Below the pieces are notes generated by a model. It ran no database searches. It was not told where the DNA came from and worked only from the letters and a program-made list of their open reading frames with translations. Position numbers and translations under genes: made by a program. Positions 1 through 64,000 of a stretch of 64,000 nt of DNA are shown one piece after another. Positions within the stretch are counted from its first letter, which is position 1. Each line of letters opens with the position of its first letter. The DNA comes from Vulcanimicrobiota bacterium (GTDB lineage: Bacteria; Vulcanimicrobiota; Vulcanimicrobiia; Vulcanimicrobiales; Vulcanimicrobiaceae): assembly GCA_003135555.1 (NCBI GenBank), contig PLCF01000085.1, positions 221,493 to 285,492 of the forward strand, written 5' to 3'.

Positions 1-1705
1 CCCTCGTCAACGCGACCGCGAGGTCCAGCCGTTCCTGTTCGAGGCTTTCCAGCGTCCGGCTCGGGCGTTCGAACGTCGCGTCGACCGCCAGCAGCAGGTC
101 CCCGCCGCGCACCAGCACTTGGAAGTTGCGCTCGCGAGCCAGGAATTCGCCGCGGCGCGCGGCCTCGATCCCCGCCCGGTCGAAGAGCTCCTGCGGGTCG
201 AGCACCCCCGCGATGAGCGCGTGGCGTTTCCACACGAAGTTCTCGAGTCCGCGCGAGAGCACGAAATCGGCTGAGACCGGATCAGAGCGCCGCCATTCCA
301 CGTCGATGAGCCACCACACACCCTCCGCGTCGCAAATCAAGTTGTCCAGCGTCAGGTCGAGGATCCCCGAGGTCAGGACCAGTCCGGGCGTACCGTCGTC
401 ACCGAAGCCGCGAACGCCGTTCGACGGACTCGAAAGGTCGCGCACCAGGCTTGCGAAGAGGCCGACCGCGGTGCGCGCTCCCTCGCGATCGTGCCGCAAC
501 AGCGCATCGACGAGGATCGACTCCAGGCTCGTGCCCGCGACGTAACGCACCTCCGCGGCGCCGTCGCGCAGCGTAGCCTGCGGGACGCGCAACGGCCCGG
601 TGAGCACCTGCAGCGCTTGGTGGTGCGCGACGATCGCGGCGACGTGGGCGGCGCCCGAGGGCTCGAGCGCGCGTTTGCGCACGACGATCCCGGCGGCGGT
701 CTCGACGATCCGCGTCTCGATGCGGTATTGAGGTAGGCGGCTGCGCGAGTAGCGCGCGAACAGCACGCTCTCTTCCGCGTCGCGCGCGACGGCGGGCGTG
801 CCGCCGCGTTGCGCCACGACCAGAAACGAGTTGGCGAAGAAGGGGAAGGCCCCGCTCTGCGCGATGCCGTCGAGTACCGCGCGCTCGTCGAACAGACGCA
901 GCCGCTCGCGATCCCAATTCGGGAACGGCCGTGCGATCTCGCCCGGCTCGGGGGGACGCTCCTCCGAGTAAATGTCCTGGGGAAGCTTGTAGTCGGGCAT
1001 CGGAAAGAAGAATTGCATCGAACCGAAACCGGCCCGCCGCAGCAGCTGCTCGATTCCGTGGCGGCCGTACGTCCGCACCGAGGCGCGCTGCACGTAGCCC
1101 TCGATCCCCTCGAAGGGCACGCCGGTGTGATCCTCCGGCGCGCCGGCCCAGTATTTGAGACCGAACCGGTTTTCGATCGCGATCATCAGCGTGCCGCCGG
1201 GCACCAGATGCTGCGCGACGACTTTGAGCAGGTCCGCGGCGGGATCGGGCCCCGGCATGAAGCTCGGAGCGTACTCCAGCACGCCGACGAGCGTCGCCAG
1301 GTCGAACGGCTCGCCGGCCGGGAGCGCGCGGACGTTGCCGACGGCGATGGTGAGGTTGCGGTGCGCCTGATGGCGAGCCCCAACGATCTCGGCGCGCTTG
1401 CGCGAGAGCTCGACCGCCATGACCGCGCGCGTTCGTTCGCACAGCAGCCCGGTCAGCGCGCCGCAGCCGGCGCCGATCTCCAGCGTGCGCCACGCCGGAT
1501 CGAACGGGAACCACTCGAGCAGGTTGCGGCGAACGTCGGACAAGTGGTAGAGCGCCGGCCAGCTCCGTTCGAGCGCGAGGATCTCGGCGGGCGTCTCACC
1601 GCGCCGCAAGCTCGCGAGGATGGCGTCCTCCACCGGTCCGTCGCTGTAGGAGTCGCTGCCCGCGCCCGGCAGCTCGATCAGCGGAACGCTCTCCTCGGCG
1701 CGCAT
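1..1705 (-). CDS. Class I SAM methyltransferase fused to a kinase-like domain (WbdD-like glycan-capping protein), truncated by the window edge
   Basis: Not in the ORF track because it has no stop in the window. Manual translation from ATG 1705: MRAEESVP...YSDGPVE...YHLSDVRRNLLEWF...LEIGAGCG (SAM motif I)...IENRFGLKYWAG; later DLTLDNL...LIDVEW (kinase-like catalytic loop). Confidence 0.75.
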   Translation of the reverse strand, partial: MRAEESVPLIELPGAGSDSYSDGPVEDAILASLRRGETPAEILALERSWPALYHLSDVRRNLLEWFPFDPAWRTLEIGAGCGALTGLLCERTRAVMAVELSRKRAEIVGARHQAHRNLTIAVGNVRALPAGEPFDLATLVGVLEYAPSFMPGPDPAADLLKVVAQHLVPGGTLMIAIENRFGLKYWAGAPEDHTGVPFEGIEGYVQRASVRTYGRHGIEQLLRRAGFGSMQFFFPMPDYKLPQDIYSEERPPEPGEIARPFPNWDRERLRLFDERAVLDGIAQSGAFPFFANSFLVVAQRGGTPAVARDAEESVLFARYSRSRLPQYRIETRIVETAAGIVVRKRALEPSGAAHVAAIVAHHQALQVLTGPLRVPQATLRDGAAEVRYVAGTSLESILVDALLRHDREGARTAVGLFASLVRDLSSPSNGVRGFGDDGTPGLVLTSGILDLTLDNLICDAEGVWWLIDVEWRRSDPVSADFVLSRGLENFVWKRHALIAGVLDPQELFDRAGIEAARRGEFLARERNFQVLVRGGDLLLAVDATFERPSRTLESLEQERLDLAVALTR

Positions 1706-1763
1706 CACGTCCCCACATCAGCGTCCGCTCGCTGTTTCCCCTGCGCGCCGCCGAGGCGGCAAG

Positions 1764-2891
1764 TTACCCGCAGGCCGTGCGGCACAGCTCCGCGACCCGC
1801 TCGATGGCCGCTAAGGAAAGGTCGGGCGAGCACGGCAGGCCCAGCGTCACCGCGGCGAGCGCGTCGGTCACGGGGAGCGGCAAGGACGGATATCCCGCGA
1901 AGGCGCGTTGCCGGGCGAGCCCATCGCCCCACCATCGGCGAGTCGCGATACCGTGTGACGCGAGGGCGTCTTCGACGGTCTCGAGGCGGGCGGTAGGCAC
2001 TTCCACGATCGCCGTCGCGGACACCCACTCGGTGCCGTAGCCGGCCGCGAACCGGACCGCAGGAACGCTCTCGAACGCTGCCAGATAGGCGCGCGCAACG
2101 CGCTCGAACGCGGCCCGCGTCGCGGGCCACTCGTCCAGTGCCGCAAGACCGACCGCGGCCGAGTACTCCGGCAGCTTCGCGTTGATCGCCGCGCTGCGGG
2201 CTTCACGAGAGTCGACAAAGCCGAAGTTGAATCGCGCCCGAATGCGGTGGACGAGCGCCGCATCGGTACACGCGACGAAGGCTCCTTCGCCGATGCCGAG
2301 CACCTTGGTCGCGTGCAGGCTCACCACCGTGGGAACCGGCGAGGCGCGCACGACGTCGAAGGCGGCCGCGGCGTCGAGCACCACCGGCAAGCCGGTGACC
2401 CGCGTGAACGCATCCCACTCCGCGGTAGCGACCGGGCTCCCGAACGGGGAGACAGCGACAATCGCACCCAACGGTCGTGGTGCTGCAGCTGCGAATCGCG
2501 AGGCCGCCGCGGCGCGCAGCATCCCGTCTGCATCGACGTCAACGAGCCACGGCACGAGCCCTGCGCCGACAATGGCGTGGCCCGAAGCGGCAAACGTCCA
2601 GGCCGGAACCATGCAGAGACTCCCGGCCGGGATCCCCAGCGCCATCAGCGTTGCGGTGAGCGCCGCGGTTGCGTTGGAGGCGACTGCGACCTGCTCGTCA
2701 TCGTGCGCCTGAACGTGCGCAGCGAGGCGCGCCTCGAAACGGCGTGCCAGCGGGCCGTGATTCGAGTACCAGCGGGATGCATCGATCTCGCGCAGGTAGG
2801 GCAGAATCTCGCCGGCCGGCGGCAGCCTCGGCTTGCACACGGGCACGCTGACTTCGCCTGCGCTTGCCGTCCAGGCGCGAGGGCGCTTCAC
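1764..2891 (-). CDS. DegT/DnrJ/EryC1/StrS family PLP sugar aminotransferase
   Basis: YSNHGP, NATAAL, LDAAAAF, SLHATK (PLP lysine) followed by GEG, LGLP near the C-terminus. Confidence 0.9.
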   Translation of the reverse strand: MKRPRAWTASAGEVSVPVCKPRLPPAGEILPYLREIDASRWYSNHGPLARRFEARLAAHVQAHDDEQVAVASNATAALTATLMALGIPAGSLCMVPAWTFAASGHAIVGAGLVPWLVDVDADGMLRAAAASRFAAAAPRPLGAIVAVSPFGSPVATAEWDAFTRVTGLPVVLDAAAAFDVVRASPVPTVVSLHATKVLGIGEGAFVACTDAALVHRIRARFNFGFVDSREARSAAINAKLPEYSAAVGLAALDEWPATRAAFERVARAYLAAFESVPAVRFAAGYGTEWVSATAIVEVPTARLETVEDALASHGIATRRWWGDGLARQRAFAGYPSLPLPVTDALAAVTLGLPCSPDLSLAAIERVAELCRTACG

Positions 2892-2904
2892 GTAACGTTA
2901 CCGT

Positions 2905-3810
2905 CTAGTCGAAGAAGCATCGTTTGATGACGTCGCTTTCGCATCGACCGAATAGGAGCGGCCGCTGCAACTGCACGGTCAGCGGCGCGTGCCCGACCAA
3001 CTCGTGAAACTCGAGCGCCATCGCGTCCCAGATCGTCGGGCCCTCCGGCGACTCGCGTTGGCGCACGCCGCCGGCCCGTGTCGAGTTGCCATAGTGTACT
3101 TGGTGAAACGTCCCTTCGCCGATGAGCACCACGGGCGTGATCGCATCGTCTTTGACGACGCGCTCGAAGAACTCGAACGCCGCCAGCCCGCCGCCGCGGT
3201 AGCGAAATCCCTCGTGAAAGCCCCCCAGACGTTCGAAGCTCGAGCGCTGCATCACGAACGCCGTGGCCTCGGGAAACGGGGAGAAGACGCCTTCGCGATG
3301 TGATTCGCCGCGCGCGCAGATCTCGAAGAGCCGGTAGCCGTCGGCGGGCCAGCCGATTGCGCCCAGCAGCCGATCCTCGACCTCCGGCCCATAGCCCTTC
3401 GTCAGCGAGACTTGCTGGGGCTCGTGGCCCAAATGAAAGCCCATTGCGGCGACGAACACGTCGTCGGCCAGTCGCATCGCCGTGCGGGCGCGCGCGAGCA
3501 ACCCCGGGCTGCCGAGTCGCGCACCGTCGATCAGAACGGCGAGTTGTGCGCCGCGCGCAGCGGCGACGCCGGCATTGACCGCCGCGCACGGCGACGGGTT
3601 CCCGGGCGGAAACCGAATGATTCGCACGTCTGCGGCGACGCCTTCGAACCACGCCGCATCGACCGGTTCGCTCGATCCGTTGTCGACTACGATGATCTCG
3701 AGGCGCGCCGGATCGATCCCGTCTTGATACGGCGGCGAGAGCGACTGCACCGTCCGCGGAATCTCTCGGCGCAGATCGTGAGCCGACACGACGACGGACA
3801 GGTCGATCAC
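2905..3810 (-). CDS. Glycosyltransferase family 2
   Basis: LSVVV...EIIVVDNGS, NAGVAAARG, LGGFHEGF motifs. Confidence 0.85.
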   Translation of the reverse strand: MIDLSVVVSAHDLRREIPRTVQSLSPPYQDGIDPARLEIIVVDNGSSEPVDAAWFEGVAADVRIIRFPPGNPSPCAAVNAGVAAARGAQLAVLIDGARLGSPGLLARARTAMRLADDVFVAAMGFHLGHEPQQVSLTKGYGPEVEDRLLGAIGWPADGYRLFEICARGESHREGVFSPFPEATAFVMQRSSFERLGGFHEGFRYRGGGLAAFEFFERVVKDDAITPVVLIGEGTFHQVHYGNSTRAGGVRQRESPEGPTIWDAMALEFHELVGHAPLTVQLQRPLLFGRCESDVIKRCFFD

Positions 3811-3862
3811 GCCTGCTTGCTTGCACCGGCCCGCGCCGAAAGACCTTCGGTGGCGGCCGCCG

Positions 3863-4792
3863 CTACTCGAGGCGCGCCTCGATTTCGCTCCAGCTGCGCT
3901 GCGTCATCCGCCGGATGCGCTCGGCGCACGCCGGCGAGGCTCGAAGCGGTTCGGCGCGCTCGCCCATGAGACGGTCGAGCTCGAGCACGAGCCCGGCCGC
4001 GACGGCCTTGGGCTGAGGCGGCAAGTCATACCGGTTCACGACGCGCATCAGGTCGACGCCGGCCGTGCGCAGCGAGGCGTGCACGTCGGGCGGGTTCTGC
4101 GCGGGCGGCTCGGCGCCGAGCGCGCGGAAGATGCGCTCCACGATGTCCGGGCCGTACCGGAAGAGCCGCTGGCGGCCGGTGCCGATGACGGCTTCGGCTT
4201 CGTGGACGAAGCCGAGATAGTCGAGGCGTTGGGCGAACCACGCGTTGTCGAGGATCTCGTCGAGCCCGACGTCGAGGCCGTACGCCGGCGAGTACAGCCG
4301 CGGGTTACGCAGCAGCTGCGCGTACTGGCTGAGCGCAAAGGCGAGCGGCTCCCGAAAACACGTCCACATCTCGAGCTCGAAGAGCGTGCTGAGGTGACGC
4401 AGTAACGCTTTTCCCTCCGGCGGATAGTCCCACCAGCCGTTGAACAAGCCTTCGGCCGACAAGACGATCGTGCGCGTCCGGGGCGGCGCGCCGGCGACAA
4501 TCTCGTCGAACGCTTCCGCGAGTGCGCCCGCATCCGCGCTGGTAAAGGCTTGCACGAGGTAGTGATGCTTCTTCTCGACCGGGTCGACGCGCATCGGCGG
4601 ATACCAGACGCCGTGCTCGAGCAACGCGTCGCCGTGGCGGAACAGCGCCTGCTGGAGGGCCGTGGTCCCGGTCTTGGGCGTACCGGTGTGAAGTATCAGG
4701 TGCGGGAGCTTCGCGCACGCTCGCGCCCAACGGTTGCCGGCGACCGCCAATGCATTCTCGGCTCCCAGCGTAGGCAAGCGTCCAGACGTCAT
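3863..4792 (-). CDS. Sulfotransferase-like P-loop protein
   Basis: ILHTGTPKTGTTALQ (5'-PSB-like loop), LSAE, FREP...SQY (3'-PB-like motif). Start approximate. Confidence 0.65.
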   Translation of the reverse strand: MTSGRLPTLGAENALAVAGNRWARACAKLPHLILHTGTPKTGTTALQQALFRHGDALLEHGVWYPPMRVDPVEKKHHYLVQAFTSADAGALAEAFDEIVAGAPPRTRTIVLSAEGLFNGWWDYPPEGKALLRHLSTLFELEMWTCFREPLAFALSQYAQLLRNPRLYSPAYGLDVGLDEILDNAWFAQRLDYLGFVHEAEAVIGTGRQRLFRYGPDIVERIFRALGAEPPAQNPPDVHASLRTAGVDLMRVVNRYDLPPQPKAVAAGLVLELDRLMGERAEPLRASPACAERIRRMTQRSWSEIEARLE

Positions 4793-4793
4793 A

Positions 4794-5684
4794 CTATTCG
4801 AACTGACCCGCGGGCGCCCCGAGTCTCCCGGGGACGCGGTCCAGGATCCAGCATCCGGCCGCCCGCAGCGCGGCGATCCTCTGCGCTGGATCCTTGGTGC
4901 GCCGCACGTGCTTCACGAACGAACGAGCGTCGCGGTCTGTGTCGCGCTGAAACAGGTGATGCGGCAACAGCCCGATCGAGAGGTCCAGCGCCGCGCACCG
5001 TCCCGGTAGGATAGTCTCGAAGCACGTGAAGTCGTACCCGGAAACGGATCGGCGATAGCTTATCAGATTCGTGTCGTTCCACACGGTTCCTAACTCGTCG
5101 AGCATCACGTTGAGCACCCATTGGCAATCCGTTGCCGCGATGCGGTCACTTTGACGGCGCATCTCGGAAAGGAGGCGCTTTGTTGCCGTGGTTGACCGGG
5201 CGTGGAAAAAGCCCGTACACAACACGAAGCCCCACCGGTCGAGCATCTCGACCGGGTGAAATGTACCTTCCGAACCGAGAACGTCGTATGGGGAGTTCGC
5301 GAAGAAGCCCGGTATCGGATCTCTGAGCCAGACGGCGTCCATGTCACTTTGAATGAAATCGATGTCGTGCCGGGCGAGGAAATCCCACACCAGCATCCGC
5401 TGCCGAACGAAGTCGGGGTAGGTCCCGTCCCAATCGCAGCGCGCAGAGCCGATACCGGCATCAACGAGCCGGCCCATCAGCGGCTGGTCCAATGCGACGA
5501 CGAGATACCGTTCGATCCCCAGCGCCTCGAGGTGGCAAATCCAGTTGTCGAGGAGGCGCGCGTAGGGGTCCGTCGCGACCACGACCGGCAGCGGTCCCGA
5601 GCCCCCAACCCCCGACAACGCGCGCTCGAGATCGGCCTCGGCAGCGCTCGACAAGGATGCAGTGGCGCTCCCCACGACGTGCAT
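4794..5684 (-). CDS. Nucleotide-diphospho-sugar transferase family protein (GT77-like)
   Basis: LLDNW...YLVVALD, SDMDAVWLRDP (DxD), LCTGFF, CQWVLN pattern. Confidence 0.7.
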   Translation of the reverse strand: MHVVGSATASLSSAAEADLERALSGVGGSGPLPVVVATDPYARLLDNWICHLEALGIERYLVVALDQPLMGRLVDAGIGSARCDWDGTYPDFVRQRMLVWDFLARHDIDFIQSDMDAVWLRDPIPGFFANSPYDVLGSEGTFHPVEMLDRWGFVLCTGFFHARSTTATKRLLSEMRRQSDRIAATDCQWVLNVMLDELGTVWNDTNLISYRRSVSGYDFTCFETILPGRCAALDLSIGLLPHHLFQRDTDRDARSFVKHVRRTKDPAQRIAALRAAGCWILDRVPGRLGAPAGQFE

Positions 5685-5695
5685 GCCGGCCGCCC

Positions 5696-6904
5696 CTACG
5701 CCGGACGACCGCCGTCGCTCACGTGGCCATCACGCGTCCACGCGATCAACCGATCGGCCGCCGTGAATATCTCCGCAGCGAAGTCCATTTCGCGCGCGAA
5801 GCGGCAGCCCGCTTCTGCAATCGCGTGAGCTGCATCGTCGTTCGAAAGCACGAAGCGCACTTTTTCGTCGAAATCGGAAAGGTCCGCTTTCACGGGGACG
5901 TAGTGTACCCAGGGCTCGAGCCGGTCATAGTACCACTGGCGGAAACCGAGTTCGGATTCGATTTTGATCACACATGCGCCGGAGAGCAGGCTCGTGAAGA
6001 GCCCGCTCCACGCGTTGCTGTTGCCGTCGATATCAATCACCGCCTTGAACTGCGCAAATGACGCCTTTTCTACGGGTGGGCGCATTAGCGTGGCAATGCG
6101 GCTCGCGGCCGATGCGATATGGTCCGGCGGTACCTGAACCAATGTCGTGATTCCGACGTCGCAGATGTTGGCCAGGTCCGGAGCTTGCGCTCGCGTACAC
6201 AGGTCAAGTCGCGGCAACCAATGCAGATCGCCCGGACCGGTCGGAGGCCAGTAGCGTTTGATCCCACTGGTCGAACCTCTCCAAAACACCTGACGTATCC
6301 GCGACTTCCACGGCGTCGTCTCCGTCGTTTGGTCGCGAAAGTGGCTGTAGCCGCCGCTAGCAAAAAACTCCGAGTCCGGAATGAGGCACGCCGCTTCATG
6401 ACACGCTGAGAACGACACGACCGGCCAAAAGCCCGGATCGCCGAGCAAACACGTGAAATCGGCGACGAGCCGCGGCTCCCTCTCGAGGGCTCTCCCGAAC
6501 AGCCACACGAGCACAGGGATTCGGGTGAGAAGACGGAGGTTCCCGACGCGGAAGAAGCTGGAGTTCACGACGATGTCGAATCCGATTTCGCCGGCGACTC
6601 GAACGACGCAGGTGAAGTGCTGCGTGGTAGCGGGTAAGTCCCGTACTCGTGGCAGGTCGGCCGGCGCGAAGCGCACCGCAATGCTTCTCGACCACCCGAA
6701 GCGGCGTGCGAGGATTGCGACGGAGCGGGTCAGATTCTCGGCTACGACGTCCGGATTCAGCGTTGTCAGCGATTCATCGAGGTCGTGAAGCTCTGAGGCG
6801 AACGAACTCGCGGCAGCGCTGAGAACGGCCGGGTCGCTGGTGAGTGCGGTCGTGCCGGGGTACGTCTGGAAATACTGCGCCAAGCGATCGTAGTCGTTCC
6901 CCAC
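5696..6904 (-). CDS. Glycosyltransferase family 90 (CAP10-like)
   Basis: VFWRGSTSG, KAVIDIDGNSNAWS, QWYYDRLEPWVHYVPV, AHAIAEAG. Start uncertain: the track TTG at 6958 falls inside the upstream terminator, so GTG 6904 was chosen. Confidence 0.8.
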   Translation of the reverse strand: MGNDYDRLAQYFQTYPGTTALTSDPAVLSAAASSFASELHDLDESLTTLNPDVVAENLTRSVAILARRFGWSRSIAVRFAPADLPRVRDLPATTQHFTCVVRVAGEIGFDIVVNSSFFRVGNLRLLTRIPVLVWLFGRALEREPRLVADFTCLLGDPGFWPVVSFSACHEAACLIPDSEFFASGGYSHFRDQTTETTPWKSRIRQVFWRGSTSGIKRYWPPTGPGDLHWLPRLDLCTRAQAPDLANICDVGITTLVQVPPDHIASAASRIATLMRPPVEKASFAQFKAVIDIDGNSNAWSGLFTSLLSGACVIKIESELGFRQWYYDRLEPWVHYVPVKADLSDFDEKVRFVLSNDDAAHAIAEAGCRFAREMDFAAEIFTAADRLIAWTRDGHVSDGGRPA

Positions 6905-6950
6905 GCCGAGTACGCGGTTCGCGATCCCTGCAGTGTTATCCCGGCCCGGA

Positions 6951-6993
6951 GAAAACAATCGCGACGAGCTCGTTTCTGAGCCCGTCGCGATTT
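6951..6993 (-). terminator. Intrinsic terminator after beta-helix copy A
   Basis: Minus strand AATCGCGACGGGCTC-AGAAAC-GAGCTCGTCGCGATT followed by GTTTT. Confidence 0.7.
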
Positions 6994-7013
6994 TGGAGGT
7001 TGCCGGAAGAAAG

Positions 7014-7958
7014 TTAGAGGATCGTGACCGACCCGGTCTTGGTCCCGTCGCCGCCCGCGTTTGCGCCGAGCCAGTTGTTGTTCCCGGTCAGCATCGTGCT
7101 GCCGGCGTCGGTCGACATGCCGATGCCGTTGTTGAAGTAGATGCTCGTGTTGGTCACGCGCATCGTCCCGCTGGCGGTCGCGTGCACGCCGAAGACTTGA
7201 TTGTTCGACACCGTCGACAAATCGATGCTGATCAAGCTGGTTGCGCCGTTGGCTTCGACGCCGCCGCCCGCATTGTTCGAGACCATCGAATTGTGGATGT
7301 TGACGTCGCTGTTCGACGTTGCCTGAACCCCAAGGCCCGAGCGCTGGATCGTCGACTTCTCGACGTTAATACGATTCGTACCGCTGGTCGTGGACGACTT
7401 GATGCCGCCGCCCGCGCAATTTTCGAGATTCGTACTGTACATGATGAGGTTCATGGAGTTCGCCGGCTGGAAGTTGACGCATTGCTGCGTGAAGTTCTCG
7501 ATGTCGACGTGCTCGAGGGCGACGTTCTTGCCTTGCAGCACGTTGATCCCAACCAATCCGGTAACGCTGCCGTTGCCGGCGCCGTTGATGTCGAGGTTGC
7601 GGATGACGTCGTAATTGCAGTTCACGCTCGAGTTGTTGATGATGATCCCGTTCGTGCCGCTGGCCAGAATCGACGCGACCATACCGGCTTCGCCGCCGCC
7701 GCCGTCGATCTTGATGCCCTTGGTGATGGTGACCGCGCCGAACCCGCCCGGATCGAGCGCGTCGATCTCACCGCAGTCGGCGGTCTTGGAGATGGCGCCG
7801 GCAAAGGTCTTGCACGGTGCGGTGCGGCTGCACGGGTTGACGTCGTCGCCGACGCCCGAAACCCACGTGCGGGTGGCCTGCGCCGACGCGTGCGACGTCA
7901 TGGCTAAGAAGCACAGGGCAAACGCCGCAAAGACAAAGGAGAAAATGCTACGCTTCAT
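7014..7958 (-). CDS. Secreted right-handed beta-helix protein, copy A
   Basis: Signal peptide MKRSIFSFVFAAFALCFLAMTSHASA; QATRTWVSGVGDDxNPCSRTAPCKT N-terminus; N/G/S-rich GI/GV repeats. Confidence 0.8.
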   Translation of the reverse strand: MKRSIFSFVFAAFALCFLAMTSHASAQATRTWVSGVGDDVNPCSRTAPCKTFAGAISKTADCGEIDALDPGGFGAVTITKGIKIDGGGGEAGMVASILASGTNGIIINNSSVNCNYDVIRNLDINGAGNGSVTGLVGINVLQGKNVALEHVDIENFTQQCVNFQPANSMNLIMYSTNLENCAGGGIKSSTTSGTNRINVEKSTIQRSGLGVQATSNSDVNIHNSMVSNNAGGGVEANGATSLISIDLSTVSNNQVFGVHATASGTMRVTNTSIYFNNGIGMSTDAGSTMLTGNNNWLGANAGGDGTKTGSVTIL

Positions 7959-7995
7959 GGTCATCCTCTTTGAAAACATTGGCTTTGGGAAAGTG

Positions 7996-8048
7996 GGCAA
8001 CCTAAGGGGGGCCTGACTTCGTTTGCCGAGCCCTGACGCCTTCCGCTC
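7996..8048 (-). promoter_or_regulatory. Conserved 53-nt upstream element, copy A
   Basis: Aligns without gaps to 9137-9189 and 10281-10333; ends in the -10-like hexamer TAGGTT. Confidence 0.6.
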
Positions 8049-8096
8049 CCGCTGACACCCTGGGCTGGGGTAGCGCACGACCGCTCGGTGGGTGGG

Positions 8097-8137
8097 CAAA
8101 AAAAACCGCGACGAGCTCGGCCGAGCCCGCCGCGATT
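8097..8137 (-). terminator. Intrinsic terminator after copy B
   Basis: Minus strand AATCGCGGCGGGCTCGGCCGAGCTCGTCGCGG followed by TTTTTTTT. Confidence 0.8.
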
Positions 8138-8156
8138 CGGGTCGTACGCGAAGACG

Positions 8157-9089
8157 TTAGAGAATCGTGACCGACCCGGTCTTGGTCCCGTCGCCGCCCG
8201 CGTTTGCGCCGAGCCAGTTGTTGTTCCCGGTCAGCATCGTGCTGCCGGCGTCGGTCGACATGCCGATGCCGTTGTTGAAGTAGATGCTCGTGTTGGTCAC
8301 GCGCATCGTCCCGCTGGCGGTCGCGTGCACGCCGAAGACTTGATTGTTCGACACCGTCGACAAATCGATGCTGATCAAGCTGGTTGCGCCGTTGGCTTCG
8401 ACGCCGCCGCCGGCATTGTTCGAGACCATCGAGTTGTGGATGTTGACGTCGCTGTTCGAGGTCGCCTGAACCCCGAGGCCCGAGCGCTGGATCGTCGACT
8501 TCTCGATGTTGAGGCGGTTCGTGCCGCTGGTGGTGGACGACTTGATGCCGCCGCCCGCGCAGTTTTCGAGATTCGTGCTGTACATGATGAGGTTCATCGA
8601 GTTCGCCGGCTGGAAGTTGATGCATTGCTGCGTGAAGTTCTCGATGTCGACGTGCTCGAGGGAGACGTTCTTGCCCGCGACCACGTTGATGCCGACCGTC
8701 CCCGACTGGACGCCGTTGATGTCCAGGTTCCGGATAACGTCGAATTGGCAATTCGGGCTACTGTTGTTGATGGTGATCCCCGGGACGCCGGCGGCCAGAA
8801 TCGACGCGACCTGGCCGGCTTCGCCGCCGCCGCCGTCGAGCTTGATGCCCTTGGTGATCGTGACCGTGCCGAACCCGCCCGGATCGAGCGCGTCGATCTC
8901 GCCGCAGTCGGCGGTCTTGGAAATCGCGCCCGGCCACGTCTTGCACGGTGCCGTGCGGCTGCACGGGTTGGCGTCGTCGCCTACGCCCGAAACCCAGGTC
9001 CGGGTGGCCTGCGCCGACGCTTGCGACGTCATCGCGCAGAAGCACAGGGCAAACGCCGCAAAGACAAAGTAGAAAATGCTACGCTTCAT
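8157..9089 (-). CDS. Secreted right-handed beta-helix protein, copy B
   Basis: Paralog of copy A with a nearly identical C-terminal half; signal peptide present; GAGGG RBS. Confidence 0.8.
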   Translation of the reverse strand: MKRSIFYFVFAAFALCFCAMTSQASAQATRTWVSGVGDDANPCSRTAPCKTWPGAISKTADCGEIDALDPGGFGTVTITKGIKLDGGGGEAGQVASILAAGVPGITINNSSPNCQFDVIRNLDINGVQSGTVGINVVAGKNVSLEHVDIENFTQQCINFQPANSMNLIMYSTNLENCAGGGIKSSTTSGTNRLNIEKSTIQRSGLGVQATSNSDVNIHNSMVSNNAGGGVEANGATSLISIDLSTVSNNQVFGVHATASGTMRVTNTSIYFNNGIGMSTDAGSTMLTGNNNWLGANAGGDGTKTGSVTIL

Positions 9090-9136
9090 GGACATCCCTC
9101 TTCGAAAATCGGTTTGAAAAACCGGTTGGGAACGTG

Positions 9137-9189
9137 GGCAACCTAAGGAGAGGCTGACTTCGCTTACCGAGCCCTGGCGCCTTCCGCTC
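9137..9189 (-). promoter_or_regulatory. Conserved 53-nt upstream element, copy B
   Basis: GAGCGGAAGGCGCCAGGGCTCGGTAAGCGAAGTCAGCCTCTCCTTAGGTTGCC on the minus strand. Confidence 0.6.
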
Positions 9190-9227
9190 GGGGTACCTCG
9201 CGACGGACGGCGCGTAACACGCGGTAA

Positions 9228-9271
9228 CAAAAAGGAATCCGCGCCGAGCTCGCGTGAGCCCGTCGCGGATT
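9228..9271 (-). terminator. Intrinsic terminator after copy C
   Basis: Minus strand AATCCGCGACGGGCTCACGCGAGCTCGGCGCGGATT followed by CCTTTTTG. Confidence 0.75.
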
Positions 9272-9295
9272 CGGATCGAACCGAAGGTTAGCGGA

Positions 9296-10243
9296 TCAGA
9301 GGATGGTGACCGATCCCGTCTTCGTCCCGTCGCCGGAGGCGTTTCCGCCTAGCCAATTGTTGTTACCGGTCAGCATCGTGCTGCCGGCGTCGGTCGACAT
9401 GCCGATGCCGTTGTTGAAGTAGATGCTCGTATTGGTCACGCGCATCGTCCCGCTGGCCGTCGCGTGGACGCCGAAGACCTGATTGTTCGACACCGTCGAC
9501 AGATCGACGCTGACCAGGCTGGTGACGCCGTTGGCCTCGACGCCGCCGCCGGCGTTGTTCGAGACCATCGTGTTGTGGATGTTGACGTCGCTGTTCCCGG
9601 TCGATTGCACGCCGAGCCCCGACCGCTGGATCGTCGACTTCTCGATGTTGATGCGGTTGGTTCCGCTGCTGGTGAACGTCTTGACGCCGCCGCCGGCGCA
9701 GTTCTCGAGGTTCGTGTTGTACATGATGAGGTTCATCGAACTCGCCGGCTGGAAGTTGATGCATTGCTGCGCGAAGTTCTCGATGTCGACGTTCTCGACG
9801 CTGACGTTCTTGCCCGCGAGCACGTTGATGCCGATCGTCCCCGATCCGCTGGCTGAACCCGCGATCCCGTTGATGTCGAGGTTGCGGATCACGTCGAATT
9901 GGCAAACAGCGCTGCTGTTATTGATGGTGATCCCCGGGACGCCGACGGCCAGAATCGATGCGACCTGGCCGGCTTCGCCGCCGCCGCCGTCGAGCTTGAT
10001 GCCCTTGGTGATCGTGACCGTGCCGAACCCGCCCGGATCGAGCGCGTCGATCTCGCCGCAGTCCGCGGTCTTGGAGATCGCGCCCGGCCAGGTCTTGCAC
10101 GGTGCCGTGCGGCTGCACGGATTCGCGTCGTCGCCGACGCCCGAAACCCAGGTCCGGGTGGCTTGCGCCGATGCGAGCGACGTCATGGCGAAGAAGCACA
10201 TGGCAAACGCCGCAAAGACAAAGGATAAAATACTACGCTTCAT
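9296..10243 (-). CDS. Secreted right-handed beta-helix protein, copy C
   Basis: Paralog of A and B; start MKRSILSF preceded by GAGGGG RBS (the track ORF is over-extended). Confidence 0.8.
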   Translation of the reverse strand: MKRSILSFVFAAFAMCFFAMTSLASAQATRTWVSGVGDDANPCSRTAPCKTWPGAISKTADCGEIDALDPGGFGTVTITKGIKLDGGGGEAGQVASILAVGVPGITINNSSAVCQFDVIRNLDINGIAGSASGSGTIGINVLAGKNVSVENVDIENFAQQCINFQPASSMNLIMYNTNLENCAGGGVKTFTSSGTNRINIEKSTIQRSGLGVQSTGNSDVNIHNTMVSNNAGGGVEANGVTSLVSVDLSTVSNNQVFGVHATASGTMRVTNTSIYFNNGIGMSTDAGSTMLTGNNNWLGGNASGDGTKTGSVTIL

Positions 10244-10280
10244 GGACACCCCTCTTGAATCGAAAGTGGTTGGAAAAGCC

Positions 10281-10333
10281 GGCAACTTACGGGAAGCCCG
10301 ACTTCGTTTGCCCACACCTGACGCCTGGCGCTC
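10281..10333 (-). promoter_or_regulatory. Conserved 53-nt upstream element, copy C
   Basis: GAGCGCCAGGCGTCAGGTGTGGGCAAACGAAGTCGGGCTTCCCGTAAGTTGCC on the minus strand. Confidence 0.55.
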
Positions 10334-10559
10334 CTGATCACACTTTGCCGTAGTATCCTCAAGCGCGTTCACGGCCGCAGTACGTTCATCGGCACGCTCC
10401 CCGGTCGAAGTATGGACCGCGGCAATGTCGCGCAGCTTACGTGCGCTTACGACAGCATTACGAAGCGACAATTGTTCGCAGCGCCGAGCGGCGAGCCGGG
10501 CGCGGCCGAACGATTCGGTGGCGGAACGCGCCCGGCGGGCCCGGAACGCTCGGGTCTTC

Positions 10560-12104
10560 ATGGAACTGCGGATCGATCGTGAGGCGGTCGCGCGGGCGCG
10601 CCGGCTCGCCGGTGCGATCGTCGACCCCGTCGAGGACTTCATCGAGCGCCACTCGACGGTAAGCGTCGAGCGGGCGGTTGCCCGTTTGTGCGGCGTCGAC
10701 GGCGTCGACGCCGCCGGCGTTCCGCTCGCCAACCGGTTGATCGACGCCCTTCCGGCGCGCGAGGCCGGCGTCGCCCGCGCGCTCGGCGCGGCGATCGCCG
10801 AAAGCGGCCGAACGCCGCAGCAGGTCGCCGCTGCGGTCGCCGCCGGCGAGGCGCTGCCGGACCCGGCGGGCACGCCCGAAACGGCGCTGCGGGCCGCGCT
10901 GCGCGTTCACATCGATGCCGGGCTGGCGCGCATCGACGCGGCGCGGGCGCTGCGGACCGCGCTGCTGGCCCGGCTGCCGCAGGGCGAGCCGCCGCTGCTC
11001 TACGTGATCGTCGCGAGCGGCAACATCTACGAAGACCGCACCGCCGCGGTCGCCGCGGCCGAAGGCGGCGCACAGATCGTGGCCGTGATCCGCTCGACGG
11101 CGCAGTCGCTGCTCGACTACGTTCCGTTCGGCGCCACGACCGAGGGCTTCGGCGGAACCTACGCGACCCAGGAAAATTTCCGCCTCATGCGCGCCGCGCT
11201 CGATGAAGCGTCGGAGCGGTTGGGGCGCTACGTGATGCTCACCAACTACGCCAGCGGCCTGTGCATGCCGGAGATCGCGGCGCTGGCGGCGCTCGAGCGG
11301 CTCGACATGCTGCTCAACGACTCGATGTACGGCATCCTGTTTCGCGACATCAACATGCAGCGGACGTTCGTCGACCAGCACTTCTCGCGCCAGCTCAACG
11401 CGCGTAGCGGGATCGTGATCAACACCGGCGAGGACAACTATCTCACGACCGCCGATGCGGTGGAGCAAGCGCCCGCGGTGCTGGCGTCGCAGTTCGTCAA
11501 CGAAGCGTTCGCACGCCGCGCCGGGCTCCCCGCCGCTCAGATGGGTCTGGGCGACGCCTATGAGATCGACCCCGACCTCGAGGACGGGTTCTTGCTCCAA
11601 GTCGCGCAAGCGCAGCTGACGCGGCAGATCTTCCCCGACGCGCCGCTCAAGTACATGCCGCCGACCAAGCACATGACGGGGAACATCTTCAAAGGCCACT
11701 TGATCGACGCCATGTTCAACCTCACGTCGGTCATGACGCATCAAACGATCCACCTGTGCGGGATGCTGACCGAGGCGATTCACACGCCGTTCCTGGGCGA
11801 CCGCGCGCTGGCGCTCGAGAACGCGCGTTACGTGATGACCACGGCGCGCCACTTCGGGGACGAGATCGAGATCAAGGCCGGCGGGCGGATCGAGCTGCGC
11901 GCCCGTGACGTGCTCAGCGGGGCGGTCCGCATCCTCGACGGCGTCGCGCAGCGCGGATTGATGCGGGCGATCGAAGACGGGACGTTCGCCGACATTCGGC
12001 GGCCGCGCGACGGCGGCCGCGGTTACGACGGCGTGTTCGCGAAGGACGCGGCGTATTGGAACCCGTTCGCCGACGCGCTCGCCGGCGGTGCGGTCCCGGC
12101 GTGA
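10560..12104 (+). CDS. kamD: Lysine 5,6-aminomutase alpha subunit
   Basis: HSTVSVERA, YVIVASGNIYED, AVIRSTAQSLLDYVPFGATTEGFGGTYATQENF, NYASGLCMPEIA, KYMPPTK. Confidence 0.92.
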   Translation: MELRIDREAVARARRLAGAIVDPVEDFIERHSTVSVERAVARLCGVDGVDAAGVPLANRLIDALPAREAGVARALGAAIAESGRTPQQVAAAVAAGEALPDPAGTPETALRAALRVHIDAGLARIDAARALRTALLARLPQGEPPLLYVIVASGNIYEDRTAAVAAAEGGAQIVAVIRSTAQSLLDYVPFGATTEGFGGTYATQENFRLMRAALDEASERLGRYVMLTNYASGLCMPEIAALAALERLDMLLNDSMYGILFRDINMQRTFVDQHFSRQLNARSGIVINTGEDNYLTTADAVEQAPAVLASQFVNEAFARRAGLPAAQMGLGDAYEIDPDLEDGFLLQVAQAQLTRQIFPDAPLKYMPPTKHMTGNIFKGHLIDAMFNLTSVMTHQTIHLCGMLTEAIHTPFLGDRALALENARYVMTTARHFGDEIEIKAGGRIELRARDVLSGAVRILDGVAQRGLMRAIEDGTFADIRRPRDGGRGYDGVFAKDAAYWNPFADALAGGAVPA

Positions 12105-12835
12105 GCCTCGTGCGGCCGTACGGCGACACGCGGGACGACGGCGCCGTCCAGCTGTCGTTTACCCTGCCGATCGCGTGGGACGAAGCCGCGGACGAAGCGG
12201 CGCGCCAGCTCGTAGCCAAGATGGGGTTCAGCGACGTCTCGGTCGTCGAGGGCCGGGCGATCAGCGCCGGCTTCTCGTTCTTCGTCGTCTACGCGCGCAC
12301 GCTGGTCGCCGTCGACGCCTCGACGATCCGAGCGCCGTCCGCGACCGGCGCCGCCCTGTCGATCGAGCAGGTCGACGAGCTGATCGCGCGGCGGGTCGGC
12401 CGCAAGCTCAAGGTCGTCGGCGCGTGCATCGGGACGGACGCGCATACGGTAGGGATCGACGCGATCCTGAACATGAAGGGCTACAAGGGCGACTACGGTT
12501 TGGAGCGGTATCGCGGGTTCGAAGTGTTCAATCTGGGCAGCCAGATCGCGGTCGAGGATCTCGTGCGGTTCGCACGCGAGCGCGACGTCGATGCCATTCT
12601 GGCCTCGCAAGTCGTCACCCAGAAGGGCAGCGACATCGCCAACTTCACCGCGCTCGCAGAGCTGCTGGAAGCCGAAAACATGCGCGAAGGGCTGGTACTG
12701 ATCGCCGGCGGACCGCGCGTGACGAACCTGTTGGCCGCCGAGCTCGGTTACGACGCCGGATTTGGCCGCGGGACCATGCCCGGCGATGTCGCGAGATTCA
12801 TTGCGTTGCGGATCGCGTCAGCGCGTAACGCCTAG
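12101..12835 (+). CDS. kamE: Lysine 5,6-aminomutase beta subunit (B12-binding)
   Basis: PYGDTRDDGAVQLSFTLP; DAHTVG (DxHxxG B12 motif); MKGY (PLP lysine); GYDAGFG. GTG start overlaps the kamD stop. Confidence 0.92.
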   Translation: MSLVRPYGDTRDDGAVQLSFTLPIAWDEAADEAARQLVAKMGFSDVSVVEGRAISAGFSFFVVYARTLVAVDASTIRAPSATGAALSIEQVDELIARRVGRKLKVVGACIGTDAHTVGIDAILNMKGYKGDYGLERYRGFEVFNLGSQIAVEDLVRFARERDVDAILASQVVTQKGSDIANFTALAELLEAENMREGLVLIAGGPRVTNLLAAELGYDAGFGRGTMPGDVARFIALRIASARNA

Positions 12836-13534
12836 CTCGCAGAGCATTTGGCCTTCGAAGAAGAACCGCTTCGTTCGGCCTGCATAGTCGATGAAGTAAC
12901 GCTGTTTGATGTGTAGCCCCGCCTCGCGTATCAATTCTGTGAATTCGTTCGGCGTGAAGGCGTGCGTTTGGGTCGGAATCTGCTCGCCCCCGACCGACCA
13001 GATCATATCGATGTCGCCGTTACAATCGGACGGAAAGATGGTGTCGTAGATCGCACGCTGCAACGTGGGAAACCACCCGTACCAGCGGGCGTTGTAGCGA
13101 TTGTGCACGTCAACGAAAATCGAGCCATCGACTGCCAGCAGCGAGCCCATCCGACGCAGCGCTGTGACACGCGCTGCGCGTGGGGAGACATGTGCCAGGA
13201 CGTTCCAGAGGCATGTAATGACGTCGAATCGTTCATTTGATTGGGGCAAGTCCTCGGCTCTTACGGGCCACACGTCGGCCGCGCCACGTTGGCGGCATTC
13301 GCGAAGCATCGCGGCGCTTGGCTCGACCAGGACCAGCCTCGACAATCCGCGTGCACGAGCGATGCGGACCCCGCGAATACCGTCGGCCGCGCCGACGTCT
13401 AGCATCGAACGGGCGCCGCAGGGAATATCTCGCGTAATGATAGCGTCGACGGCGTCGATATAGGCGGCGCGCCGCTCGGCGTAAGCCCTGAAGTGCGGTG
13501 CGAAGCGGTCGTAGGCACTTTCCGAGTCACGCAT
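12818..13534 (-). CDS. Class I SAM-dependent methyltransferase
   Basis: MLDVGAADG, FDVITCLWNVLAH. Convergent overlap with kamE; visibly more AT-rich than its neighbours. Confidence 0.8.
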   Translation of the reverse strand: MRDSESAYDRFAPHFRAYAERRAAYIDAVDAIITRDIPCGARSMLDVGAADGIRGVRIARARGLSRLVLVEPSAAMLRECRQRGAADVWPVRAEDLPQSNERFDVITCLWNVLAHVSPRAARVTALRRMGSLLAVDGSIFVDVHNRYNARWYGWFPTLQRAIYDTIFPSDCNGDIDMIWSVGGEQIPTQTHAFTPNEFTELIREAGLHIKQRYFIDYAGRTKRFFFEGQMLCELGVTR

Positions 13535-13681
13535 CGTTCGACTGCCCTCGTCCACCGCTTCGTTGTTTCACAAATGCTGCCGCCGGCCCTCGGTGATGTC
13601 GCGGCCGGTCGGGCCGACGCTCTCACCAAAGGGTTGTTCGCGCTCGCCGTGCAGGCGAAGGCGGATCGACGAGTCCCCGAG

Positions 13682-15265
13682 ATGAAAGCGGCCGCCATGT
13701 ACGGGAGCAGAGTTCGGGTGGTACGGCGTCTCGTTGGGGTGGCAGTCGCGGCGACCATCGTTGCGGTATTTGCCGCGCCCGCCGGCGCCGTCGATCGCAG
13801 CCTGGGTGCCGGCATTGCCAAGCCGGTCGCCGCGGGGGCGCAGTGGACCGATGCCGAGATCGCCTCGCTATCGGCCAACGTCGACGTCTTGCTCGCCGGC
13901 GCGAAGACGCTGGGCGGCGCGCACGTCGGGATCTACGCGATCGGTGCGCGCGACGGGCGCGTGCTGTATGCGCGCAACGCCGACGATCTGTTCCAGCCGG
14001 CGTCGACCCTCAAGCTGCTCGTCGGCAGCGCCGCGCTCGACAAGCTGGGACCGGGTTTCCGGTTCACGACCGAAGCGTTCGTGCCGGGGTCGGCGAGCGT
14101 GGTCGACGGCGAGGTGAAGGGATCCGTGATGCTGCGCGGCGGCGGCGACGTGCTGCTCGACGATGCCGCGCTCGCGGAGCTCCCGGCCGCGTTGCGGGCG
14201 GCCGGCGTCGTCGCGGTGCACGGCGTGAGCTTCATCGACGATCGCCGCTTCCCGCCGTATCTGCCGGGTTGGTCGTGGGACGATTTCCCCTGGTACTACG
14301 CTGCGCCGGTGACCCCGCTGAGCCTCAACGACAATACGGTCACCCTCGACGTGACGCCGGGCGAGCGGCCGGGCGCGCCGGTGAGCGTCGCGGTGCGGCC
14401 GTGGGGCACTGCGTGCATCGTGGCCACGCCGTGCCGCGCCGATCTCGGCTTCGCGATCGACGTGCGCGCGACGACCGGCGAGAAGGGGAGCGCGTCGACG
14501 CTCGACGTCACGCGCGACGTACCGTCCGGCGGCCTCGACCGGGTGACGTTGATCGGCTCGCTGGCAGCCGGGGCCGATGCGGAGCACCTCGACATCGCGG
14601 TGCCCTGGCCGCCGCGGTACGCGGCCGCCGCCGCAACGCGCGCGCTGACGCGCGCCGGTTTCCGGGTGTTGCCCGACCTCAGCGCCGCGCCGCCGGCCGC
14701 GGCACCGGGCAACGACCGCATCGTCTGGACGCACAACTCGGCGCCGCTCTCCGACGTGCTCGGCGACCTGTGGCAGCCCAGCGACAACATCCTGGCCGAG
14801 CAGTTGTTGCGCGCGCTGGGCGCCCCCGACGGTGCGCGCCAAGGCCCCAGCGCGGCGGGGATCGCGTGGGAGAAGACGTGGTTGAAAAAGCTCGGCATCG
14901 ACGCCGAGGCGGTCGCGCTCGAGGACGGCAGCGGCTTGTCGGTCTACGACCGCATCACCCCGCACGATCTCGTCACCATCCTCAAGTACGACTGGGACGG
15001 TGCCAACCGCGACGTGGTGCTCGACGATCTTCCGCTCGCCGGCGTGCGCGGCACCCTCAAAGCGTCGTTCACCGGGACCGCGGCGGAGCAGCACGTGTTC
15101 GCCAAGACCGGGACGCTCGCGCACGCCAGCGCGCTCGCCGGCTACGCCGCCAACGCCAAGCACGGTGCGGTGATCTTCGCGTTCACGGTCGACGACTGGA
15201 TCGGCGAAGCGGCGGCGCTGCGCGAACTGCGCGGTCGCGTGCTGTCGCACTTCGTCGAGGACTAG
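13682..15265 (+). CDS. dacB: D-alanyl-D-alanine carboxypeptidase/endopeptidase (PBP4, peptidase S13)
   Basis: PASTLK (SxxK), SDN (SxN), AKTGT (KTG), DGSGLS; signal peptide. Confidence 0.9.
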   Translation: MKAAAMYGSRVRVVRRLVGVAVAATIVAVFAAPAGAVDRSLGAGIAKPVAAGAQWTDAEIASLSANVDVLLAGAKTLGGAHVGIYAIGARDGRVLYARNADDLFQPASTLKLLVGSAALDKLGPGFRFTTEAFVPGSASVVDGEVKGSVMLRGGGDVLLDDAALAELPAALRAAGVVAVHGVSFIDDRRFPPYLPGWSWDDFPWYYAAPVTPLSLNDNTVTLDVTPGERPGAPVSVAVRPWGTACIVATPCRADLGFAIDVRATTGEKGSASTLDVTRDVPSGGLDRVTLIGSLAAGADAEHLDIAVPWPPRYAAAAATRALTRAGFRVLPDLSAAPPAAAPGNDRIVWTHNSAPLSDVLGDLWQPSDNILAEQLLRALGAPDGARQGPSAAGIAWEKTWLKKLGIDAEAVALEDGSGLSVYDRITPHDLVTILKYDWDGANRDVVLDDLPLAGVRGTLKASFTGTAAEQHVFAKTGTLAHASALAGYAANAKHGAVIFAFTVDDWIGEAAALRELRGRVLSHFVED

Positions 15266-15271
15266 CCGCCC

Positions 15272-16267
15272 ATGCTCGGCGCGCACTTCGAAGCCGAGAT
15301 TCGCGAGCAGCCCGAGGTGTGGCGCCGCCTCGCCGCATCCGACGGCGCGCAGCGCCTCGCCGCGGCGGTCGCCGGACGCGATGTGCTGTTCGTCGGCAGC
15401 GGCAGCTCGCTGTTCGTGGGGATGCTCGGCGCGCTCGCCTTTCGGCGGCGCGGGATTCGCGCCGCGGCGCTGGCCGCGACCGAAGCGCGCTTCGACCGCA
15501 ACGCCTACCGCGACGCGTGCGTGGTCGCGCTGTCGCAGAGCGGCCGTTCGACCGACCTGCTCGACGCGATCGAGCTGCTCGCCCCGGCGCGGCTCGTCGC
15601 GCTGACCAACGATGCCGCCGCGCCGCTGGCCCAGCGGGCCGCGGTGACGATCGATTGCCTGGCCGGACCCGAGCTGGCCGTTCCGGCGAGCAAGAGCGTA
15701 ACCTCGATGGCGGCGCTCCTGTTGTCGGCCGCGGCGTTGTGCGGCGGCGCCCACAACCGGACCGCGGCGACGTTGCTGGAAACGGCGGCGGAGGTGCGCG
15801 CGTGGCTCGCCGGCGACGGCGGCGGCGTCGTCGAAGCCGCCGCCCGGCGCATCGCGCGCTGCCGCAGCGTCGCGGTGGTGGCGGCCGGCTACGGCGTCCC
15901 GGTCGCCTACGAGCTCGCGCTCAAGATCAAGGAAGCCAGCTACGTTCACGCCGAGGGCTTCCCGGCCGGCGAGTTCCGGCACGGCAGCTCGGCGATGCTC
16001 GACGCGTCGACCGCGATCGTCGGCATCGTGGACGAAGCCTCGCGCGACATCGTCGAGCGCCCGCTCGCCGCAGCGGGCGCGGCCGGAGCGCAGCGCTACG
16101 TCGTCGGCGCGCCCAGCGGCGACGTCACGTTGCTGGGTCCCGTCACGGGCGAAGCCTTCAACACGCTGGCCTGGCTGGTCGTCGGACAATACCTCGCCCT
16201 GAGCATCGGGCGCGCGAATGCCGTCGACTCCGACGCGCCGCGCGGTTTGCGCAAGTGGCTCCGGTGA
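15272..16267 (+). CDS. Double SIS-domain sugar isomerase/deaminase (GlmS C-terminal-like)
   Basis: EIREQP, GSGSS, LSQSG, ELALKIKE, GEFRHG, PRGLRK; no glutaminase domain. Confidence 0.85.
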   Translation: MLGAHFEAEIREQPEVWRRLAASDGAQRLAAAVAGRDVLFVGSGSSLFVGMLGALAFRRRGIRAAALAATEARFDRNAYRDACVVALSQSGRSTDLLDAIELLAPARLVALTNDAAAPLAQRAAVTIDCLAGPELAVPASKSVTSMAALLLSAAALCGGAHNRTAATLLETAAEVRAWLAGDGGGVVEAAARRIARCRSVAVVAAGYGVPVAYELALKIKEASYVHAEGFPAGEFRHGSSAMLDASTAIVGIVDEASRDIVERPLAAAGAAGAQRYVVGAPSGDVTLLGPVTGEAFNTLAWLVVGQYLALSIGRANAVDSDAPRGLRKWLR

Positions 16268-17787
16268 ACGGCCTGCGCGCGCCGTTCGCTGCGCTCGTCC
16301 TCGTAGCGACGGCGCAGAGTCCCGCGCCGTACTCGTGGCCGGTGCCGTTGGCGACGAGCGCGCCGGCGCCGCAGCCCACCGAGCTGTGGAGCGGTGCGCC
16401 CGCGGCGTCGTTCGCGCTCGACGTGCGACCGCTCGGCGTCAGCCCCGACGGCGAGGCGCGAGCGCTGGTGCGCGTCGTCTTGCGCGACGCCGGCGGCAAC
16501 GTCGTGCGGATCAGGCGCGGCGCCGACTTCGACTTCTTCGCGACCCCCGGGACCGCGCAGTGGCAGACCCGGCTGCGCTTCGGCGGGCCGGCCGCGATCG
16601 TCGCGGTTCGCGACGACGGCCCCGTCGCGGTGCGCGTGGTCTGCAATCGGCCCGCCGGTCTGGGCGAGCAGCGCGCCGCATTCGACTCGCGCGGCTGGCG
16701 CGTTGCGCGCGTCGTTGCCGCCGCCGTGGGGCCGCATCTCGTGCGCATCGGCTGGTTTCCGCGAGCGCGCACCGGCGCGGTGCGCGTGTATCGCGTGGAT
16801 GCGCGCGGGCGCCGCACGCTCGCCGCGATGCTCGCGGCGCCGGCGTCATCGTGGGACGATCGCGTGGTAGAGCCCGGGCGCGTCGCCCGCTATGCCGTTG
16901 TCCGCCCGCGCAGTGCGCCGGCGCTGGTGCACGCCGATGTGCCACCGGAGTTGCCGCCGAGCTCGGTCGACGCGCTGCGCGGCAAGTCGGCGTGGCTCGC
17001 GTTTTCGGGCGATCCGCTCGACGACGAGTCGTATGCGAAGCTCGACGTCGACGCGATCGTCGGGGCGGCCGTGCACGCCGGGCTACGCTCGATCGAGCTG
17101 CGGTTGGCGTACGGCGCCTTCGACGAAGTGACGCCCGAGTCGAAAGCGACGATCGACCGGTTGATCGACGGCCTCGTCGCGCACCACGTCGCGGTCATCG
17201 GGTGGACGGTCCCGCGCACGCCGTCCTTCGAAGATCTGGCGCGCGACGCGCAGGTAGCGGCGTACCGCACGCCGGGCGGCAGCGCGATCAGCGGGCTCGC
17301 GGTCGATCTCGAGCGCGGCGGCGAGTTTCTCGGCAACGGTCCACTCGGCTACGCCGCGCTGCGCGACTATCTCGGCGTGTTGCGTCGCGCGGTCGGTCCG
17401 CGCGTGCTGCTCGTCGCCACCGTCGAAGACCCGTACCTCGAGCATCTCGATGCCGCGAAATTCCCCTACGCGGCGATCGCGCGCGACGCCGACGTGCTGC
17501 AGCCGATGACGTACTGGCGCATGCTCGGCGCCGCGGACTCGCCCGCCGCGGTGCGCGCCGCCGTCGGCGAATCGATCGGCCTGGTCCGCCGCCTCGCCGG
17601 CCGCCCGATCCCGATCGACGTTGGAGCGCAGACGGGCGTCCTCTCCAAGCGCGGCGCGCCGTCGGGCGACGAGGTCGGCGCAGCGGTGGAGGCGAGCCGC
17701 CGTAGCGGCGCGATCGGGATCGCGTTCTACGATCTCACCGGCACCGGGCCCGAGCAGTGGGACGCCATCGCACGGGCGGCCTGGTGA
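16264..17787 (+). CDS. Secreted protein with Ig/Fn3-like region and a putative glycoside-hydrolase TIM barrel
   Basis: Real part of ORF 13843-17787; GTG overlaps the SIS stop; GLAVDLE, LQPMTYW and IAFYD strands. Confidence 0.55.
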   Translation: MNGLRAPFAALVLVATAQSPAPYSWPVPLATSAPAPQPTELWSGAPAASFALDVRPLGVSPDGEARALVRVVLRDAGGNVVRIRRGADFDFFATPGTAQWQTRLRFGGPAAIVAVRDDGPVAVRVVCNRPAGLGEQRAAFDSRGWRVARVVAAAVGPHLVRIGWFPRARTGAVRVYRVDARGRRTLAAMLAAPASSWDDRVVEPGRVARYAVVRPRSAPALVHADVPPELPPSSVDALRGKSAWLAFSGDPLDDESYAKLDVDAIVGAAVHAGLRSIELRLAYGAFDEVTPESKATIDRLIDGLVAHHVAVIGWTVPRTPSFEDLARDAQVAAYRTPGGSAISGLAVDLERGGEFLGNGPLGYAALRDYLGVLRRAVGPRVLLVATVEDPYLEHLDAAKFPYAAIARDADVLQPMTYWRMLGAADSPAAVRAAVGESIGLVRRLAGRPIPIDVGAQTGVLSKRGAPSGDEVGAAVEASRRSGAIGIAFYDLTGTGPEQWDAIARAAW

Positions 17788-17833
17788 ACAACGTGGGCGG
17801 GAACGGCCCGAAACTGCGCCGTAACGGCGTGGG

Positions 17834-19651
17834 GTGCCGGTTCCTTGCAAATATGCCGCATTGCTCGCGGACTGGCTCTGCGACCTCGGCTACACCCACT
17901 GCTTCTTCGTCGCCGGCGGCAACATCATGCATCTTCTGGATGCTGCTCGAACGCGCTTCACCTGCGTCGCGGTCGTGCACGAGGTTACTGCCGGAGTCGC
18001 GGTCGAGTACTTCAACGAGATTCGCGGCGCCCAAGGCGGCCGCGCGTTCGCCTTGGTCACCGCCGGTCCCGGCCTTACCAACATCGTCACGGCCTTGGCC
18101 GGAGCGTTCCTGGAGAGCCGCGAGCTCTTGGTGCTCGGTGGCCAGGTCAAGTCGACCGATCTCGCCGGCCCGACGTTGCGTCAGCGCGGGATCCAGGAGA
18201 TCGACGGCATCGCGCTCGCGAAGCCGGTGACCGTCGTCGCCGAACGGATCGAACGGCCGGTGGACCGCGCAACGTTCACGCGACTCGTCGGACGCGGCGA
18301 ACAAGCGCGAAAGGGACCGGTCTTTCTCGAGATCTGTCTCGATGCGCAAGGCGCCCCCGTCGATCGCAGCGACCTCGAACGCAACGACGCGTCGCGTCCC
18401 CCCGCCGTGGGTGCAAAGCAGGCCGCTGCAGCGCGGAGCGCTGCGCCGCAGGTTGCGGCGCTGGTTCGCGACGCTGCGCGTCCGGTGGTCTTGCTGGGCG
18501 GAGGGTTCTCGCGCGCGGCCGCATCGCGGCTGCGCGCCTCACTGCGCTCGATGGACGTCCCGGTGATGACGACGTGGAACGCCACCGATCGTGTCGACGC
18601 GCGCGATCCGCACTACGCGGGACGGCCGAACACCTTCGGCCAGCGTTCTGCCAACGTGCTCATCGCGCAAGCCGATTGCATCGTCGCCGTAGGCACCCGG
18701 CTGGGGCTGCAGCAGACGGGGTTCAACCACGAGGCGTTCGCGCCGCTCGCCACGGTGGTGCAGGTCGACATCGACGAGGCCGAGCTGACGAAGGGTCATC
18801 CGAGGGTCGACGTCGCGGTGCCCGGCGATGCGGACGCGTTCATGGAGGCGCTCCTCGAGCACGATCTGGGCAGGCATGGCGAGTGGCTCGCGTTTTGCCG
18901 CTTCGTGCGCACGCGCTTGCCGCCGGCGGACCCCGAGAACGTGCATTCACCCGAATACCTCGATCCGTTCGCGTTCATGCAAACCTTGTCGCGGCTGTGC
19001 GACGAGCGCGATCTCATCGTCCCGTGTTCGAGCGGCGGCGCGTTCACGACGGCGATGCAAGCGTTCGATCAGCGCTTCGGCCAAGCCGTGGTGACCGACA
19101 AAGGACTTGCCGCGATGGGGTACGGGCTCCCCGGAGCGATCGGGGCGGCGTTTGCGGGGGGCGGACGCCGGACGATTCTCTGCGACGGCGACGGCGGCTT
19201 CAGCCAAAACCTCCAAGAGCTTGCCACCGTTGCCGTCAATCGGCTGCCGATCAAGATCTTTCTCATGAGCAACGAAGGGTACGCCTCGATCCGAATGACC
19301 CAGCGGAACTACTTCGAAGGCGGCTATCTCGGCTGCGACATACAGAGCGGGCTGGGTTTCCCGAACTGGGACATGCTGTTCCGCGCGTACGACGTTCCGC
19401 TGTTCGTGCTGGGCGCGGACTGGGAACACGACCCTGCGATCCGCAGCGCGATGCGATCCGACGGGCCGGCTGGATTCCTGGTGCCGGTGGATCCCGAACA
19501 GACGTACTACCCGAAGATCACCAGCCGCGTCACCGCGAGCGGCTCGATGGAGTCCGCTCCGCTTCACCTCATGAGTCCGCCGCTGGCGCCGGACGTCTCG
19601 GCCGACGTGCTTCCGTACCTCCGCGCCCACGAGAGCCCGATACCGTCGTGA
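17834..19651 (+). CDS. ThDP-dependent enzyme (acetolactate-synthase/YerE-like)
   Basis: [35 protein letters not shown]...N ThDP motif. Confidence 0.88.
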
Positions 19652-20451
19652 ACAAGACCGAGCGCCGGATGGTCGAGATCCTCGAGCAAGGCGCCGGCGC
19701 GTACGGATACGTCTCGGTCAAGGCCGAGTTCGAAGCCGAGGGGACGCGTCCCGACGAGCTGCTGCGGCTCGTCGAGATCGCGTCGCGCGCCGGCCTGCCG
19801 CTGACGGTCAAGATCGGCGGCTGCGAAGCGATGCGCGACCTGCTCGAGGCCAAGCAGATCGGCGTCCGTTACATCGTCGCTCCGATGGTCGAAACGCCGT
19901 ACGCCCTTTCGAAATACATCGCCGCGAAGGAGACGGTATTCAACCCGGACGAGGCGCAGGATGCGGACTTCCTCTTCAACCTGGAGACGATCACCGGCTA
20001 CCAGCATCGCGCCGCCTTGGTCGAGCTCGCCGCGGCGCGTCCCGGCGTCGACGGCATCGTGTTCGGCCGGGTCGACTTCGTCGGCTCGACCGGCCGCGAC
20101 CGCATGACCATCAACGACGACGACGTCACGAACCACGTGCTCGAGACGGCGAAGCTGTGCCGCGCGGCCGGCCTCGACTTGGTCGTCGGCGGCGGCATCT
20201 CGCGCGATGCCGTTCCGGCGCTGCGGCGGGTTCGGAGCGAGCACTTGACGCGCTTCGAGACGCGCAAGGTGGTCTTCGGTGCGGCCGCCCTGGACGGCCC
20301 CGGGATCGAACAGGGGCTGCTCAACGCGGTGCACTTCGAATTGCTCTGGTTGATCAACAAGCGCGAGTACTACGGTGCGATCCACGGCGAGGACGCGCGG
20401 CGCATCGACATGCTGGAGAGCCGTTGGAACGTTCTGAAGCAACGGACGTAG
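19648..20451 (+). CDS. HpcH/HpaI aldolase / citrate-lyase-like protein
   Basis: [39 protein letters not shown] overlaps the upstream stop. Confidence 0.75.
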
Positions 20452-21125
20452 GGGCGGCGCCCGGATCGGTTTTCATCACCGGCGCGGCGCGCGGGCTCGG
20501 CGCGGCGATCGCGCGCCGCTTCCGCGCCGCGGGGCGCACGGTCGTCGCCCCAACGCGGGCCGAGCTCGACCTCGCCGACCCGGAGTCGGTGCGCCGTTTC
20601 ATCGGGCGTCCCGATCTCGAGGCGGTGGATGTCTTGATCAACAACGCCGGCGAGAACGTGTTGGGGACGATCGAGGCTCTGCCCGAAGCGCAGCTGCGCC
20701 GGATGTTTGAGACCAACGTCCTCTCCGCGTGGTCGCTGACGCGGGCGTTGGGCGGGATGATGTGCGCGCGCGGGCGCGGGCACATCGTGAACATCGCCTC
20801 GGTCTACGGGATCAAGAGCCGCCGTGCCCGGGGCGCGTACACCGCGACCAAGGCTGCGCTCATCGGGTTCACGAAGTCGGCCGCCATCGAATTCGGTCCG
20901 CACAACGTCTTGGTCAACGCCGTCGCGCCAGGTTTCGTCGACACCGAGCTGACGCGCAGGAACAACACGCCGGAGCAGCTCGAAGCGCTGTGCGGGATGG
21001 TGCCGCTCGGGCGGCTGGCGCAGCCCGACGAGATCGCGCACCTGGTGTATTGGCTGTGCTCCGCGGAGAACACGTACGTCACGGGGCAGACGGTGGTGAT
21101 CGACGGGGGATTCTTGGTTCAATGA
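20424..21125 (+). CDS. Short-chain dehydrogenase/reductase
   Basis: [17 protein letters not shown] (YxxxK), NAVAPG; TTG start after GGAGAG. Confidence 0.88.
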
Positions 21126-22204
21126 CGTCGACCGACGCGTTCATCGTCGCCTCCGCGCAGGGCGACTATCGGGTCGACTCGTTCGACCGCCTCGACGCCC
21201 TGCTGGCCGAAATCGTCCGGATCGACGGCGCCATCGTGGTCGCGGACGAGCGCGTGGCCGAACTCTACCGCGACGCGTTTGCCGCGCTCGGCGACATCCC
21301 GGTTTACCGGCTGGCCGCGACCGAGCGCGAGAAGACCCTCGCCGGCGTCGAGCGCGTGATGCTATCGATGCAGGCGACGGGTGCCGGCAAGCGCAGCGTC
21401 GTCGTCGGCATCGGCGGCGGGATCGTTCAAGACGTGGCGACGCTCGCTGCGCACCTCTGGTTTCGCGGTATCGAGTTCGTCTTCGTTCCCACGACGCTCT
21501 TGGCCATGGCCGACAGCTGCATCGGCGCTAAGAGTGCGGTGAACCTGGGAGCTTTCAAGAACCAGATCGGCACGTTTCACTCACCGTCCCGCGTGCTGAT
21601 GTGCCACCGGTTCGCCGCCACGCTTTCGGACGACGACGTCCGGTCCGGCTATGGTGAGATGGTCAAGCTCGCGATCATCGACTCCGCGGCGCGGTTCGCC
21701 GAGCTCGAGCGCGACGTCGAGGCGGGCGGATTTCGCGGACCGCGTCTGGATCGGCACATCCGCGCCAGCCTCGAGACCAAGCGACGGATCATCGAGGTCG
21801 ACGAGTACGAGCGCGATCTGCGCCGAGTGCTCAACTACGGTCACACCTTCGGCCACGCGCTGGAATCCGTCACCGACAACGCCGTACCGCACGGGTTGGC
21901 CGTCGCATGGGGCGTCGACGTCGCAAACTTCATTGCCATGCGCAACGGGTACTTCGCCGAGGCCGGCTATGCGCAGGTACACCGCTTCCTGGCGGCAGCC
22001 TTCGCGCTGCGCCCGGCCGCCGCGTACGGCGCCGCCGGACTGCTCGAGGCGATTCGGCGCGACAAGAAAGCCGCATCGGGAAGCGTCAAGCTCATCCTGC
22101 CCTACGGCTGCGGCGACGTTCGCGTGGTTTCGACGGCGATCGATGCGAAGCTCGAAGCGCACATCGATGCGTACCTCCGCACCGACGACATCTTTGCGCG
22201 CTGA
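21122..22204 (+). CDS. 3-dehydroquinate synthase-like sugar-phosphate cyclase
   Basis: GGGIVQD, PTTLLAMADSCIGAK, GEMVK, LNYGHTFGHALE, HGLAV, DKK. Confidence 0.85.
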   Translation: MTSTDAFIVASAQGDYRVDSFDRLDALLAEIVRIDGAIVVADERVAELYRDAFAALGDIPVYRLAATEREKTLAGVERVMLSMQATGAGKRSVVVGIGGGIVQDVATLAAHLWFRGIEFVFVPTTLLAMADSCIGAKSAVNLGAFKNQIGTFHSPSRVLMCHRFAATLSDDDVRSGYGEMVKLAIIDSAARFAELERDVEAGGFRGPRLDRHIRASLETKRRIIEVDEYERDLRRVLNYGHTFGHALESVTDNAVPHGLAVAWGVDVANFIAMRNGYFAEAGYAQVHRFLAAAFALRPAAAYGAAGLLEAIRRDKKAASGSVKLILPYGCGDVRVVSTAIDAKLEAHIDAYLRTDDIFAR

Positions 22205-22205
22205 C

Positions 22206-23246
22206 ATGCCGGACCTCGCAACTCCCCGCCCGCGCAAGCTGATCTCCATCGTCACGCCGCTCTACAACGAGAGCGCGAACGTGGAGGAACTGGCGCGACG
22301 CCTGGGTGCCGTATTCGACCTGTGCGCGGAGCGCTACGACTTCGAGGTGATCGCGGTCGAGAACGGGTCGGCCGACGACACCTATGAGAAGCTCCTCGCC
22401 GTGCGCGCGCACGACCCGCGCTGGAAAGTCATCCAGCTTTCGCGCAACTTCCAGATGGAGGGCGGCATGACCGCGGGGCTGTCCGCGGCGCAGGGTGACG
22501 CGGCGGTGATCATGGCGGCCGACCTGCAAGACGCCCCCGAGCTCATCCCGCGCTTCATCGAGAAGTGGGAGGCGGGCTACGAGAACATCTATCAGGTAAT
22601 CAGCCGGCGCCCTGACGAAAGCCGGTTCCGGCGCTTCGCCGCAGCGACGTTTTACCGCATCATCAACCGGGTCAGCGACACGCCGGTACCTCGGAATGCC
22701 AGCGACTTCCGGCTTGTCGACCGGCTCGTGTACCGCGCCTTCAACCGGCTCGGAGAGCGGAACCGCATGGTGAGAGCGATGTGGGGGTTCATCGGTTTTC
22801 GCTCGTGCGGCATCGAGGCCGAACGTGCGCCTCGGCACGGCGGCAGATCGAGTTACAACTTTCTTCTGTCCGTGTCGTTCGCGCTGCGGGGAATTCTGTC
22901 GTCGTCCAACGTTCCGCTCAAGATCATCCCGTTCTTGGGGGCGGCGTGCGCGCTGCTGTCGTTCGTGATCCTGGTGGGCGTCGTCGCGCGCGCCTACCTC
23001 TACGGCGTGCCGTTCGATGGCTTCGGAACGATCACCGGGCTGATGCTGATGCTCTTCGGTTTCTTGTTCCTGCTGCTCGGACTCGTTAGCGAGTACATCG
23101 GCATGATCTACCACGAGACGCGCCACCGTCCGTCGTTCATCGTGCGCTCGGCCCACGGCTTGGCGACGGAGGATTTGCTGGGGGAACCTTTAGGTGACGG
23201 CGCCGCGGTGCCAGCGCAGCGTTCGGTCGAGAGCGCCGGCGAGTGA
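22206..23246 (+). CDS. GT2 polyprenol-phosphate glycosyltransferase (GtrB/ArnC-like)
   Basis: ISIVTPLYNE, LSRNF, ADLQD, DFRLVDR; two C-terminal TM helices and EYIGMIY..RP. Confidence 0.85.
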   Translation: MPDLATPRPRKLISIVTPLYNESANVEELARRLGAVFDLCAERYDFEVIAVENGSADDTYEKLLAVRAHDPRWKVIQLSRNFQMEGGMTAGLSAAQGDAAVIMAADLQDAPELIPRFIEKWEAGYENIYQVISRRPDESRFRRFAAATFYRIINRVSDTPVPRNASDFRLVDRLVYRAFNRLGERNRMVRAMWGFIGFRSCGIEAERAPRHGGRSSYNFLLSVSFALRGILSSSNVPLKIIPFLGAACALLSFVILVGVVARAYLYGVPFDGFGTITGLMLMLFGFLFLLLGLVSEYIGMIYHETRHRPSFIVRSAHGLATEDLLGEPLGDGAAVPAQRSVESAGE

Positions 23247-24230
23247 GGTGCGTTCGCGCAGGCCGAGCTCCGCGCGCGCGCGTGCCGTCGACGGGACGTA
23301 GCGATGGGCCGGCCCCGATGCCTCCGCTGGGCCGCGGATCTCGATCTGCGGACTGCGGCCCGAGGCGCTGGCCACGGCTTGGGCGAGCTCGACGACCGAT
23401 ACGCCGTGTTCCGAACCGACGTTGTAGGCGCGACCTGCCGAACCTCGGGCCAGGATTCGCCACAGCCACGTCGTCAAGTCCGCGGCGTAGAGATAAGACC
23501 TGACCGCGTTTCCGCTGCCGCTCACCACGATCGGCCCCGACCCGATTGCGTCGCGGATGAAGTTCCCGACGGCGAAGTGCGTGTCGATCGGAAGATACGG
23601 CCCCACGAAGGTGAAGAGGCGCGCGACCTTCACGGCCGGCCCGCCTGACGCGGCTGCGATCGCGCCGAGCAGTTCGGCGCAGCGCTTCCCTTCGTGATAG
23701 GCCTCGCGCGGTTGGAGCGGATCCGGGCCGCCGCCGTATTCCTCGCCGACATGTGAGAGATCGGCCGGCTGGCGGCCGTAGACGGCGCCCGAGCTGGTGA
23801 ACAGAAATGGAATCGCGCCGCTGCGCGCCGCGACGGCGAGGGTCGCACGCTGACCGGCCACGATCGTGTCGATCATCTCGGCGGGCCGGCTCTCGTTGAG
23901 CGCCGCGCTGGCCGGCGTTGCGGCATGCAAGACCGCGTCGTACGTTCCACGGTCGGGCGCCGCGTCGCGGACGTCACCGCGAATCAGCGTGACCCCCGGC
24001 GCGTTCGCGATGGCCGGCGAACGGCGCGCAAATGCGTCCGGGTCACGGGTCAGCACGTCGAGGCGGATCGACGTCGCGAGATGGTTGTTTGCGTGCACGG
24101 CCGATGCCAGAAACCAGGTGCCGACGAACCCGGTTCCACCGGTGACGTAGAACCGCGTTCCGCGGAACACCGCGATGTCCGATTCGGCATCCTCGACGAC
24201 CTCGTCCAGGTCGGAGGCGAGCGAGATCAC
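23190..24230 (-). CDS. NAD-dependent epimerase/dehydratase
   Basis: [33 protein letters not shown] overlaps the rfbH stop. Confidence 0.85.
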
Positions 24231-25570
24231 TTCGAGACGTCGGCCGTAGCGGGAGCTTCCACGATCGCGCGAGCGATGAACTCGATCTCCGGGTCGCCGA
24301 GGCCCGGAAAGGTTCCAACCCAGAAAACGTCGTTCATGATCACGTCGGCGTTCACCAGTTCGCCGACGCTGCGATAGGCAACGTTCGCGTACGCGGGCTG
24401 ATGCACGAGGTTGCCGGCGAAGACGAGCCGCGTTCCGATCTTGCGATCGGTAAGGCGCGCGACGAGCGTGTTGCGATCGATCGGCGCGCCCGGCAGGACG
24501 CGGATCGGAAAGCCGAACCACGACGACGATCCACCCTGCGCTTCGCCCGGAAGCCCCACCCATGGGACGTCGGAGAGCAGTCCGAAGAGCCGTTGCGCAT
24601 TGCGCTTGCGGTCCGCGATGAAGCCGTCGATCTTCTCGAGCTGTGCGACGCCGACCGCGGCTTGCATGTCCGTCAGCTTGAGGTTGTAGCCGAGATGGGT
24701 GTACGTGTACTTGTGGTCGTAGCCGTAGGGCAAATCGCCGAGCTGCCAGTCAAAGCGCTTGCCGCACGTGTTCTCCTTGCCCGGCGCACACCAGCAATCG
24801 CGTCCCCAGTCGCGGAACGATTCCACGATCTTGCGGAGTTTCGGCGAGCGCATCAGCACCGCTCCGCCCTCGCCCATCGTCAGATGATGCGCCGGGTAGA
24901 AGCTGACGGTCGCGAGATCGCCGAAGGTCCCGACCTGCGCGCCGTTCCAGGTCGCTCCCACCGCGTCGCAGGTGTCCTCGATCATCCAGAGGTCGTGCCG
25001 GCGGCAAAAGTCGCGCAGCGCTTCGGGATCGTACGGATTCCCCAGCGTGTGCGCGAGGATGACGGCCTTGCTGCGGGGCGATATCGCGCGCTCGAACTGC
25101 GTGAGATCGGCATTGTACGTCGTCAGCTCGCTGTCGACGAAGACCGGGATGCAGCCGGCTTGCACGATCGGGTTCACGGTGGTGGGAAAACCCGCCGCCG
25201 CCGTGATCACCTCATCCCCCGGGCGTAGCCGGCGTTCGCCCAGTTCCGGCGACGTCAGCGCCATCAAGGCGCACAGATTCGCCGACGACCCCGAGTTCAC
25301 GAGGACGCACTCGCGCACGCCGAACCAGCTTGCAAACTCCTTCTCGAAGCGCGACGCGTAGCGACCGGCGGTCAGCCAGAAGTCGAGCGAGGCGTCGACG
25401 AGCGCCACCAGCTCGCGTTCGTCGAACGTTCGCCCGCTGACGGGGACGGCGTCCTCGTCGGGTCTGAAGCTGCGCTCCTCGTACGCCGCGCGGAAGTACG
25501 TCCGCGTGCGGGCGAGGATGTCGTTGCGAAGACGTTCGGCCTCGGAGCTGTTGCTCTTGTCGCGAAGCAT
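24227..25570 (-). CDS. rfbH: CDP-4-keto-6-deoxy-D-glucose 3-dehydrase (RfbH/DdhC)
   Basis: [23 protein letters not shown] (His replaces the PLP Lys), DWGRDCWC...NTC Fe-S motif, YDHKY. Confidence 0.92.
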
Positions 25571-25708
25571 CAGGTGAGTCGCGTGGTACCCGGGAGATCG
25601 AGGGGGTCGAAGCCGTTCACGCGGCCGGTATTCTGCGGCCTCGTGCTGATCGCCCGCGCCGCCCCCCCGGGACTTCCGATGCCGCACGGCCAAAGTCACC
25701 CGCTAGCT

Positions 25709-27368
<1,660 letters not shown>

Positions 27369-27370
27369 CC

Positions 27371-28309
27371 GTGCGGGTCCTCGTGACCGGCGCGCGCGGT
27401 TTCGTCGGGCGTCATCTGAGCGCCGCGCTGCGCGAGCGCGGCCACGACGTCGTCGAGGCCGATCGCGTTCCCCACGACGACGCGTTGCCGATCGACGTTA
27501 CCGACGCGCTGGCCGTGCGGGCCGCGTTCGATCTCGCGCAGCCCGAGGCAGTAGCGCACCTCGCCGCGCAGGCATCGGTGCCGGCCTCACTGGAGGATCC
27601 GCGCGCAGCCTTCGAGATCAACGCGCTCGGAACGCTCAACGTGCTCGAGGCGGCGCGCGCCGCAGCCGGCGCCGGCGCGCGCCCGCGCGTGCTGATCGCC
27701 AGCAGCGCCGACGTCTACGGCGCGCAGCCGCCCGACCGCTATCCGCTGCTCGAGACGACCGCGCCCAACCCGCGCAATCCGTACGCCGCCAGCAAGGTCG
27801 CGGCCGAGGCGCTCGCCCTGTCGTACGCGGCCTCGTTCGGCGTCGACGCGGTCGTCACGCGCGCGTTCAACCACATCGGGCCCGGTCAGGACGAGCGCTT
27901 CGCCGTCGCCGCGTTCGCCGCGCAGATCGCGCGCGCCGCAGCCGGCGGCCGGCCGCGCGTGAGCGTCGGCAACCTTGAGGCCAGCCGCGACGTCCTCGAC
28001 GTGCGCGACGTCTGCGCCGCGTACGTCGCGTTGCTCGAGGGCGGCGGGACGGCGGGTGAGATCTACAACGTGTGCAGCGGCACCGCGACGACGATGCGCG
28101 AGCTGCTGCGGCGACTCATCGAGATCGCGCACGTCCCGGTCGAGGTACGCGAGGACCCGGCGCGAATGCGACCGGCGGACGTCCCGATCAGCGTCGGCAG
28201 TGCCGCCAAGCTGCACGGCGCAACCGGTTGGGCCCCCCGCATCTCCCTGGCGGCGGCGTTGCGCGCCGTCTACGACGACGCCCGTGCCAGACTGGTAGCC
28301 TCAGGATGA
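27371..28309 (+). CDS. GDP-4-keto-6-deoxy-D-mannose reductase-like protein (RMD)
   Basis: TGARGFVG, HLAAQASV, YAASK, RAFNHIGPGQ, GNL..RD, RPAD; directly follows gmd. Confidence 0.75.
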   Translation: MRVLVTGARGFVGRHLSAALRERGHDVVEADRVPHDDALPIDVTDALAVRAAFDLAQPEAVAHLAAQASVPASLEDPRAAFEINALGTLNVLEAARAAAGAGARPRVLIASSADVYGAQPPDRYPLLETTAPNPRNPYAASKVAAEALALSYAASFGVDAVVTRAFNHIGPGQDERFAVAAFAAQIARAAAGGRPRVSVGNLEASRDVLDVRDVCAAYVALLEGGGTAGEIYNVCSGTATTMRELLRRLIEIAHVPVEVREDPARMRPADVPISVGSAAKLHGATGWAPRISLAAALRAVYDDARARLVASG

Positions 28310-28929
28310 CAACAGACGACGACTCGGAACCGACCGGCTCGGAACAGGATCGTTTCGACGCTTTCGTCTTCGCGAACCGCGGGGCGCTGCTCGCGCTGCC
28401 CGCCGTCGCGCTGGCCGCGCTGGGCAAACCGAGCGCGTTTTCGATCGCCACCGGCTTGCCGCTCGCGTTCGCGGGTGAGGTCGTGCGGATGTGGGCGGTC
28501 GGCTACAGCGGCGCGACCACCCGCGGCGACACGGTGACGGCGCCCGCGCTCGTCACGGCCGGGCCGTACGCCTACGTCCGCAACCCGCTGTATGCCGGCA
28601 ACTTCGTCACCGCGGCCGGGTTCGCTCTGGCTTTCACCGGCAGGAACTCGGCGGCCGCGCGGTTCGTGCTCGTCGGGGGCTCGTTGGCCGCGATGATCGG
28701 GATCTACGCAATCATCGTCCCGCACGAAGAAGCCTATCTGCGCGCGACCTTCGGACCGGCCTTCGACTCGTACTGCGCGCGCGTGCCGCGCATCGTCCCG
28801 GCGTTGGAACCCTCCGACCCGCAGCACGGGACGTACGATCCCAACGTCATCGGCAAGGCCGAGTCGCGCACCTGGTTGACCTTCGCGGCGATGCTCGGCG
28901 TGCTCGCACTCAAGGCAATGCGCGCGTGA
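28306..28929 (+). CDS. Isoprenylcysteine carboxylmethyltransferase/PEMT-family membrane protein
   Basis: LVTAGPYAYVRNPLYAG, EEAYL..FG..Y..VPR. Confidence 0.8.
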   Translation: MTTDDDSEPTGSEQDRFDAFVFANRGALLALPAVALAALGKPSAFSIATGLPLAFAGEVVRMWAVGYSGATTRGDTVTAPALVTAGPYAYVRNPLYAGNFVTAAGFALAFTGRNSAAARFVLVGGSLAAMIGIYAIIVPHEEAYLRATFGPAFDSYCARVPRIVPALEPSDPQHGTYDPNVIGKAESRTWLTFAAMLGVLALKAMRA

Positions 28930-29852
28930 GCGCGCACGCCGCGGGATCGACCGGACCGCTCAAGGTCGCGCTCGTCGCGACGGCCGGCGTCGCCGCGCTC
29001 GAGCTTGCCGGCGGCCTGCGCGCGGGATCGCTGGCCCTGCTTTCCGACGCGGCGCACGTCACGCTCGACGTCGTCGCGCTGGGGATCGCGTTGGCGGCGG
29101 CGGTCCAGGCGAAGCGCCCGGCGACGCAGCGCCGCACCTACGGCTTCGCACGCTACGAGATCCTCGCAGCGCTCGCCAACGGCGCGCTGCTCACCGCGGT
29201 CACCATCCTCATCCTGGTCGAGGCCGTGAAACGGTTGCTGCATCCGGGGCTCCCGGCCGGCGGGCTGATGGCGCTCGTCGCGGCGATCGGCTTGACGGTC
29301 AACGTCGGGGTCGGCCTGCTGCTGGCGCGCTCGCAGCACACCAACCTCAATATTCGCGCCGCGTTGTTCCACGTCGGGGGCGACGCATTGGGCGCGCTCG
29401 CGGTGGTCGCCGGCGGCGCGCTGATCGCCCTGACCGGCGCGGGCTGGATCGACCCCGCCCTCTCGATCCTGGTCTGCGCGATCATCGTGGCCGGCGTGGT
29501 GCGCATCGTGCGCGAGGCGACCGACGTGTTGCTCGAAAGCGCGCCGGGCCATGCCGAGGTTCCGGCGGTCCGCGACCGGATCGGCCGGGTGGAGGGCGTC
29601 GCCGGCGTCCACGATCTGCACGTCTGGACGATCGGGTCGGGTTCCCACGCCCTGTCTGCGCACGTGGTGCTCGAAGATCGCAAGCTGAGCGAAGCGAGCG
29701 CCATCTTGCGCTCGATCGACACGGCGTTGCGCGACGACTTCGAGATCACGCACGTCACCGTGCAGTTCGAGTGCGAGAGCTGCGACCCCGACACCACCAT
29801 CGTGTGCACGCAGACCCCTCGGGAACCCGTCGGCCTTTCCACGAAGTCCTAG
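28926..29852 (+). CDS. Cation diffusion facilitator (CzcD-like)
   Basis: SLALLSDAAH, TYGFARYE, NIRAALFHVGGD, HDLHVW, HVTVQFE. Confidence 0.9.
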   Translation: MSAHAAGSTGPLKVALVATAGVAALELAGGLRAGSLALLSDAAHVTLDVVALGIALAAAVQAKRPATQRRTYGFARYEILAALANGALLTAVTILILVEAVKRLLHPGLPAGGLMALVAAIGLTVNVGVGLLLARSQHTNLNIRAALFHVGGDALGALAVVAGGALIALTGAGWIDPALSILVCAIIVAGVVRIVREATDVLLESAPGHAEVPAVRDRIGRVEGVAGVHDLHVWTIGSGSHALSAHVVLEDRKLSEASAILRSIDTALRDDFEITHVTVQFECESCDPDTTIVCTQTPREPVGLSTKS

Positions 29853-29857
29853 GGGCT

Positions 29858-31198
29858 ATGAAACCTGGTACCGTCGTCCTTTCCACGGCGCGGACGCCGT
29901 TCGGCCGCCTCGGCGGTGCGCTGGCCGCGCTGACCGCGACCACGCTGGGCGCCGACGCGATCCGCAACGCGATCGTGCGCGCCGGGATCGACCCGGCCGA
30001 CGTCGAGCACGTCATCATGGGCCAGGTGATCCAGGCCGGCGCCGGCCAGGCGCCGGCGCGCCAAGCGGCGTTCAAGGCCGGCTTGGCCAAGACGACGACG
30101 GCCGAGACCGTGAACAAGGTCTGCGCCTCGGGGATGCTGGCCGTGGTCTACGCGGCGCGCTGCATCGGCGACGGGGACAACCGCGTCGTCGTCGCCGGCG
30201 GGATGGAATCGATGTCCAACGCGCCCTACCTGCTCCCCGGCGCGCGCAACGGCTACCGCTACGGCAACGCCGTCCTGGTCGACGCGATGATCAACGACGG
30301 CTTGTGGGACTACTACTTCGACGAAGCGATGGCGGCGCAAGGCGCGCGCGTCGCGGCGGAGCTGGGCGTGACCCGCGCGGTGCAGGACGAGTTCGCGTAC
30401 CAGAGTCACAAACGCGCGTACGAGGCGCACGAAGCCGGCGACTTCGCCGCGGAACTCGTCCCGGTCAACGTCGCGACCAAGGCGAAGGGCAAGATCGTCG
30501 TCGACGCGTTGCCGCAGCCGGCGCGCGCGCGCATCCCGGCGCTGGCCGGCGCCGGTGCCGCCGGCGGCGCCGTATGGGATCACGTCCCGCCGCCCGGCAT
30601 GGTCGCCGATCCGGCACAGCACTCACCGTACCTGACCGGCGACGTGCCCTACACGACGGTCGACCGCGACGAAGCGGTGCGCCGCGAAGCCTCGATCGAC
30701 GCCATGGCCAAGCTGCGCCCGATCGACGCCGGCGGAACGATCACCGCCGGGAACGCGCCGGGCGTGAACGACGGCGCCGCAGCGCTGGTGCTGTCGTCGC
30801 CCGACTACGCCCGCGCGGTCGGAGCGCAGCCGATCGCCGAGATCGTCGACCACGCCGCGGTCGCCTGGGATCCGCCGTACCTGGCGCTGGTGCCCGCGAT
30901 GGCGGCGCAGAAGCTGCTCGACGCACAGGGGCTGCACGCCGCCGACATCCACGTGTGGGAGATCAACGAAGCGTTCGCCGCCGTGGCGCTGACCGCCGCG
31001 ACGCGGCTGGGGCTGGATCCGTCGACGATCAACGTGCGTGGCGGTGCGGTCGCGCTGGGTCATCCGATCGGCGCCTCCGGGGCGCGCATCGTCGCCGCGG
31101 TCGTGCAACAGCTGCGCAAACGCGGCGGTGGGCTCGGGATTGCGGCGATCTGCAGCGGCGGAGGACAGGGGGACGCTGTTCTCGTGCGCGTCGGCTAA
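29858..31198 (+). CDS. Acetyl-CoA C-acyltransferase (thiolase) with an internal insertion
   Basis: NKVCASG, GGMESMS, NEAF, GHPIGASG, ICSGGG. Confidence 0.92.
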   Translation: MKPGTVVLSTARTPFGRLGGALAALTATTLGADAIRNAIVRAGIDPADVEHVIMGQVIQAGAGQAPARQAAFKAGLAKTTTAETVNKVCASGMLAVVYAARCIGDGDNRVVVAGGMESMSNAPYLLPGARNGYRYGNAVLVDAMINDGLWDYYFDEAMAAQGARVAAELGVTRAVQDEFAYQSHKRAYEAHEAGDFAAELVPVNVATKAKGKIVVDALPQPARARIPALAGAGAAGGAVWDHVPPPGMVADPAQHSPYLTGDVPYTTVDRDEAVRREASIDAMAKLRPIDAGGTITAGNAPGVNDGAAALVLSSPDYARAVGAQPIAEIVDHAAVAWDPPYLALVPAMAAQKLLDAQGLHAADIHVWEINEAFAAVALTAATRLGLDPSTINVRGGAVALGHPIGASGARIVAAVVQQLRKRGGGLGIAAICSGGGQGDAVLVRVG

Positions 31199-31203
31199 GG
31201 CGT

Positions 31204-32055
31204 GTGAGAGTCGTAGTCGTCGGCGCGGGGCAGATGGGGGGCGGCATCGCGCAGGTGCTCGCCGCCCAAGGGCACGAGGTGCTCCTCAACGACGTCGACG
31301 AGGCGCGCATTCGGGCCGGGATCGAAGGGATTGCGAAGCGGCTCGACCGGGACGTCGAGAAGGGGCGCATGACGGCGGAGCAGCGCGGAGAGATTCTCGC
31401 GCACATCGACCCGCGCGCGCACCTGCACGATGTGGACGTGCAGCTGGCGATCGAGGCGGCGACCGAACGGCTCGATCTGAAGTTGGATTTGTTCCGCTTC
31501 CTGGACGCGAACACGCCGCCCGAAGCGATCTTGGCCTCGAACACCTCGTCGATCTCGATCACCGTGCTGGGGCAGGTTACGTCGAAACCCGCCAACGTCA
31601 TCGGGATGCATTTCATGAACCCCGTGCCGGTGATGAAGCTCGTCGAGATCATTCGCGGGATCGCGACGTCGGACGCGACCTTCGGTGCGGTGCGCGATCT
31701 CGCGCTGGGGCTGGGGAAGACGCCGGTCGAGGTGCGTGACTTTCCGGGGTTCATCTCGAACCGCGTGTTGTTGCCGATGATCAACGAGGCGATCTACGCG
31801 CTCTACGAGGGCGTGGCTTCGGTCGAGGCGATCGACACGGTGATGAAGCTGGGGATGAACCATCCGATGGGCCCCCTCACGCTGGCCGACTTCATCGGGC
31901 TCGACACGTGCCTGGCGATCATGAACGTCCTCTACGACGGGTTCGGCGACTCGAAGTACCGGCCGTGTCCGTTGCTCAAGCAGTACGTCGCCGCCGGCTG
32001 GCTGGGCAAAAAGTCGGGACGCGGTTTCTACGACTACGCCGGGGCCACGACGTGA
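31204..32055 (+). CDS. hbd: 3-hydroxybutyryl-CoA dehydrogenase
   Basis: GAGQMGGGIA, SNTSS, GMHFMNP, GMNHPMGPL, LGKKSGRGFY. Confidence 0.9.
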   Translation: MRVVVVGAGQMGGGIAQVLAAQGHEVLLNDVDEARIRAGIEGIAKRLDRDVEKGRMTAEQRGEILAHIDPRAHLHDVDVQLAIEAATERLDLKLDLFRFLDANTPPEAILASNTSSISITVLGQVTSKPANVIGMHFMNPVPVMKLVEIIRGIATSDATFGAVRDLALGLGKTPVEVRDFPGFISNRVLLPMINEAIYALYEGVASVEAIDTVMKLGMNHPMGPLTLADFIGLDTCLAIMNVLYDGFGDSKYRPCPLLKQYVAAGWLGKKSGRGFYDYAGATT

Positions 32056-33215
32056 TCGAAGCCGCGCGGCCCGGCGCGTTCGAACTCAGCGACGAGCAGC
32101 GCGCGATCGGCGAGGTCGCGCGCGACGTCGCGCAGCGCGAGATCGCGCCGCACATCGCGCAGTGGGATCGCGAGCACGTCTTCCCGCGCGCGCTGTACGC
32201 CAAGCTCACTGCGGCGGGGCTCATGGGGATGCTCGTCCCCGAAGCGTTCGGCGGCGTGGCGGCGGACTACGTGTCGTACGCGCTGGCGATCGAGGAACTG
32301 GCGAAGGTCGATGCCGGGACCGCGGTGACGGTCTCGGTGCATTCGATGATCTGCAACGCGATCGCCAAGCTGGGCTCCGCGGCGCAGCAAGCGCGCTGGC
32401 TCGAGCCGCTCGCGACCGCCGACGTCATCGCCGGGTTCGGCCTCACCGAGCCCGACGCCGGCTCGGATGCCGCCGCGATCCGCGCGACCGCGCGGCGCGA
32501 CGGCGACGGCTGGGTGCTCAACGGGCGCAAGCAGTGGTGCACCAACGGCGCGTACTCCGGCGTGATCATGGCGATGTTCCGCACCGGCGGCGCGGGATCC
32601 AAGGGGATCAGCGCGTTTCTGGTCGACAGCACGCTGGCCGGGGTCGTGGTCGAGAAGACGACCGAGAAGCTGGGCATCCACACCTCCAACACCGTCGACC
32701 TCGCCTTCGACGACGTGCGCGTTCCGGGCGCAGCGATGCTGGGCGCCCAGGGCGCCGGCCTCACCCAGGCGTTGACGACGTTGACGTCCGGACGGATCGG
32801 GATCGCGGCGCAGGCCACCGGGATCCTGAGCGCGTGCTTGGATGCGTCGGTGACGTTCGCAAAGGATCGCAGCGCGTTCGGTAAACCGATCGGCGCGTTC
32901 GAGGGCATCTCGTTCAAGATCGCGCGCATGGCGACCGATCTCGATGCGGCGCGGTTGCTGGTCTACCGCGCGGCGGCGCTGGCGGACTCGGGCCGGCCGT
33001 TCGTCATCGAGGCGTCCAAGGCAAAGCTCTTCGCGTCGACCAAAGCGCGCGAGCACGCCGCGGAGGCGGTGCAGATCCACGGCGGCTACGGCTACACCAC
33101 CGAGTTCCCGGTCGAGCGGTACTACCGCGACGCGAAGATCACCGAGATCTACGAAGGGACCTCGGAGATCCAGCAGCTCGTGATCGCACGCAGCCTGTTG
33201 GGCCGGCTCGACTAG
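32052..33215 (+). CDS. Short-chain acyl-CoA dehydrogenase
   Basis: FGLTEPDAGSD, NGRKQW, GRIGIAAQ, QIHGGYGY, IYEGTSEIQ. Confidence 0.92.
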   Translation: MIEAARPGAFELSDEQRAIGEVARDVAQREIAPHIAQWDREHVFPRALYAKLTAAGLMGMLVPEAFGGVAADYVSYALAIEELAKVDAGTAVTVSVHSMICNAIAKLGSAAQQARWLEPLATADVIAGFGLTEPDAGSDAAAIRATARRDGDGWVLNGRKQWCTNGAYSGVIMAMFRTGGAGSKGISAFLVDSTLAGVVVEKTTEKLGIHTSNTVDLAFDDVRVPGAAMLGAQGAGLTQALTTLTSGRIGIAAQATGILSACLDASVTFAKDRSAFGKPIGAFEGISFKIARMATDLDAARLLVYRAAALADSGRPFVIEASKAKLFASTKAREHAAEAVQIHGGYGYTTEFPVERYYRDAKITEIYEGTSEIQQLVIARSLLGRLD

Positions 33216-33625
33216 CCGGGATCGAGAAAGCGGTCGCGCAGCTCCGGCGTGGGGAGCGGGCAGGTATCGCTGCGCCCGAACCAGCGGTAGCGGTTGCGCG
33301 CGATCCAACGGTAGGCGGCGTCGCGCGCCGCGCGCGGGATCAGGATCGCGGCGAACGCGAGCGGCCAGGGGGCCCGCAGGCCGAGCGCGATGTGCAGCGC
33401 GGCGTCGCTGCGCTCGTAGCGGCGGCCGTGGTCGAGCAGCACGACCGAGTCCGGCTCGAGCGGGTCCGAGAGGCGATCGCCGAGCAGCTCGCGCGCCCGC
33501 GGCGACTGCAATGACGCAAACGCGAAGCGGCCGGCCGGATCGTTCGCGGCGATGAAGCGCACCGCGGCGTTGCACAAGTTGCACACGCCGTCGAACAAGA
33601 CGACGGCCTGCTGCTGGTCGGACAC
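33212..33625 (-). CDS. DCC-family thiol-disulfide oxidoreductase (YuxK-like)
   Basis: LFDGVCNLC, FASLQS, YRWIARNRYRWFG. Confidence 0.85.
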   Translation of the reverse strand: MSDQQQAVVLFDGVCNLCNAAVRFIAANDPAGRFAFASLQSPRARELLGDRLSDPLEPDSVVLLDHGRRYERSDAALHIALGLRAPWPLAFAAILIPRAARDAAYRWIARNRYRWFGRSDTCPLPTPELRDRFLDPG

Positions 33626-33636
33626 CGCTGCGCGGC

Positions 33637-34401
33637 TTACTTCTTGAAGAACGTGTCGCTGACCAGCGTCACGATCATGTGCGTGCTGGTCGTGATCGAC
33701 TCGTCGACACCGATCTGCCGGTGGATCTTGGCGGTGAGATCGTACGACATGGGCGACACGAGGTCGGTCGCGTAGTTCGTCGTCCCGTGGTCGCTTTCGT
33801 CGAAGCCGTGGATGCCGGCCACGGAGATCGAGCCCTCGAGTGCGATCATCGCCTGAACGCCGTCGACGCTGCTGACGCGATAGGTGGTGTTCCCCTTCGC
33901 CGGCGGCGGCGCGGCGATCGTCCACGACGAGCCCGGGCTCACGTTGCGATCCGCGATGAACCCGCGGGCGAGCAGCGGCAGGACGTGCAGCGCCTCGGGG
34001 CCGAGCTGTTTGGTCGGATCGGCGGCCAGCCGCCCGTCGGCGTACAGCGCGACGCGCGTCTTGGGTTGACTCGTGCGCGTCCCGATATAGGTCGCGTCGA
34101 CGACGAGGCCGCCGTCCTTGGTCACCGCGACGATGTCGATCGTCAGCCGCCCGGTCTCGCCGCCGTCGAGGCCGACACCGGCGGTCCCGTTACCGGAGGA
34201 GACGCCCGGATTGTCCGACATCGGCGAGCCGCCGCCCATGCCGGAGTTGAAGCCCGACGTTTTCTTCTCGTGGTAGCTGTGCGCCGACGACTGCACGTCG
34301 TAGACGAGCGAGCGCAACACCTTGAGCGGTGCGTCGGCGGCGGTCGCCGCGACGGGAACGGCCAGTGCCGCGAGAACGCCGAGAGCAAGCAGGCAGCGCA
34401 T
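33637..34401 (-). CDS. Secreted hypothetical protein
   Basis: Signal peptide MRCLLALGVLAALAVPVAATAAD after GGAGG RBS; host-like codon usage. Confidence 0.65.
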   Translation of the reverse strand: MRCLLALGVLAALAVPVAATAADAPLKVLRSLVYDVQSSAHSYHEKKTSGFNSGMGGGSPMSDNPGVSSGNGTAGVGLDGGETGRLTIDIVAVTKDGGLVVDATYIGTRTSQPKTRVALYADGRLAADPTKQLGPEALHVLPLLARGFIADRNVSPGSSWTIAAPPPAKGNTTYRVSSVDGVQAMIALEGSISVAGIHGFDESDHGTTNYATDLVSPMSYDLTAKIHRQIGVDESITTSTHMIVTLVSDTFFKK

Positions 34402-34522
34402 GGCGAACGGCCCTCCTTCGCTGCGCGGAAGTTTCGGCGCGCCGCCCGCCTGCGGCCTCTCGCGAAGTGCGACGATTGTCGTCCAGGGCTCGTCTTTCGC
34501 CGCGCGGAACGCTCGGCGCGCC

Positions 34523-35689
34523 ATGAAGCTGATGGAGTACCAGGGCAAAGACCTGTTCCGGCGCGTCGGGATACCGACGCCCAACGGGGTCTACGCGACC
34601 GACGCCGGGGCAGTGAAGGCGTATCTCACCGAACATCCCGGGTCGTGGGTGCTCAAGAGCCAGGTGATGATGGGCGGCCGCGGCAAGGCCGGCGGGATCA
34701 AGTTCGCCGACGACGCGCAACAGGGTGAGACGCTGGCGCGCGAACTGCTCGGCAAAGTGCTCAAGTCGGTCCAGAATCCCGACGGCGAGGAAGTCAAGTC
34801 GCTGCTCGTCGAGGAGAAAGTCGACATCGCGAGCGAGGCCTACGTCTCGATCACCATCGACCGCGCGGCGAAAAAGCCGGTCGTGATGGTCTCGCGCTTC
34901 GGCGGCATGGACGTCGAAGAGGTCGCGGAAAAAAACCCCGACGACATCAAGAAGTATTGGGTCGATCCCTCGATCGGCTACTCGCCCTACATCGGGCGCC
35001 GGCTCGCCTTCGCCGCCGAGCTTCCGGCCGGGTATCGCAAAGCGTTCCCGGCGATCCTCGGCGCGCTGTACACGCTGTTCATGGACTACGGCGCGAACTT
35101 GGTCGAGATCAATCCGCTGGTGTTGACCAAGGATGGTCGCGTGATCGCGAGCGATGCCAAGGTCGAGCTCGACGACAACGGTCTCTACAAACATCCCGAG
35201 ATCGCGCAGTGGAACAGTGAATCGCCCGCCGACGAGGATCAGGCCGCCGCGGTCGCGATCGGGCTGGGGATGTCGAACTACGCCAAGCTCGGCGGTACGA
35301 TCGGGGTGATCGCCAACGGCGCGGGCTTGGGGATGGGCACAATGGACGCGATTCGCAGCGCCGGCGGCGAAGCGGCGAACTTCCTCGACATCGGCGGCGG
35401 CGCGCAAGCCGACCTGGTGAAGAAGAGCTACAACCTGGTGACCTCAGACCCCCGCGTCAACGCGATGTTCATCAACATCTTCGGCGGGATCACGCGCGGC
35501 GATCAGGTCGCCAGAGGCATCGTCGAGGCGCTCGCCGGCGACGATGTGCGCAAGGTCCCGCTGGTCGTGCGCCTGACCGGCACCAATGCTGAAGAGGGCC
35601 GCCGCATCTTGGACGCCGCAGGCTTCGTGCCGGTCGAAACGATGGACGAAGGCGCCGCCCGCGCCGTCGCGCTCGCGAACGGGAGATAG
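34523..35689 (+). CDS. sucC: Succinyl-CoA synthetase beta subunit
   Basis: [44 protein letters not shown]. Confidence 0.95.
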
Positions 35690-35816
35690 AGAAGATGTTG
35701 TTACGAGCCCCCTGGGGGAATCCGGATCGTACCAGAGTGACGCCGGGCTCGACGGTCGGGGGGCCCCGCGCCGAAGGCGTGGGGGGCGCGGAGCCTGGGG
35801 CGGAGCGCCTTTAAAC

Positions 35817-36698
35817 ATGAGTATCTACCTGGACAAGAACTCCAAAGTTATCGTGCAAGGCATCACGGGGCGCGAAGGGGCGTTTCACACGCAGCGGATG
35901 CTGGCGTACGGGACGCGGATCGTCGGGGGCGTGACGCCGGGCAAAGGCGGGACCACGATCGAGACCGGCCAGCCGGTGTTCGACACGGTCAAGGACGCGG
36001 TCGACGCGACCGGGGCGACGCACTCCATCCTGTTCGTTCCGCCGTTCGCGGGCGCCGATGCGCTGTGGGAGGCCTACGACGCGGGGATCACCCTGGCGGT
36101 GTGCATTACCGAGGGGATCCCGGCGCACGACATGCTGCGGGTGGTCGCGACCACGTCCGGGATGCGCATCATCGGCGGCAACTGCCCCGGGGTCATCTCG
36201 CCGGGCAAGTCGCTCGTCGGCATCATGCCCGGCCACATCTTCAAAGAGGGCAAGGTCGGGATGATCTCGCGCTCGGGGACCCTGACCTACGAGATCGTCG
36301 ACGGCCTCACCCGAGCCGGCTTCGGCCAATCGACCTGCGTGGGGATCGGGGGCGACCCGATCATCGGGACGACCTTCGTGGACTGCCTGCGTGCCTTTGC
36401 CAACGACCCCGAGACCACGGCCCTCGTCGTCGCCGGCGAGATCGGCGGCTCGGACGAAGAAGACGCCGCCGCATTCATCCAGGCGCACATCCCCGACAAG
36501 CCGGTCGTGGCGTTCATCGGCGGACGGTCCGCGCCTAAGGGGAAGCGGCTCGGCCACGCCGGGGCGATCATCTCGGGCAACACCGGGACCCCCGAGTCCA
36601 AGGTCAAGGCCTTCGCCGACGCCGGGGTCCCCGTCGCCGACCGGCCCTCCGACATCCCCAAGCTGCTGGCGGAACGGCTCAAGCCGATCCCGGCCTAG
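35817..36698 (+). CDS. sucD: Succinyl-CoA synthetase alpha subunit
   Basis: [31 protein letters not shown] (phospho-His). Confidence 0.95.
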
Positions 36699-36700
36699 CC

Positions 36701-36925
36701 GTGCAGGGCGGCTACCAGTGTGAGGACTGCGGCGAGGCCGTCTGGCTCGCGACCACCCGCGCCGAGCTGGCTTGGCTCAAGAACCGGCGCCACGTCGTGC
36801 TCGAGGTGCAGCGCCACCTCGGCTCGGGCCTCGACGGCTGGATCGACGAAGGGCTCACCTTTCTCGAACGCCACGACGGGCACGGCGTGACGGTGGCCGA
36901 GCGGGGCGGCGGCACACGACCCTGA
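36701..36925 (+). CDS. Small hypothetical protein with CxxC
   Basis: YQCEDCG...HDGH; follows sucD by 2 nt; host-like codons. Confidence 0.55.
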   Translation: MQGGYQCEDCGEAVWLATTRAELAWLKNRRHVVLEVQRHLGSGLDGWIDEGLTFLERHDGHGVTVAERGGGTRP

Positions 36926-37051
36926 GGAATCTCTGAGGGGAAGGTCCCCCGCCTCTTTCGAAGGGGGACCGGTGCGCACTGAAGTCCGTCCCGGAAGGGG
37001 CTGGACTTTGCGGCGCTATCAAACCACCACCCTTCGAAAGGATTGGTGCTC

Positions 37052-40000
37052 GTGGCAATACCTCATTCCGTGAGGAAAGGTGTCGTCGCGGTTCTGCTGC
37101 TCATCGCATTCGTGCTCCAGGGAACGACAAGCGTTCTGGCAGGCACGACCGGTGGGATCAGCGGTACCGTCGTCGATCCTCAAACAAGCCAACCCGTCGC
37201 CGGCGCGCGCGTCACGGTTGCGAGCCCTTCGCAATCCCAGACCGCGACGTCCGATGCGGCCGGACGATTCTCGTTCATCTCGCTCAACCCCGACACGTAC
37301 ACCGTCTCCATACCGGCGTCAACGACCCGCGACGCGGTATCGGTGAGCGGCGTGACGGTCCAAGCCGACCAGACCATCAACGTCTCGGTCCAGCAGCCCA
37401 CGAAGCTCAAGGTCATCGGTACGGTGACCTCGCGCGCCGCGGGGGCGCTGGTCAAACCGGGTACGACGTCCGACGTCTACTCGATCAACGCCGTGACGCA
37501 GGACAAGGCCTCCGGCGTCGGCGGCGGCGGTAACCTCAACAGCGCGTGGTCCGCGATCGCTACCGTTCCTGGCGTTTTCGTCACGAACAATCAGGCCGGC
37601 TACATCGGCGCCGGCCCGTCGATCAGCATCCGCGGCGGCGACTACGACCAGATCGGTTACGAGCTGGACGGCGTCCCGGTCAACCGCGCGTTCGACAACT
37701 ACCCGTCCGGGCCGCTCTCCTCGCTGGGACAGCAGGAGCTGCAGGTCTACACCGGCGCACCGGCGGCCAACGCCGAGGCGAACGGCATCTCGGGCTACAT
37801 CAACCAGGTCATCCGCACCGGCACGGCGCCGGCCTCGCGAAACCTCGATCTCGCGGTGGGAACGCCGATCCTGTACAACAAGGTGTCGTTCGAAGCGGGC
37901 GGCGCCAACCCGACGCGCACGTTCTCGTACTACCTCGGTGCCGGCGCGTACAATCAGTCCTTCCGGTACTACGATCAGTACAACGGCGCCAGCCTGCAGC
38001 CGTTCTGGGGCGCAGCCCTAGCGCAGTGCCCGAGCGCGGCCCCGATCGGGTGCCACGGACCGCAAGGCCAAGACTACACCAACGGCGGGCAGTCGAACCA
38101 GTATGCATGGGCGCTCGGCCCGTACAGCGCGTTCACCGGGTTCCTCCCGAACCTCGCTGACCGCGATACCGTGGTGAACTTCCACTTCGGTATCCCGCGT
38201 AAAGACGGCAACCGCGACGACGTCCAGTTGCTGTTCGACAACAACTTCATCAACAACCGGATTCCGAACTCGGCGAACGATCAAGGCGGCGTCGCCTTCC
38301 TCAATGCTATCGGAAACGGCACGCCTACCTACGCGGACGGCTATCACTTCATGGCCGCGCCGAACGGAACCGTCCTTCCGGCCGGCTTCACCGGCGGCAA
38401 CGGTGCCGGGGCGCCGTATCTGTTCCCGGACACCCCGGGCGGACGTGCGTTCGGAGCCGCCATCGACCCCAACCGCGAAGACGCGTTCAACAATAACCAG
38501 GCGATCGTGAAGCTCCAGTACCAGCGCAACTTCGGAACCAACGCGTTCCTGCGCGTGTACGGCTACACGTACTACTCCGACTGGCTGCAGAACGGTCCGG
38601 AGTCGGCCCTGCAGAACAACCTGGGCATCCCGGCCCAGTACCTGCTCGACAGCCACACGCGTGGCGTCAGCGCGCAGTTCTCGGACCAAGTGAACGCGCA
38701 GCACCTCATCTCGGTGCAGGGCGCCTACACGACGGCCTCGACGATGCGCTACAACAACTCCGGGATCGGCAACAACCCGCAAGTCGGTTTCCTCGTCAAC
38801 GCCAACAACCCGTACAACGGTACGTGCTACAACGGCCCAGCCGCCACGTCCGGCCCGTGCGCGTTCGGCGCGTTCACACCGACCCGGTTCACCGCGAAAC
38901 AGGCGTACCTGGGTACGATCACGCCTGCGAGCACGTGGGGCAACACGTGCGGTGGTCCGTGCGCGTACGTCGTCGGGAACACCGGCGTGAGCGCGACCTT
39001 CAACACGGTCGTGCCGAAGTTCACCTCGGCGTCGATCACCGATCAGTGGAAGCCGTCGGATCGGATCAACATCAACCTCGGGCTGCGTTATGACAGCTTC
39101 GTGTTCGACGGCGCCGACACGACCAACTCGCCGGCGCGGCAGCTGTTCTACAACGCGTACAACATGGTGAACGGCACCAACATCGTCAACGTCCCGAACC
39201 AAGTCGAGTCGTACAGCATCCTACAGCCGCGCATCGGAATGACCTATACGGTCGACCCGAACACGGTGCTGCGTCTGAGCTACGGCCGCTACGCCGAAGC
39301 TCCGAACAGCGCGTTCGAGCAGTACAACTTCCTGCAACCGAACGATGTCGCCAGCCTCGCGCGCTTCGGCAACTTCGGTCTGCCGACGACACCCGCGCAC
39401 CCGGTGCGCCCGTCGATCGCGGACAACTACGACTTCTCGTTCGAGCATCAGTTCGGCCGGGACACGGCGCTCAAGTTCACGCCGTTCCTGCGCAAAACGC
39501 AAGACCAGATCCAGCAGTTCTACCTCGATCAGCGGACGAACTTCGTCTCGGGGCTGAACGTCGGCAAGCAGACCTCGCAAGGCTTCGAGCTCGAGGTCGA
39601 CAAGGGCGATTTCTCGCGCAACGGACTTGCCGCGCGCTTGTCGTTCACCTACACCAACAGCTACATCAACTACACCGGTCTCGGCAACGGCGGCTCGGTC
39701 GTGACGCCGATCAACCAAGGCATCCAGGCCTACAACGCCTACACGTCCTTCTGTGCCGTGAATCCGACCGATGCGCGCTGCGGAAAGACCCAGGGCGGCG
39801 CGGCGCCGTCTGCCTGCTACTCGACGACCGGGGCTCCCATGCCATGCGGCCCCGGCACGATCGCGAACCCGTACTGGAACGCTCCGGTGCAAGCGCTCGT
39901 GGATGTGAATGCGAACTTCCCGACCTTCTCGCTGTTCCCGGGCGGCGCGCCCGGCGCGGGCGGGTACACCACCTACGGGGCACCGTACGTGGCGACGCTG

Positions 40001-40561
40001 ATCCTGCAGTACAAGCACGGGCCGTTGGCGATCACGCCGGCGCTCCAGTTCGCGGGCGGTCAGCGCTACGGCGTGCCGCTCTCGACCCCCGGCATCGTAC
40101 CGGATGGGGGCTGCAACGGACTCCCCGGCTCGACAGTCGGAGACCCGCGCTATCCGTACGGTGGCGCTCCGGGTGGAGCACCGTTCGACGCCGTTGGGTG
40201 CGGCCAGGCGATCCCAATCCCGAATCAGTTCACGAAGGCATTCGACGGCGTGGGCGGCTTCGTCGCTCCCAACTCGATCCTGTTGCACACGCAGATCACG
40301 TACGACGTGAACAAGCGCGTGACGCTGGTCGGGAACTTCGCGAACATCCTCAACCGCTGCTGGGGCGGCACGAAGGTTGCCTTCGGCGTGAACCAGGCTT
40401 GCGGTTACACGACCCCGACTCCGGAAGACGGCGGCAACCCGCTCATCGGGAACGCCTTCAACCCGGGTTGGAATCTCCAGCCGCAAGGGACGTTGCCGTA
40501 CTTCCCGACGTTCCCGGGCTTCCCGTTCAACATGTACTTCGAGGCACGGATCAAAATCTAG
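37052..40561 (+). CDS. TonB-dependent receptor with an N-terminal carboxypeptidase-regulatory-like domain
   Basis: Signal peptide then GTTGGISGTV; plug SIRGG...YELDGVPV; NLGLRYD, QPRIG, SYGRY; beta-strand C-terminus YFEARIKI. Start approximate. Confidence 0.88.
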   Translation: MAIPHSVRKGVVAVLLLIAFVLQGTTSVLAGTTGGISGTVVDPQTSQPVAGARVTVASPSQSQTATSDAAGRFSFISLNPDTYTVSIPASTTRDAVSVSGVTVQADQTINVSVQQPTKLKVIGTVTSRAAGALVKPGTTSDVYSINAVTQDKASGVGGGGNLNSAWSAIATVPGVFVTNNQAGYIGAGPSISIRGGDYDQIGYELDGVPVNRAFDNYPSGPLSSLGQQELQVYTGAPAANAEANGISGYINQVIRTGTAPASRNLDLAVGTPILYNKVSFEAGGANPTRTFSYYLGAGAYNQSFRYYDQYNGASLQPFWGAALAQCPSAAPIGCHGPQGQDYTNGGQSNQYAWALGPYSAFTGFLPNLADRDTVVNFHFGIPRKDGNRDDVQLLFDNNFINNRIPNSANDQGGVAFLNAIGNGTPTYADGYHFMAAPNGTVLPAGFTGGNGAGAPYLFPDTPGGRAFGAAIDPNREDAFNNNQAIVKLQYQRNFGTNAFLRVYGYTYYSDWLQNGPESALQNNLGIPAQYLLDSHTRGVSAQFSDQVNAQHLISVQGAYTTASTMRYNNSGIGNNPQVGFLVNANNPYNGTCYNGPAATSGPCAFGAFTPTRFTAKQAYLGTITPASTWGNTCGGPCAYVVGNTGVSATFNTVVPKFTSASITDQWKPSDRININLGLRYDSFVFDGADTTNSPARQLFYNAYNMVNGTNIVNVPNQVESYSILQPRIGMTYTVDPNTVLRLSYGRYAEAPNSAFEQYNFLQPNDVASLARFGNFGLPTTPAHPVRPSIADNYDFSFEHQFGRDTALKFTPFLRKTQDQIQQFYLDQRTNFVSGLNVGKQTSQGFELEVDKGDFSRNGLAARLSFTYTNSYINYTGLGNGGSVVTPINQGIQAYNAYTSFCAVNPTDARCGKTQGGAAPSACYSTTGAPMPCGPGTIANPYWNAPVQALVDVNANFPTFSLFPGGAPGAGGYTTYGAPYVATLILQYKHGPLAITPALQFAGGQRYGVPLSTPGIVPDGGCNGLPGSTVGDPRYPYGGAPGGAPFDAVGCGQAIPIPNQFTKAFDGVGGFVAPNSILLHTQITYDVNKRVTLVGNFANILNRCWGGTKVAFGVNQACGYTTPTPEDGGNPLIGNAFNPGWNLQPQGTLPYFPTFPGFPFNMYFEARIKI

Positions 40562-40586
40562 GCCTCGGCGTCAGCTGAACATGATT

Positions 40587-40621
40587 ACGGCCTCCGCTTC
40601 GGCGGGGGCCGTTTTTCTTTT
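40587..40621 (+). terminator. Intrinsic terminator
   Basis: ACGGCCTCCGC-TTCG-GCGGGGGCCGT followed by TTTTCTTTT. Confidence 0.85.
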
Positions 40622-40648
40622 GCACCGTCGTAATTGGGGCTGGGGCTC

Positions 40649-40786
40649 GGGGCGCGGGCGGGCGTGGTCCCTCCCGGGCACGCTCCCTGCGCGCTTCGTG
40701 CGCTTCGGTCGCTACGTGCTCCGTCGCTCTCGCCATCCTGGCTCCGTTCCTGCGCAAGTACCCGGGATGAACCACGCCCGCGCCCC
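40649..40786. repeat. Long imperfect palindromic element (REP/MITE-like)
   Basis: 40658-40681 and 40758-40781 are inverted repeats matching at 21 of 24 positions, with internal short palindromes. Confidence 0.5.
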
Positions 40787-40934
40787 TCCTGGCCGGAAGG
40801 TTGTCGGTGCGCGATTGGCCGGCGCCCCATCGCTGAGGGCCGGGGGGTGGGGCGCTGGCGCCTCGTGGGGTCAGCGGGATGGTGGAGTTGCCGGGCACGT
40901 GGCAGGTGGTCGTGGTGGGGCCCAGCGGCTCGTG

Positions 40935-40963
40935 AAAAGAGCGCCCTCAGACGGGGCGCTCTC
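40935..40963 (-). terminator. Intrinsic terminator of the LysM gene
   Basis: Minus strand AGAGCGCCC-CGTCTGA-GGGCGCTCT followed by TTT. Confidence 0.75.
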
Positions 40964-40991
40964 GGGGTGCGGGGTGCGGGCTTCCCCGGGG

Positions 40992-41276
40992 TTATTGGGG
41001 GAGGCGAAGTTTTTGGCCGGCTTGGAGGGCGGCGGTGTGGAGGTGGTTGGCGGCCATGATCTGGTCGACGGTCGATTGGACGTCGCCATTGGCTTGCGTG
41101 CGCCCCTCGGCGAGGCTCCACAGGGTTTGTCCGCTCGTCACGGTCACCGTCGTGTAGGTCACGGGCGGGGCCGCGTGGACGGTGCTGGACAAGGCCGGGA
41201 GCGTCACGGCCAGGCTGAGCGCGCCCAGCGCGACTAGCGGCATGAGGGTTGGTTTCCGTTTGGACGTCCCGTACAT
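40992..41276 (-). CDS. Small membrane-anchored LysM protein (YneA-like SOS division inhibitor)
   Basis: TM segment followed by VTSGQTLWSLA...IMAANHL...LQAGQKLRLP; divergent from lexA; GGGGAG RBS. Confidence 0.8.
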   Translation of the reverse strand: MYGTSKRKPTLMPLVALGALSLAVTLPALSSTVHAAPPVTYTTVTVTSGQTLWSLAEGRTQANGDVQSTVDQIMAANHLHTAALQAGQKLRLPQ

Positions 41277-41304
41277 GATGCTCCCCAATCCCTAGATGTT
41301 GTGC

Positions 41305-41318
41305 CGAACGCTCGTTCG
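41305..41318. promoter_or_regulatory. LexA (Cheo) box 1
   Basis: CGAAC-GCTC-GTTCG. Confidence 0.85.
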
Positions 41319-41364
41319 TCCCCCATATGGTACCAAGGTGAGTCCGTCGGAGTCAATATGGGTG

Positions 41365-41378
41365 CGAACATATGTTTG
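41365..41378. promoter_or_regulatory. LexA (Cheo) box 2
   Basis: CGAAC-ATAT-GTTTG. Confidence 0.8.
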
Positions 41379-41494
41379 CCTGGGCGGGCTTGGTATGGTA
41401 GGATACCCGCAATCACGGCGGCGTCGTTGTGACGCCGTTCGCAAAGCGTCGCATGGCGCAATGCCTACTGGGTGGCATTCTCAAGGGGGGTTCG

Positions 41495-42109
41495 ATGGCC
41501 GAACGGGCCACTACGGACAAGCAGCAGCGGATCCTCGAGGTGATCCGCGAGTTCTCGCTCGAGCACGGCTACCCGCCGTCGGTCCGCGAGATCGGTGAGC
41601 GCGTCGGGCTTTCCTCGTCCTCGACCGTCCAGTCGCACCTCAAGACCCTCGAGCGGCGGGGGCTGCTCAAGCGCGATCCGACCAAGCCCCGCGCGCTCGT
41701 CGCCGCACGCGCCGAAGGCGAGCTCGCCCCGATGGCTTCGGTCACGTTGCCGATCGTCGGCCGGGTCGCCGCCGGCGTCCCGATCACCGCGACCGAGAAC
41801 CTCGAGGACCAGTTCGTGCTGCCGGCGTCGTGGGTGCCGCGCGCCGGCGGCTTCATGCTGCGGGTGAAGGGCGACTCGATGATCGACGCGGCGATCCTCG
41901 ACGGCGATTTGATCGTGGTCGAGCCGCGGCCCAGCGCGAACAACGGCGAGATCGTGGTGGCGATGATCGACGGAGAGGCGACCGTGAAGCGCTTCTACCG
42001 CGAGGACGGGCGCGTGCGGCTGCAGCCGGAGAACGCCGCGATGCCGCCAATCTACGCCGAGGATGTCACCATCGTCGGCCGGGTCGAGGCCGTCATCCGG
42101 AGGCTCTGA
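41495..42109 (+). CDS. lexA: SOS repressor LexA
   Basis: GYPPSVREIG wHTH, VAAG cleavage site, GDSM (Ser), TVKRF (Lys). Confidence 0.95.
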   Translation: MAERATTDKQQRILEVIREFSLEHGYPPSVREIGERVGLSSSSTVQSHLKTLERRGLLKRDPTKPRALVAARAEGELAPMASVTLPIVGRVAAGVPITATENLEDQFVLPASWVPRAGGFMLRVKGDSMIDAAILDGDLIVVEPRPSANNGEIVVAMIDGEATVKRFYREDGRVRLQPENAAMPPIYAEDVTIVGRVEAVIRRL

Positions 42110-43325
42110 GCCGCACCTCGACGCTTCTCCGGCCGGCGACGGGTTCATCGCGCGGCTGGAACGTGCCGTAGCGCCGTTCGCGCAGCGCTTCACCGAGGCG
42201 CCGGCGGTGCGCGCGCTGCAAGGCACGCTTCCCGTCGCCCTCGGCGTCGCGCTGGCCGCGCTGCTCGCGCGCTTCGCGGTCGTGCTGCTGGCGCGCCCGT
42301 TCGTCGGATGGCCGGCCGGCCTGCGGCTCCTCGTCGCCTTCATCCCGAGCGCCTTTGCGATCGCGTCGGTGGTGATGCTGATCGTGCTGTCGTTTGCGCT
42401 GGCCCGGCGCTTGCGCTATCCCGTCGCGGTCGGCCTCGCGGTCAGCGCGTTCGCGTTCGTCATGGCCTTGCCGCGCGAAGCGCTCGGCGATCGTGCGTCC
42501 TTGGCGCACACGTTGGGAATCAGCGGCATCTTTACCGCGATCGTCATCGCGCTCGCCGCGGCCGGGGCGATCTCGCTGGGGCGGCGGCGCCTCGGTGCGG
42601 TCCGCGGTACCGCGGCGGGCGCCGCCGGCGTCGTGGCGGCGTCGGGCGCGCTCTTCGCGCTGCACCTTTCGCCGGCGAGCGGGCTCGCCGGCGCGCTCGC
42701 GCCGCTGGCGACTTTGGGCGACAGTTTCGTCGCGCTGCTGACCATCACGGCGCTCGAAGCCGCCCTGTGGCTGGTCGGGATCCACGGGCCCGCGCTGCTC
42801 GCGGCGATCGTCGTCCCGGTCTACTTGCAGCTGCAGGGCGACAACATCGCGGCGCTGGGCCATCACGCGCCGATCCCGCACATCGTGGTCGTCACGACGT
42901 TCCTGTTCGTCTTTCCCGGCGGCGCCGGCGCGACGTTGCCGCTGGTGCTGCTGCTGCTGCGCAGCCGGGTGGCGCGCTTGCGCACGTTCGCCTACGCGAC
43001 GCTCGTGCCGTCGCTGTTCAACGTCAACGAGCCGGTGATCTTCGGACTGCCGCTGGCCTACAATCCCGTGCTGGCCGTGCCGTTCGTCGTCGCGCCGGTT
43101 GCGCTCGCGAGCACGACGTTCGCCGCGATCGCGCTGGGTTTGGTCGCGCGGCCGGTCGTTTACATGCCGTATTGGGTGCCGTCGCTGGTGAGCGCGTTCG
43201 TCACGACCCTCGACTGGCGGGCCTGCGTGCTCGTCGCCTGCAACGTCGTTCTTGCCGGCGCGATCTGGCTGCCGTTCGTGCGCGTCTACGAGCGCGCCGA
43301 GGCCGCGCGCGCGGTACGCGCGTAG
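42063..43325 (+). CDS. PTS EIIC-like membrane protein (cellobiose/chitobiose family)
   Basis: LWLVGIHG, GGAGATL, FNVNEPVIFGLP..NP, IWLPFVR. Start uncertain because it overlaps lexA. Confidence 0.75.
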   Translation: MSPSSAGSRPSSGGSEPHLDASPAGDGFIARLERAVAPFAQRFTEAPAVRALQGTLPVALGVALAALLARFAVVLLARPFVGWPAGLRLLVAFIPSAFAIASVVMLIVLSFALARRLRYPVAVGLAVSAFAFVMALPREALGDRASLAHTLGISGIFTAIVIALAAAGAISLGRRRLGAVRGTAAGAAGVVAASGALFALHLSPASGLAGALAPLATLGDSFVALLTITALEAALWLVGIHGPALLAAIVVPVYLQLQGDNIAALGHHAPIPHIVVVTTFLFVFPGGAGATLPLVLLLLRSRVARLRTFAYATLVPSLFNVNEPVIFGLPLAYNPVLAVPFVVAPVALASTTFAAIALGLVARPVVYMPYWVPSLVSAFVTTLDWRACVLVACNVVLAGAIWLPFVRVYERAEAARAVRA

Positions 43326-43326
43326 C

Positions 43327-44595
43327 GTGGATGCGAGCGTGATCGAGACGCTGTTGGGCGCGCTCGAGGTCGATCCGCGCGTGCGTGCCGCCGCGGCGGC
43401 CGCCGCGCCATGGCTGCTGCGGCGCGACGCGCACCGAACGGCCGTCCACGCGCGCGTGCTGCGCGCGTTTCTCGACGAAGGGATCGCCGAGAGCGACCTC
43501 GCCGGGACGACAGGCTACGGCTACGACGATGCGGCCCGCGAGCGCTACGAATCGCTCCTAGCGCGCGTCTTTCGGGCCGAACGCGTGCTGGCACGGCTGG
43601 CGATCGTCAGCGGAACGCACGCCATCGTGGCCGGCCTCGACGCCCTCGTCGCGCCCGGCGCGACGCTGGTGGCGGCGAACGGCGCGCCCTACGACACGCT
43701 GCGCCACGCCATCGTGACCGCCCCGCACTCGCTGGTCTCGCGCGGCGTGCGCTACGTCGAGGTGCCGCGAGCCCCCGACGGTGGAACCGACGCCGCGGCG
43801 CTGCGTGCGACGCTGCGGGCCGAGCAGCCGGCGCTGCTGTTCGTTCAGCGTTCGCGCGGCTACGCCGCGCGGCGGTCGCTCGACATCGACGCCATCGCGG
43901 CGATCGTCGCGGCGGTGCGCGAGGCGCATCCCGCAACGGTCGTCTTCGTCGACAACTGCTACGGCGAGCTGGTCGAAGAGCGCGAGCCGCTCGAGGCCGG
44001 CGCCGACGTCATCGCCGGATCGCTGATCAAGAACGTCGGCGGCGGGCTGGCACCGGGCGGCGCCTACGTGGCCGGTCGCGCCGACCTGCTCGAGCGCATC
44101 GCGGCGCGCGTCTTCGCGCCCGGGATCGGCGCCGGTTTGGGGCCGACCTTGGGCTTCGGTCGCGCGCTCGTGCAAGGGTTGTTCTACGCGCCGCTCGTCG
44201 TCGGCGAGTCGCTGCGCGGCCTCGAGTTCGCCGCCGCCCTCTTCGCCGAACTGGGATTCGCGGTCGATCCGTGTGCCGGCGCGGCGCGCACCGACATCGT
44301 GCAATCGATCCGGCTGGGCGCGCCGGCGCAGCTCATCGCCTTCGCACGCGGTCTGCAGCGCGCGATGCCGCTCAACGCGCGCTTCGCGCCCGAGCCCGGA
44401 CCAGTGCCGGGTTACGTCGATCCGGTCATCATGTCGAGCGGTTCGTTCGTGAACGGCGCGACGCTGGAGCTGTCGTGCGACGCGCCGCTGCGCCCGCCGT
44501 TCGAGGTGTACCTGCAGGGCGGCGTGACGGCCGAGCACGCGGCGCTGGGCGCGATCCTCGCCGCCGACGCGGTCCTGCGATCAGACCCTCCCTAG
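43327..44595 (+). CDS. Methionine gamma-lyase family / aluminium-resistance (YnbB-like) PLP protein
   Basis: TGYGYDDAAR, VSGTHAI, QRSRGY, VDNCYGE, GSLIKN, ELSCD, YLQGG. Confidence 0.88.
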   Translation: MDASVIETLLGALEVDPRVRAAAAAAAPWLLRRDAHRTAVHARVLRAFLDEGIAESDLAGTTGYGYDDAARERYESLLARVFRAERVLARLAIVSGTHAIVAGLDALVAPGATLVAANGAPYDTLRHAIVTAPHSLVSRGVRYVEVPRAPDGGTDAAALRATLRAEQPALLFVQRSRGYAARRSLDIDAIAAIVAAVREAHPATVVFVDNCYGELVEEREPLEAGADVIAGSLIKNVGGGLAPGGAYVAGRADLLERIAARVFAPGIGAGLGPTLGFGRALVQGLFYAPLVVGESLRGLEFAAALFAELGFAVDPCAGAARTDIVQSIRLGAPAQLIAFARGLQRAMPLNARFAPEPGPVPGYVDPVIMSSGSFVNGATLELSCDAPLRPPFEVYLQGGVTAEHAALGAILAADAVLRSDPP

Positions 44596-44825
44596 GTGGC
44601 GGCGGCGTCGGGCGCGGCCGCTTCGGGCGTGTCCTCACCCATGAAGCCGTAGAAGTAGTAGATCGAGCCGTCGTCGGTCTCGATCGCGATGCGGGTGTCC
44701 TCGAGCCGCGCCTCGACGATGCGGCGTCCCACCATCCCGCCGAGCAGCTCTTGCGCCTGCATGAACTCGGCGGCGCGCAGCGCTTCGGGGTCGATCTCCA
44801 GGAGGGGGTGGTCGTCTGGTTTCAA
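44592..44825 (-). CDS. Small hypothetical protein
   Basis: Host-like codons; IAIETDDGSIYYFYGFMG; fills the gap between genes. Confidence 0.5.
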   Translation of the reverse strand: MKPDDHPLLEIDPEALRAAEFMQAQELLGGMVGRRIVEARLEDTRIAIETDDGSIYYFYGFMGEDTPEAAAPDAAAT

Positions 44826-44884
44826 CGCGGCATGCTTCCTGTGGAGAGGACCGATCGTCCGCTTCGCGCGAAGGCGGTCGGGCG

Positions 44885-45181
44885 ATGTACGTCCTGGAGG
44901 TGATGAGCGGCCCGCTCGACGGCAAGACGTGGGCTTTCGAGCAAGAGATCACGATCGGCCGTGACGATGCGGTGGCAACCGCCTGCATCACGATCGATCG
45001 GTATATCTCCAGAAAGCATGCGCGCCTCTACCATGAAGGGGACGGCGGGTTGCGGTTGGCGGACCTGGCGAGCCGCAACGGGACCCGGGTTGCGGGCCGG
45101 TCGCTCGGTGCGCCCGAGCCGATCGACCTCGGCCAGCCCTTCGTCATCGGGCGAACGACCCTTCGCGTGACGCACGAATAG
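44885..45181 (+). CDS. Standalone FHA-domain protein
   Basis: IGR, ISRKHA, DLASRNGT. Confidence 0.88.
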   Translation: MYVLEVMSGPLDGKTWAFEQEITIGRDDAVATACITIDRYISRKHARLYHEGDGGLRLADLASRNGTRVAGRSLGAPEPIDLGQPFVIGRTTLRVTHE

Positions 45182-45214
45182 TGGGACCACGCACCGTGAA
45201 CCTGGGGCGGTAGG

Positions 45215-46075
45215 GTGCGGATCGCGCGGACGGTCGGCGAGGTACGGGAAGCATTGCTGGGTGCGGCGCGGCCGGTGGGGCTGGTGCCCACGATGGGCGC
45301 CCTGCACGCCGGCCATTTGGCGCTGGTCGAGCGCGCCCGCGCGGAATGCCGCACCGTGGTGGTGTCGATCTTCGTGAACCCGCTGCAGTTCGGTCCGGCC
45401 GAGGACTACGCGCGCTACCCACGTGCCTTCGACGGCGACGTGGCGGCGCTGCGTGACGCCGGCGTCGATCTCATCTACGCCCCCGACGCCGCGACGATGT
45501 ACCCGCCGGATTTCGCGACCGCGATCGATCCGGGCGCGGTCGGCGCGCGCTACGAAGGCGCCTTGCGACCGGGCCATTTCAAAGGCGTGGCCACGGTGTG
45601 CGTCAAGCTGTTCGCCACGGTGCTGCCCGAGCGCGCCTATTTCGGCGCCAAGGATGCACAACAGGTCGCCGTGCTGGGGCGCGTCGTCACCGACTTGAAC
45701 TTGCCGCTCGAGCTGGTGGTGTGCGCGACGGTGCGCGAGAGCGACGGGCTGGCGCTGTCGAGCCGCAACGCGTACCTCGACGCGCAACAGCGCGCCGCGG
45801 CACCCGCGCTGCACCGCGCGCTGAGCGCGATCGCCCGCGCCGTGCACGACGGCGAGTACGACCGCGACCGCGCCGTCGCGCGCGGGCGCGCCGAGCTGCC
45901 GGCGTTGCTGCGCGAGGCGTACCTCGACGTCGTCGACCCCGCTACGTTCGAGCCGCCGGCGAACCTGCACGGTCCGGCGGTCGCGATCGCGAGCGCGTGG
46001 CTGGGCTCGACCCGCCTCATCGACAACGAGCCGATCTCCGTGCGGTGCGCTGCGGACGAGACGGTGCCGGCGTGA
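45215..46075 (+). CDS. panC: Pantoate-beta-alanine ligase
   Basis: VPTMGALHAGH, FVNPLQF, RPGHF, GAKDAQQ, LSSRN, RLIDN. Confidence 0.95.
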   Translation: MRIARTVGEVREALLGAARPVGLVPTMGALHAGHLALVERARAECRTVVVSIFVNPLQFGPAEDYARYPRAFDGDVAALRDAGVDLIYAPDAATMYPPDFATAIDPGAVGARYEGALRPGHFKGVATVCVKLFATVLPERAYFGAKDAQQVAVLGRVVTDLNLPLELVVCATVRESDGLALSSRNAYLDAQQRAAAPALHRALSAIARAVHDGEYDRDRAVARGRAELPALLREAYLDVVDPATFEPPANLHGPAVAIASAWLGSTRLIDNEPISVRCAADETVPA

Positions 46076-47265
46076 ACGGGCGGCGCGTGCTGCTCGGCGT
46101 CACCGGCGGGATCGCCGCCTACAAGGCGGCCGCGCTGGCCAGCCGCCTGGTGCAGGCGGGCGCGATCCTCGACGTCGTGATGACCCGCGACGCCCGGCGC
46201 TTCGTGGGCGCGGCGACGTTCGCCGCGCTGTCGCGGCGCCCCGTCCACACCTCGCTCTGGGAGCGCACCGCCGAGATCCCGCACATCGCGCTGGCGCGCG
46301 AGAGCGACGTCGTCGCGATCGTTCCGGCGACGGCGAACACGATCGCAAAGTTCGCGCTGGGCCTCGCGGACGATCTGCTCAGCAACGTGGTGCTTGCCAC
46401 GCGTGCGCCGCTGGTGATCGCGCCGGCGATGAACACCGCGATGCTCGAACACGCGGCGACGCGCGCGCATCTCGAGACGCTGCGCGCGCGTGGTGCGACG
46501 ATCGTCGAACCGGGGATCGGATTTTTGGCCGAGCGCGAGCACGGTGCGGGCCGCCTGGCCGACGAGGACGTGCTGCTGGCCGCGATCGAGGGCGTGCTGC
46601 AGCGCACGCGCGATCTGGTCGGGGAGCGCGTGCTCATCACCGCCGGCCCGACGCGCGAAGCGCTCGATCCGGTGCGCTTTCTCTCCAACGCCGCGACCGG
46701 GACGCAAGGGATCGAGTTGGCGCGCGAGGCGCTCGCGCGCGGGGCCGCAGTCGACCTCGTGCTGGGTCCGACCTCGCTCGAGCCGCCCGCGGGCGCGAAC
46801 ACGGTGCGCGTCGCGACCGCGCGCGAGATGGACGCCGCGGTGCGCGAGCGCGCGCGCGACGCGACGATCGCGATCGCGACCGCGGCGGTCGCCGACTGGC
46901 GCCCCGCGACCACCCACGCCCACAAGGTGAAGAAGAGCGACGAGGCGGCGCCGCTCGAGCTCGAACGCAACCCCGACATCCTGGCCGGCTTGGGCGCGGC
47001 CAAGGACGGCTTGTTCTTGGTCGGCTTCGCTGCGGAGACCGAGGCGTTCGAGGTCAATGCGCGCGCGAAGCTGCGGCGCAAACAACTCGACGCGATCGCC
47101 GTCAACGATGTCGGCGACCAACGCGGGTTCGGCGCGGGCCCGAACGCGCTGGTCCTGTTGTGGGGCGCCGACGGGCGCAAGGATCTGGGACGCGGCTCGA
47201 AGCGCGAGCTCGCCGCCCGCCTCTGGGACGCGATCCTCGAGCTCAAACGCGCGGGGTCGGCCTAG
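46072..47265 (+). CDS. coaBC: Phosphopantothenoylcysteine decarboxylase/ligase
   Basis: TGGIAAYK, PATAN, PAMN, TAGPTRE.LDPVRF, AAVAD, VGFAAET. Confidence 0.92.
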   Translation: MNGRRVLLGVTGGIAAYKAAALASRLVQAGAILDVVMTRDARRFVGAATFAALSRRPVHTSLWERTAEIPHIALARESDVVAIVPATANTIAKFALGLADDLLSNVVLATRAPLVIAPAMNTAMLEHAATRAHLETLRARGATIVEPGIGFLAEREHGAGRLADEDVLLAAIEGVLQRTRDLVGERVLITAGPTREALDPVRFLSNAATGTQGIELAREALARGAAVDLVLGPTSLEPPAGANTVRVATAREMDAAVRERARDATIAIATAAVADWRPATTHAHKVKKSDEAAPLELERNPDILAGLGAAKDGLFLVGFAAETEAFEVNARAKLRRKQLDAIAVNDVGDQRGFGAGPNALVLLWGADGRKDLGRGSKRELAARLWDAILELKRAGSA

Positions 47266-47266
47266 C

Positions 47267-48040
47267 ATGCTCTTGTGCATCGACGTCGGCAACACCGAGA
47301 CCAAGCTCGGCGCGTTCGATGCCGCGGGCACCCTGGTCGGAACGTGGCGCGTCACGACCGCGCGGCGGCGCACCGCCGACGAGTACGGCGTGCTGTTCGC
47401 GGCGTTCTTCTCCGCGGCGAAGTTTTCGATCGGCGAGATCGAAGCGATCGTGGTTTCGTCGGTCGTGCCGGTGGTGGACCGGCCCTTGGCCGAGGGGTGC
47501 GAGAAGTACTTCGGCGTGCGGCCGACCTTCTTCACCGCTGCGACGCAACGCTCGATCCGCGTGCTGACCGATCGCCCGACCGAGGTCGGCAGCGACCTCA
47601 TCGCCGGCGCGATCGGGGCGGTCGCGTTTGTCGGTGCGCCGTCGATCGTCATCAATTTCGGCACCGCGACGACGTTCGGTGCGATCGACAACGCGGGCGC
47701 GTATGCCGGCGTTGCGATCGCGACCGGGCTTCAGGTCTCGCTCGACGCGTTGGTCGGGCGCACGGCCAAGCTCCCGCAGGTTGCGCTGGTCGCGCCGGGT
47801 ACGCCGATCGGACGCGACACCGTCACCGCCATTCAGGCGGGCCTGGTGTACGGCGCGGTCGGCCAAACCGAAGAGCTGGTGCGGCGCATGCGGGCGGTTC
47901 TGGGCGCCGGCGCGCGGGTGATCGCGTCGGGCGGGATGGCGCCCGTGGTCGCCGCCGAGACCGCGGTGATCGACCGGGTCGAACCGCACCTCGTGCTGCA
48001 GGGGCTGCGGGCCGACCACCTGCGCGCGGCGCGCGACTAG
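47267..48040 (+). CDS. coaX: Type III pantothenate kinase
   Basis: IDVGNT, SSVVP, VGSD, FGTATT, TAKLP. Confidence 0.92.
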   Translation: MLLCIDVGNTETKLGAFDAAGTLVGTWRVTTARRRTADEYGVLFAAFFSAAKFSIGEIEAIVVSSVVPVVDRPLAEGCEKYFGVRPTFFTAATQRSIRVLTDRPTEVGSDLIAGAIGAVAFVGAPSIVINFGTATTFGAIDNAGAYAGVAIATGLQVSLDALVGRTAKLPQVALVAPGTPIGRDTVTAIQAGLVYGAVGQTEELVRRMRAVLGAGARVIASGGMAPVVAAETAVIDRVEPHLVLQGLRADHLRAARD

Positions 48041-48092
48041 TCACGCAGGAAAGCGGGCCCGCATCTCCGCAAGAAATAGGAGTCACTCGGCC

Positions 48093-50162
48093 GTGAGGTA
48101 TTCGATGCCCCTGCTTCGTCTGTTCGTCCGCGCCGCCGCGGTGCTCGCGTCGCTCGCGCTGATCTTGGGCGGCAACGCTCGCCTCGACGCGGCACCGGCG
48201 CCGGTCGCCGCGGCGCTCGACGCCGCCAACCGGGATGCGACGTGCCCCGCCTGCCGCGACTTTTACCAGTTCGCCAACGGCGGCTGGCTCAAAGCGCACC
48301 CGATCCCCGGCGACCACGTGACTTGGAGCCACTGGGACGAGCTCGACGAGGCCAACTTGCTGGCGCTGCGCGCCGGCCTCGAGGCGGCCGCGGCGTCGCA
48401 CGCCGCCGCGGGATCGCGCGATCAAAAACTGGGCGACCTCTACGCCGCGTGCACCGACGAAACGGCGATCGAGGCCGTCGGCGCGACGCCGCTGCAGCCG
48501 CAGCTCGCCGCTATCGACGCGGTGAGCGATTTGCCCGGTCTCGCCGGGCTGGTCGCGAAGATGCACCACGACGGCATCTCGGGCGGCGCGTTCTTCACCT
48601 ACTCCTCCGAGCCCGAACCCGCGACGTCGGCGCGCACCGTCGGCGAGCTGTCCCAAGGCGGCCTCTCGCTGCCCGAGCGCGACTACTATACGCGCAGCGA
48701 CGCGAAGTCCAAGCAGTTGCGCGAGGATTTTGCCGCGCACGTCGGCCGCGAGCTGGCGCTGGTAGGCGAGGATCCCAACCAATCCGCCGCCGATGCGCAA
48801 ACCGTCCTGCGCGTCGAGACCGCGTTGGCCGCGGCGTCGCTGCCCAAGGCGCAGTTGCGCGATCCTAAGGTGACGACGAACCCATACCCGATCGCCAAAT
48901 TGGCGACGCTGGGCAGCGCCATCTCCTGGCCGCAGTACCTTGCGGCGACCGGCTCGGCGACGGCGTGGCCGGTCAACGTCGACGAGCCGGCGTTCTTCCG
49001 CGGTCTCGACGCGATCCTGAAGAGCACGCCGACCGCCGACCTCAAGACCTATCTGCGCTGGCACTACGTGAGCACCAGCTCGCCGGAGCTCTCCAAGGCG
49101 TTCGTCGACGAGAACTTCGCCTGGGCGCAGAAGCTCTACGGGCTCAAGCAGCTCGAGCCGCGCTGGAAGCGCTGCATCCATACCGTCGACGGCGCGATGG
49201 ACGAGTTGCTGGGCCAGCTGTTCGTCGCCAAGCGCTTTCCGCCCACGGCCAAGGCTCACGCCGAGACGATGGTGAGCAACCTGCGCGCCGCGTACAAGAC
49301 CGATATCGGCGGACTCGACTGGATGACCGCGACGACCAAGGCCCGCGCGCTCGACAAGCTGGCCGCGATCGTTCAGAAGATCGGGTATCCCAACACATGG
49401 CGCGACTACTCGGCGCTCAAGATCGCGCGCACCGACTTCTTCGGCGACCTGCAGCGGACCCGAGCGTTCGCCCGCGCCTACGACATCCACAAGATCGGCA
49501 AGCCCACGAACCGCCTGGAATGGGGGATGCCGCCGCAGCTCATCAACGCCCAGTACGACCCCACCAACAACGACATCACCTTCCCCGCGGCGATATTGCT
49601 GCCGCCGTTCTTCTCGGAGAGCAACGACGACGCGCTCAACTACGGCGCGATCGGCGCGGTGATCGGGCACGAGATGACGCACGGTTTCGACGATCAAGGC
49701 CGCTTGTACGACAAGGTCGGAAACCTGAGCGACTGGTGGACGCGCGCCGACGGCAAGCAGTTCACCAGCCGTGCCGCGTGCATCACCAAGCAGTACGGAT
49801 CGATGGAAGCGGCACCCGGCGTCAAGCAGAACGGGTTGCTCGTCACCGGCGAGTCGATCGCCGATTTGGGCGGGTTGCGCATCGCGTACAACGCCTACGA
49901 GCGATCGTTGGCCGGCAAGCCGCGCCGCACGTATTACGGCTACACCCCCGAGCAGCGTTTCTTCCTGGCGTTCGCCACGGTGTGGGCGGAGAACGAGACG
50001 CCGGAGTTCGCGCGGTTTCTGGGTCAGAGCAACGAGCATCCGGTGAACCGCAACCGGGTCATCGGGACGCTGGAAAACCTCCCCGAGTTCGCGGCGGCGT
50101 TCCACTGCAAAGCCGGCGACGCGATGGTCAAGCCGGTCGCAAAGACATGCAAGATCTGGTAA
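48093..50162 (+). CDS. Secreted M13 metallopeptidase
   Basis: DFYQFANGGW, KIGYP, NAQY, GHEMTHGFDD, GESIADLGG. Confidence 0.92.
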   Translation: MRYSMPLLRLFVRAAAVLASLALILGGNARLDAAPAPVAAALDAANRDATCPACRDFYQFANGGWLKAHPIPGDHVTWSHWDELDEANLLALRAGLEAAAASHAAAGSRDQKLGDLYAACTDETAIEAVGATPLQPQLAAIDAVSDLPGLAGLVAKMHHDGISGGAFFTYSSEPEPATSARTVGELSQGGLSLPERDYYTRSDAKSKQLREDFAAHVGRELALVGEDPNQSAADAQTVLRVETALAAASLPKAQLRDPKVTTNPYPIAKLATLGSAISWPQYLAATGSATAWPVNVDEPAFFRGLDAILKSTPTADLKTYLRWHYVSTSSPELSKAFVDENFAWAQKLYGLKQLEPRWKRCIHTVDGAMDELLGQLFVAKRFPPTAKAHAETMVSNLRAAYKTDIGGLDWMTATTKARALDKLAAIVQKIGYPNTWRDYSALKIARTDFFGDLQRTRAFARAYDIHKIGKPTNRLEWGMPPQLINAQYDPTNNDITFPAAILLPPFFSESNDDALNYGAIGAVIGHEMTHGFDDQGRLYDKVGNLSDWWTRADGKQFTSRAACITKQYGSMEAAPGVKQNGLLVTGESIADLGGLRIAYNAYERSLAGKPRRTYYGYTPEQRFFLAFATVWAENETPEFARFLGQSNEHPVNRNRVIGTLENLPEFAAAFHCKAGDAMVKPVAKTCKIW

Positions 50163-50187
50163 CCCGGCGCGCCGCCGGCGGGCGACG

Positions 50188-50823
50188 CTAACGCGGCCAG
50201 CGCAACGCGGTGATGATGATGGCGCCGGCGGCCAGCACCGCCATCGGTATCTCCGAGCGCAGACCGTCGGCTAACGAGCCGCGCTGCCCGGCGCCGGGCG
50301 CGATCTTCCACGGCAGCGGAACGAACCGCGCGACGCGCGCGCGGTAGCGCGCGTACGCTGCTCCGGCCCGGGGTGCCAGCGCGCGTTCCTCGACCACGAT
50401 AAGTGCGAGGTCGAGCGCGAGCACCCCGGCCACGACCAGCACGAACACCGGCCACGGGCCCAGCAGCCCGACGCCGACCGATTGGATCACGTTGCCCAGA
50501 TAGAGCGGATTGCGCGTGAAGCGGTAGGGCCCCGAGACGCGCAGCTCGCCGACGTGCACGTCCTCCTTCCAGACGATCGCGGCGGCCAGGTAGCTCGAGG
50601 CCCAAACCCGCAGGGCGTAGCCGCCCAGGACGCATGCGACCGCCAGCGCGCCGGCCAGCTCCGGCCGGCCTGAGGTGACGAACACCGGGGCGAGCGGCTG
50701 GCCGGTGAATCCGGCCAGCTCGTAGCCGAAGAAGAACGCGGCACCATAGACGAGCCCGAAAACCGTAAAGCGCTTGCGATAGAACCAGGGCGCGCCGCCG
50801 GCCGGGGTGACGGTCTCGCTCAT
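50188..50823 (-). CDS. ICMT/PEMT-family membrane methyltransferase
   Basis: SGPYRFTRNPLYLGN, EE...Y..Y...V.RF. Confidence 0.75.
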   Translation of the reverse strand: MSETVTPAGGAPWFYRKRFTVFGLVYGAAFFFGYELAGFTGQPLAPVFVTSGRPELAGALAVACVLGGYALRVWASSYLAAAIVWKEDVHVGELRVSGPYRFTRNPLYLGNVIQSVGVGLLGPWPVFVLVVAGVLALDLALIVVEERALAPRAGAAYARYRARVARFVPLPWKIAPGAGQRGSLADGLRSEIPMAVLAAGAIIITALRWPR

Positions 50824-51031
50824 CGCGCTTCCTCCGGCCGCCGGCGCGTCGAAACCCTGCTCACCGGGCGGTGAGTACGGTTCTGTACCAAAATGCACAT
50901 CCGGCGGCGGCCCGGCCGGCGTATGCTGTGAAGAGGACGGCGGCGCGCCTGCTTCTTCCCCGGAGCGGCCGACGCCAGCGCCGCCGTCCTCTACGCCGCC
51001 GCTGCGGCGAGGCGGGCACGCACGTATCGGC

Positions 51032-52084
51032 GTGGTACACTCTGTCGTCGTGCCCCATCCCCAACCCGTCGCAGGGCGTGCCGTCGCGCCGCTGTCGATC
51101 GGCCCCATCGAAGTCTGGCCGCCCATCGTGCTCGCGCCGATGTCGGGCGTGACCAACCGTACCCTGCGCGCCCTCTACAAGCCGTTCGGTTTCGGGCTGA
51201 CCGTCACCGAGTTCGTCTCCTCCAACGCGCTGCAGTACGGCGCCAAGCGCACGATGGAGATGATCGACCAGCACGGGGTGGAGCGGCCGGTCTCGACGCA
51301 GCTTTGGGGCAACGATCCGGCCATCATGGCGCTGGCCGCCAAGGTCGTGCGCGAGTGCGGGGCCGACATCGTCGACATCAACTTCGGGTGTCCGGCGCCG
51401 AAGGTCACCAAGACCGAGGGCGGCAGCGCGTGCCTGCGCGACATCGCGCGTTGCGAGGCGATCATGAAAGCGGTGGTCGCCGCCGTCGATTGTCCGGTCA
51501 CGATGAAGATGCGCCTCGGTTGGACCGAGAGCGAGCAGGTCTTCGTGGAGGTCGCCAAACGCGCGCAGGCCGTTGGGGTGCAGGCGCTCACGCTGCACGC
51601 GCGCACCGCCAAGCAGTTCTACAAGGGTAGCGCGGACTGGTCCAAGATCGCCGAGCTCAAGCGCGCGGTCGACATCCCGGTGATCGGCAACGGCGACTTG
51701 ACCGACCCCTACGACGCGATACACCGGCTGCGCGAGAGCGGCGTCGACGCGCTGATGCTGGGTCGTGCGACGCTGGGAAACCCGTGGCTGGTGTCGCGCT
51801 TGCGCGCGCTCATGGAGAACCGCGAACCGGCCGCCACGCCGGCGGCGCCGGACCGGCTGCGGTTCGCGGTCCATCACTATCGCACCATGGTCGAGGAGTG
51901 GGGTGAACCGCGCGCCGTGCCGCAGATGCGCAAGCATCTCGGGTACTACCTCAAGGGCTTCGCCGGCGCGGGCGCGTTGCGCGAGCGCCTCATGCGCACC
52001 GAGACCGCGGCGCAAACGCTCGACCTTCTCGAACAGACCATCGCGCAGCTCGAGCTGCACGCGAGCGAGCTCGCCGTCGCGTGA
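51032..52084 (+). CDS. dusB: tRNA-dihydrouridine synthase
   Basis: LAPMSGVT, DINFGCP, KMRLG, LHART, GNGD, GRATLGNPW, RKH. Start approximate. Confidence 0.9.
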   Translation: MVHSVVVPHPQPVAGRAVAPLSIGPIEVWPPIVLAPMSGVTNRTLRALYKPFGFGLTVTEFVSSNALQYGAKRTMEMIDQHGVERPVSTQLWGNDPAIMALAAKVVRECGADIVDINFGCPAPKVTKTEGGSACLRDIARCEAIMKAVVAAVDCPVTMKMRLGWTESEQVFVEVAKRAQAVGVQALTLHARTAKQFYKGSADWSKIAELKRAVDIPVIGNGDLTDPYDAIHRLRESGVDALMLGRATLGNPWLVSRLRALMENREPAATPAAPDRLRFAVHHYRTMVEEWGEPRAVPQMRKHLGYYLKGFAGAGALRERLMRTETAAQTLDLLEQTIAQLELHASELAVA

Positions 52085-53358
52085 GCCCCCTATACGGCGC
52101 GGCGAGCCCGGCCGCGCTGTTCGATGAAGTCTACGAGAACTACCGCAAGTATCTCAACCCGCCGCTGGCGCGCGTGATGAAGCTGTCGGGCTCGCCGGTG
52201 GAGGTGAGTGCCGAGGGCTGCATCATCACCGATCACGCCGGCAAGACGTACCTCGACTTCGCCGGCGGCTACGGCGTCTTCACGCTGGGCCACCGGCACC
52301 CGCGCGTCGTCGCCGCGGTCAAAGATCAGCTCGACCGCATGGCGCTGTCGGGGCGCACGATGTTCAACCCCTTGATGGGGCGTCTGGCGAAACGGCTGGC
52401 GGAGCTGGCGCCCGGCGATCTTTCGATCTCGTTCTTCGCCAACAGCGGCACCGAGGCGGTCGAGGGCGCGCTCAAGCTCGCGCGAGCGGCGACCAAACGT
52501 CCGGCGATCGTCGCGACCCACGGTGCGTTTCACGGCAAGACCCTGGGAGCACTCTCGGCCAGCGGACGCGACGCCTTCCGCGATCCGTTTCTGCCGCTGC
52601 TCGCCGGCGTGCGCCACGTCGCGTTCGGCGACGCCGCTGCGTTGCGCGCGGTCGTCGACGCGAACGTCGCCGCCGTCATCGTCGAGCCGGTCCAAGGTGA
52701 AGGCGGGGTCAACGTTCCGCCGGCTGGGTATTTGCGCGATGTGCGCGCGATCTGCGATGCGGCCGGCGCGGTGATGATCGCCGACGAGGTGCAAACCGGG
52801 TTGGGCCGCTGCGGCGAGCTGTTCGGCTGCGACCGCGACGGCGTCGTGCCCGACGTCATGACCCTGGCCAAGGGGCTGTCGGGCGGCGTCGTTCCGATCG
52901 GCGCGTACGTGGCGCGTCCGGCGGTGTGGAACGCAGCCTACGCGAAGCAGCCGCTCTTGCACACCTCGACCTTCGGCGGCAACGAGCTGGCGTGCGCGGC
53001 GGCGCTCGCCGCGCTCGACGTCCTGCGGGACGAAGATCTCGTCGCCAATGCCCGCGCGCGTGGCGCCCAGCTCCTCGCCGGCGCCCAGGCGACGGCTGGG
53101 CGCTATCCCGCCGTGGTCGCGCAAGCGCGCGGCGCCGGCCTGCTCGTCGGCGTCGAGCTGCGCAGCGAAGGGTACGGCGGCACGATCATCCCCGAGCTGC
53201 TCAAACGCGGCGTCACGGCGGCATGGACGCTCAACGCGCAGCGCGTGATCCGCCTCGAACCCCCGCTCATCGTGAGCGCCGCGCAGGTGGAGACGGCGTT
53301 GGCCGCGTTCGACGCCGCCGTCGCGAGCGCGTTCGAGCAGCTCGGAACGCTGCCCTGA
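52081..53358 (+). CDS. Class III PLP aminotransferase (putrescine/ornithine aminotransferase-like)
   Basis: YLDFAGG, NSGTEAVE, FHGKT, EPVQGEGG, DEVQTG, LAKGLSGG, STFGGN. Confidence 0.9.
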   Translation: MSPLYGAASPAALFDEVYENYRKYLNPPLARVMKLSGSPVEVSAEGCIITDHAGKTYLDFAGGYGVFTLGHRHPRVVAAVKDQLDRMALSGRTMFNPLMGRLAKRLAELAPGDLSISFFANSGTEAVEGALKLARAATKRPAIVATHGAFHGKTLGALSASGRDAFRDPFLPLLAGVRHVAFGDAAALRAVVDANVAAVIVEPVQGEGGVNVPPAGYLRDVRAICDAAGAVMIADEVQTGLGRCGELFGCDRDGVVPDVMTLAKGLSGGVVPIGAYVARPAVWNAAYAKQPLLHTSTFGGNELACAAALAALDVLRDEDLVANARARGAQLLAGAQATAGRYPAVVAQARGAGLLVGVELRSEGYGGTIIPELLKRGVTAAWTLNAQRVIRLEPPLIVSAAQVETALAAFDAAVASAFEQLGTLP

Positions 53359-53825
53359 TGCCGTTCGTCAAATGCGCGATCGACGTCACGGCCGCGGCGT
53401 CCGCGGTGTACGAGCTGGCCAAGGAACAGGAGCGCTTCCCCGAGTTCATGCCTGACGTCGAGACGGTCGTGGTGCTCGAACGGCATCCGGATCGGGTGGT
53501 CACGCGCTGGAAGACCTTGGTCGAGGATGCGCCGATCGAGTGGACCGAGGACGATCGCTTCGACGACGCCGCGCTGCGGATCGACTACGCGCTCATCGAG
53601 GGCGACCTCGACACCTTCGAGGGCGCTTGGACGTTCGAGCAGCGCGGGGACGTTACGCACGTCGTGCTGACGGTCGAGTACGACTTCGGCGTCCCGACGC
53701 TGGCCGAGCTGATCGGTCCGACGCTGGAGAAGAAGGTGCGCGAGAACGCGGAGATGATGCTGGTCGCGCTCAAGCGCGAGGCGGAATCACCGACGGTCCT
53801 GCAGTCGGCGCGCGGTACGCGCTAA
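53358..53825 (+). CDS. SRPBCC/START (polyketide cyclase-like) protein
   Basis: ERFPEFMP, IEWTE, EGDLDTFEGAW; start overlaps the aminotransferase stop. Confidence 0.8.
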   Translation: MPFVKCAIDVTAAASAVYELAKEQERFPEFMPDVETVVVLERHPDRVVTRWKTLVEDAPIEWTEDDRFDDAALRIDYALIEGDLDTFEGAWTFEQRGDVTHVVLTVEYDFGVPTLAELIGPTLEKKVRENAEMMLVALKREAESPTVLQSARGTR

Positions 53826-54867
53826 AGCGCGTGGCGCCCGACTGCGCGCGCTGCGGGATCGCGGCGTGCAGCAGCTCCACCGCCCGCACCAGCTCCTCGG
53901 CATAGGCGGGCTCTTCGATCCGAGCGGGGTCGTACGCCGCGCCGCGCACGCGAAAGGCGGCGCGTTCGATCTCGTCAAGCATGACCCCCGCCTTGGCGGC
54001 CCGCTCGCCGAAGGCGCGCATCCGTTGCAGCGTGTCCTCCAGGCGCACCACCTCGCTGCGGTAGTCTTCGTACTTGCGCCGCTCCTCGGCGACGCGGTCG
54101 CGCAGCTCCGGCCAGGCGCTCTCGCGAAAGCGCGCGATCTCCTCGCTCCCGCGCTCGGTGAAGCGGCGCTTGCGTGCGGCGACGATCTTGTGCTCCTCTT
54201 CGTCGGCGAACCGCGGCCCTTTGTTGCGCGCGCGGGCCAGCGCCGCGTGCTCCGCCGGCGTGTAGTCGGTCGCAAGCGTTACCCGGTCGCTGATCGCCGC
54301 GATCTCCTCGCGCCACACGTCCTCGACGGTCGGCGGCTCGTTGAGCGCGCCGAGTTGCGCGCGGCGGGCGGCGATCCGTTCGCGCCGCGCGTCGAGCTGT
54401 TCGCGCGCGCGCCGCACGCCGTCGCGCAACGGTGCGATCCAGGCGTTGTCGGCCGGCGCGTTGGGATCGTCGAAGCGCACCTCGATCCCCAAGCCCAACG
54501 GCTGCACCTCGGCGATGCGCCACTGGTCGTTCCCCGTCGTGACGATCCGCACGCGGCTGACGATCGGCGGCGCGGGTCCCGGCACGCGAAAGACGATGAA
54601 CCCCTTGCCGGTGTCGACCGCGGCCAGAATGTTCGCCTGATCGAGCGGCCGGGCGAAGGCGAGGATCCCCGAGTACGCCGACTCGGGCTGCCACACCGGC
54701 TCGTCGACATCGTCGTAGCGCCGGCTCCACAGCACCGCCCACAGCGCGTCGTGCGCCTCAGTGGCGAGCGCCCGATCTTGCGTCATCGCCTCGAGGGCCG
54801 CCCGGACGCTCGAGCGTCGAAACCGAGCCGTCACGCTCGCTTGGTTCGTGCGCGGTTCGGGCGACAC
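53770..54867 (-). CDS. Hypothetical protein with a coiled-coil region
   Basis: Host-like codons, E/R-rich helices; the start may instead be ATG 54786. Confidence 0.6.
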   Translation of the reverse strand: MSPEPRTNQASVTARFRRSSVRAALEAMTQDRALATEAHDALWAVLWSRRYDDVDEPVWQPESAYSGILAFARPLDQANILAAVDTGKGFIVFRVPGPAPPIVSRVRIVTTGNDQWRIAEVQPLGLGIEVRFDDPNAPADNAWIAPLRDGVRRAREQLDARRERIAARRAQLGALNEPPTVEDVWREEIAAISDRVTLATDYTPAEHAALARARNKGPRFADEEEHKIVAARKRRFTERGSEEIARFRESAWPELRDRVAEERRKYEDYRSEVVRLEDTLQRMRAFGERAAKAGVMLDEIERAAFRVRGAAYDPARIEEPAYAEELVRAVELLHAAIPQRAQSGATRFSAYRAPTAGPSVIPPRA

Positions 54868-54891
54868 CCGTCCGTCCGCGCCGCGGACCCC

Positions 54892-55548
54892 TCAGCCGGG
54901 CTTGGCGAACGCGACGATTTGGTTCTCAGCCCGGCAGTTGGTCCAAAACTTCGTCCCGTCGAAGCCCAGGCTGCGGGCCGCAAACCCGATCGATGCGAGC
55001 TCGACGACTTCAGGCTCGGCCTTGCGTGCATCGAGGCACAGCAGCCGATAGTCGTCGCTCTCGCGGCTCTCGGTAGTCGCGAGGTAGAAGCGTCCCGCCA
55101 CGACCACCATACCGGTGATCTGGGCGGGGACGGGGATCGAGCGCAGCACGGTGCCGGCCTGGTCGAGCTCGAGGATGCACCGGTGGTCGCGCTGGCTGAG
55201 ATACAGCCGGTCACCGTCGTAGGCCAAGAACGATCCGGTGTGATCGGGACAGGCGATCGCGTCGGACTTGAAGTCTTTGCCCATGATGTAGCGGCGTATG
55301 AAACGGTCGTCGTTCTCGTCGCCGACGACCACCCGGAGCGCATCTCCGGTCACGGTCAGACCGTATGGCCTGCCGGGTGCTTTGGACTCCTCGAAGACCG
55401 TGCCGCGTTGGGCGTTGAGACCGTAGATACGATGGGTCTCGAAGGAGCCGATCCAGAGGTCCGTCCCGTCGCACGCGAGCCCGATCGGGGCCGGGCAGGG
55501 GGCGGGGATTCGGAGGAGCTCATCGATGGTCGAGAGCGTCTGATGCAT
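54892..55548 (-). CDS. Beta-propeller protein (glutamine cyclotransferase/YncE-like)
   Basis: Repeats GLACDGTDLW, GLTVTGD, LAYDGDRLY, SLGFDGTKFW. Confidence 0.6.
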   Translation of the reverse strand: MHQTLSTIDELLRIPAPCPAPIGLACDGTDLWIGSFETHRIYGLNAQRGTVFEESKAPGRPYGLTVTGDALRVVVGDENDDRFIRRYIMGKDFKSDAIACPDHTGSFLAYDGDRLYLSQRDHRCILELDQAGTVLRSIPVPAQITGMVVVAGRFYLATTESRESDDYRLLCLDARKAEPEVVELASIGFAARSLGFDGTKFWTNCRAENQIVAFAKPG

Positions 55549-55615
55549 GCCCGCAAACCTTTCCCGCAACGGGTCGCGGGCTCCCGGCGGCGGAGGGGCG
55601 AATCGGGGCGGCGGG

Positions 55616-56725
55616 ATGGCGAAATTCTGCTTTGTGATCCACCCCCTCTCGTTCGAGGACGTCGTGCGCTACGAGCCCGGCGCCAAGGGCAAGGGCAAGC
55701 CGATCATCGCGAAGATCATGGAGTGGATGCCGTCGTGGGCGGCCGCTCACGTGACCGGCGTTCGCACGCCCGACGGCCGGGAGACCGAGGGCTGGTTCGT
55801 CGCCGCCGGCCTGCTGCCGACGCAGATGCTCGAGCTGCCGCGCGAGCAGGTCTATGACCGCATCCTCAAAGCGATCGCGATCGGCGCGGATCTCGGCGCC
55901 GAGGTGGCCGGCTTGGGCGCGTTCACCGGCGTCGTCGGCGACGGCGGCGTGACGATCAACGAGCGTTCGCCGATCCCGGTGACCACCGGAAACTCGCTGA
56001 CCATCGCCGCCGGCGTGCGCAGCCTGTTTCGCGGCGCGCAGGAGATGGGGATCGACGCGCGCGCCGCGACCGCGGTCGTCGTGGGCGCGACGGGCTCGAT
56101 CGGCGCCGCCTGCGTCGAGCTGATCGCGCCGCACGTCGGACAGGTGATCCTGGTCGCTCGCAACGAGACGCGGCTGCGAAAATTCTTTGAGAGCGTACGC
56201 GAGCGGCTGCCCTGCGACGCGTCGTTCACGACGGAGATCGGCGCGGCGGTGCAGCGTGCCGACCTGGTGCTGACCGCGACCTCGTCGACGCAGGACGTGA
56301 TCGAGCCCGAAGACCTGCGCACCGGTGCGGTCGTGTGCGAGCTCTCGCTCCCGCACGACGTCAGCCGGCGCGTCGCGGTGGAACGGCCCGACGTCCTCGT
56401 GGTCGAGGGCGGAAACATGCGCGTTCCGGGCGACATGCGCTGGTGGCGCGTGCGCGAGCCGGGTGCGACCTTCGACATGGGGCTGCCGCAAGGCACCGCG
56501 CTTGCATGCATGTCCGAGACGATGGTGCTGGCGCTGGAGAACCGCTGCGAGCCGTACACGCTGGGGCGCGGGATCGACCTCGCGAAGGTGCGCGAGATCG
56601 ACGCACTCGCCGAGCAGGCCGGCTTCTCGCTCGCCGACATGCGGGCGTTTGACCTGCCGATCTCGCGCGAACAGGTCGCGCGCACGCGCGCCGCCGCGGA
56701 GCAGCGCCGGGCGGCGACGGCATGA
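55616..56725 (+). CDS. Acyl-ACP reductase-like NAD(P) oxidoreductase
   Basis: FVIHP, EGWF, GLGAFT, TTGNSLT, VVGATGSIG, ACMSETM..ALE, matching the motif order of cyanobacterial AAR. Confidence 0.7.
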   Translation: MAKFCFVIHPLSFEDVVRYEPGAKGKGKPIIAKIMEWMPSWAAAHVTGVRTPDGRETEGWFVAAGLLPTQMLELPREQVYDRILKAIAIGADLGAEVAGLGAFTGVVGDGGVTINERSPIPVTTGNSLTIAAGVRSLFRGAQEMGIDARAATAVVVGATGSIGAACVELIAPHVGQVILVARNETRLRKFFESVRERLPCDASFTTEIGAAVQRADLVLTATSSTQDVIEPEDLRTGAVVCELSLPHDVSRRVAVERPDVLVVEGGNMRVPGDMRWWRVREPGATFDMGLPQGTALACMSETMVLALENRCEPYTLGRGIDLAKVREIDALAEQAGFSLADMRAFDLPISREQVARTRAAAEQRRAATA

Positions 56726-57201
56726 ACGTTCACCCGCACGTCTACGCGACGCGACTGCGCTGGATCGGCGCCGCCGGCGGCGCGACGACCTCGTATAAGA
56801 CGTATTCGCGCGACTACGCGATCGAGGCCGACGGCAAGCCCGAGCTGCGCGGCTCGGCCGACCCGCACTTTCTCGGCGACGCCACGCGCTACAACCCCGA
56901 GGACCTGTTGGTGGCCGCACTTTCGGCCTGTCATCTGCTGACGTACCTGGCGGAATGCGCGCGCGCCGGCATTGCCGTGGTCGCGTACGAGGACGACGCG
57001 CATGGCGAGATGACGCTGATCGACGGGGTGATGCGTTTTCGCGAAGTCGTGTTGCATCCGAAGGTCGCGCTCGCCGACTCAGCGCGCATCGACGAAGCGA
57101 TTGCGCTCCACGAGCGCGCGCACGGACTCTGCTTCATCGCCAACAGCGTAAACTTCCCCGTCCATCACGAGGCTGCTGTGACGGCCGCACAACCCGCATG
57201 A
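56722..57201 (+). CDS. OsmC/Ohr family protein
   Basis: GSADP.F.GD, NPEDLLVAALSACH, CFIANSV. Confidence 0.88.
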   Translation: MNVHPHVYATRLRWIGAAGGATTSYKTYSRDYAIEADGKPELRGSADPHFLGDATRYNPEDLLVAALSACHLLTYLAECARAGIAVVAYEDDAHGEMTLIDGVMRFREVVLHPKVALADSARIDEAIALHERAHGLCFIANSVNFPVHHEAAVTAAQPA

Positions 57202-57216
57202 TGCGAGAAATGGCGA

Positions 57217-57247
57217 CGGCCGCCACGCTGGGTGAGCGTGACGGCCG
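57217..57247. terminator. GC-rich hairpin between osmC and the convergent ncRNA
   Basis: CGGCCGCCACGCT-GGGTG-AGCGTGACGGCCG. Confidence 0.5.
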
Positions 57248-57377
57248 CGGCGGTGTGACAACAGGTCCTGACTTGACCAGTCTACCACACCGTGAACCGG
57301 CGCGCCATCGCCGGGCTGGAGCGAGCGGGAGTCGAACCCGCGCAACGTGGCTGTCAGGACCAGTTGTCGGACCGCCG
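57248..57377 (-). ncRNA. Candidate Y RNA (YrlA-like, circularly permuted tRNA mimic)
   Basis: 5' GGCGGUCCGA start; long terminal helix (57353-57377 with 57248-57272); T arm GCGGG-UUCGACU-CCCGC; D arm UA-GACU-GGUCA-AGUC; upstream -10-like TATGCT. Confidence 0.55.
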
Positions 57378-57433
57378 AATCGCCCCAGCATAGCGTCTAT
57401 CACGCAACCGCAACAGTTTGGCAAGGACCCGGC

Positions 57434-58345
57434 GTGAAAAAAGTCGTGTCCGTTTCACTCGGTTCGTCGTCGCGGGATCATCATGCGGAAGTGGATTTGC
57501 TGGGCGAGCGGTTCGCTATTTCGCGGGTGGGGACGGATGGTTCGATCGACAAGGCGATTGCGCGGATCAAAGAGCTCGACGGCACCGTCGACGCGATCGG
57601 GCTGGGCGGGATCGATGTCTACTTGTATGCCGGCAAAGAGCGGTACGCGCTGCGCGACGGGTTGCGGCTGCTCGCTGCCGCCACGCAAACCCCGGTGGTC
57701 GACGGTAGCGGGCTCAAGAATACGCTCGAGCGCAATGCGATCGCATTTTTACACGACGTGCTAGGCATCGAGCTGCGCGGCAAACGCGTGCTGATGGTCA
57801 GCGCGCTCGACCGCTTCGGGATGGCGCAGGCGCTGGTCCAGGCCGGCGCCGACGTGGTCTTCGGCGACTTCATCTTCGCGCTCGACCTCGACCGGCCGGT
57901 CCGCGGGCTGGACGAGTTCGAGGAGATGGCGCGCAAGTATCTTCCCGACGCCTGCAAGCTGCCGTTCCAGTTCTTCTATCCGACCGGGAAGAAGCAAGAT
58001 CGTGCGCCGCAGCCCAAGTACCCCGAGTACTACGACGACGCCGAGATCATCGCCGGCGACTATCACTTCATGCGGCAGTTCATGCCCGAGCGGCTCGACG
58101 GCAAGACGATCCTCACCAACACGGTCACCGCGAGCGACGTCGACTTCCTGCGCGGCCACGGGATCGCGCGGCTGGTGACGACGACGCCGGACTTCGGCGG
58201 CCGTTCGTTCGGCACCAACGTCGTCGAGGCGGCGATGATCGCGCTGCTGGGCAAACGCTGGGCCGACGTAACCGAGGACGACTACCGGCGACTGATGCGC
58301 GAGCTCGACCTCAAACCGCGCGTGATCGAGTTCAGCGGCGCGTAG
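57434..58345 (+). CDS. Uncharacterised Rossmann-type protein (family often annotated quinate 5-dehydrogenase)
   Basis: KKVVSVSLGSS.RDH, DAIGLGG, VDGSGLK.TLE, DRFGMA, GRSFGTNV. Confidence 0.6.
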   Translation: MKKVVSVSLGSSSRDHHAEVDLLGERFAISRVGTDGSIDKAIARIKELDGTVDAIGLGGIDVYLYAGKERYALRDGLRLLAAATQTPVVDGSGLKNTLERNAIAFLHDVLGIELRGKRVLMVSALDRFGMAQALVQAGADVVFGDFIFALDLDRPVRGLDEFEEMARKYLPDACKLPFQFFYPTGKKQDRAPQPKYPEYYDDAEIIAGDYHFMRQFMPERLDGKTILTNTVTASDVDFLRGHGIARLVTTTPDFGGRSFGTNVVEAAMIALLGKRWADVTEDDYRRLMRELDLKPRVIEFSGA

Positions 58346-58348
58346 CGC

Positions 58349-59770
58349 TTGTCGCTCGTCCGCAATCTCTTCGCGCGCCAGGCGCACGACCGCGAACGCT
58401 TGCCGTCCGACGGCGTGCCGCTGCGCCGCGTGCTCGGCGTGTGGGGCTTGGTCGCGGTCGGCTTGGGAACGATGCTCGGCGGAATCTTCACCACCGTCGG
58501 CACCGGCGCGCACGCCGCGGGCCCGGCGGTCGTGGCCGCGTTCGGGCTCTCGGGGATCACCTGTTTGTTCGTCGCGCTGTGCTACGCCGAGCTGGCTTCG
58601 ATGGTCCCGGTCGCGGGCAGCGCCTACACCTACGCCTACGCGGCGCTGGGCGAGATCGTCGCGTGGGTCATCGGGTGGGATCTCATCCTCGAATACGGGA
58701 TCAGCGTCGCTCCGCTCGCGGCAACATTTTCCGGCGCGTTGCAGCAGCTGCTGGCCAGAACGGGTCTCACGCTGCCGTCGTGGGCGCAGACGGCGAACCT
58801 GATCTTTGCGCACGGCCGGATCGATTTCGCGCACTCCCAGCTCGACGTCACGGCATGCGTAGCAATCGTGATTCTCGCGCTCGTCCTGGCGATCGGGATT
58901 CGCGAGTCGGCGGCGACCAACGTGCTGCTGGTGGTGATCCAACTCGTCGCGCTCGTGGGCTTCGTGGTGTTTTTGGGCGGCGCCGTCAGGCCCGGCGCCT
59001 ACCACCCCTTCGCACCGCTCGGGCTGGGTGGGATCGTGACCAGCGCCGCGCTCGTGTTCTTCGCCTACATCGGATTCGATACCGTGACCGTGGCCAGCGA
59101 GGAAGCGCACAACCCGCAGCGTGACGTCCCGCGCGCGATCATCCTCTCGCTGCTCATCGGGGCGCTGCTCTTCGCGGCGGTCGCGGCGGTAGCCGTAGGC
59201 GTCGTCGCCTGGGACAAGATCGACACCAACTCGGGGATGCTCGACGCCGTGACGCACGCCGGAAACAATCCGTGGCTGTTCGGCCTGGTGCTCGTCGGCA
59301 CGGTCACCGGGACCGCGGCGTCGATGCTGATCTCGCTGCTCGGACAGGTGCGCATCTTCTACGTGATGTCGCGCGACCGGTTGCTGCCGGCGGCCTTCGG
59401 CGCGGTAAACCCGCGCACGCGCACGCCGGTGCGCATGACGCTGGGGACCGGGATCGTGGTCGCGATCCTCGCGCTGGGCGTCCCGCTGCAGACGCTGCTG
59501 GAGTTCGTCAACATCGGCACGCTGTCGGCGTTCGTCATCGTGTGCGCCGGCGTCATGGTCTTGCGCTTCACGCACGCCGAGGTCGCGCGGCCGTTTCGCG
59601 TTCCGTTCGGTCCGGTGGTCGTCCCGGCGATCGGGATCGTCCTGTGCGTGTGGCTGACGGTGCAAGGTCTCGCGGCGCTGACGTGGCTGCGATTCCTGGT
59701 GTGGTTCGTGGTGGGGCTGGCGATCTACGCGCTGTACGGCTACCGCAAGTCGCGCCTGCGCGGGCGCTGA
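58349..59770 (+). CDS. APC amino acid permease (cationic amino acid transporter-like)
   Basis: GTMLGGIF, CYAELAS.VP.AGSAY, FFAYIGFD, EE..NPQR, NIGTL. Confidence 0.9.
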   Translation: MSLVRNLFARQAHDRERLPSDGVPLRRVLGVWGLVAVGLGTMLGGIFTTVGTGAHAAGPAVVAAFGLSGITCLFVALCYAELASMVPVAGSAYTYAYAALGEIVAWVIGWDLILEYGISVAPLAATFSGALQQLLARTGLTLPSWAQTANLIFAHGRIDFAHSQLDVTACVAIVILALVLAIGIRESAATNVLLVVIQLVALVGFVVFLGGAVRPGAYHPFAPLGLGGIVTSAALVFFAYIGFDTVTVASEEAHNPQRDVPRAIILSLLIGALLFAAVAAVAVGVVAWDKIDTNSGMLDAVTHAGNNPWLFGLVLVGTVTGTAASMLISLLGQVRIFYVMSRDRLLPAAFGAVNPRTRTPVRMTLGTGIVVAILALGVPLQTLLEFVNIGTLSAFVIVCAGVMVLRFTHAEVARPFRVPFGPVVVPAIGIVLCVWLTVQGLAALTWLRFLVWFVVGLAIYALYGYRKSRLRGR

Positions 59771-61098
59771 TGACCGGTGCGCCGCGGCTGGTTCGCGTCC
59801 TCGCTTTGCGCGATCTGATCGTCGTCGCGGCCGCGTCGATGGGCCCGGCCTTCTCGCTGGCGACGACGATGGCAGCGATGCTCGCGACGGCCGGGCGCTG
59901 GACCTGGCTGGCGCTGGCGCTCGTCGCGCTGCTGATGGCGATGATCGCGGTCGGCTACAAGCGTTTGGGCGAGCGGATGCGCGACGCGGGCTCCTCGTAT
60001 GCCTGGATTCGGGCGGCGTTCGGGCCTGAGGCCGGAGCCTACGGTGCGTGGGTGCTGCTCGTCGCAAACCTGTTCGCGGTGCTCGCGACGGCGCTGCCCG
60101 CCGGGACGTACACGCTCGATCTCGTCGCGCCGGCGCTGGCGCCCAACGGCCTCGCCGTCGCGCTCGTCGCCTGCGCTTGGATCGTCGCGGCGGCGTTGCT
60201 GCTGTGGTATGGCTTGCGTCCGACGGCGCTGGTGGCGTTCGCGCTGCTGGGGGCCGAGGTCGTCGTGCTCGCCGCAGCGGCCGGCCTGTCGGCTGCGCAC
60301 CCGCGCTCCGACGGCGTCGCCTTCGCCCCGCTGCCGCTGGGCTGGGGCGCTCTCGTGCCGGCGATGGTGGTTGGAATCTGGATGATCGACGGCTGGGAAG
60401 TCGCGGCTTCGACCGCCGAGGAGGCGCAGGGCGCGCCCTCGGTACCCGGTTGGGGTGGGCTCGCCGGGCTCGTCCTCACCAGCGCCGTCCTGCTGGGGGC
60501 GATCGCCGCGTTCGCGCGCATCGGCAGCGCGGCGGGGTTCGCCGCGCACGAGAGCGACGCGCTGGCATACGTCGGCGACCTGCTCGGCGGCGCGTGGCGG
60601 CCGGTCTTGACCGCCACCGTCCTGGTCTCGCTCGCCGCAGCGCTGCAGACGACGCTGGTCTACCTGACCCGCAGCATCTACGCGATGGGCCGCGACCGTT
60701 TGCTCCCGCGCGGCTTGGGCACGCTGGACAAGCGCTCCGAGCCGGCTGCCGCGATCGTCACGATCGCCGCCCTCTCGGCGCTCTTCGCGTTGCTCGCCGG
60801 CCTGTCGCCGACGGCCAAGGGCGCGTTCGGCGTGGCCTTGGCGGGGACGTCGTGGTTTCTGGGCCTGCTGTTCGTGCTGAGCGCCTTAGCCGCGGTCCGC
60901 TTCTTCGCTTCGCAGGGAACCGCACGCTGGTCGGGAGCCGTTGTGCCGGGGACGGCGGCGCTGGCGTTGAGCGTGATCCTGGCGCTAGGGTTCGCGGCGG
61001 ACGATACCCTCACCAGGGGTTTCATCGCCGCCTCCGCAATCATCGGGCTTCCCCTAGCGCTCTGGCGCGGATGGGCCCTTCGCCGGGCGCCGAACTAG
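59770..61098 (+). CDS. APC-family permease
   Basis: MGPAFS, AGSSYAW, GWE...TAEE, RSIYAMGRD; about 12 TM segments. Confidence 0.75.
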   Translation: MTGAPRLVRVLALRDLIVVAAASMGPAFSLATTMAAMLATAGRWTWLALALVALLMAMIAVGYKRLGERMRDAGSSYAWIRAAFGPEAGAYGAWVLLVANLFAVLATALPAGTYTLDLVAPALAPNGLAVALVACAWIVAAALLLWYGLRPTALVAFALLGAEVVVLAAAAGLSAAHPRSDGVAFAPLPLGWGALVPAMVVGIWMIDGWEVAASTAEEAQGAPSVPGWGGLAGLVLTSAVLLGAIAAFARIGSAAGFAAHESDALAYVGDLLGGAWRPVLTATVLVSLAAALQTTLVYLTRSIYAMGRDRLLPRGLGTLDKRSEPAAAIVTIAALSALFALLAGLSPTAKGAFGVALAGTSWFLGLLFVLSALAAVRFFASQGTARWSGAVVPGTAALALSVILALGFAADDTLTRGFIAASAIIGLPLALWRGWALRRAPN

Positions 61099-61125
61099 GG
61101 GCGAATCACGTATCGGGAGTCGCTT

Positions 61126-61629
61126 TTGAACGACAAAGAAATCGTTTTGACCCGGGATGGGCTCAAGAAGCTCGAGGAAGAGCTCGACGAGCTCAAGAGC
61201 GTCCATCGCCGCGAGGTCAACGAACGCATCCGTCAAGCCAAAGAGTTCGGCGACATCTCTGAAAACGCCGAGTACGAGGACGCGAAGCAAGAGCAGGCCT
61301 TCGTCGAAGGACGCATCCTCAAGCTCGAGGCGATGATCCGCAACGCCCGCGTCATCGATGCCAGCGACTACGTCGCCGACGAGGTCCACCTCGGCGCGAC
61401 GATCCGCGTGAAGGAAACCAACTCGAGCACTTCGCGCGACTTCACCATCGTCGGGTCGGCCGAGGCCGATCCCAAGAACGCGCGGCTCTCGAACGAGTCG
61501 CCGCTGGGGCGTGCGGTGATGGGCCGCAAGAAAGGCGAGACCGTCGACGTCGCGACGCCCAGCGGTTTGAAGAAATACAAGATCGAGTCGATCAACAAGG
61601 ATCCCAAGAAGACCAAGAAGGCGTCGTAG
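61126..61629 (+). CDS. greA: Transcription elongation factor GreA
   Basis: LTRDG..KLEEEL, FGDISENAEY, SNESPLG. Confidence 0.95.
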   Translation: MNDKEIVLTRDGLKKLEEELDELKSVHRREVNERIRQAKEFGDISENAEYEDAKQEQAFVEGRILKLEAMIRNARVIDASDYVADEVHLGATIRVKETNSSTSRDFTIVGSAEADPKNARLSNESPLGRAVMGRKKGETVDVATPSGLKKYKIESINKDPKKTKKAS

Positions 61630-61665
61630 CTTCAGCCGGCACGCTAGTGCTAGAACCTGCTTTCG

Positions 61666-63465
61666 ATGGATAACCTGATCCAATCGCATCGTGCGAGGCT
61701 TGAGAATCTCCGCGGGCTGGGCGTTGATCCATTCGCTGCCAGGCGATTTGAAGTCACCGCGCATGCAGCAAGCTTGGCGGAACGGTATGAGATGCTTCCG
61801 CCACAAGGTCGCGACGAGATCGATAGCTGGGCTGTCGCCGGTCGCATCATGGCCGTGCGCCGACAGGGCGGCGTAATATTCTTTGATCTGCACGATCGGA
61901 CAGGGCGGTTTCAACTTTTTGTCCGCAGGGACGACGTCGGTAACGAAGACTTTGCGATTGCGAAGGAGCTTGAGCGAGGAGATATCGTTGGGGCGGCCGG
62001 TTTTGTTTTTCGCACCAAAGCTGGAGACTTGGCACTCTACTTAAAGTCTTTGGAAGTACTCGGGAAATTGCTGCGACCGCTGCCCGACAAATGGCACGGT
62101 TTGCAAGACATCGAGAAGCGATATCGTCAACGCTATGTGGATCTCCTAGTCAACCCCGATGTGCGCGATCTGATGATAACGCGCTCTCGCATTGTTGCGG
62201 AGATGCGCCGTTTCATCGATGCTGAGGGATTTCTGGAAGTTGAGACGCCGACGTTGCTAAACGTCGCCGGCGGAGCATCTGCGCGTCCATTTTTTACGCA
62301 TTCAAATGCGCTTAATATCCCGCTTAGTTTGCGAATCGCAACGGAGTTATACCTCAAACGCCTGATTGTTGGAGGGATGGAGCGCGTTTACGAAATCGGT
62401 CGTATTTGGCGCAATGAAGGAATCGATACAACACACAATCCTGAGTTTACGATGCTGGAGCTATACGCGGCATTTTGGGACGTTAGCGACATGATGCTCT
62501 TTAACGAGCGTCTTATGGCACATCTTGCAAACGTAGTTCACGGTAGTGAGACCGTAGTGCACGGCGACGATGTGCTATCGTTCGCACCCCCATTTCGCCG
62601 GATCGGATATCTCGAGGCATTTGCGGAGTACGGGGGGATCGAGCGGGAGCGGTTGCTCGATGCTCAAGCGTGCACTCGATTGCTGAGCGAGTTCGGTATG
62701 CCTGCCTCTCCAACCCACGCTCATGCGCTCGACAAGTTGTTCGAGCGAATCGTTGAACCCCGGCTCTTGCAACCCACGTTCGTCTACGGATATCCGGTGT
62801 TGCTTTCCCCGCTGGCGAAGAGAATGAAAGATGATCCACAGTTGACCGAGCGGTATGAGCTTTTTGCCGGCCACATGGAGCTTGCGAATGCGTTTACCGA
62901 ACTCAATGATCCCGACGATCAGCGGCGCCGATTTGAATCGCAATTGGGCGAGCGCGCAGCCGGAGACGCTGAGGTCCCGCCGGCCGATTGGGACTTCGTG
63001 ACAGCCCTCGAGTACGGCATGCCCCCGACGGCCGGAATTGGGGTCGGTATCGACCGCCTCGTCATGATGTTAACTGACAAGACGTCAATTAGAGACGTAT
63101 TACTCTTCCCGCTGCAGCGCCCGCTCCCCGACCTTATCGCGTTCAACCGTCGCGGCCTAGTGCGGTCAGCGCTACGGGACCCCGAGGTTGTGGTTGACGT
63201 CCTCTCCGCGTCCCCTGAGATTAGGGTTGCTCATAAGACCACGGGCCAAATGACCCGAGTTCTTCTATACGAATCCGACAGCTTTCCGTTGATGGATTTT
63301 GTAACGACTGCTTCGCCAATCTCTCATCAGCTGTTGTCCGATATCATGAAATGGTCCGCCCATATTTCGGCGAACGCGGGGAAGAGTCCACCAGCGGGCG
63401 AGCAACAAAATTCCGATACTGTTGCTGCCCCTAGCGATAGCGCCACACCACTGAACGAAGGATAA
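61666..63465 (+). CDS. lysS: Lysine--tRNA ligase (class II) with a C-terminal extension
   Basis: AGRIM, LPDKWHGL, YRQRY, EVETP, LRIATEL, RNEG..HNPEF, ELANAF, YGMPP, GIDRL, DVLLFP; about 113 extra codons follow. Confidence 0.92.
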   Translation: MDNLIQSHRARLENLRGLGVDPFAARRFEVTAHAASLAERYEMLPPQGRDEIDSWAVAGRIMAVRRQGGVIFFDLHDRTGRFQLFVRRDDVGNEDFAIAKELERGDIVGAAGFVFRTKAGDLALYLKSLEVLGKLLRPLPDKWHGLQDIEKRYRQRYVDLLVNPDVRDLMITRSRIVAEMRRFIDAEGFLEVETPTLLNVAGGASARPFFTHSNALNIPLSLRIATELYLKRLIVGGMERVYEIGRIWRNEGIDTTHNPEFTMLELYAAFWDVSDMMLFNERLMAHLANVVHGSETVVHGDDVLSFAPPFRRIGYLEAFAEYGGIERERLLDAQACTRLLSEFGMPASPTHAHALDKLFERIVEPRLLQPTFVYGYPVLLSPLAKRMKDDPQLTERYELFAGHMELANAFTELNDPDDQRRRFESQLGERAAGDAEVPPADWDFVTALEYGMPPTAGIGVGIDRLVMMLTDKTSIRDVLLFPLQRPLPDLIAFNRRGLVRSALRDPEVVVDVLSASPEIRVAHKTTGQMTRVLLYESDSFPLMDFVTTASPISHQLLSDIMKWSAHISANAGKSPPAGEQQNSDTVAAPSDSATPLNEG

Positions 63466-63467
63466 AG

Positions 63468-63890
63468 ATGTTCGTCACGTCGATGCTCGCCGATGCGGCG
63501 CAAGTGAACATGGGTAAGCTGTACATATTGGGCGGCAATATCGATAATATCCCTGCCGGCTTCCCCTTTGCGCTGGTTCTTATTGTTGACGTTGATTGGG
63601 ACGAGACAAACAAACGACATGACCTGATCGTTAGCCTCGTTGACGGCGACGGTGCTATGACGTTTCTTCCGGGCCCGGCCGGTAGTCAGCCATTCGAGTT
63701 TAAATCACAGTTCGAGCTAGGGCGCCCTCCAGGCGTGCCAACTGGTGTACAGATGCGGCTACCAATCACGCTTTCAATACCAGGACTACAGGTATCCCCA
63801 GGTCGCTACCAATTTCGCGTGTCTGTCAAGGGGCAGCGGAATCCCCAGTGGGATTGCGCGTTCTCAATTACACAGCTGCCCCCACAATGA
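63468..63890 (+). CDS. Hypothetical all-beta protein (DUF6941-like)
   Basis: LADAA...GKLYILGG, PGRY; begins 2 nt after lysS with a GAAGGA RBS; AT-richer codons. Confidence 0.6.
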   Translation: MFVTSMLADAAQVNMGKLYILGGNIDNIPAGFPFALVLIVDVDWDETNKRHDLIVSLVDGDGAMTFLPGPAGSQPFEFKSQFELGRPPGVPTGVQMRLPITLSIPGLQVSPGRYQFRVSVKGQRNPQWDCAFSITQLPPQ

Positions 63891-64000
63891 CAGGGCCCGC
63901 TAGTGCGCGCCGCCCAGTGAGGCATTAGGTGCTGCGCGTCAGGGCTAGGCGTTGCAGTATATTCAAGTCAAAATGTGGGTGAAGTGACCCCGCGGTTTCT

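Follow-up and report, generated by a model that had tools for sequence, protein, structure and literature searches.

Conversion of a thioester to an aldehyde and on to an amine is an already known kind of chemistry. In the prodigiosin MAP pathway of Serratia, PigE is described as reducing a thioester and transaminating the resulting aldehyde (PMC8341465); since in assays lacking cell lysate the purified protein, according to the same source, was not clearly active as a reductase, even this precedent is not fully reconstituted. PigE (NF053554; PDB 4ppm) is one polypeptide of 837–861 aa from a pigment cluster, in which an N-terminal domain resembling acyl-ACP reductase (AAR), with a catalytic cysteine, is joined to a class III aminotransferase domain of the YgjG type. 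The same two domains are paired, with the aminotransferase first, in fusions of an aminotransferase with an AAR (COG5322) domain such as KecF (koreenceine, Pseudomonas koreensis; PMC6498172) and PP_2782, Tmar_2123 and Tfer_2018 (PMC10829540); as these two papers have it, the aminotransferase domains of such fusions are active on plain aliphatic aldehydes and amines, and most of the systems belong to polyketide-type clusters. Cyanobacterial AAR (TIGR04058; 6jzq, 6jzu), in turn, delivers the aldehyde to aldehyde-deformylating oxygenase, a partner enzyme that it binds. A route from fatty acyl-ACP through an aldehyde to dodecylamine is given as proven for TamH of Pseudoalteromonas and for TabQ/TabJ/TabE/TabA of Streptomyces albus (PMC9594044; bioRxiv 10.1101/2025.08.11.669332). 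As these sources describe them, the TamH and Tab pathways lie in pigment clusters with a carrier protein of their own and resemble the locus studied here in function only (carrier thioester to long-chain primary amine), TabE being of the aldehyde-dehydrogenase type and not of the AAR type.

The locus was found in a window of 64,000 nucleotides (the whole stretch of DNA that was analysed) from a peat bacterium of the phylum Eremiobacterota, the name used here, and not of the Deinococcota (Table 1). The original prediction held that a class III aminotransferase translationally coupled to a START protein, an AAR-like reductase and an uncharacterised Rossmann protein (here protein X) form a module on the + strand, and that the window encodes no aldehyde-deformylating oxygenase. 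As judged by the open reading frames, Pfam, NCBIfam and the gene junctions, the four genes and all three quoted reductase motifs are present as described; the coupling holds, because the ATG of the START gene overlaps the aminotransferase stop codon (TGATG; junction read directly), and the oxygenase (PF11266) was found neither in the window nor in the whole 84%-complete assembly. The grouping itself was borne out by phylum-wide synteny (see below), but two minus-strand genes and a gene for an OsmC-family protein, which the prediction did not mention, interrupt it. Together with a spacer of 232 bp directly before the X gene, these interruptions indicate that the module comprises at least three transcription units in the window and is not one operon. 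The OsmC protein (159 aa, PF02566, 53.3 bits) is overlap-coupled to the reductase (ATGA), but only 9 of 59 close related loci have its gene at this place, and it was not found there in families f2 and f3 of the relatives; it is a lineage-specific insert outside the conserved core. Upstream, the GTG start of the aminotransferase overlaps the stop codon of dusB (GTGA), for which TIGR00737 gave 345.9 bits from residue 98 of an open reading frame starting at 50807. Two APC amino-acid/amine-type permeases lie just 3' of X. The locus has no regulator, and is constitutive and housekeeping in character.

Table 1. Features of the module and its surroundings, in window coordinates.
Feature	Position	Strand	Basis and remarks
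dusB (tRNA dihydrouridine synthase)	51098-52084, start approximate	+	TIGR00737; upstream anchor
Class III aminotransferase	52081-53358	+	PF00202; ORF listing, Pfam and NCBIfam
START/SRPBCC protein	53358-53825	+	PF03364
Minus-strand gene 1, between START gene and reductase	53770-54867	-	ORF listing
Minus-strand gene 2, between START gene and reductase	54892-55569	-	ORF listing
AAR-like reductase	55616-56725	+	Motifs, NCBIfam, PDB matches; longest ORF from 55547
OsmC-family protein	56722-57201	+	PF02566
Protein X	57434-58345	+	303 aa; ORF listing, fold, fusions
greA	61126-61629	+	ORF corresponds to GreA genes confirmed by Pfam in related loci; downstream anchor
Class II aminoacyl-tRNA synthetase, LysS type	61666-63465	+	Pfam; downstream anchor

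By homology, the reductase (369 aa) is an NAD(P)H-dependent thioester reductase resembling AAR and PigE's N-terminal domain. It carries the motifs TTGN (residue 123), GATGSIG (residue 157) and ACMSETM (residue 297, with Cys298), and has in common with cyanobacterial AAR its fold, a Cys/NADPH mechanism and the signatures TTGN, GATGxIG and AC..E; its partner, however, is a transaminase. In the PDB it matched AAR (6jzq) at E 5.3e-18 with the cysteine motif aligned, but PigE is closer, both there (4ppm, E 3.9e-33) and in NCBIfam (188.2 bits for the N-terminal part, positions 48-360). Membership of the true AAR family was rejected, the score against TIGR04058 being 90.7 bits with a cut-off of 449.7. 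The cysteine was nearly invariant among 32 diverse relatives. Weak matches were also obtained to 9e4s, the putative terminal amidation domain (TAD) of a non-ribosomal peptide synthetase (carmabin CarI), and, for the NAD domain, to glutamyl-tRNA reductase (NF000744, 43.9 bits). The aminotransferase (425 aa; PF00202, 348.5 bits) is a class III (omega-) enzyme of the YgjG/PigE type. It matched the putrescine aminotransferase family NF008570 with 464.1 bits, below the cut-off of 612, and the C-terminal part of PigE (positions 376-732) with 421.7 bits in NCBIfam; in the PDB, YgjG (5h7d, E 2.5e-111), a putrescine aminotransferase, was the closest solved relative, and PigE (4ppm) gave E 9.5e-92. Its PLP lysine is Lys264 in TLAKG, aligned with LAK of YgjG. 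The window enzymes retain all three elements: catalytic cysteine, NAD(P)H motif and PLP lysine. Both proteins nevertheless fall far below the PigE family cut-off (188 and 422 bits versus 850) and, unlike PigE, are encoded by separate genes about 2.2 kb apart, with START and X as extra conserved partners, in a housekeeping locus conserved phylum-wide.

The START protein (155 aa; PF03364, 67.2 bits) has a helix-grip fold, and its AlphaFold model (pLDDT 89.7) was most similar to TTHA0849 of Thermus thermophilus HB8 (2d4r; TM 0.87, rmsd 1.6, 32% identity over the full length), which was also matched by sequence (E 6.1e-22). TTHA0849 is a START protein without assigned function, whose pocket, according to a review, is tiny and measures only some 18 cubic angstroms (PMC13525633), a volume too small for a long chain. 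Protein X (303 aa) has the fold of the reductase without its cysteine or GxGxxG motif, and no Pfam or NCBIfam family was found for it; the database labels 'quinate 5-dehydrogenase' and 'hypothetical', and 'serine carboxypeptidase' for a fused form, were judged to be wrong. Its model (pLDDT 91.5) was closest to AAR (6jzq_A; Z 14.5, rmsd 4.4, 248 residues aligned), followed by TAD (9e4s_A, Z 13.0) and a third match at Z 10.3. TAD is described as having an AAR fold with an invariant cysteine beside NAD, and as terminating the peptide synthetase, its activity being unproven (bioRxiv 10.1101/2024.10.28.620694), whereas the conserved residues of X (D90, G91, E99, R100, D145 and K224) include no cysteine. 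Complex prediction for the reductase with X gave a score of 0.51 versus 0.00 for the best control, with at least 85% of contacts shared between runs and a partner pLDDT of at least 83. Of 157 solved complexes, 116 passed the mark used, as against 2 of 215 mismatched pairs, and the passes with a score of 0.60 or less comprised just 18 of these complexes and both of the mismatches; these counts hold only roughly for the reductase with X, since that prediction used our own alignments. It lends weak support to a complex. X is new as a partner of the reductase, and PMC10829540 and PMC6498172, in what they report of the KecF-type fusions, mention neither a START nor an X partner.

Fusion proteins also tie the four families together. 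Among 26 long relatives scanned, taken from the top 150 representatives, START is fused to the reductase in P0156, P0161, P0169, P0175 and P0191, and is preceded by PilZ in P0136, P0151 and P0159. The START domain of P0156 is 26% identical to the window protein (E 8e-17). The aminotransferase is fused to the reductase in P0211, P0222 and P0269 and, with an AMP-binding adenylase added, in P0241, whose aminotransferase domain is 44% identical to that of the window (E 7e-98); the adenylase argues for the reductive direction, from acid to aldehyde to amine. X-reductase fusions also occur, many of them named from Chloroflexota, and BLASTP aligned X with the N-terminal halves of such proteins of about 700 aa (E 2e-50, 3e-26 and 1e-26).

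With a probability of roughly 0.55, we interpret the four genes as a split, four-protein form of a PigE/KecF-type thioester reductase and omega-transaminase. Among characterised proteins PigE is closest to both enzymes, and the thioester-aldehyde-amine route is therefore well supported by homology; most likely the reductase and the aminotransferase work as a pair in that order. In this scheme Cys298 of the reductase would accept the acyl group of an acyl-ACP or acyl-CoA thioester, and NAD(P)H bound at GATGSIG would reduce it to a free aldehyde, which the aminotransferase, with PLP on Lys264, would turn into a primary amine. Fusions, fold and synteny suggest that the START protein and X are partners of the reductase, whose role is probably to bind either the hydrophobic substrate or the reactive aldehyde, or else to act as a scaffold for the complex; redox catalysis by either is unlikely. 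The path originally proposed, from acyl-ACP through an aldehyde to an alkylamine for envelope lipids, is accordingly retained in its thioester-aldehyde-amine part by PigE homology, synteny and fusions, while the fatty substrate and the lipid fate stay conjectural. That the closest solved relative of the aminotransferase acts on small diamines counts against a fatty substrate, as do the small pocket reported for TTHA0849 and the housekeeping character of the conserved neighbours.

The same chemistry might instead serve a small or non-lipid substrate, an alternative that we consider unlikely: it would yield either a short amine, or a diamine or polyamine, or, in the manner of PigE and KecF, a cyclic imine, with a short or functionalised thioester as acyl donor. 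An aminoacyl-tRNA is conceivable as a source, given that glutamyl-tRNA reductase has a fold related to that of the reductase and that lysS invariably adjoins the module. The kinship with putrescine aminotransferase and the tiny pocket reported for TTHA0849 agree with this alternative, as do the NF000744 match, the naming of glutamyl-tRNA reductase as second-best template in the PigE paper (PMC8341465), and the action of PigE and KecF, as described, on functionalised C10-C14 chains that cyclise. The module or the X-reductase pair also adjoins greA-lysS in both Eremiobacterota and Bacillota, but dusB, greA and lysS are a housekeeping array, and genes nested in it need share no function; moreover, the fold is the sole tie of the reductase to tRNA, the START domains fused to the reductase suggest a hydrophobic ligand, and the adenylase of P0241 belongs to the AMP-binding type (for acyl or aryl acids).

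Less probable still is that the neighbours have no common pathway, the aminotransferase-START pair being a plain transaminase unit of the diamine or ornithine type, the X-reductase pair making aldehydes for alcohols, wax esters or hydrocarbons, and the adjacency being an inherited gene order. The synteny bears directly on this. Among 41 relatives from three families, the aminotransferase (at least 61% identity), START and X were each present in 40 and the reductase in 39; the genome G012 (assembly 74% complete) lacks all four jointly, which speaks against separate functions. Family f3, the farthest one in the sample, has the four genes as an unbroken row on a single strand in each of its 11 genomes. 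Of the best 80 related loci of genome contigs, 59 are close (reductase identity of 50% or more); all four were colinear in 53 of these, while contig ends cut the other 6. Among the 21 more distant loci, 7 were likewise colinear and 8 held the reductase alone. The grouping far exceeds chance, and the order aminotransferase-START-reductase-X was kept in all 60 loci that no contig end truncates, insertions notwithstanding. The constant neighbours across related loci are dusB, greA, lysS and truA, with a Dus gene upstream in most loci and GreA downstream in 49 of the 60; no conserved lipid, ACP or acyl-activating gene adjoining the module was found in these loci.

In Frackibacter and Phascolarctobacterium the order is dusB-X-reductase-greA-lysS, and the adjacent aminotransferase-START pair occupies a separate locus. 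This unlinking in Firmicutes counts against a common pathway, as does the splitting of the module in the window by two opposite-strand genes and OsmC; X-reductase pairs and fusions are also widespread without a nearby aminotransferase, for example in Chloroflexota and Armatimonadota. Yet both diderm Firmicutes with the X-reductase pair also carry the aminotransferase-START pair, so that the co-occurrence check proposed for this group was positive in two of two genomes, and no START homologue was found in two genomes with the reductase alone. The fusions of aminotransferase or START with the reductase, including the adenylase form, have domains homologous to those of the window and likewise argue for a shared pathway. 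A link to Deinococcus/Thermus may be drawn only from matches in the control genome of T. thermophilus, where three of the four families are represented by homologues, and from the 32%-identical Thermus START protein.

Quite improbable is a reverse, catabolic pathway, in which an amine would first be deaminated to an aldehyde by the aminotransferase and the AAR-like enzyme, as an acylating aldehyde dehydrogenase, would then carry the aldehyde on to a thioester: both reactions are in principle reversible, the closest solved relative, putrescine aminotransferase, works from amine to aldehyde in E. coli (PatA/YgjG pathway) and the two permeases lie nearby, but the characterised AAR-type enzymes (AAR, PigE) are all reductive, the adenylase fusion is sensible only if an acid is activated and then reduced, the permeases form a genus-level insert not found in families f2 and f3, and the locus is constitutive, housekeeping in character and without a regulator.

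For the sole cultured member of the phylum, the description in PMC9758169 gives 12 polar lipids, not one of which is identified or termed an aminolipid, and this counts against the lipid fate. If the four proteins do form a split PigE/KecF-type system, then, purely as a guess, its acyl chain may be hydrophobic and fatty-acid-like, and the amine may be built into an envelope component.

Open reading frame analysis, Pfam and NCBIfam searches and a reading of the gene junctions showed that the four genes of the original prediction, encoding a class III aminotransferase, a START protein, an AAR-like reductase and a protein here called X, are present together with the three motifs quoted for the reductase (see table). 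The translational coupling proposed for the aminotransferase and START genes was also seen at their junction. The four genes do not form one operon in the window. Of the two minus-strand genes between START and reductase, the shorter one has a homologue in 15 of 59 close loci, situated in the START–reductase interval in the loci that were read. The aldehyde-deformylating oxygenase (ADO), said to be missing from the window, was indeed not found there, nor in the 84%-complete assembly of the window's own genome (PF11266, E ≤ 0.01).

Features of the locus and a compact counterpart in a relative
Feature	Position	Strand	Evidence or remark
dusB	ends 52084	+	ORF listing, Pfam, NCBIfam
Class III aminotransferase	52081–53358	+	GTG start overlaps dusB stop (junction read)
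START/SRPBCC protein	53358–53825	+	ATG overlaps aminotransferase stop as TGATG
Gene of no known family, 365 aa	53770–54867	minus	between START and reductase
Gene of no known family, 225 aa	54892–55569	minus	between START and reductase
AAR-like reductase	55616–56725	+	motifs TTGN 123, GATGSIG 157, ACMSETM 297
OsmC-family gene	56722–57201	+	ATGA overlap with reductase
Spacer OsmC/X			232 bp
tmRNA- or tRNA-like fragment	57314–57386	minus	in the OsmC/X spacer
Protein X, 303 aa	57434–58345	+	without any Pfam or NCBIfam family
Two APC permeases	58349–61098		between X and greA
greA and LysS-type synthetase			after the permeases
DUF6941 ORF	63468–63890		
Four genes consecutive, relative G031	G031:C5 39195–42990		example from family f3

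The region has a G+C content of about 69%, and a scan for promoters and terminators between 50500 and 58600 gave results no better than shuffled sequences. Between 50000 and 64000, ARAGORN found no tRNA and Rfam nothing at gathering score. The fragment in the OsmC/X spacer resembles the tRNA-like 3' end of tmRNA or a tRNA, with a T-arm and an acceptor ending in CCA; ARAGORN calls no whole gene there, and the Rfam tmRNA score of 19.6 bits (E 3e-6) lies under the gathering score of 47. It may be the attachment-site scar of an insertion that brought in the OsmC gene. The first APC permease is BcaP-like (444 bits, below cut-off), and its homologues lie 3' of X in only some related loci (e.g. L019, L020, L027, L051 and L069) and in none of the loci from the sampled families f2 and f3; the permease pair seems to be an insert specific to the lineage. 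Over the final 2 kb of the window (62001–64000) the G+C content drops to 0.548 versus about 0.69 elsewhere. No RNA runs covering 52081–58345 were listed, and peat metagenome DNA runs of several studies carry the stretch.

To place the reductase, we compared it with family models and solved structures. It scored 90.7 bits against TIGR04058, the model for cyanobacterial AAR (90.1 bits in the whole-genome search; cut-off 449.7), and 188.2 bits against the N-terminal part of the NCBIfam model for PigE, a fused thioester reductase and transaminase (model positions 48–360). PigE was also its best match among solved structures (4ppm, E 3.9e-33), followed by AAR (6jzq, E 5.3e-18), and the cysteine motif was aligned with both. 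ACMSETM corresponds to ACFAEAM of AAR, which holds Cys294, GATGSIG represents the NADPH motif GATGxIG, and the alignment to the 4ppm sequence retains CM.ET..LALENR; this cysteine hardly varies among 32 diverse relatives. The window reductase thus shares the cysteine and the NADPH motif with cyanobacterial AAR, but differs from it in its score below the cut-off and in belonging to a genome in which ADO was not found. The nearest named homologues of both reductase and X come mostly from Candidatus Eremiobacteraeota/Vulcanimicrobiota, including Baltobacteraceae, Candidatus Elarobacter, Candidatus Velthaea and Vulcanimicrobium alpinum, with a few metagenome bins labelled otherwise. Together with the peat metagenome runs, these names place the window in Eremiobacterota rather than in Deinococcota.

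The aminotransferase matched PF00202 with 348.5 bits (gathering score 30.5) and with its PLP lysine aligned. Both putrescine aminotransferase models scored under their cut-offs (NF008570, 464.1 bits versus 612; TIGR03372, 407.4 bits versus 658.65), and the C-terminal part of the PigE model (positions 376–732) gave 421.7 bits. The best solved relatives were E. coli YgjG (E 2.5e-111), with which the PLP lysine, lying in TLAK, is aligned, and PigE (E 9.5e-92). The catalytic cysteine and the PLP lysine of PigE are hence both shared by the window pair, but they sit on one polypeptide in PigE and on two genes here; the PigE equivalog NF053554, which asks for one polypeptide of at least 850 bits, therefore does not cover the window's two separate genes with 188.2 and 421.7 bits. 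The surroundings of the window pair consist of dusB, OsmC, permeases, greA and lysS. In PigE, the AAR-like N-domain (Cys296) converts a thioester to an aldehyde, which the C-domain transaminates (PMC8341465). Judged by these matches and by the chemistry of PigE, reductase and aminotransferase thus correspond to both parts of an enzyme of the PigE type, carried on separate genes.

The chemistry of the module is of a known kind, with counterparts in KecF (PMC6498172), TamH (PMC9594044) and TabE/TabA (bioRxiv 10.1101/2025.08.11.669332), and the transaminase domains of PP_2782 and three thermophile fusions take plain aliphatic aldehydes and amines (PMC10829540). The split four-gene form, the START and X partners and the phylum-wide conservation at a housekeeping locus were not found in the open-access papers and preprints searched. 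In the proposed mechanism, an acyl group would be transferred from a thioester to Cys298 of the reductase and reduced with NAD(P)H, and the resulting aldehyde would be converted to a primary amine by the aminotransferase, while START and X would serve as binding, channelling or scaffolding partners of the reductase. The route from thioester through aldehyde to amine is, as a predicted pathway, well supported.

The START protein matched PF03364 with 67.2 bits (gathering score 23.4), and its model (pLDDT 89.7) comprises a beta-sheet and a long C-terminal helix, i.e. a helix-grip fold. By structure as well as by sequence its best match, and its nearest solved relative, is the Thermus START protein TTHA0849 (2d4r; TM 0.87, rmsd 1.6, 32% identity, E 6.1e-22). 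This protein is still called hypothetical in the available text of a 2026 review, which quotes a pocket of about 18 cubic angstroms (PMC13525633); no mention of TTHA0847, TTHA0848, TTHA0850 or TTHA0851 was found in the open-access literature searched.

X was modelled with a pLDDT of 91.5. In a fold search of 48,161 chains, its best match was AAR (Z 14.5, rmsd 4.4 over 248 residues, 10% identity), followed by an AAR-like TAD domain (Z 13.0), the next match having a Z of 10.3. The conserved residues of X are D90, G91, E99, R100, D145 and K224; none of them is a cysteine, and no GxGxxG motif was seen at the Rossmann turn. Given this fold without the cysteine and the glycine motif, the model presents X as a reductase look-alike that has lost the catalytic signature. 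A PlsX-like protein or an acyl-phosphate-making kinase, considered as alternatives for X, was rejected in view of the AAR/TAD fold. The complex prediction for reductase and X scored 0.51, compared with 0.00 for the best control; the runs agreed in at least 85% of contacts and the pLDDT of the partner was at least 83. It should be kept in mind that 116 of 157 solved complexes and 2 of 215 mismatched pairs passed the mark used for such predictions, that only 18 of the 157 solved complexes, along with both passing mismatches, reached it with scores of 0.60 or less, and that these benchmark counts hold only roughly here, as custom alignments were used. The prediction weakly suggests that reductase and X form a complex.

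We then compared 41 genomes, including the window's own, from three families of one class. An aminotransferase orthologue (at least 61% identity), START and X each occurred in 40 of the 41, and the reductase in 39, one of which, G024, shows only a 28-residue end piece. All four were missing from G012, which is 74% complete, and the G023 contig stops behind START. All 11 genomes of f3, the family farthest from the window, have the four genes in direct succession on the same strand (10 of 10 without the unpublished G036). In f2 and in the window's own genus, 0.7–3.5 kb of inserted genes separate START from reductase. Genome G021 holds, besides its first copy, another one of the complete module that has decayed (G021:C3:801165-806893): its aminotransferase has an in-frame TGA, its START gene is split in two and its reductase into four parts. 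The reductase of another relative (G032:C2:151900-152989) appears as two overlapping parts, possibly through a frameshift or an assembly error.

A wider set, the 80 best related loci with one genome per species, was obtained from a 10-sequence alignment and then searched by tblastn with the window proteins; these loci belong mostly to the same phylum, other phyla appearing only at the tail. Of the 59 loci whose reductase identity is 50% or more, 53 have all four genes colinear, and contig ends cut the remaining six. Among the 21 more distant loci, all four were colinear in seven, only X adjoined the reductase in six, and the reductase was alone in eight. Moreover, the module in Eremiobacterota and the X–reductase pair in Bacillota are nested between dusB and greA-lysS(-truA) (loci L013 to L098). 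This nesting reflects either ancient gene order that has been conserved or an unexplained connection with translation genes.

The partners also occur as fusions. Among the best 150 of 2,928 reductase representatives, 26 long proteins were scanned against Pfam, revealing START-reductase, PilZ-START-reductase, aminotransferase-reductase and reductase-GAF forms as well as an aminotransferase-reductase-adenylase fusion of 1406 aa (P0241). Forms of about 700 aa without a Pfam match in the first 300 residues proved to be X-reductase fusions (BLASTP E 2e-50, 3e-26 and 1e-26); the named ones come from Chloroflexota (for example Roseiflexus, Chloroflexaceae, Anaerolineae and Caldilineales) and are mislabelled 'serine carboxypeptidase'. 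The fused START and aminotransferase domains are homologues of the window proteins (E 8e-17 and 7e-98, respectively). The adenylase fusion favours a reductive, biosynthetic direction, and the fusions with START favour a hydrophobic ligand. The relatives P0136, P0151, P0159 and P0220 carry signalling domains (PilZ-START-reductase, HTH-PilZ-START-reductase and reductase-GAF), which points to possible regulation in those other lineages by c-di-GMP or some other small ligand.

Outside the phylum, Candidatus Frackibacter and Phascolarctobacterium, both diderm Firmicutes, have the order coaX-dusB-X-reductase-greA-lysS, and at a separate genome site an aminotransferase (48–51% identity) directly followed by START (38–39%). 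The co-occurrence check proposed for diderm Firmicutes was thus positive, though in only two of two genomes examined, both with the aminotransferase–START pair and the X–reductase pair. Desulforadius and Caloramator have the reductase without an adjoining X, and no START homologue was found in their genomes. For Deinococcota the evidence is indirect, coming from 14 named control genomes. TIGR04058 gave matches below cut-off in T. thermophilus, D. radiodurans and Methanocaldococcus, and above cut-off in Synechococcus; the putrescine aminotransferase model matched only E. coli and T. thermophilus at E ≤ 1e-110, and six of the 14 at 1e-85. No Deinococcota were present among the 80 best related loci, nor among the 143 records of a plasmid protein search, which were mostly Ralstonia megaplasmids and whose matches, where annotated, fall in a class III aminotransferase gene.

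Deinococcus lipids contain alkylamines, and we know of no gene assigned to the alkylamine branch of the N-glyceroyl-alkylamine phosphoglycolipids. The module could be the long-sought source of membrane alkylamines. It would convert (iso-branched) fatty acyl-ACP to a long-chain primary amine, and N-acylation of this amine would yield envelope lipids of an undescribed class in Eremiobacterota and diderm Firmicutes; in Thermus, TTHA0849 together with the YgjG-like aminotransferase and the AAR-like reductase would then make the alkylamine of the N-glyceroyl-alkylamine phosphoglycolipids, and X would be a new pseudo-reductase subunit controlling or loading an AAR-type enzyme. We consider this proposal as a whole unlikely, with a probability of roughly one in five. 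Against the lipid reading, the module's constant neighbours are dusB, greA, lysS and truA, and genes for ACP, acyl activation, acyltransferases or glycosyltransferases are not conserved next to it. The aminotransferase comes closest to an enzyme for diamines, and the pocket of the Thermus START homologue is tiny. According to a 2022 proposal for Thermus, phosphatidyl-glyceric alkylamine arises by attachment of a branched fatty amine; the available text mentions no gene for this step (PMC9636437). In V. alpinum, the phylum's only cultured member, none of the 12 polar lipids is identified (four are glycolipids, seven lipids and one a polar lipid), and the word aminolipid is absent from the available text (PMC9758169); these lipids leave room for an unusual lipid and offer no proof of one. 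Of the original prediction, a route from acyl-ACP through aldehyde to alkylamine for envelope lipids, the thioester–aldehyde–amine part is well supported, while a fatty substrate, a lipid fate and the link to Deinococcus and Thermus are conjectural.

Another explanation includes Lys-tRNA as the substrate, in keeping with lysS as a constant neighbour, and is held at low odds because dusB, greA and lysS, as housekeeping genes, may be functionally unrelated to the module that lies between them.

Should the route from thioester through aldehyde to amine hold, a gene set conserved across the phylum would convert an activated acid to a primary amine in the ordinary physiology of the cell rather than in a side-branch leading to pigments or antibiotics. 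In databases these genes are labelled shikimate dehydrogenase, quinate 5-dehydrogenase, NAD(P)H-binding protein or hypothetical. X would represent a new accessory subunit accompanying AAR-type reductases in at least four phyla, and for biocatalysis the locus would provide natural split reductase–transaminase sets with helper proteins for converting fatty acids to amines. The genes would also be candidates for the alkylamine of the Thermus and Deinococcus phosphoglycolipids, and would give a first handle on the unidentified lipids or the envelope chemistry of Eremiobacterota.
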